Positions 1 through 10,734 of a DNA stretch of 10,734 bases are shown in pieces. Under the pieces are notes generated by a model that was not told the DNA's origin, ran no database searches, and saw nothing but the letters and a program-made list of their open reading frames with translations. Numbering within the stretch: position 1 is the first letter of the stretch; each line of letters opens with the position of its first letter. The stretch lies in NCBI GenBank assembly GCA_003660975.1, contig QMVG01000015.1:1-10734 (forward strand). The letters run 5' to 3'. The DNA comes from Candidatus Micrarchaeota archaeon. GTDB taxonomy: Archaea; B1Sed10-29; B47-G15. Made by a program: the position numbers and the translations under genes.

Positions 1-503
1 ATTTTATCGATTCGCCAGAGGAGAGATTTAATCTCACTTCTAAGTGGCATCTAGAGATTCTACCAGAGCTCAGAAAAATCTTCAAGGGCAAAATCATTGT
101 AAAACTTGCAGACCCCTCTGAGGATTTAAATCTATCTGGATATGATCTTATAGGGATTACTGTACGCCACGATGAAGTTCCTCTAGGAGAATTTAGAGGA
201 TACATAAGGAACAAATATGCCGATTTGGTAAGTTCTGCAAATGTATCAAGTGCTGATTGGCTTGTTTCAGAGGCATGGTTTCCCTACGGTGGGCCGTTTT
301 ATCCAACTACCAGTAACAGAGATGGGGAATCACTCGATGAGCTACAGGATGACTATTTTCAAATCTCCATAGAAGAACTCAAAAAATTTGAAGAAAATAA
401 ACCAAAAGGATTTATATTTTTAGCGTGGACTATGCCCGGAATGGATATCAGAAACAGGCCAGCTGAGCAAGTTCTCCACGATTTCTTTACCTCCATTAAT
501 TGA
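1..503 (+). CDS. 5'-truncated probable glycoside hydrolase, clan GH-A TIM barrel (GH113/GH5-like C-terminal half)
   Basis: Frame 3 is open from the window edge to TGA at 503; the ORF track shows only 225-503. Translation reads ...KWHLEILPELRKIFKGKIIV...YDLIGIT...WLVSEAWF...LQDDYF...KGFIFLAW...RPAEQVLHDFF. This resembles the strand 5-8 pattern of clan GH-A, with a candidate nucleophile Glu in VSEA. The family was assigned by eye. Confidence 0.55.
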   Translation, partial: FIDSPEERFNLTSKWHLEILPELRKIFKGKIIVKLADPSEDLNLSGYDLIGITVRHDEVPLGEFRGYIRNKYADLVSSANVSSADWLVSEAWFPYGGPFYPTTSNRDGESLDELQDDYFQISIEELKKFEENKPKGFIFLAWTMPGMDIRNRPAEQVLHDFFTSIN

Positions 504-556
504 ATGCTGCTTACTTGGTTGTTTGAAATACTGGATGAACTCTTTTATTAACATGG

Positions 557-643
557 TGAACATTTTGCAAATATGTGAAGTTTGGCATAAGCCAAATTTG
601 GGTGGAACGAACGAAGTGAGTGAAACTGCATATTTGCTGTTCA
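557..643 (-). repeat. attC-like imperfect palindrome (candidate gene-cassette recombination site)
   Basis: The minus strand reads TGAAC-A-GCAAATATG-C-AGTT...AACT-TCA-CATATTTGC-AAAAT-GTTCA. It has AAC/GTT outer cores, a perfect 9-bp inner inverted repeat (567-575/629-637), asymmetric spacers, extrahelical bases and an internal hairpin TTTGGC-ATAA-GCCAAA (581-596). It lies just downstream of the deaminase gene. Confidence 0.65.
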
Positions 644-665
644 ACGACCGAACAAAGTGAGGCAA

Positions 666-684
666 GCAAAATCTTTGATTTTGC
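666..684. repeat. Perfect 8-bp hairpin GCAAAATC-TTT-GATTTTGC
   Basis: Seen directly. It is part of the structured spacer between the deaminase stop and the attC-like site. Confidence 0.85.
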
Positions 685-725
685 GCAGAGTTGCAGATGC
701 TCGGTGGAGGGAACATTTTATGATT

Positions 726-1196
726 TCACTCCCATTTACCATCACTCCAAGGAGAAGGATAAAGATCTTTTATTTTGAATTTCCTAATTCTCTTAAATAG
801 AAAATTGAAATCCTTTTGTGTATTTTCAAAATATGCTCCAGCACATAAAACACTTGCTTTACCATTAGAAAATTCATAAATTATTGTTCTACATAATCCA
901 CAAGGCGTTAGGTTTCCTCCTTTTCCTATCGGACCTATAACCAATATTGAGTTTATCTTTGCTTTTTCTGTTTCATAAAAAACCATATTAGCAATTGCTA
1001 CTCTTTCAGCGCAAATAGTTGCAGACCCTAAATTTGAGATAAAAGGAGAACCTTCATAAATATTTCCACTATTAGATAAAACACAAGCATAATATGTATC
1101 ATATAAACCTTTTTTTCTTCTCCTCTCTAATAATTTTGGAAAATTCTTTTTCGCAAATTCAATAAGTTTCTTTTCATCTTTTGTAAATTTCACCAT
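726..1196 (-). CDS. Cytidine deaminase, homotetrameric three-Cys zinc type (Cdd/blasticidin-S deaminase-like)
   Basis: 156 aa with CAE (ATICAERVAI) and PCxxC (TPCGLCR) zinc motifs, plus the N-terminal ACVLSNSGNIYEG strand pattern. About 29% GC by hand count over 721-1200. Confidence 0.85.
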   Translation of the reverse strand: MVKFTKDEKKLIEFAKKNFPKLLERRRKKGLYDTYYACVLSNSGNIYEGSPFISNLGSATICAERVAIANMVFYETEKAKINSILVIGPIGKGGNLTPCGLCRTIIYEFSNGKASVLCAGAYFENTQKDFNFLFKRIRKFKIKDLYPSPWSDGKWE

Positions 1197-1341
1197 AAAT
1201 AGTTTTGTAAGTTTGTTTTATTTATTAACTTATCTTTTTTCTTTTAGGGCGGTCGGGTAGGGGAAGGGCATCTGCAATTTCGTTGAGCATGTATTTCATG
1301 CAATTTTTAATTGCGTAACTTCTCAAATAAACGATAGAAGT

Positions 1342-1458
1342 AACTATAAACATAAAGCAAAGCTTGTTTTGATGTTTCTTTACTATGCTGGTCTTCACTT
1401 AGGTAAGGCTAGAAATCTGAAACGACGAGATATAGACTTTAATAGAGCAGAACCGTAA
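1342..1458 (+). pseudogene. Tyrosine recombinase (Xer/IntI-like) box I fragment, inactivated
   Basis: Translates to NYKHKAKLVLMFLYYAGLHLGKARNLKRRDIDFNRAEP*, which matches the (H)xLxxxLYxxGLRxxExxNLKxxDIDF motif. The catalytic Arg position is His (CAC), the conserved Glu is Lys (AAG), and a stop follows at 1456-1458. It is not in the ORF track. Confidence 0.8.
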
Positions 1459-1460
1459 AA

Positions 1461-1476
1461 GCAAAATATTTTAAAT
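1461..1476 (+). promoter_or_regulatory. Archaeal BRE/TATA promoter of metG
   Basis: GCAAAATA-TTTTAAAT, ending about 38 nt upstream of the metG start. Confidence 0.55.
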
Positions 1477-1514
1477 GAAAAAAGAGCATAAGAAGTATAT
1501 AGCTTCTTTTAGAG

Positions 1515-3476
1515 GTGTTGAAATTCAAGTATATCGTAACATCAGCTCTGCCGTATGTAAATAATGTTCCTCACCTCGGCACTATCGTGGGATGCGTATT
1601 GCCGGCAGATGTATATTCAAGATACCTAAAACTGAAAGGTGAGGAATGCGTATATGTTTGCGGTACTGATGAGTATGGCACTCCTATTGCTGTCCAAGCA
1701 GAAAAAGAGGGCATAAGTCCGAAAGAGCTTTGTGACAAATATTATGAAATTCACAAAAAGGTTTACGAGGGCTTCAATATTAAATTTGATGTATTTTCAA
1801 GAACAAGCTCTCCGGAACACACAGAGCTGACCCAGTATTTCTACAATAAGCTCAAGAAGAAAGGTCATATCTATAAGAAGAAAGTGAAACAGTTATACTG
1901 CCCTAATTGCAAACGCTTTCTGCCTGATAGATATGTTATTGGCACCTGCCCTTACTGTGGTTATGAAAAGGCGAGAGGGGACCAGTGTGAGTCCTGTGGC
2001 AAGGTATTAGAACCATCCCAGTTATTAGATGCTAGGTGTAACATATGTAGTAACAAGCCTGTCTTGAAAGAAACAGAGCATTCATTTTTTAGGCTCTCTG
2101 CTTTTCAAAGGCAACTTAAAGAATGGATAGATAAAAACAAGCATTGGCCTGCTAATGCCAGGAGCTTTGCCTTGTCGTGGATAAGAGAGGGCCTCATAGA
2201 CAGGTCCATAACAAGAGATTTGGAATGGGGCGTTCCTTGTCCTGATGACCCCTCAAAAGTGATTTATGTCTGGTTCGATGCTCCAATAGGCTATATCACT
2301 TTCTCAAAACAGATAGGGAAGGAAGATTGGTGGAAAGATAAGAAAAACAGGATAGTCCATTTCATAGGAAAAGACAACATACCCTTCCATGCTATTATAT
2401 TCCCTGCTATGAATATGGGAGTAGGGGAATACATATTACCGTATCAAATAGCATCTGCTGAATACTTGAACTATGAAGGAGGCAAGTTCTCCAAATCAGA
2501 AGGTAGGGGAGTGTTTGGAGATGATGCATTAAAGCTATTTCCTGCTGATTATTGGAGATATGTGCTGATGTCAATGTATCCAGAAAACAGAGATGTGGAC
2601 TTCACATGGGAAGAATTTCAGAGAAAGGTAAACACTGAACTAAATGATGCCTTCGGTAATTTCGTCTATCGTGTAATAAGTTTTGTGCTGAGATTTCATG
2701 GAAGAGAGTTGGAAAAGCCAGAGCAATTCAGTGAAAAAGACAGGCAGATTGTCAACAAGGTTAAGGAGAGCTGCGCAAAAATTAACAAGCTGTATGAGAG
2801 CATAAAGTTAAAGGAAGCACTTCAAGAGATAATTGCCTTGGCGCGTCTGGGCAACCAGTACCTAAACGCAGAGGAACCATGGAAAAATAAGGACAGGGCG
2901 CAGAGTGTTATGTTTATATCTCTAAACATCGTAAAGACAATTGCCATATTAATAGAGCCGTTTCTCCCAGAAACTTCGGCTAAAATAAAGAAAGCCTTGA
3001 ACATTGAAGATATAGCATGGCACAAAGCTGCGGAATTGCTTGAATTTGGAAAAGTGGAGGCCATTGAGCCTTTATTTAGAAAGGTTGATGACAAGGAAGT
3101 AATTGAGTACAGGCAGAGATTCAGAAGCAAGGTTGAGGGGGTGAGAATCTTGGACACCGTCAGTTATGATGACTTCAAGAAGATGAAGCTAAAAGTGGCT
3201 GAGATAGTGAGTGTAGAGGACGTTGCAGGAGCAGATAAGCTGTACAAGCTCAGTATTGACATCGGAGGCGAGAAAAGAACACTAGTAGCAGGTCTGAAAG
3301 GAGATTATGACAAGGAGGAATTGCTAGGCAAGAAAATCATAGTTTTAACAAACCTAGAAGCTAAGAAAATAAGGGGCATTGAATCACAGGGCATGCTATT
3401 GGCTGCCGAGAAGGGAGATAAAGTCTCCTTGCTCACTGTTGATAGAAACATTGACAATGGAGCGGATGTTTTGTGA
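1515..3476 (+). CDS. metG: Methionine--tRNA ligase with C-terminal Trbp111/EMAPII-like tRNA-binding domain
   Basis: TSALPYVNNVPHLGT (HIGH), GTDEYG, four CxxC zinc-knuckle pairs, YVWFDAPIGY, HFIGKDN, KFSKS (KMSKS) and a C-terminal OB fold (DKLYKL...GIESQGMLLAA). The start is GTG 1515 or TTG 1518. Confidence 0.98.
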   Translation: MLKFKYIVTSALPYVNNVPHLGTIVGCVLPADVYSRYLKLKGEECVYVCGTDEYGTPIAVQAEKEGISPKELCDKYYEIHKKVYEGFNIKFDVFSRTSSPEHTELTQYFYNKLKKKGHIYKKKVKQLYCPNCKRFLPDRYVIGTCPYCGYEKARGDQCESCGKVLEPSQLLDARCNICSNKPVLKETEHSFFRLSAFQRQLKEWIDKNKHWPANARSFALSWIREGLIDRSITRDLEWGVPCPDDPSKVIYVWFDAPIGYITFSKQIGKEDWWKDKKNRIVHFIGKDNIPFHAIIFPAMNMGVGEYILPYQIASAEYLNYEGGKFSKSEGRGVFGDDALKLFPADYWRYVLMSMYPENRDVDFTWEEFQRKVNTELNDAFGNFVYRVISFVLRFHGRELEKPEQFSEKDRQIVNKVKESCAKINKLYESIKLKEALQEIIALARLGNQYLNAEEPWKNKDRAQSVMFISLNIVKTIAILIEPFLPETSAKIKKALNIEDIAWHKAAELLEFGKVEAIEPLFRKVDDKEVIEYRQRFRSKVEGVRILDTVSYDDFKKMKLKVAEIVSVEDVAGADKLYKLSIDIGGEKRTLVAGLKGDYDKEELLGKKIIVLTNLEAKKIRGIESQGMLLAAEKGDKVSLLTVDRNIDNGADVL

Positions 3477-3721
3477 AAAAAGCTGTGAGAAAGAAAAAGA
3501 CCACATTGAGAATAAATAATGAGGAGTTATATGCTGAAATAATAAGTTTGCAGGAAAAGGCAAACTTTATGAGTGAGAACATTGCTTCTATCACGAAACA
3601 CCTGCGTCTTATTGAAAAAAGGCTTGACGAGAACAAAAAATTGCTATACGCCCAGTTAATCATTCTGTTGTCAATTATCTCATTTATTGTGGGTGTTGTA
3701 ATAAGGCATTTCATTGGATAA
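3473..3721 (+). CDS. Small hypothetical protein: basic N-terminus, coiled coil, C-terminal transmembrane helix
   Basis: GTGA overlap with the metG stop suggests translational coupling. It has a heptad-like middle and a hydrophobic tail (LIILLSIISFIVGVVI). Confidence 0.7.
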   Translation: MKKAVRKKKTTLRINNEELYAEIISLQEKANFMSENIASITKHLRLIEKRLDENKKLLYAQLIILLSIISFIVGVVIRHFIG

Positions 3722-4025
3722 TTTCTGTGCCGTTCAAGCTGTTCAAAACTATTTTTCTTGCTTTTGCCAGGTCCATAAGTAGCTTTACCTCAAGTTCATT
3801 ATTGTCATTCAGAGTTATGTCTCCTATTAAACCAGTGTAATTAAGAATAAGATTGTCGGAAGAAACAGGAAGCTTCATCTCAGAGACAATTTTTCTTATG
3901 AGCTTGGCTGCACAGTCATCGCATACTCTAAAACTGTGCAGAACGGAGTTATCAACAGAATGCTCCTCTATGATCCAGTTTACTTTGGTTTCCTTGTTTT
4001 TCTTGCATATGCTACACATTACCAT
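3711..4025 (-). CDS. Hypothetical protein with N-terminal CxxC...CxxC zinc finger
   Basis: CSIC...CDDC. The start was moved to ATG 4025 (MVMCSIC) because a TATA box (TTTAAAT, 4053-4047) lies 21 nt upstream and the longer ORF would run through the divergent promoter region. Confidence 0.7.
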   Translation of the reverse strand: MVMCSICKKNKETKVNWIIEEHSVDNSVLHSFRVCDDCAAKLIRKIVSEMKLPVSSDNLILNYTGLIGDITLNDNNELEVKLLMDLAKARKIVLNSLNGTEIIQ

Positions 4026-4046
4026 TGCTGTTGTAAGGGATTGTGG

Positions 4047-4085
4047 ATTTAAAAATTTTACTAATCTGCCTAAAAAGTTATAAAG
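4047..4085. promoter_or_regulatory. Divergent pair of TATA boxes
   Basis: Minus strand AAAATT-TTTAAAT (TATA 4053-4047) and plus strand AAAAAG-TTATAAAG (TATA 4078-4085), each preceded by an A-rich BRE-like run. Confidence 0.6.
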
Positions 4086-4118
4086 CCCCATTACTTTTAT
4101 AGGAAAGAGGATGATGCC

Positions 4119-5390
4119 ATGATTTTAAACATCCCTGTGATTCCAACTTTGGCACTGATAAGTTTCATAGTGCTTTTGGGTTTCATAGGTGATGTTATCT
4201 TCAAAAAAACTAACGTGCCTTCAATGATATGGCTGATGCTTTTCGGTTTACTCGTGGGCCCTATCTTTGGTTTGCTTGACATAAATGTTATAGAGCTGCT
4301 AACACAATTTGCAGCTCTCTTTAGCACACTGGCAGTTATCATCATACTTTTTGATGGCGGCATAAACATGGACTTATACAAGCTCTTTAAAGGGGCGCCA
4401 AGAGGTCTGCTGTTAAGTGTTTCAACATTTGTGTTAAGTGTTTTTGCAGTTGCTCTGATATTGGTATTTTTTGGCTTTAGGACAATTGATGCTTTCCTTC
4501 TTGGGTCAGTAATAGGAGGCACAAGCTCGCCTATTGTTATCCCGATAATATTGAAAACAAAAGGTTTGAGAGAGAACACGAAGATTATCCTCTCAATAGA
4601 ATCTGCCATTACGGATGCAATGTGTATAGTGCTCGCAATGGCCATAATCCAGCTTATCATAATAGAGGAAAGCATTGGGGGGCCTGCATCTCTCGGCATA
4701 CTCATAAAAGAACTGGCGAGTACGTTTAGCATAGGTGCAATGATAGGGGTCAGTGCTGGCTTGATCTGGACACCGCTAATGCACAGGGTTATGAAAGAGA
4801 AATTTTCATATGTTGTCACGCTGAGCGTTCTCTTCTTGGTTTATATTATAACTGCTTCTATTGTTGGTTCGACTGGTGGTACTGCTGCTGGCGCAATCGC
4901 GTGCTTTATGTTTGGCATCGTCTTGGGAAATGGGAAGAAGATATTCAACATCATAAGATATTACCATATGGGCTTTGAGATGGACCCAAGGACAAAAGAA
5001 TACCATTCACTTATGGCCTTCCTCATAAGGACATTTTTCTTTGTTTATTTGGGCTTGATTGTCTCCATCAACAGCGTTGAGATTGTCATCCTGGGAGTGG
5101 TGCTGTCAGCAGTGCTCTTCTTCATACGTCCGATCACTGTGGCCCTATCAACGAGAGGGGCTAGTTACTTCAGGCCATTTGACAAAAAGATAATGACTGT
5201 CATGATGCCCAGAGGCCTGGCTGCCGCAGTACTTGCGTACCTGCCTTACCAAATGCTCGGCAATGACATATACAGAATATTCGCAGACATCACATTTGTA
5301 GTTATAATAAGCACTGCCATAATGAGCACTGTTGGTTTTGTTTATGTCATGAAAAAGAACAGTGAAAAAAGCATCGAGAAGGAGACCTAA
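4119..5390 (+). CDS. Cation:proton antiporter, CPA1/NhaP type
   Basis: 423 aa with about 12-13 hydrophobic segments. Motifs GLLVGP, ILFDGG, GGTSSPIV, ESAITD, FFFVYLG and PRGLAAAVLA. SD-like GAGGATGA upstream. Confidence 0.92.
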   Translation: MILNIPVIPTLALISFIVLLGFIGDVIFKKTNVPSMIWLMLFGLLVGPIFGLLDINVIELLTQFAALFSTLAVIIILFDGGINMDLYKLFKGAPRGLLLSVSTFVLSVFAVALILVFFGFRTIDAFLLGSVIGGTSSPIVIPIILKTKGLRENTKIILSIESAITDAMCIVLAMAIIQLIIIEESIGGPASLGILIKELASTFSIGAMIGVSAGLIWTPLMHRVMKEKFSYVVTLSVLFLVYIITASIVGSTGGTAAGAIACFMFGIVLGNGKKIFNIIRYYHMGFEMDPRTKEYHSLMAFLIRTFFFVYLGLIVSINSVEIVILGVVLSAVLFFIRPITVALSTRGASYFRPFDKKIMTVMMPRGLAAAVLAYLPYQMLGNDIYRIFADITFVVIISTAIMSTVGFVYVMKKNSEKSIEKET

Positions 5391-5602
5391 CGCCTTTTTC
5401 CTTTTTGCCTTTCGTCTTTTATTCCCCTGTGTCTAGCACAGGATTTGCAGACATAAACAGTCATTGGCTGGCCCCTGTATTTTATGCCTGCTTCATCATC
5501 ATAATAACCGAAGCTGTACTTTGTCGTTCTTATCATCTTTGATATGGGATATCTTTTACCACAGTATATGCAGGTCTTTAATTCTTCTCTCCCTCTGCCC
5601 AT
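5387..5602 (-). CDS. rps26e: 30S ribosomal protein eS26 (S26e)-like zinc-finger protein
   Basis: MGRGREELKTCIYCGKRYPISKMIR...VYVCKSCARHRGI fits the eS26 pattern GRGxxxxxxCxxCxxxxPxxKxI...CxSCAxHxxI. SD GGAAGTGA lies 5 nt before ATG 5602. Confidence 0.78.
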   Translation of the reverse strand: MGRGREELKTCIYCGKRYPISKMIRTTKYSFGYYDDEAGIKYRGQPMTVYVCKSCARHRGIKDERQKGKRR

Positions 5603-5641
5603 AGAAATCACTTCCGGCTATTATTTTGAACAATGTGCTTT

Positions 5642-6634
5642 TTATTGCTTTTGAACGTTTTTTAACGGCTTTGCGTCAATGCCCAGGCGCCTTTTTATCT
5701 GCCTCGCAAACTCATCCGTATAACCATGAACGGTGAAGACCTTGCTGGCCTGTGACCTCTCTACATAGTCAATCAATTGATTAAAATCAGAATGGCCGGA
5801 GAAAATGAAGCTTTTGTCCACCCCTTGTGAACGAAAGGAATAGTCTATAGCCCAGCCAGTACTAAGCGCCAACAAAACAGGTGATTTTGTTTGCTCTTTT
5901 ATAATCTTTTTAATCTCCGGCTTTACAAAGCGGCGGCTCATAACAGCAATAAAAGGCTTTTTTATGACTTCATCCCAGTCCTCTGATAATGGAGACACAT
6001 AATCCAAATTCAGACCGTGCTTTACATAAAGCTCGGAATAAGCAGCAATATCCCTGCTAACCAAAGGAGACAAAGAGATATTGTTTAATACTCTTATTAG
6101 CTCCTGTGCTTTGCCGAGTGCATAAGCTGAAAAGATAATGGTCTTTTCTTTATTTTCTTTAACCCAGCTTTCAATTTCCTCAACTACCTCTGCAACGCTG
6201 GGAAATACATATCTTGGATGCCCATATGTGGACTCAACTATTAGTATATCTGCTTCTGGTGGCTCACAAGCCTCATAAAATACAGAGCTTGCTGCTCTGA
6301 AATCTCCGGAATACAGGATAGATTCCCCATCTTCCTCTATCAAAAACTGCGCAGAACCGAGAATGTGCTTTGCATCATAGGCAGTAATGCTAATGCCGTC
6401 TAATTTGTATGTCTTTCCGTATTTGACTGTCTTTGGCTTCAATGACATGCCAGAAAGCTCAAATGTTGGGGAAGTCATTACTGTTTCGCTCTTATGTCCG
6501 GCCAAATGGTCTGAATGTGCATGGCTGATGGCTGCAAAGCCATCTTCTGGTTTTATTGCCTTTTTTGAATCAAGATAGAGCGTGGACTCCTTTCCTTCTA
6601 TGACAATGGCACTGCTCTTCTTGTAAACCTTCAT
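5642..6634 (-). CDS. Metallo-beta-lactamase fold, beta-CASP family nuclease (COG1236-like)
   Basis: Motifs LYLD, SHAHSDH, HILGS, YSGDF, ESTYG, YALGKAQE, SGHSD and TVHG. The likely start is ATG 6634, 20 nt downstream of a TTTAAACT box (6662-6655). Confidence 0.9.
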   Translation of the reverse strand: MKVYKKSSAIVIEGKESTLYLDSKKAIKPEDGFAAISHAHSDHLAGHKSETVMTSPTFELSGMSLKPKTVKYGKTYKLDGISITAYDAKHILGSAQFLIEEDGESILYSGDFRAASSVFYEACEPPEADILIVESTYGHPRYVFPSVAEVVEEIESWVKENKEKTIIFSAYALGKAQELIRVLNNISLSPLVSRDIAAYSELYVKHGLNLDYVSPLSEDWDEVIKKPFIAVMSRRFVKPEIKKIIKEQTKSPVLLALSTGWAIDYSFRSQGVDKSFIFSGHSDFNQLIDYVERSQASKVFTVHGYTDEFARQIKRRLGIDAKPLKNVQKQ

Positions 6635-6662
6635 ATAAAAGAAAAAGAGGGGCAAGTTTAAA

Positions 6663-7946
6663 TTACTTCTTCTTTTTGCTTTTCTTTTCCTCTTTTTCTG
6701 CCTCTCTCACCAACTTTTTCAAGTACTCTATTGAGTTTTCTCCTTCCTCTGGAGGATTCTCTTCAATCATCTTCTCAAATCTCTTTTTGGCGCCAACAAT
6801 AGCAAGCTGGTCTTCAAGCTGGTTTCTCTGCCGTATATACAGCAAAATCAGAAGCAGGATAACAAAAACCAGCACACCCAACATTATTGTTGAACTGCCT
6901 CCGAATAGCATACCTGTTATGCCTGTGCTGTAAACCCCTATCTTATACCCAGCAATCAGCAGAGGCAGAGATGCAACTGTTTCACTCCCTTTCACCAACA
7001 GAAGCTCTGTCTTGTGTTCATCGAAATCGCTGGCTTTTATTATAATCTCTCTGTCAAGTATCTGGAAGGCCCTTAAATCAAAAGCTTCATTATTTTCTAT
7101 GCTCCATCCAGCTGGCAGGTCGGACAAAGTGAAAAGGAGGTTGTTGGCATCTGTCGGGCCCTTGTTCTCCACATTAACTCTTATTTTATAACCTTCTACA
7201 TTGCCTTCCTCATCCTTTAAAGGCTCCATTGCAATCAATCTCATGGAAACCATGCTCTCATATGAGAACTTTTTCCATATTTTCACCTTGACTTTTGTCG
7301 AGCTTTCCACATTTCCAGAAGCAGCTGTTATCGTGAACTCTTTTTGACCATCGGGATAATCAGCGGGGACCCCAATCTTAATGGAGAGGTCTTTTGACTG
7401 TCCTGCTTCTAAATTAAATACAGGAGGGTATTGGGGGTCAAAAGCAGTTGGGATGTCCCCGCTTATGACTATGTTTTTTAATTCCTCTTCACCTAGATTT
7501 CTTACCAATATCCTTAAGTTCTGCTCTTCTCCCTGCCTTACAGTGACTGATTCAGTTATCGGGTCTACAACCAGCTTCTCACCGCTTTCTTCAACATCAA
7601 CTATTAACTTTAATCTGCTTGATGTCTCGCCATCATACGCAATCACATCAATTGGGTGCAGGCCTTTCTCAAGGCCAACTGCAGGCACCCATATATCAAA
7701 ATAATCTCTAGTATAAGGCAACATATGAAAGCTCTCTTTTGATATGGAAAAAGGCAAATCTGTTTTAACTAGGATTGTTATATCTCTTTCGTCAGGCACA
7801 TTGTTTCTTATCATTACCGAGAAGTGAGCTACATCCTTTTCAGATGATAGGCTCACTATTGGATTTTCAACAATCATAACAGGTTCAGCAATAGCAATAG
7901 GCATAAATGCAACAAAGAGCAGTATTGAGAGCAATTTTACTTTCAT
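6663..7946 (-). CDS. Secreted, membrane-anchored protein with tandem Ig-like domains (NEW3/COG1470-like)
   Basis: ATG 7946 has SD AGGAGGT. Signal peptide MKVKLLSILLFVAFMPIAIA, repeated VRNLG / VENKG / LPAGWS Ig-like motifs, a C-terminal TM helix and a Lys-rich tail. Confidence 0.8.
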   Translation of the reverse strand: MKVKLLSILLFVAFMPIAIAEPVMIVENPIVSLSSEKDVAHFSVMIRNNVPDERDITILVKTDLPFSISKESFHMLPYTRDYFDIWVPAVGLEKGLHPIDVIAYDGETSSRLKLIVDVEESGEKLVVDPITESVTVRQGEEQNLRILVRNLGEEELKNIVISGDIPTAFDPQYPPVFNLEAGQSKDLSIKIGVPADYPDGQKEFTITAASGNVESSTKVKVKIWKKFSYESMVSMRLIAMEPLKDEEGNVEGYKIRVNVENKGPTDANNLLFTLSDLPAGWSIENNEAFDLRAFQILDREIIIKASDFDEHKTELLLVKGSETVASLPLLIAGYKIGVYSTGITGMLFGGSSTIMLGVLVFVILLLILLYIRQRNQLEDQLAIVGAKKRFEKMIEENPPEEGENSIEYLKKLVREAEKEEKKSKKKK

Positions 7947-7966
7947 ATGAGACCTCCTTTTCATAT

Positions 7967-8057
7967 TGTTACTATTATGTAGTGATAACATATTTAAAGC
8001 TTGTGGTGCATAAATAGATAGTAGATGTTGAAACCCCTCAATAGTAACATTTATAAA
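7967..8057. promoter_or_regulatory. Divergent promoters with 10-bp inverted repeat (candidate operator)
   Basis: TATA boxes TTTAAATA (minus, 7998-7991) and TTTATAAA (plus, 8050-8057). TGTTACTATT (7967-7976) and AATAGTAACA (8040-8049) are perfect reverse complements. Confidence 0.6.
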
Positions 8058-8077
8058 GGAAAAAGGAGTAGCCGCTT

Positions 8078-8827
8078 ATGAGGAACATGGACAAGGAAAC
8101 GCTTGACCTGCTGAGAAATTTAGGCCTCAATCAATATGAGTCAAAAATATATCTTGCACTCTCACAATTGGGACCAATGACAGCCAGCGAGCTTAGTGAC
8201 AATGCAGACATACCCCGTCCAAGAACATACGATGTTCTGGACAAGCTGGCAAAAAAGGGCTTTGTTAGCGTACAACCAGGCAGACCCAGTAAGTATAATG
8301 CTTTAAGCTTAAAGCAGGCATTGAATAATCTAAAAAAGAGCAAGGAGAAAGAACTGATAAAAAGCTTTGAGCAGATGGATAAGATAAAGGAGAGGTTGGA
8401 GGAAAAGCTGAGCAAACAGTCAATGAACCAAAACATTAGCACTGAAGACCTTATATGGGTGCTAAAAAACAGAGCTAACATTTACTCAAAATTAGAAGAA
8501 TTGATAATGGACGCATCAGACACAATTGTCCTCAGCAGTACGGAAAAAGGATTGAAAAGAAAAATAGAGTTATATGAGGATTTGCTGAGAGAGGCGCATG
8601 AAAGAGGTGTGAAGATAAAAGTAATCACTCCTTCTGTGAATGAGGGCATAGAAAGAATTAGAGACATTGCCGAGATAATAGAAAAGGAATCACATCATAG
8701 AATGGTAATAGCTGATGATGAGGTGCTTCTCTTCCTAACGCCTGATGAAGACGAAAAGACAGAGATTTCAGCGTGGATAAAATCCCCTTATTTTGCAGAA
8801 AACATGAAGAAGATTTTAACTGGCTAA
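8078..8827 (+). CDS. TrmB family transcriptional regulator
   Basis: N-terminal wHTH LGLNQYESKIYLAL...IPRPRTYDVLDKLAKKGFV...GRPSKY, then a coiled coil and a PLD-like effector domain (AHERGVKIKVI, MVIADDEVL). Alternative start at 8087. Confidence 0.93.
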   Translation: MRNMDKETLDLLRNLGLNQYESKIYLALSQLGPMTASELSDNADIPRPRTYDVLDKLAKKGFVSVQPGRPSKYNALSLKQALNNLKKSKEKELIKSFEQMDKIKERLEEKLSKQSMNQNISTEDLIWVLKNRANIYSKLEELIMDASDTIVLSSTEKGLKRKIELYEDLLREAHERGVKIKVITPSVNEGIERIRDIAEIIEKESHHRMVIADDEVLLFLTPDEDEKTEISAWIKSPYFAENMKKILTG

Positions 8828-8833
8828 TTTTAA

Positions 8834-8977
8834 TGGGGTCAGGGGGAATCGAACCCCCAGCCGGAGGTATCTCCACACTACAAGAGTGCATACCTCTGGG
8901 AAATCATTGCGCAAGAGCGCTCAGCGCTCCAGAAAAGTGTTCTGGAGCCTCCGATGTTACCACTACACCATGACCCC
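8834..8977 (-). tRNA. tRNA-Trp(CCA) with 73-nt intron at 37/38 (8869-8941)
   Basis: Acceptor GGGGTCA/TGACCCC plus discriminator A, D stem GTGT/ACAT, anticodon stem GGAGG/CCTCC with loop CT-CCA-G^A, and T arm GGGGG-TTCGATT-CCCCC. Canonical BHB: CTCC/GGAG helix, bulges AG^A and AT^A, outer helix ACACT/AGTGT. The 3' CCA is not encoded. Confidence 0.96.
8869..8941 (-). ncRNA. Intron-encoded partial box C/D guide RNA (predicted Cm34 of tRNA-Trp)
   Basis: Guide UUCUGGAGC (8934-8926) pairs 9/9 with GCUCCAGAA (8948-8940). A CUGA box at 8924-8921 puts the N-5 base opposite C34. It is followed by the stem GCGC-UCUU-GCGC and a C'-like AUGAUUU (8907-8901). Confidence 0.65.
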
Positions 8978-9015
8978 TATCTCAGTCTTATGCTTTTGTC
9001 TTATTTATCTGCTCA

Positions 9016-9150
9016 CGGGCCAGGGGGGATTTGAACCCCCGACCTACAGCTCGCTCCAACCCCTTTCTTTTCCGTCAACGCTTTTCCAGAGGAATAACAG
9101 GAAAAGGGTTGTAGGAGGCTGTCGCCCTGTCCAGACTAGGCTACTGGCCC
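9016..9150 (-). tRNA. tRNA-Arg(CCT) with 60-nt intron at 37/38 (9052-9111)
   Basis: Acceptor GGGCCAG/CTGGCCC plus discriminator G, D stem GCCT/GGGC, anticodon stem ACAGC/GCTGT with loop CT-CCT-A^A, and T arm GGGGG-TTCAAAT-CCCCC. BHB: CTCC/GGAG helix, bulges TA^C and CG^A, outer helix AACCCTTTTC/GAAAGGGGTT. Confidence 0.96.
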
Positions 9151-9170
9151 ATCTTAACTTTATAATAAAC

Positions 9171-9191
9171 GTTATATATGAAGTTTTATAA
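9171..9191 (-). promoter_or_regulatory. Candidate TATA boxes for the tRNA-Arg/tRNA-Trp unit
   Basis: TTATAAAA (9191-9184) and TATATAAC (9178-9171) lie upstream of the tRNA-Arg 5' end at 9150. Confidence 0.45.
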
Positions 9192-9647
9192 TTACTTACG
9201 TTTTCTGAGTTCTGCCTTTATCTTTCTTAGCATTGATTTTATCTCTTCAAGGTCCTTCTGCATATCTGCCACTTCCCTCTCTGCCTTCCTATCTATCATG
9301 TAATCCCTTATCGTCCTTATCCTGTCCCTCTCCGCTTCCCTGTTTTGGCTCATAAGAATTATTGGGGCCTGCACAGCTGCCAAGCATGAAAGCACAAAAT
9401 TCAGAAGTATAAATGGATATGGGTCCCACGCATTCACCCAACCGTAAAGATTTATGGCTATCCAGACAACCAGAAAAATGAAAAGCAGTACGAGAAATGT
9501 CCAGCTGCCAACAAATGCAGTCAGCTTATCAGCTGCCCTCTGTCCCAAGGTTGCCCTTGTCTTTATTGGGTAGCGCTTCTCCATTTCCTTGATAATGTCC
9601 TTGGAGGTCAGCTGTGCAACCTTCTGTCTCTGCTTTTTTGCTTGCAT
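9192..9647 (-). CDS. DUF1003 membrane protein
   Basis: Signature GQRAADKLTAFVGSWTF...WDPYPFILLNFVLSCLAAVQAPIILMSQNR with a C-terminal coiled coil. TATA TTTTTAAT (9676-9669) lies 21 nt upstream. Confidence 0.9.
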   Translation of the reverse strand: MQAKKQRQKVAQLTSKDIIKEMEKRYPIKTRATLGQRAADKLTAFVGSWTFLVLLFIFLVVWIAINLYGWVNAWDPYPFILLNFVLSCLAAVQAPIILMSQNREAERDRIRTIRDYMIDRKAEREVADMQKDLEEIKSMLRKIKAELRKRK

Positions 9648-10061
9648 ATACCCTTAGACGAAAGAGAGATTAAAAAAGCTTTTGTGAAAGAGATCTGTAA
9701 CTTCCTCTATGATTGTAGCACACAAAACAATTATTTAACTATATCTTTAGCCACCTTGAAGCAATTAGCGCTTTTTTGATGTCTTTACTTCCCATATGTC
9801 TATATAAATTTTCTCACAGCTGAAATGTAGAATTTGTCCGTCTGGTAAGAACACCCTCTAATTTTTATTCCCTTGATAAGTTCCTATAGCTTATATCATC
9901 CTTGTAGCATAAGCTTTTTAACATTCTAAACTCATAAAACTTTTCATGGCAATTAACTTTATGAAATCCTTTCAACTCACACTTGGGGAGTTATATGAAT
10001 AAAAAGTGTGTGAAATACTCGTTATCGGAAATCGCTATGAAACATAAAAAGGGGTGATAAA

Positions 10062-10734
10062 ATGATTGAGATAAAAGATATATTGCATCTGCTAGGGGAT
10101 GAACTGAAGGATAAAACAGAACAAGTGAATAGATTCAGAGAATTCATTGAAAAGGAGAAATGGCCTACTGAACAAATAAAAAAATGGCTTGATGAATGTA
10201 TAAGTGAGAGTAAAGGCGCGCATGATCCGTATAATAGGGCATTTCAAGATTTAATTGTTTCTTTGGGAAGAAGATTAGGATTTGAAATACAGTACGGAAG
10301 ATATATAGGAAAGTCAGGAGAAGAAAATCATGATGGGATTTGGAATAGAGAGAATGGGGATATGATGGTTCTGGAAGTAAAAACCAGCACTTGGCCTATT
10401 GGGAGTGTAAGTCAACTTGGGGGTTATCTTGAGGAACTTTCTAAAAAGGAGGGGGTTAAAAATATTTTTGGGTTATATGTCATAGGCAAGGGTGATGTTC
10501 AACCTCTGATTGAGCAAATATTAGGAAGCAAATACAAAGATAGAATGCGTTTAATTCTCTACGATGACTTAATAGAAGTTATAACTCTAAAAGAAGAATT
10601 AGAGCCAGTAATAGGAGAGAAACAGGCAATGGAGAAAGTTCAAAATCTTCTTCTACCCATTGAAAGTATTAACATTGGAAATATAGTGAGGCTAATAGTA
10701 GAAATAGCTACTACTAAATCAACAGCTGTTGAAG
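10062..10734 (+). CDS. 3'-truncated PD-(D/E)xK restriction endonuclease-like protein (Mrr catalytic-type domain)
   Basis: SD GGGGTGA lies 4 nt before ATG 10062 and the frame is open to the window end. It reads AFQDLIVSLGRRLGF...GRYIG...HDGIW...MVLEVKT...QLGGY, i.e. the Q/E-helix, D and ExK catalytic pattern. It is absent from the ORF track because there is no stop in the window. Confidence 0.75.
   Translation, partial: MIEIKDILHLLGDELKDKTEQVNRFREFIEKEKWPTEQIKKWLDECISESKGAHDPYNRAFQDLIVSLGRRLGFEIQYGRYIGKSGEENHDGIWNRENGDMMVLEVKTSTWPIGSVSQLGGYLEELSKKEGVKNIFGLYVIGKGDVQPLIEQILGSKYKDRMRLILYDDLIEVITLKEELEPVIGEKQAMEKVQNLLLPIESINIGNIVRLIVEIATTKSTAVE

Follow-up and report, generated by a model that had tools for sequence, protein, structure and literature searches.

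Bases 556 to 1455 of the window (the whole stretch of DNA analysed here, 10,734 nt long) probably represent the decayed head of an integron-like cassette platform, whose recombinase resembled the archaeal XerA and not the integron integrase IntI. The arrangement of the locus is the integron-like one originally predicted: the recombinase gene and a cassette ORF point away from each other, and the cassette closes with a folded AAC...GTT site. The features of the locus are as follows.

3–503 (+): 5'-open ORF that runs towards the attC-like site and, in this haplotype, adjoins the cassette distally.
556–648 (+): attC-like, putative folded recombination site of the R1 family, assigned by covariance model, family covariation and homologues elsewhere.
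649–725 (+): cassette-end module, small hairpins and then a GAGTT...GC-rich motif, separating the attC-like site from the stop of the ORF.
726–1196 (-): cassette ORF, divergent cytidine-deaminase fold, 156 aa, assigned by translation, PF00383 and GC content.
1197–1285 (-): cassette 5' region, an A/T-rich stretch upstream of the ATG with a presumed promoter role.
1286–1315 (no strand assigned): "B", a sequence of roughly 30 nt with a small hairpin, common to the 5' region of another cassette.
1316–1319 (+): TAAC junction where the recombinase similarity starts; a putative crossover point.
1315–1455 (+): relic of a P0036-type (XerA-like) tyrosine recombinase, assigned by homology, with no start codon and a stop at 1456–1458.
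1515–3476 (+): metG (methionyl-tRNA synthetase), assigned by translation; the housekeeping neighbour on the recombinase side.

The ORF at 3–503 matched no Pfam or NCBIfam family. For metG, 64 metagenome relatives were found, the best of them 52% identical, and the R1 covariance model gave no matches on the 13 closest metG loci, which lie on metagenome contigs. Among the genomes compared, the source genome (G000) is the sole member of its family.

The deaminase cassette

The gene at 726–1196 had been described as a low-GC deaminase gene on the minus strand, and this description was borne out. The ORF is intact, scores 31.9 bits on PF00383 (cut-off 25), carries the zinc motifs CAE and PCxxC in its translation, and has a GC content of 0.295, compared with 0.41 for metG and 0.435 for the genome. 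It also matches TIGR01354 (E 1.9e-12) under that model's cut-off, and it falls short of the cytidine deaminase equivalog cut-offs (47.6 bits against 113.65). The deaminase was found in one of 31 genomes of the phylum. For this genome, the cassette setting marks it as an acquired accessory gene. A search of 401 genomes related to a Woesearchaeota MAG (G043) returned no copy, and thus no further setting of this cassette.

The cassette ends in a folded site of a conserved family

The palindrome at 557–643, whose outer ends read GAACA...TGTTC, has arms of 6 and 9 bp, a one-sided 4-nt bulge and an inner hairpin. Its folding z is -2.9 on either strand, and one or two of 200 shuffles fold equally well. 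When the 87-nt palindrome was compared with the source genome by blastn no second copy was seen, diverged copies being found only by the structure model; a pattern search recovered six homologous copies in other genomes. The covariance model of the family, R1, placed the window site at 556–648 (+) with 97.1 bits (E 1.8e-21). Because it is a member of a family, the palindrome lies far beyond chance, and the predicted AAC...GTT palindrome can be taken as real.

From the outside in, an R1 site consists of the R box (AAC/GTT), a 4-nt bulge, an L stem of 9–11 bp, a core (GAAGTT-hairpin-AATTTGGG), a variable part and a closing arm. In an alignment of 24 sites the expected pairs are formed in 91.8% of the cells, compared with 76.4% after shuffling and 23–45% when the partners are slid, and 14 of the 25 pairs show compensatory changes. 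The outer AAC/GTT pairs (A-U, A-U and C-G of helix 1) are kept in 23 of the 24 sites. All 24 keep one G.T pair unchanged, which fixes the folding strand; in the window this is the plus strand, antisense to the cassette ORF. Most of the aligned sites carry a one-sided bulge of 3–4 nt in the 5' arm, and no conserved single-base (extrahelical) bulge is seen in the 11-bp L stem. The extrahelical bases of the original prediction form one 4-nt bulge and not single flipped bases. Three R1 motifs, looked for in the text of papers, gave no relevant match.

Arrays of R1 sites, placed behind unrelated ORFs of common orientation, occur in MAGs of DPANN and other archaea and in two that are labelled as bacterial. 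The contents of the cassettes are mutually unrelated (isochorismatase, Yip1, histidine phosphatase, kinase, PemK, PIN, 2TM), there are 10–17 copies of the site per genome, and at every array examined the folding strand is antisense to the adjacent ORF. A hairpin module similar to that at 649–725 of the window follows most R1 sites elsewhere. Copies resembling the element at 557–643 are therefore numerous, and they lie downstream of unrelated ORFs, contrary to one half of what had been named as evidence against the prediction. According to PMC9668308, a CALIN comprises at least two attC sites less than 4 kb apart. Such spacing is found in the source genome on contigs C14 (three sites) and C118 (two), and further R1 sites lie as scattered singles on C1 and C3. 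The window, with one complete R1 site, holds a singleton by this measure; contig C16, discussed below, has two damaged sites.

The recombinase relic and its full-length relatives

PF00589 matches the relic at 16 bits (E 0.011; E 0.025 genome-wide). An exhaustive phmmer search of 1.84 billion proteins returned three significant box-I relatives (E 7e-6, 5e-5 and 2.5e-4), and looking for longer proteins by word index, with the 65-aa fragment as the query, gave no match. With the full-length relative P0036 as the query, tblastn placed a 44-aa match of 64% identity (E 1.5e-9) on window bases 1315–1446; the matching part of the 269-aa relatives is residues 107–148. The tyrosine-recombinase box I fragment seen originally is thus genuine, although its homology starts at 1315 and not at 1342. 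The open frame runs from 1261 to 1455, between stops at 1258–1260 and 1456–1458, and the relic comprises 44–65 codons covering about residues 107–150 (box I) of the 269-aa relatives. In box I a His stands in place of the catalytic Arg, and there is no start codon. The locus has lost its recombinase, as had been proposed. Measured against P0036, the best intact gene of the source genome (on contig C22) is 36% identical. We also considered a second, degenerate half-site at 1313–1345, as well as a palindrome at 1348–1377, and rejected both: half-site HMMs gave no recovery at E <= 100, and their letters are accounted for by recombinase codons.

The full-length relatives are XerA-like in sequence and have the two-domain size of about 270 aa of the archaeal enzyme; their best structural and sequence relatives are XerA (PDB 4a8e and 5hxy, 138.5 and 137.2 bits). 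They differ from ordinary XerA in several respects. On NF040815, the XerA model with a cut-off of 220 bits, P0036, P0048, P0014 and the copy on G041:C48 score 206.8, 208.9, 209.8 and 205.5 bits, whereas an ordinary Micrarchaeota XerA (G010:C4) scores 276.4. Ordinary copies are 36–49% identical to P0036, and a genome with a P0036-type gene usually has an ordinary XerA-like gene as well. Within a set of 101 genomes, 80 of them with a match, seven had the type; in a second set it was present in 18 of 151. Copies from sources whose names span several DPANN groups share 59–99% identity with P0036; on viral contigs no close relative was found, the best being 32% identical. The near-universal, vertically inherited pattern of housekeeping XerA is not seen here. 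Instead of being the housekeeping XerA that had been named as the finding that would count against a cassette system, P0036-type genes form a second paralogue of patchy distribution, located next to R1 arrays.

R1 sites at P0036-type loci

At 12 of 25 P0036-type loci an R1 site lies upstream of the recombinase gene, on the gene's own strand and 0.45–1.5 kb away, with the cassettes divergent, which is the geometry of the window. The twelfth of these (G139:C1) was counted only after flank extension, the control loci being left unextended. At standard loci R1 was present at 11 of 25 P0036-type genes versus 1 of 23 ordinary XerA genes (Fisher p = 0.0015, a value that overstates the case because the genomes compared are mutually related). 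Seven of the 13 P0036-type loci lacking R1 have less than 220 nt of contig upstream; intact genes with no R1 in reach are those on G173:C2, with a full 1.5-kb flank, and on G078:C68, with about 900 nt. The relic on G042:C7 has the opposite geometry, the recombinase being co-directional with the cassettes.

It is unlikely, in our judgement, that the two parts of the locus met by chance, a solitary cassette or repeat having come to lie near an unrelated Xer-type pseudogene, for example the stump of an integrated element, with no functional link between them. The single complete R1 site of the window, the scattered singles on C1 and C3 and the abundance of tyrosine-recombinase relics in these MAGs would suit such a coincidence. 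However, the strand and side relations of the window match those of all 12 intact R1-carrying loci, the 5' end of the cassette abuts the relic at TAAC, and the scarcity of R1 near ordinary XerA genes is not shared by P0036-type loci.

The window has no attI left. At eight loci read by eye, a TAAC (TAC at L130) with a covarying hairpin precedes the start codon by about 90 nt, and a crude hairpin script returned stems of 8 bp or more at 88–115 nt in 8 of 24 loci, some of its matches lying elsewhere. The flanks to the left of this TAAC-plus-hairpin site match those to the left of R1 sites, and bases 1262–1282 of the window resemble the "...ATTTCG" flank that R1 and attI-like sites of other loci have on their left. 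We regard the TAAC-plus-hairpin site as a candidate attI.

The junction and the cassette haplotypes

The recombinase homology starts exactly at GTAAC, within the Val-Thr codons GTA-ACT (P0036 residues 107–108), and the opposite strand reads GTTAC at the junction. In a 99%-identical copy in L165 the Val-Thr codons also read GTAAC. That the cassette 5' end is fused at a TAAC within the recombinase frame suggests off-target recombination at a pseudo-site, which would have deleted the attI-like site and the first ~106 codons. Off-target recombination by integron integrases at GTT-containing sites is known for IntI (10.1101/2022.09.11.507474; PMC10127599). The window boundary, at GTTAC/GTAAC inside coding sequence, resembles such events as a putative attC x pseudo-site product, and differs from them in that the enzyme would be of the Xer type, that its own gene would be the target, and that the event is read from a single junction.

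The original statement that the locus kept one cassette holds for the haplotype of the window but not for contig C16, an alternative branch of the locus with two more cassettes. Bases 630–696 are 92.5% identical to C16:713–648, and "B" is 90% identical to C16:719–748, which belongs to the 5' region of another cassette. A Logan contig is identical over 559–702 and then diverges, the R1 site being joined there to a different gene. The source population contains at least three cassette haplotypes at the locus, and stretches lacking coverage and the unitig depths of 42x, 17x and 6–7x are only a rough guide to their shares. A variant of 1365–1447 is present at 23x. The locus shows strain-level cassette turnover beside an essential gene. 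"B" and the two damaged C16 sites do not fit a simple cassette model; "B" and the C16 site "E3" gave no R1-like fold by eye and no R1 score. A Logan joint from 649 to 1209 (run X3) was not counted as an excision product, since a single contig carries it and its shorter side has 22 letters. Neither an excised circle nor an empty site was seen.

A probable XerA-like enzyme in an integron-like setting

Integrons are defined by IntI, the extra domain of which is held essential for reading the folded attC, and the canonical attC is built with an unpaired spacer at its centre and extrahelical bases in its L box. The strict form of the original prediction, a fossil integron with the relic of a true IntI bearing this domain and R1 as an ordinary attC, is very improbable. 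In favour of it are the integron-like geometry, the AAC/GTT R box, and a truncated gene beside the L029 array, which reaches 130.6 bits on the integron-integrase model, a little above its 126.7 bits on the XerA model; moreover, PMC9668308 records integrons and CALINs in archaea. The relic itself scores on the XerA model only (NF040815, 15.6 bits). The full-length proteins closest to it, which share 64% identity, show 17 residues in the place of 62 in VchIntIA (PDB 2a3v), and therefore the IntI-specific domain, for which a search of these relatives had been proposed, is missing. On TIGR02249 they align in two stretches that skip roughly positions 177–237 and reach 189.5 bits against a cut-off of 265, and in five R1-bearing genomes no integron-integrase match exceeded that cut-off. 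XerA-like relatives lacking the IntI-specific insertion argue that the locus is not a canonical integron. The fallback offered by the original prediction, a different Xer-like cassette system, is the one favoured, the XerA-like relatives adjoining R1 arrays.

The R1 sites themselves also depart from canonical attC sites, carrying a 4-nt bulge on one arm instead of an unpaired spacer on both sides, an L stem with no conserved extrahelical bases, an inner core that is conserved and an additional hairpin module. In other respects the system is like integrons, those of archaea and CALINs included (Ghaly et al. 2022, Sci Adv, PMC9668308): a recombinase gene heads an array of unrelated cassettes that are promoter-poor or self-promoted; the cassettes end in an AAC/GTT-closed imperfect palindrome whose structure is kept while its sequence varies; one strand is favoured for folding; the sites are alike within a genome and common to archaeal MAGs and bacterial-labelled MAGs; and many arrays have no recombinase.

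That R1 is a structured RNA, terminator or regulatory element at gene ends instead of a recombination site is also very improbable. Its strong covariation, invariant G.U-type pair and conserved unpaired motifs would suit this too, but Rfam gave no match at E <= 1 for the window and six loci, an RNA would need its own promoter at 10–17 copies per genome because the folding strand is antisense to the ORF, the AAC/GTT ends, the common cassette flanks and the TAAC site beside the recombinase gene fit DNA recombination, and the site is joined to a different gene in the Logan contig.

Discussion

We propose that the locus is the remnant of an integron-like platform with a XerA-like recombinase. Intact relatives agree in their layout: the 269-aa recombinase gene follows its promoter and the TAAC-plus-hairpin candidate attI, upstream of which, on the opposite strand, are cassettes of unrelated genes, each ending in a short hairpin module and an R1 site of roughly 90 nt. 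The R1 strand that matches the recombinase coding strand folds into the AAC/GTT-closed stem, and recombination at the AAC/GTT triplet may then lead to insertion, excision and shuffling as in integrons. In the window, one cassette has survived, the deaminase gene with its own promoter-like region and a complete R1 site, its 5' end fused to a TAAC within the frame of the recombinase. This cassette would now be mobile only if a recombinase were supplied in trans.

A wider proposal is that these elements form a second integron lineage in DPANN and other archaea, with a XerA-derived enzyme that lacks the IntI-specific domain, folded R1 sites without extrahelical bases and a TAAC-hairpin attI, the copy in the window having destroyed its recombinase gene by off-target recombination. 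We see the case for this as evenly balanced. Our literature search found no paper describing this system. If such a lineage exists, it would explain why most archaeal attC clusters are seemingly without an integrase, and why near-identical sites and recombinases are found across phyla. The XerA-like platform itself, if real, would mean that there was more than one origin, or more than one simplification, of the integron design. It would also provide a candidate recombinase for many archaeal arrays seemingly without an integrase, and a small enzyme-and-site pair on which single-strand DNA recombination could be tested.

A low-GC deaminase gene beside metG

Contig C15, complete at 10.7 kb, belongs to a Micrarchaeota MAG (G000) of 130 contigs, 1.33 Mb and a GC of 0.435. 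Its left end carries the following features:

3-503, +, ORF without assigned product
557-643, palindrome, between ORF 3-503 and the deaminase ORF
649-725, cassette-end hairpin module, between the ORF stop and the R1 site of the window
726-1196, -, 156-aa deaminase ORF
spacer of 318 nt between the deaminase ORF and metG
from 1515, +, metG

ORF 726-1196 encodes a protein of cytidine-deaminase fold; its translation matches PF00383 at 31.9 bits (cut-off 25), carries the CAE and PCxxC motifs and has a cytidine deaminase as its best solved relative (E 3.6e-5). The GC of the gene is 0.295, compared with 0.41 for metG. The gene is accessory: one of the 31 phylum genomes carries it, and a set of 5.8 billion proteins contains just 20 relatives (59-100% identical) at E <= 1e-5. 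A protein identical to the window deaminase, P0125, is recorded from another assembly, on a contig of 128 kb that would cover the locus in full. Elsewhere in the window, two tRNA genes on the minus strand (8834-8977 and 9016-9150) carry long insertions (77 and 62 nt, respectively). ARAGORN misses both, whereas Rfam's tRNA model scores them at 44.8 and 54.2 bits; they mark the genome as archaeal.

The palindrome belongs to a family of folded sites

The fold of the palindrome (557-643) has a z of -2.9, and blastn found no second copy of it in G000. A gapped pattern taken from the window matched 8 places in 185,579 species genomes, of which 6 were clear homologues, located in archaeal MAGs (Aenigmatarchaeota, Woesearchaeota, Ca. 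Methanoxibalbensis and an uncultured archaeon) and in two that carry a bacterial label. The remaining two places look like chance matches. The covariance model built from seven copies, R1, subsequently recovered diverged copies. In the window and in six loci, no Rfam family matched. In 24 R1 sites, aligned by fitting to the model, which favours the structure, 91.8% of cells were paired; shuffling lowered this share to 76.4%, and sliding the partners to 23-45%. Compensatory changes occurred in 14 of the 25 pairs, and the outer-helix AAC/GTT pairs were kept in 23 of the 24 sites. Even with an alignment fitted in this way, the slid controls, together with visible stem swaps, speak for a real structure. 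One G.T pair was invariant (24/24), and therefore only one R1 strand folds well; in every case this strand was antisense to the ORF next to it.

In the window site, the 5' R box (549-562) seems partly duplicated: it reads TAACAT, GG and TGAACAT in succession, against one TAACAT in relatives. A previous recombination may have left this footprint, or a small duplication may account for it.

The recombinase fragment is related to XerA-like proteins

Family models matched the window relic weakly (PF00589 at 16 bits, E 0.011; XerA_Arch, E 0.009), and the genome-wide E of the PF00589 match was 0.025. When 1.84 billion representatives were searched exhaustively with phmmer, the relic had four matches at E <= 0.001, three of them short box-I pieces (E 7e-6, 5e-5 and 2.5e-4); the fourth was an unrelated repeat protein. 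Using one box-I piece as query, 217 longer proteins were found, mostly of 269 aa and from DPANN lineages. Window 1315-1446 was 64% identical over 44 aa (E 1.5e-9) to one of these proteins, P0036, a full-length XerA-like tyrosine recombinase, to which the best intact recombinase gene of G000 is only 36% identical. We regard the fragment as a real piece of recombinase, and not of IntI. The relic has a His in place of the box-I Arg, has no start codon, and retains nothing past residue ~150.

On the archaeal XerA model, whose cut-off is 220 bits, P0036 and its close copies (P0036-type proteins) reach only 205-210. Since they have 17 residues where VchIntIA (2a3v) has 62, and since the integron-integrase model aligns to them in two pieces, they lack the IntI-specific domain. 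No canonical integron integrase was found in the five R1-bearing genomes searched, all of them MAGs. The original prediction had read 557-1458 as a fossil integron, with a recombinase remnant divergent from a deaminase cassette with an attC-like site. The palindrome, the deaminase ORF and the recombinase fragment are all real, and the integron-like architecture stands; the enzyme family does not, as the relatives of the fragment lack that domain.

R1 sites bound unrelated gene cassettes

Along the contigs, R1 sites bound gene cassettes. In locus L029, three R1 sites alternate with three opposite-strand ORFs (an unknown, a PIN protein and a 2TM protein), and the array adjoins a divergent, truncated recombinase gene. 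Arrays with a spacing of 0.6-2.5 kb were present in five genomes, with 2-17 sites per genome; three successive sites were found in G020, whose class is shared with G000. The ORF stop and R1 are usually separated by a short module in which small hairpins are followed by GAGTT and a GC-rich run. The cassette genes are mutually unrelated, including an isochorismatase, Yip1, a kinase, PemK and a histidine phosphatase. Cassettes with the last of these occur in arrays of two genomes (L164 305-850 and L166 2908-3471) and may represent a single cassette in two contexts.

G000 itself carries three R1 sites on C14, two on C118, and one each on C1 and C3. The region C14:2900-11228 is a second cassette cluster of this genome. 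Its R1 sites (4166-4245, 5921-6004 and 6941-7028) separate same-strand ORFs of 292-542 aa, and beyond them lie a methyltransferase-like gene and a tyrosine recombinase interrupted by the contig end.

P0036-type recombinase genes lie next to R1 sites

In a set of 101 genomes centred on the Woesearchaeota MAG G043, 80 had a match to P0036 at E <= 1e-40. In this set, ordinary XerA-like copies were 36-49% identical to P0036, and a P0036-type copy (62-99%) was present in 7 genomes, usually besides an ordinary one; around an Aenigmatarchaeota MAG, 18 of 151 genomes had a P0036-type copy. The P0036-type recombinase is a distinct and patchy paralogue, not ordinary XerA.

At E < 1e-3, 12 of 25 P0036-type loci had an R1 site upstream, 0.45-1.5 kb ahead of the start of the recombinase gene and on the same strand as that gene; one of the 12 counted only once its flank was extended. 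Of the ordinary XerA loci, 1 of 23 had R1. For standard loci only, the comparison is 11/25 versus 1/23 (Fisher p = 0.0015, with the genomes interrelated). Several P0036-type loci have two R1 sites with opposite-strand ORFs in between. Among the 13 loci without R1, the upstream contig was shorter than 220 nt in 7; R1 was absent from the full 1.5-kb flank of G173:C2 and from the ~900 nt flank of G078:C68. The intact copy of G041:C48, with less than 200 nt of contig upstream, sits among housekeeping genes, and the relic of G042:C7 is co-directional with its array.

The contigs of L171, L183, L184, L185, L188, L130 and L168 end ~2-220 nt upstream of the P0036-type gene, where arrays begin in longer contigs; such ends may be the assembly signature of variable, repeat-bearing arrays. 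Transposase-like ORFs, named by eye from their translations, lie directly beside the P0036-type genes of L164 (3543-4433, zinc-finger IS-type) and L170 (4948-5421, IS200-like). The relic of G042:C7 (L117, Ca. Methanoxibalbensis; 7330-7857) is an 82-aa box-II piece from this type of recombinase (50% identity to P0036) and the sole PF00589 match in its genome; it directly follows a stretch with a tRNA-like-looking translation and directly precedes the R1 array.

In 8 loci read by eye, TAAC (TAC in L130) followed by a ~10-bp hairpin with covarying arms lies ~90 nt upstream of the recombinase start; of 24 loci scanned with a crude script, 8 had a clear stem this far from the start. The left flank of TAAC resembles the left flank of the R1 sites within the same array, as would be expected of a candidate attI-like insertion point.

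Cassette content varies in the population

Contig C16 of G000 starts with the final 18 codons of a deaminase gene (94% identical), followed by a GNAT gene, a partial site, the 30-nt sequence 'B' that is also present in the window (1286-1315), a third ORF, another partial site and housekeeping genes. The first damaged R1-type site (620-800) consists of the 3' arm and end module only, joined to 'B', and the second (1365-1450) of the 5' arm and first hairpin only; the C16 cassettes look fixed in place.

In Logan contigs from two runs, which may include the source sample and whose unitig depths are rough, the metG side was covered at ~42x, a unitig of 892-1392 (most of the deaminase gene plus spacer) at ~17x, the window's own continuation at 6-7x, and a variant that shows 11 differences over 1365-1447 at ~23x. 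One contig is identical over 559-702 and then carries different sequence. We read these contigs as at least three haplotypes differing in cassette content.

Comparison with known systems and reading of the window

Ghaly et al. 2022 described integrons from nine archaeal phyla, in 75 MAGs altogether, with 539 attCs; most were clusters without IntI, and the word 'Micrarchaeota' is absent from the main text of that survey (PMC9668308). The six archaeal IntIs are all described there (PMC9668308) with the IntI-specific domain, which the P0036-type recombinases lack. Smyshlyaev et al. 2021 described the insertion as 'not fully conserved' in an integron-like subgroup, and their passages on proteins without the full insertion make no link to arrays (PMC8138268). 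A review of archaeal tyrosine recombinases touches on integrons, in the sections concerned, in passing only (PMC8371274). No description of a Xer-type recombinase at cassette arrays was found in the full-text literature searched.

The window has the geometry of the intact loci, with R1 on the plus strand, the cassette ORF on the minus strand and the recombinase on the plus strand. Recombinase similarity begins exactly at GTAAC (Val-Thr codons), also present in the 99%-identical L165 copy, with the deaminase cassette's 5' region on its left. Recombination between a cassette site and the GTAAC pseudo-site would have deleted the first ~106 codons together with the attI-like site; the 3' two-thirds of the gene are missing ahead of metG. 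The window is a dead, single-cassette remnant, and its interest lies in the system to which it belongs.
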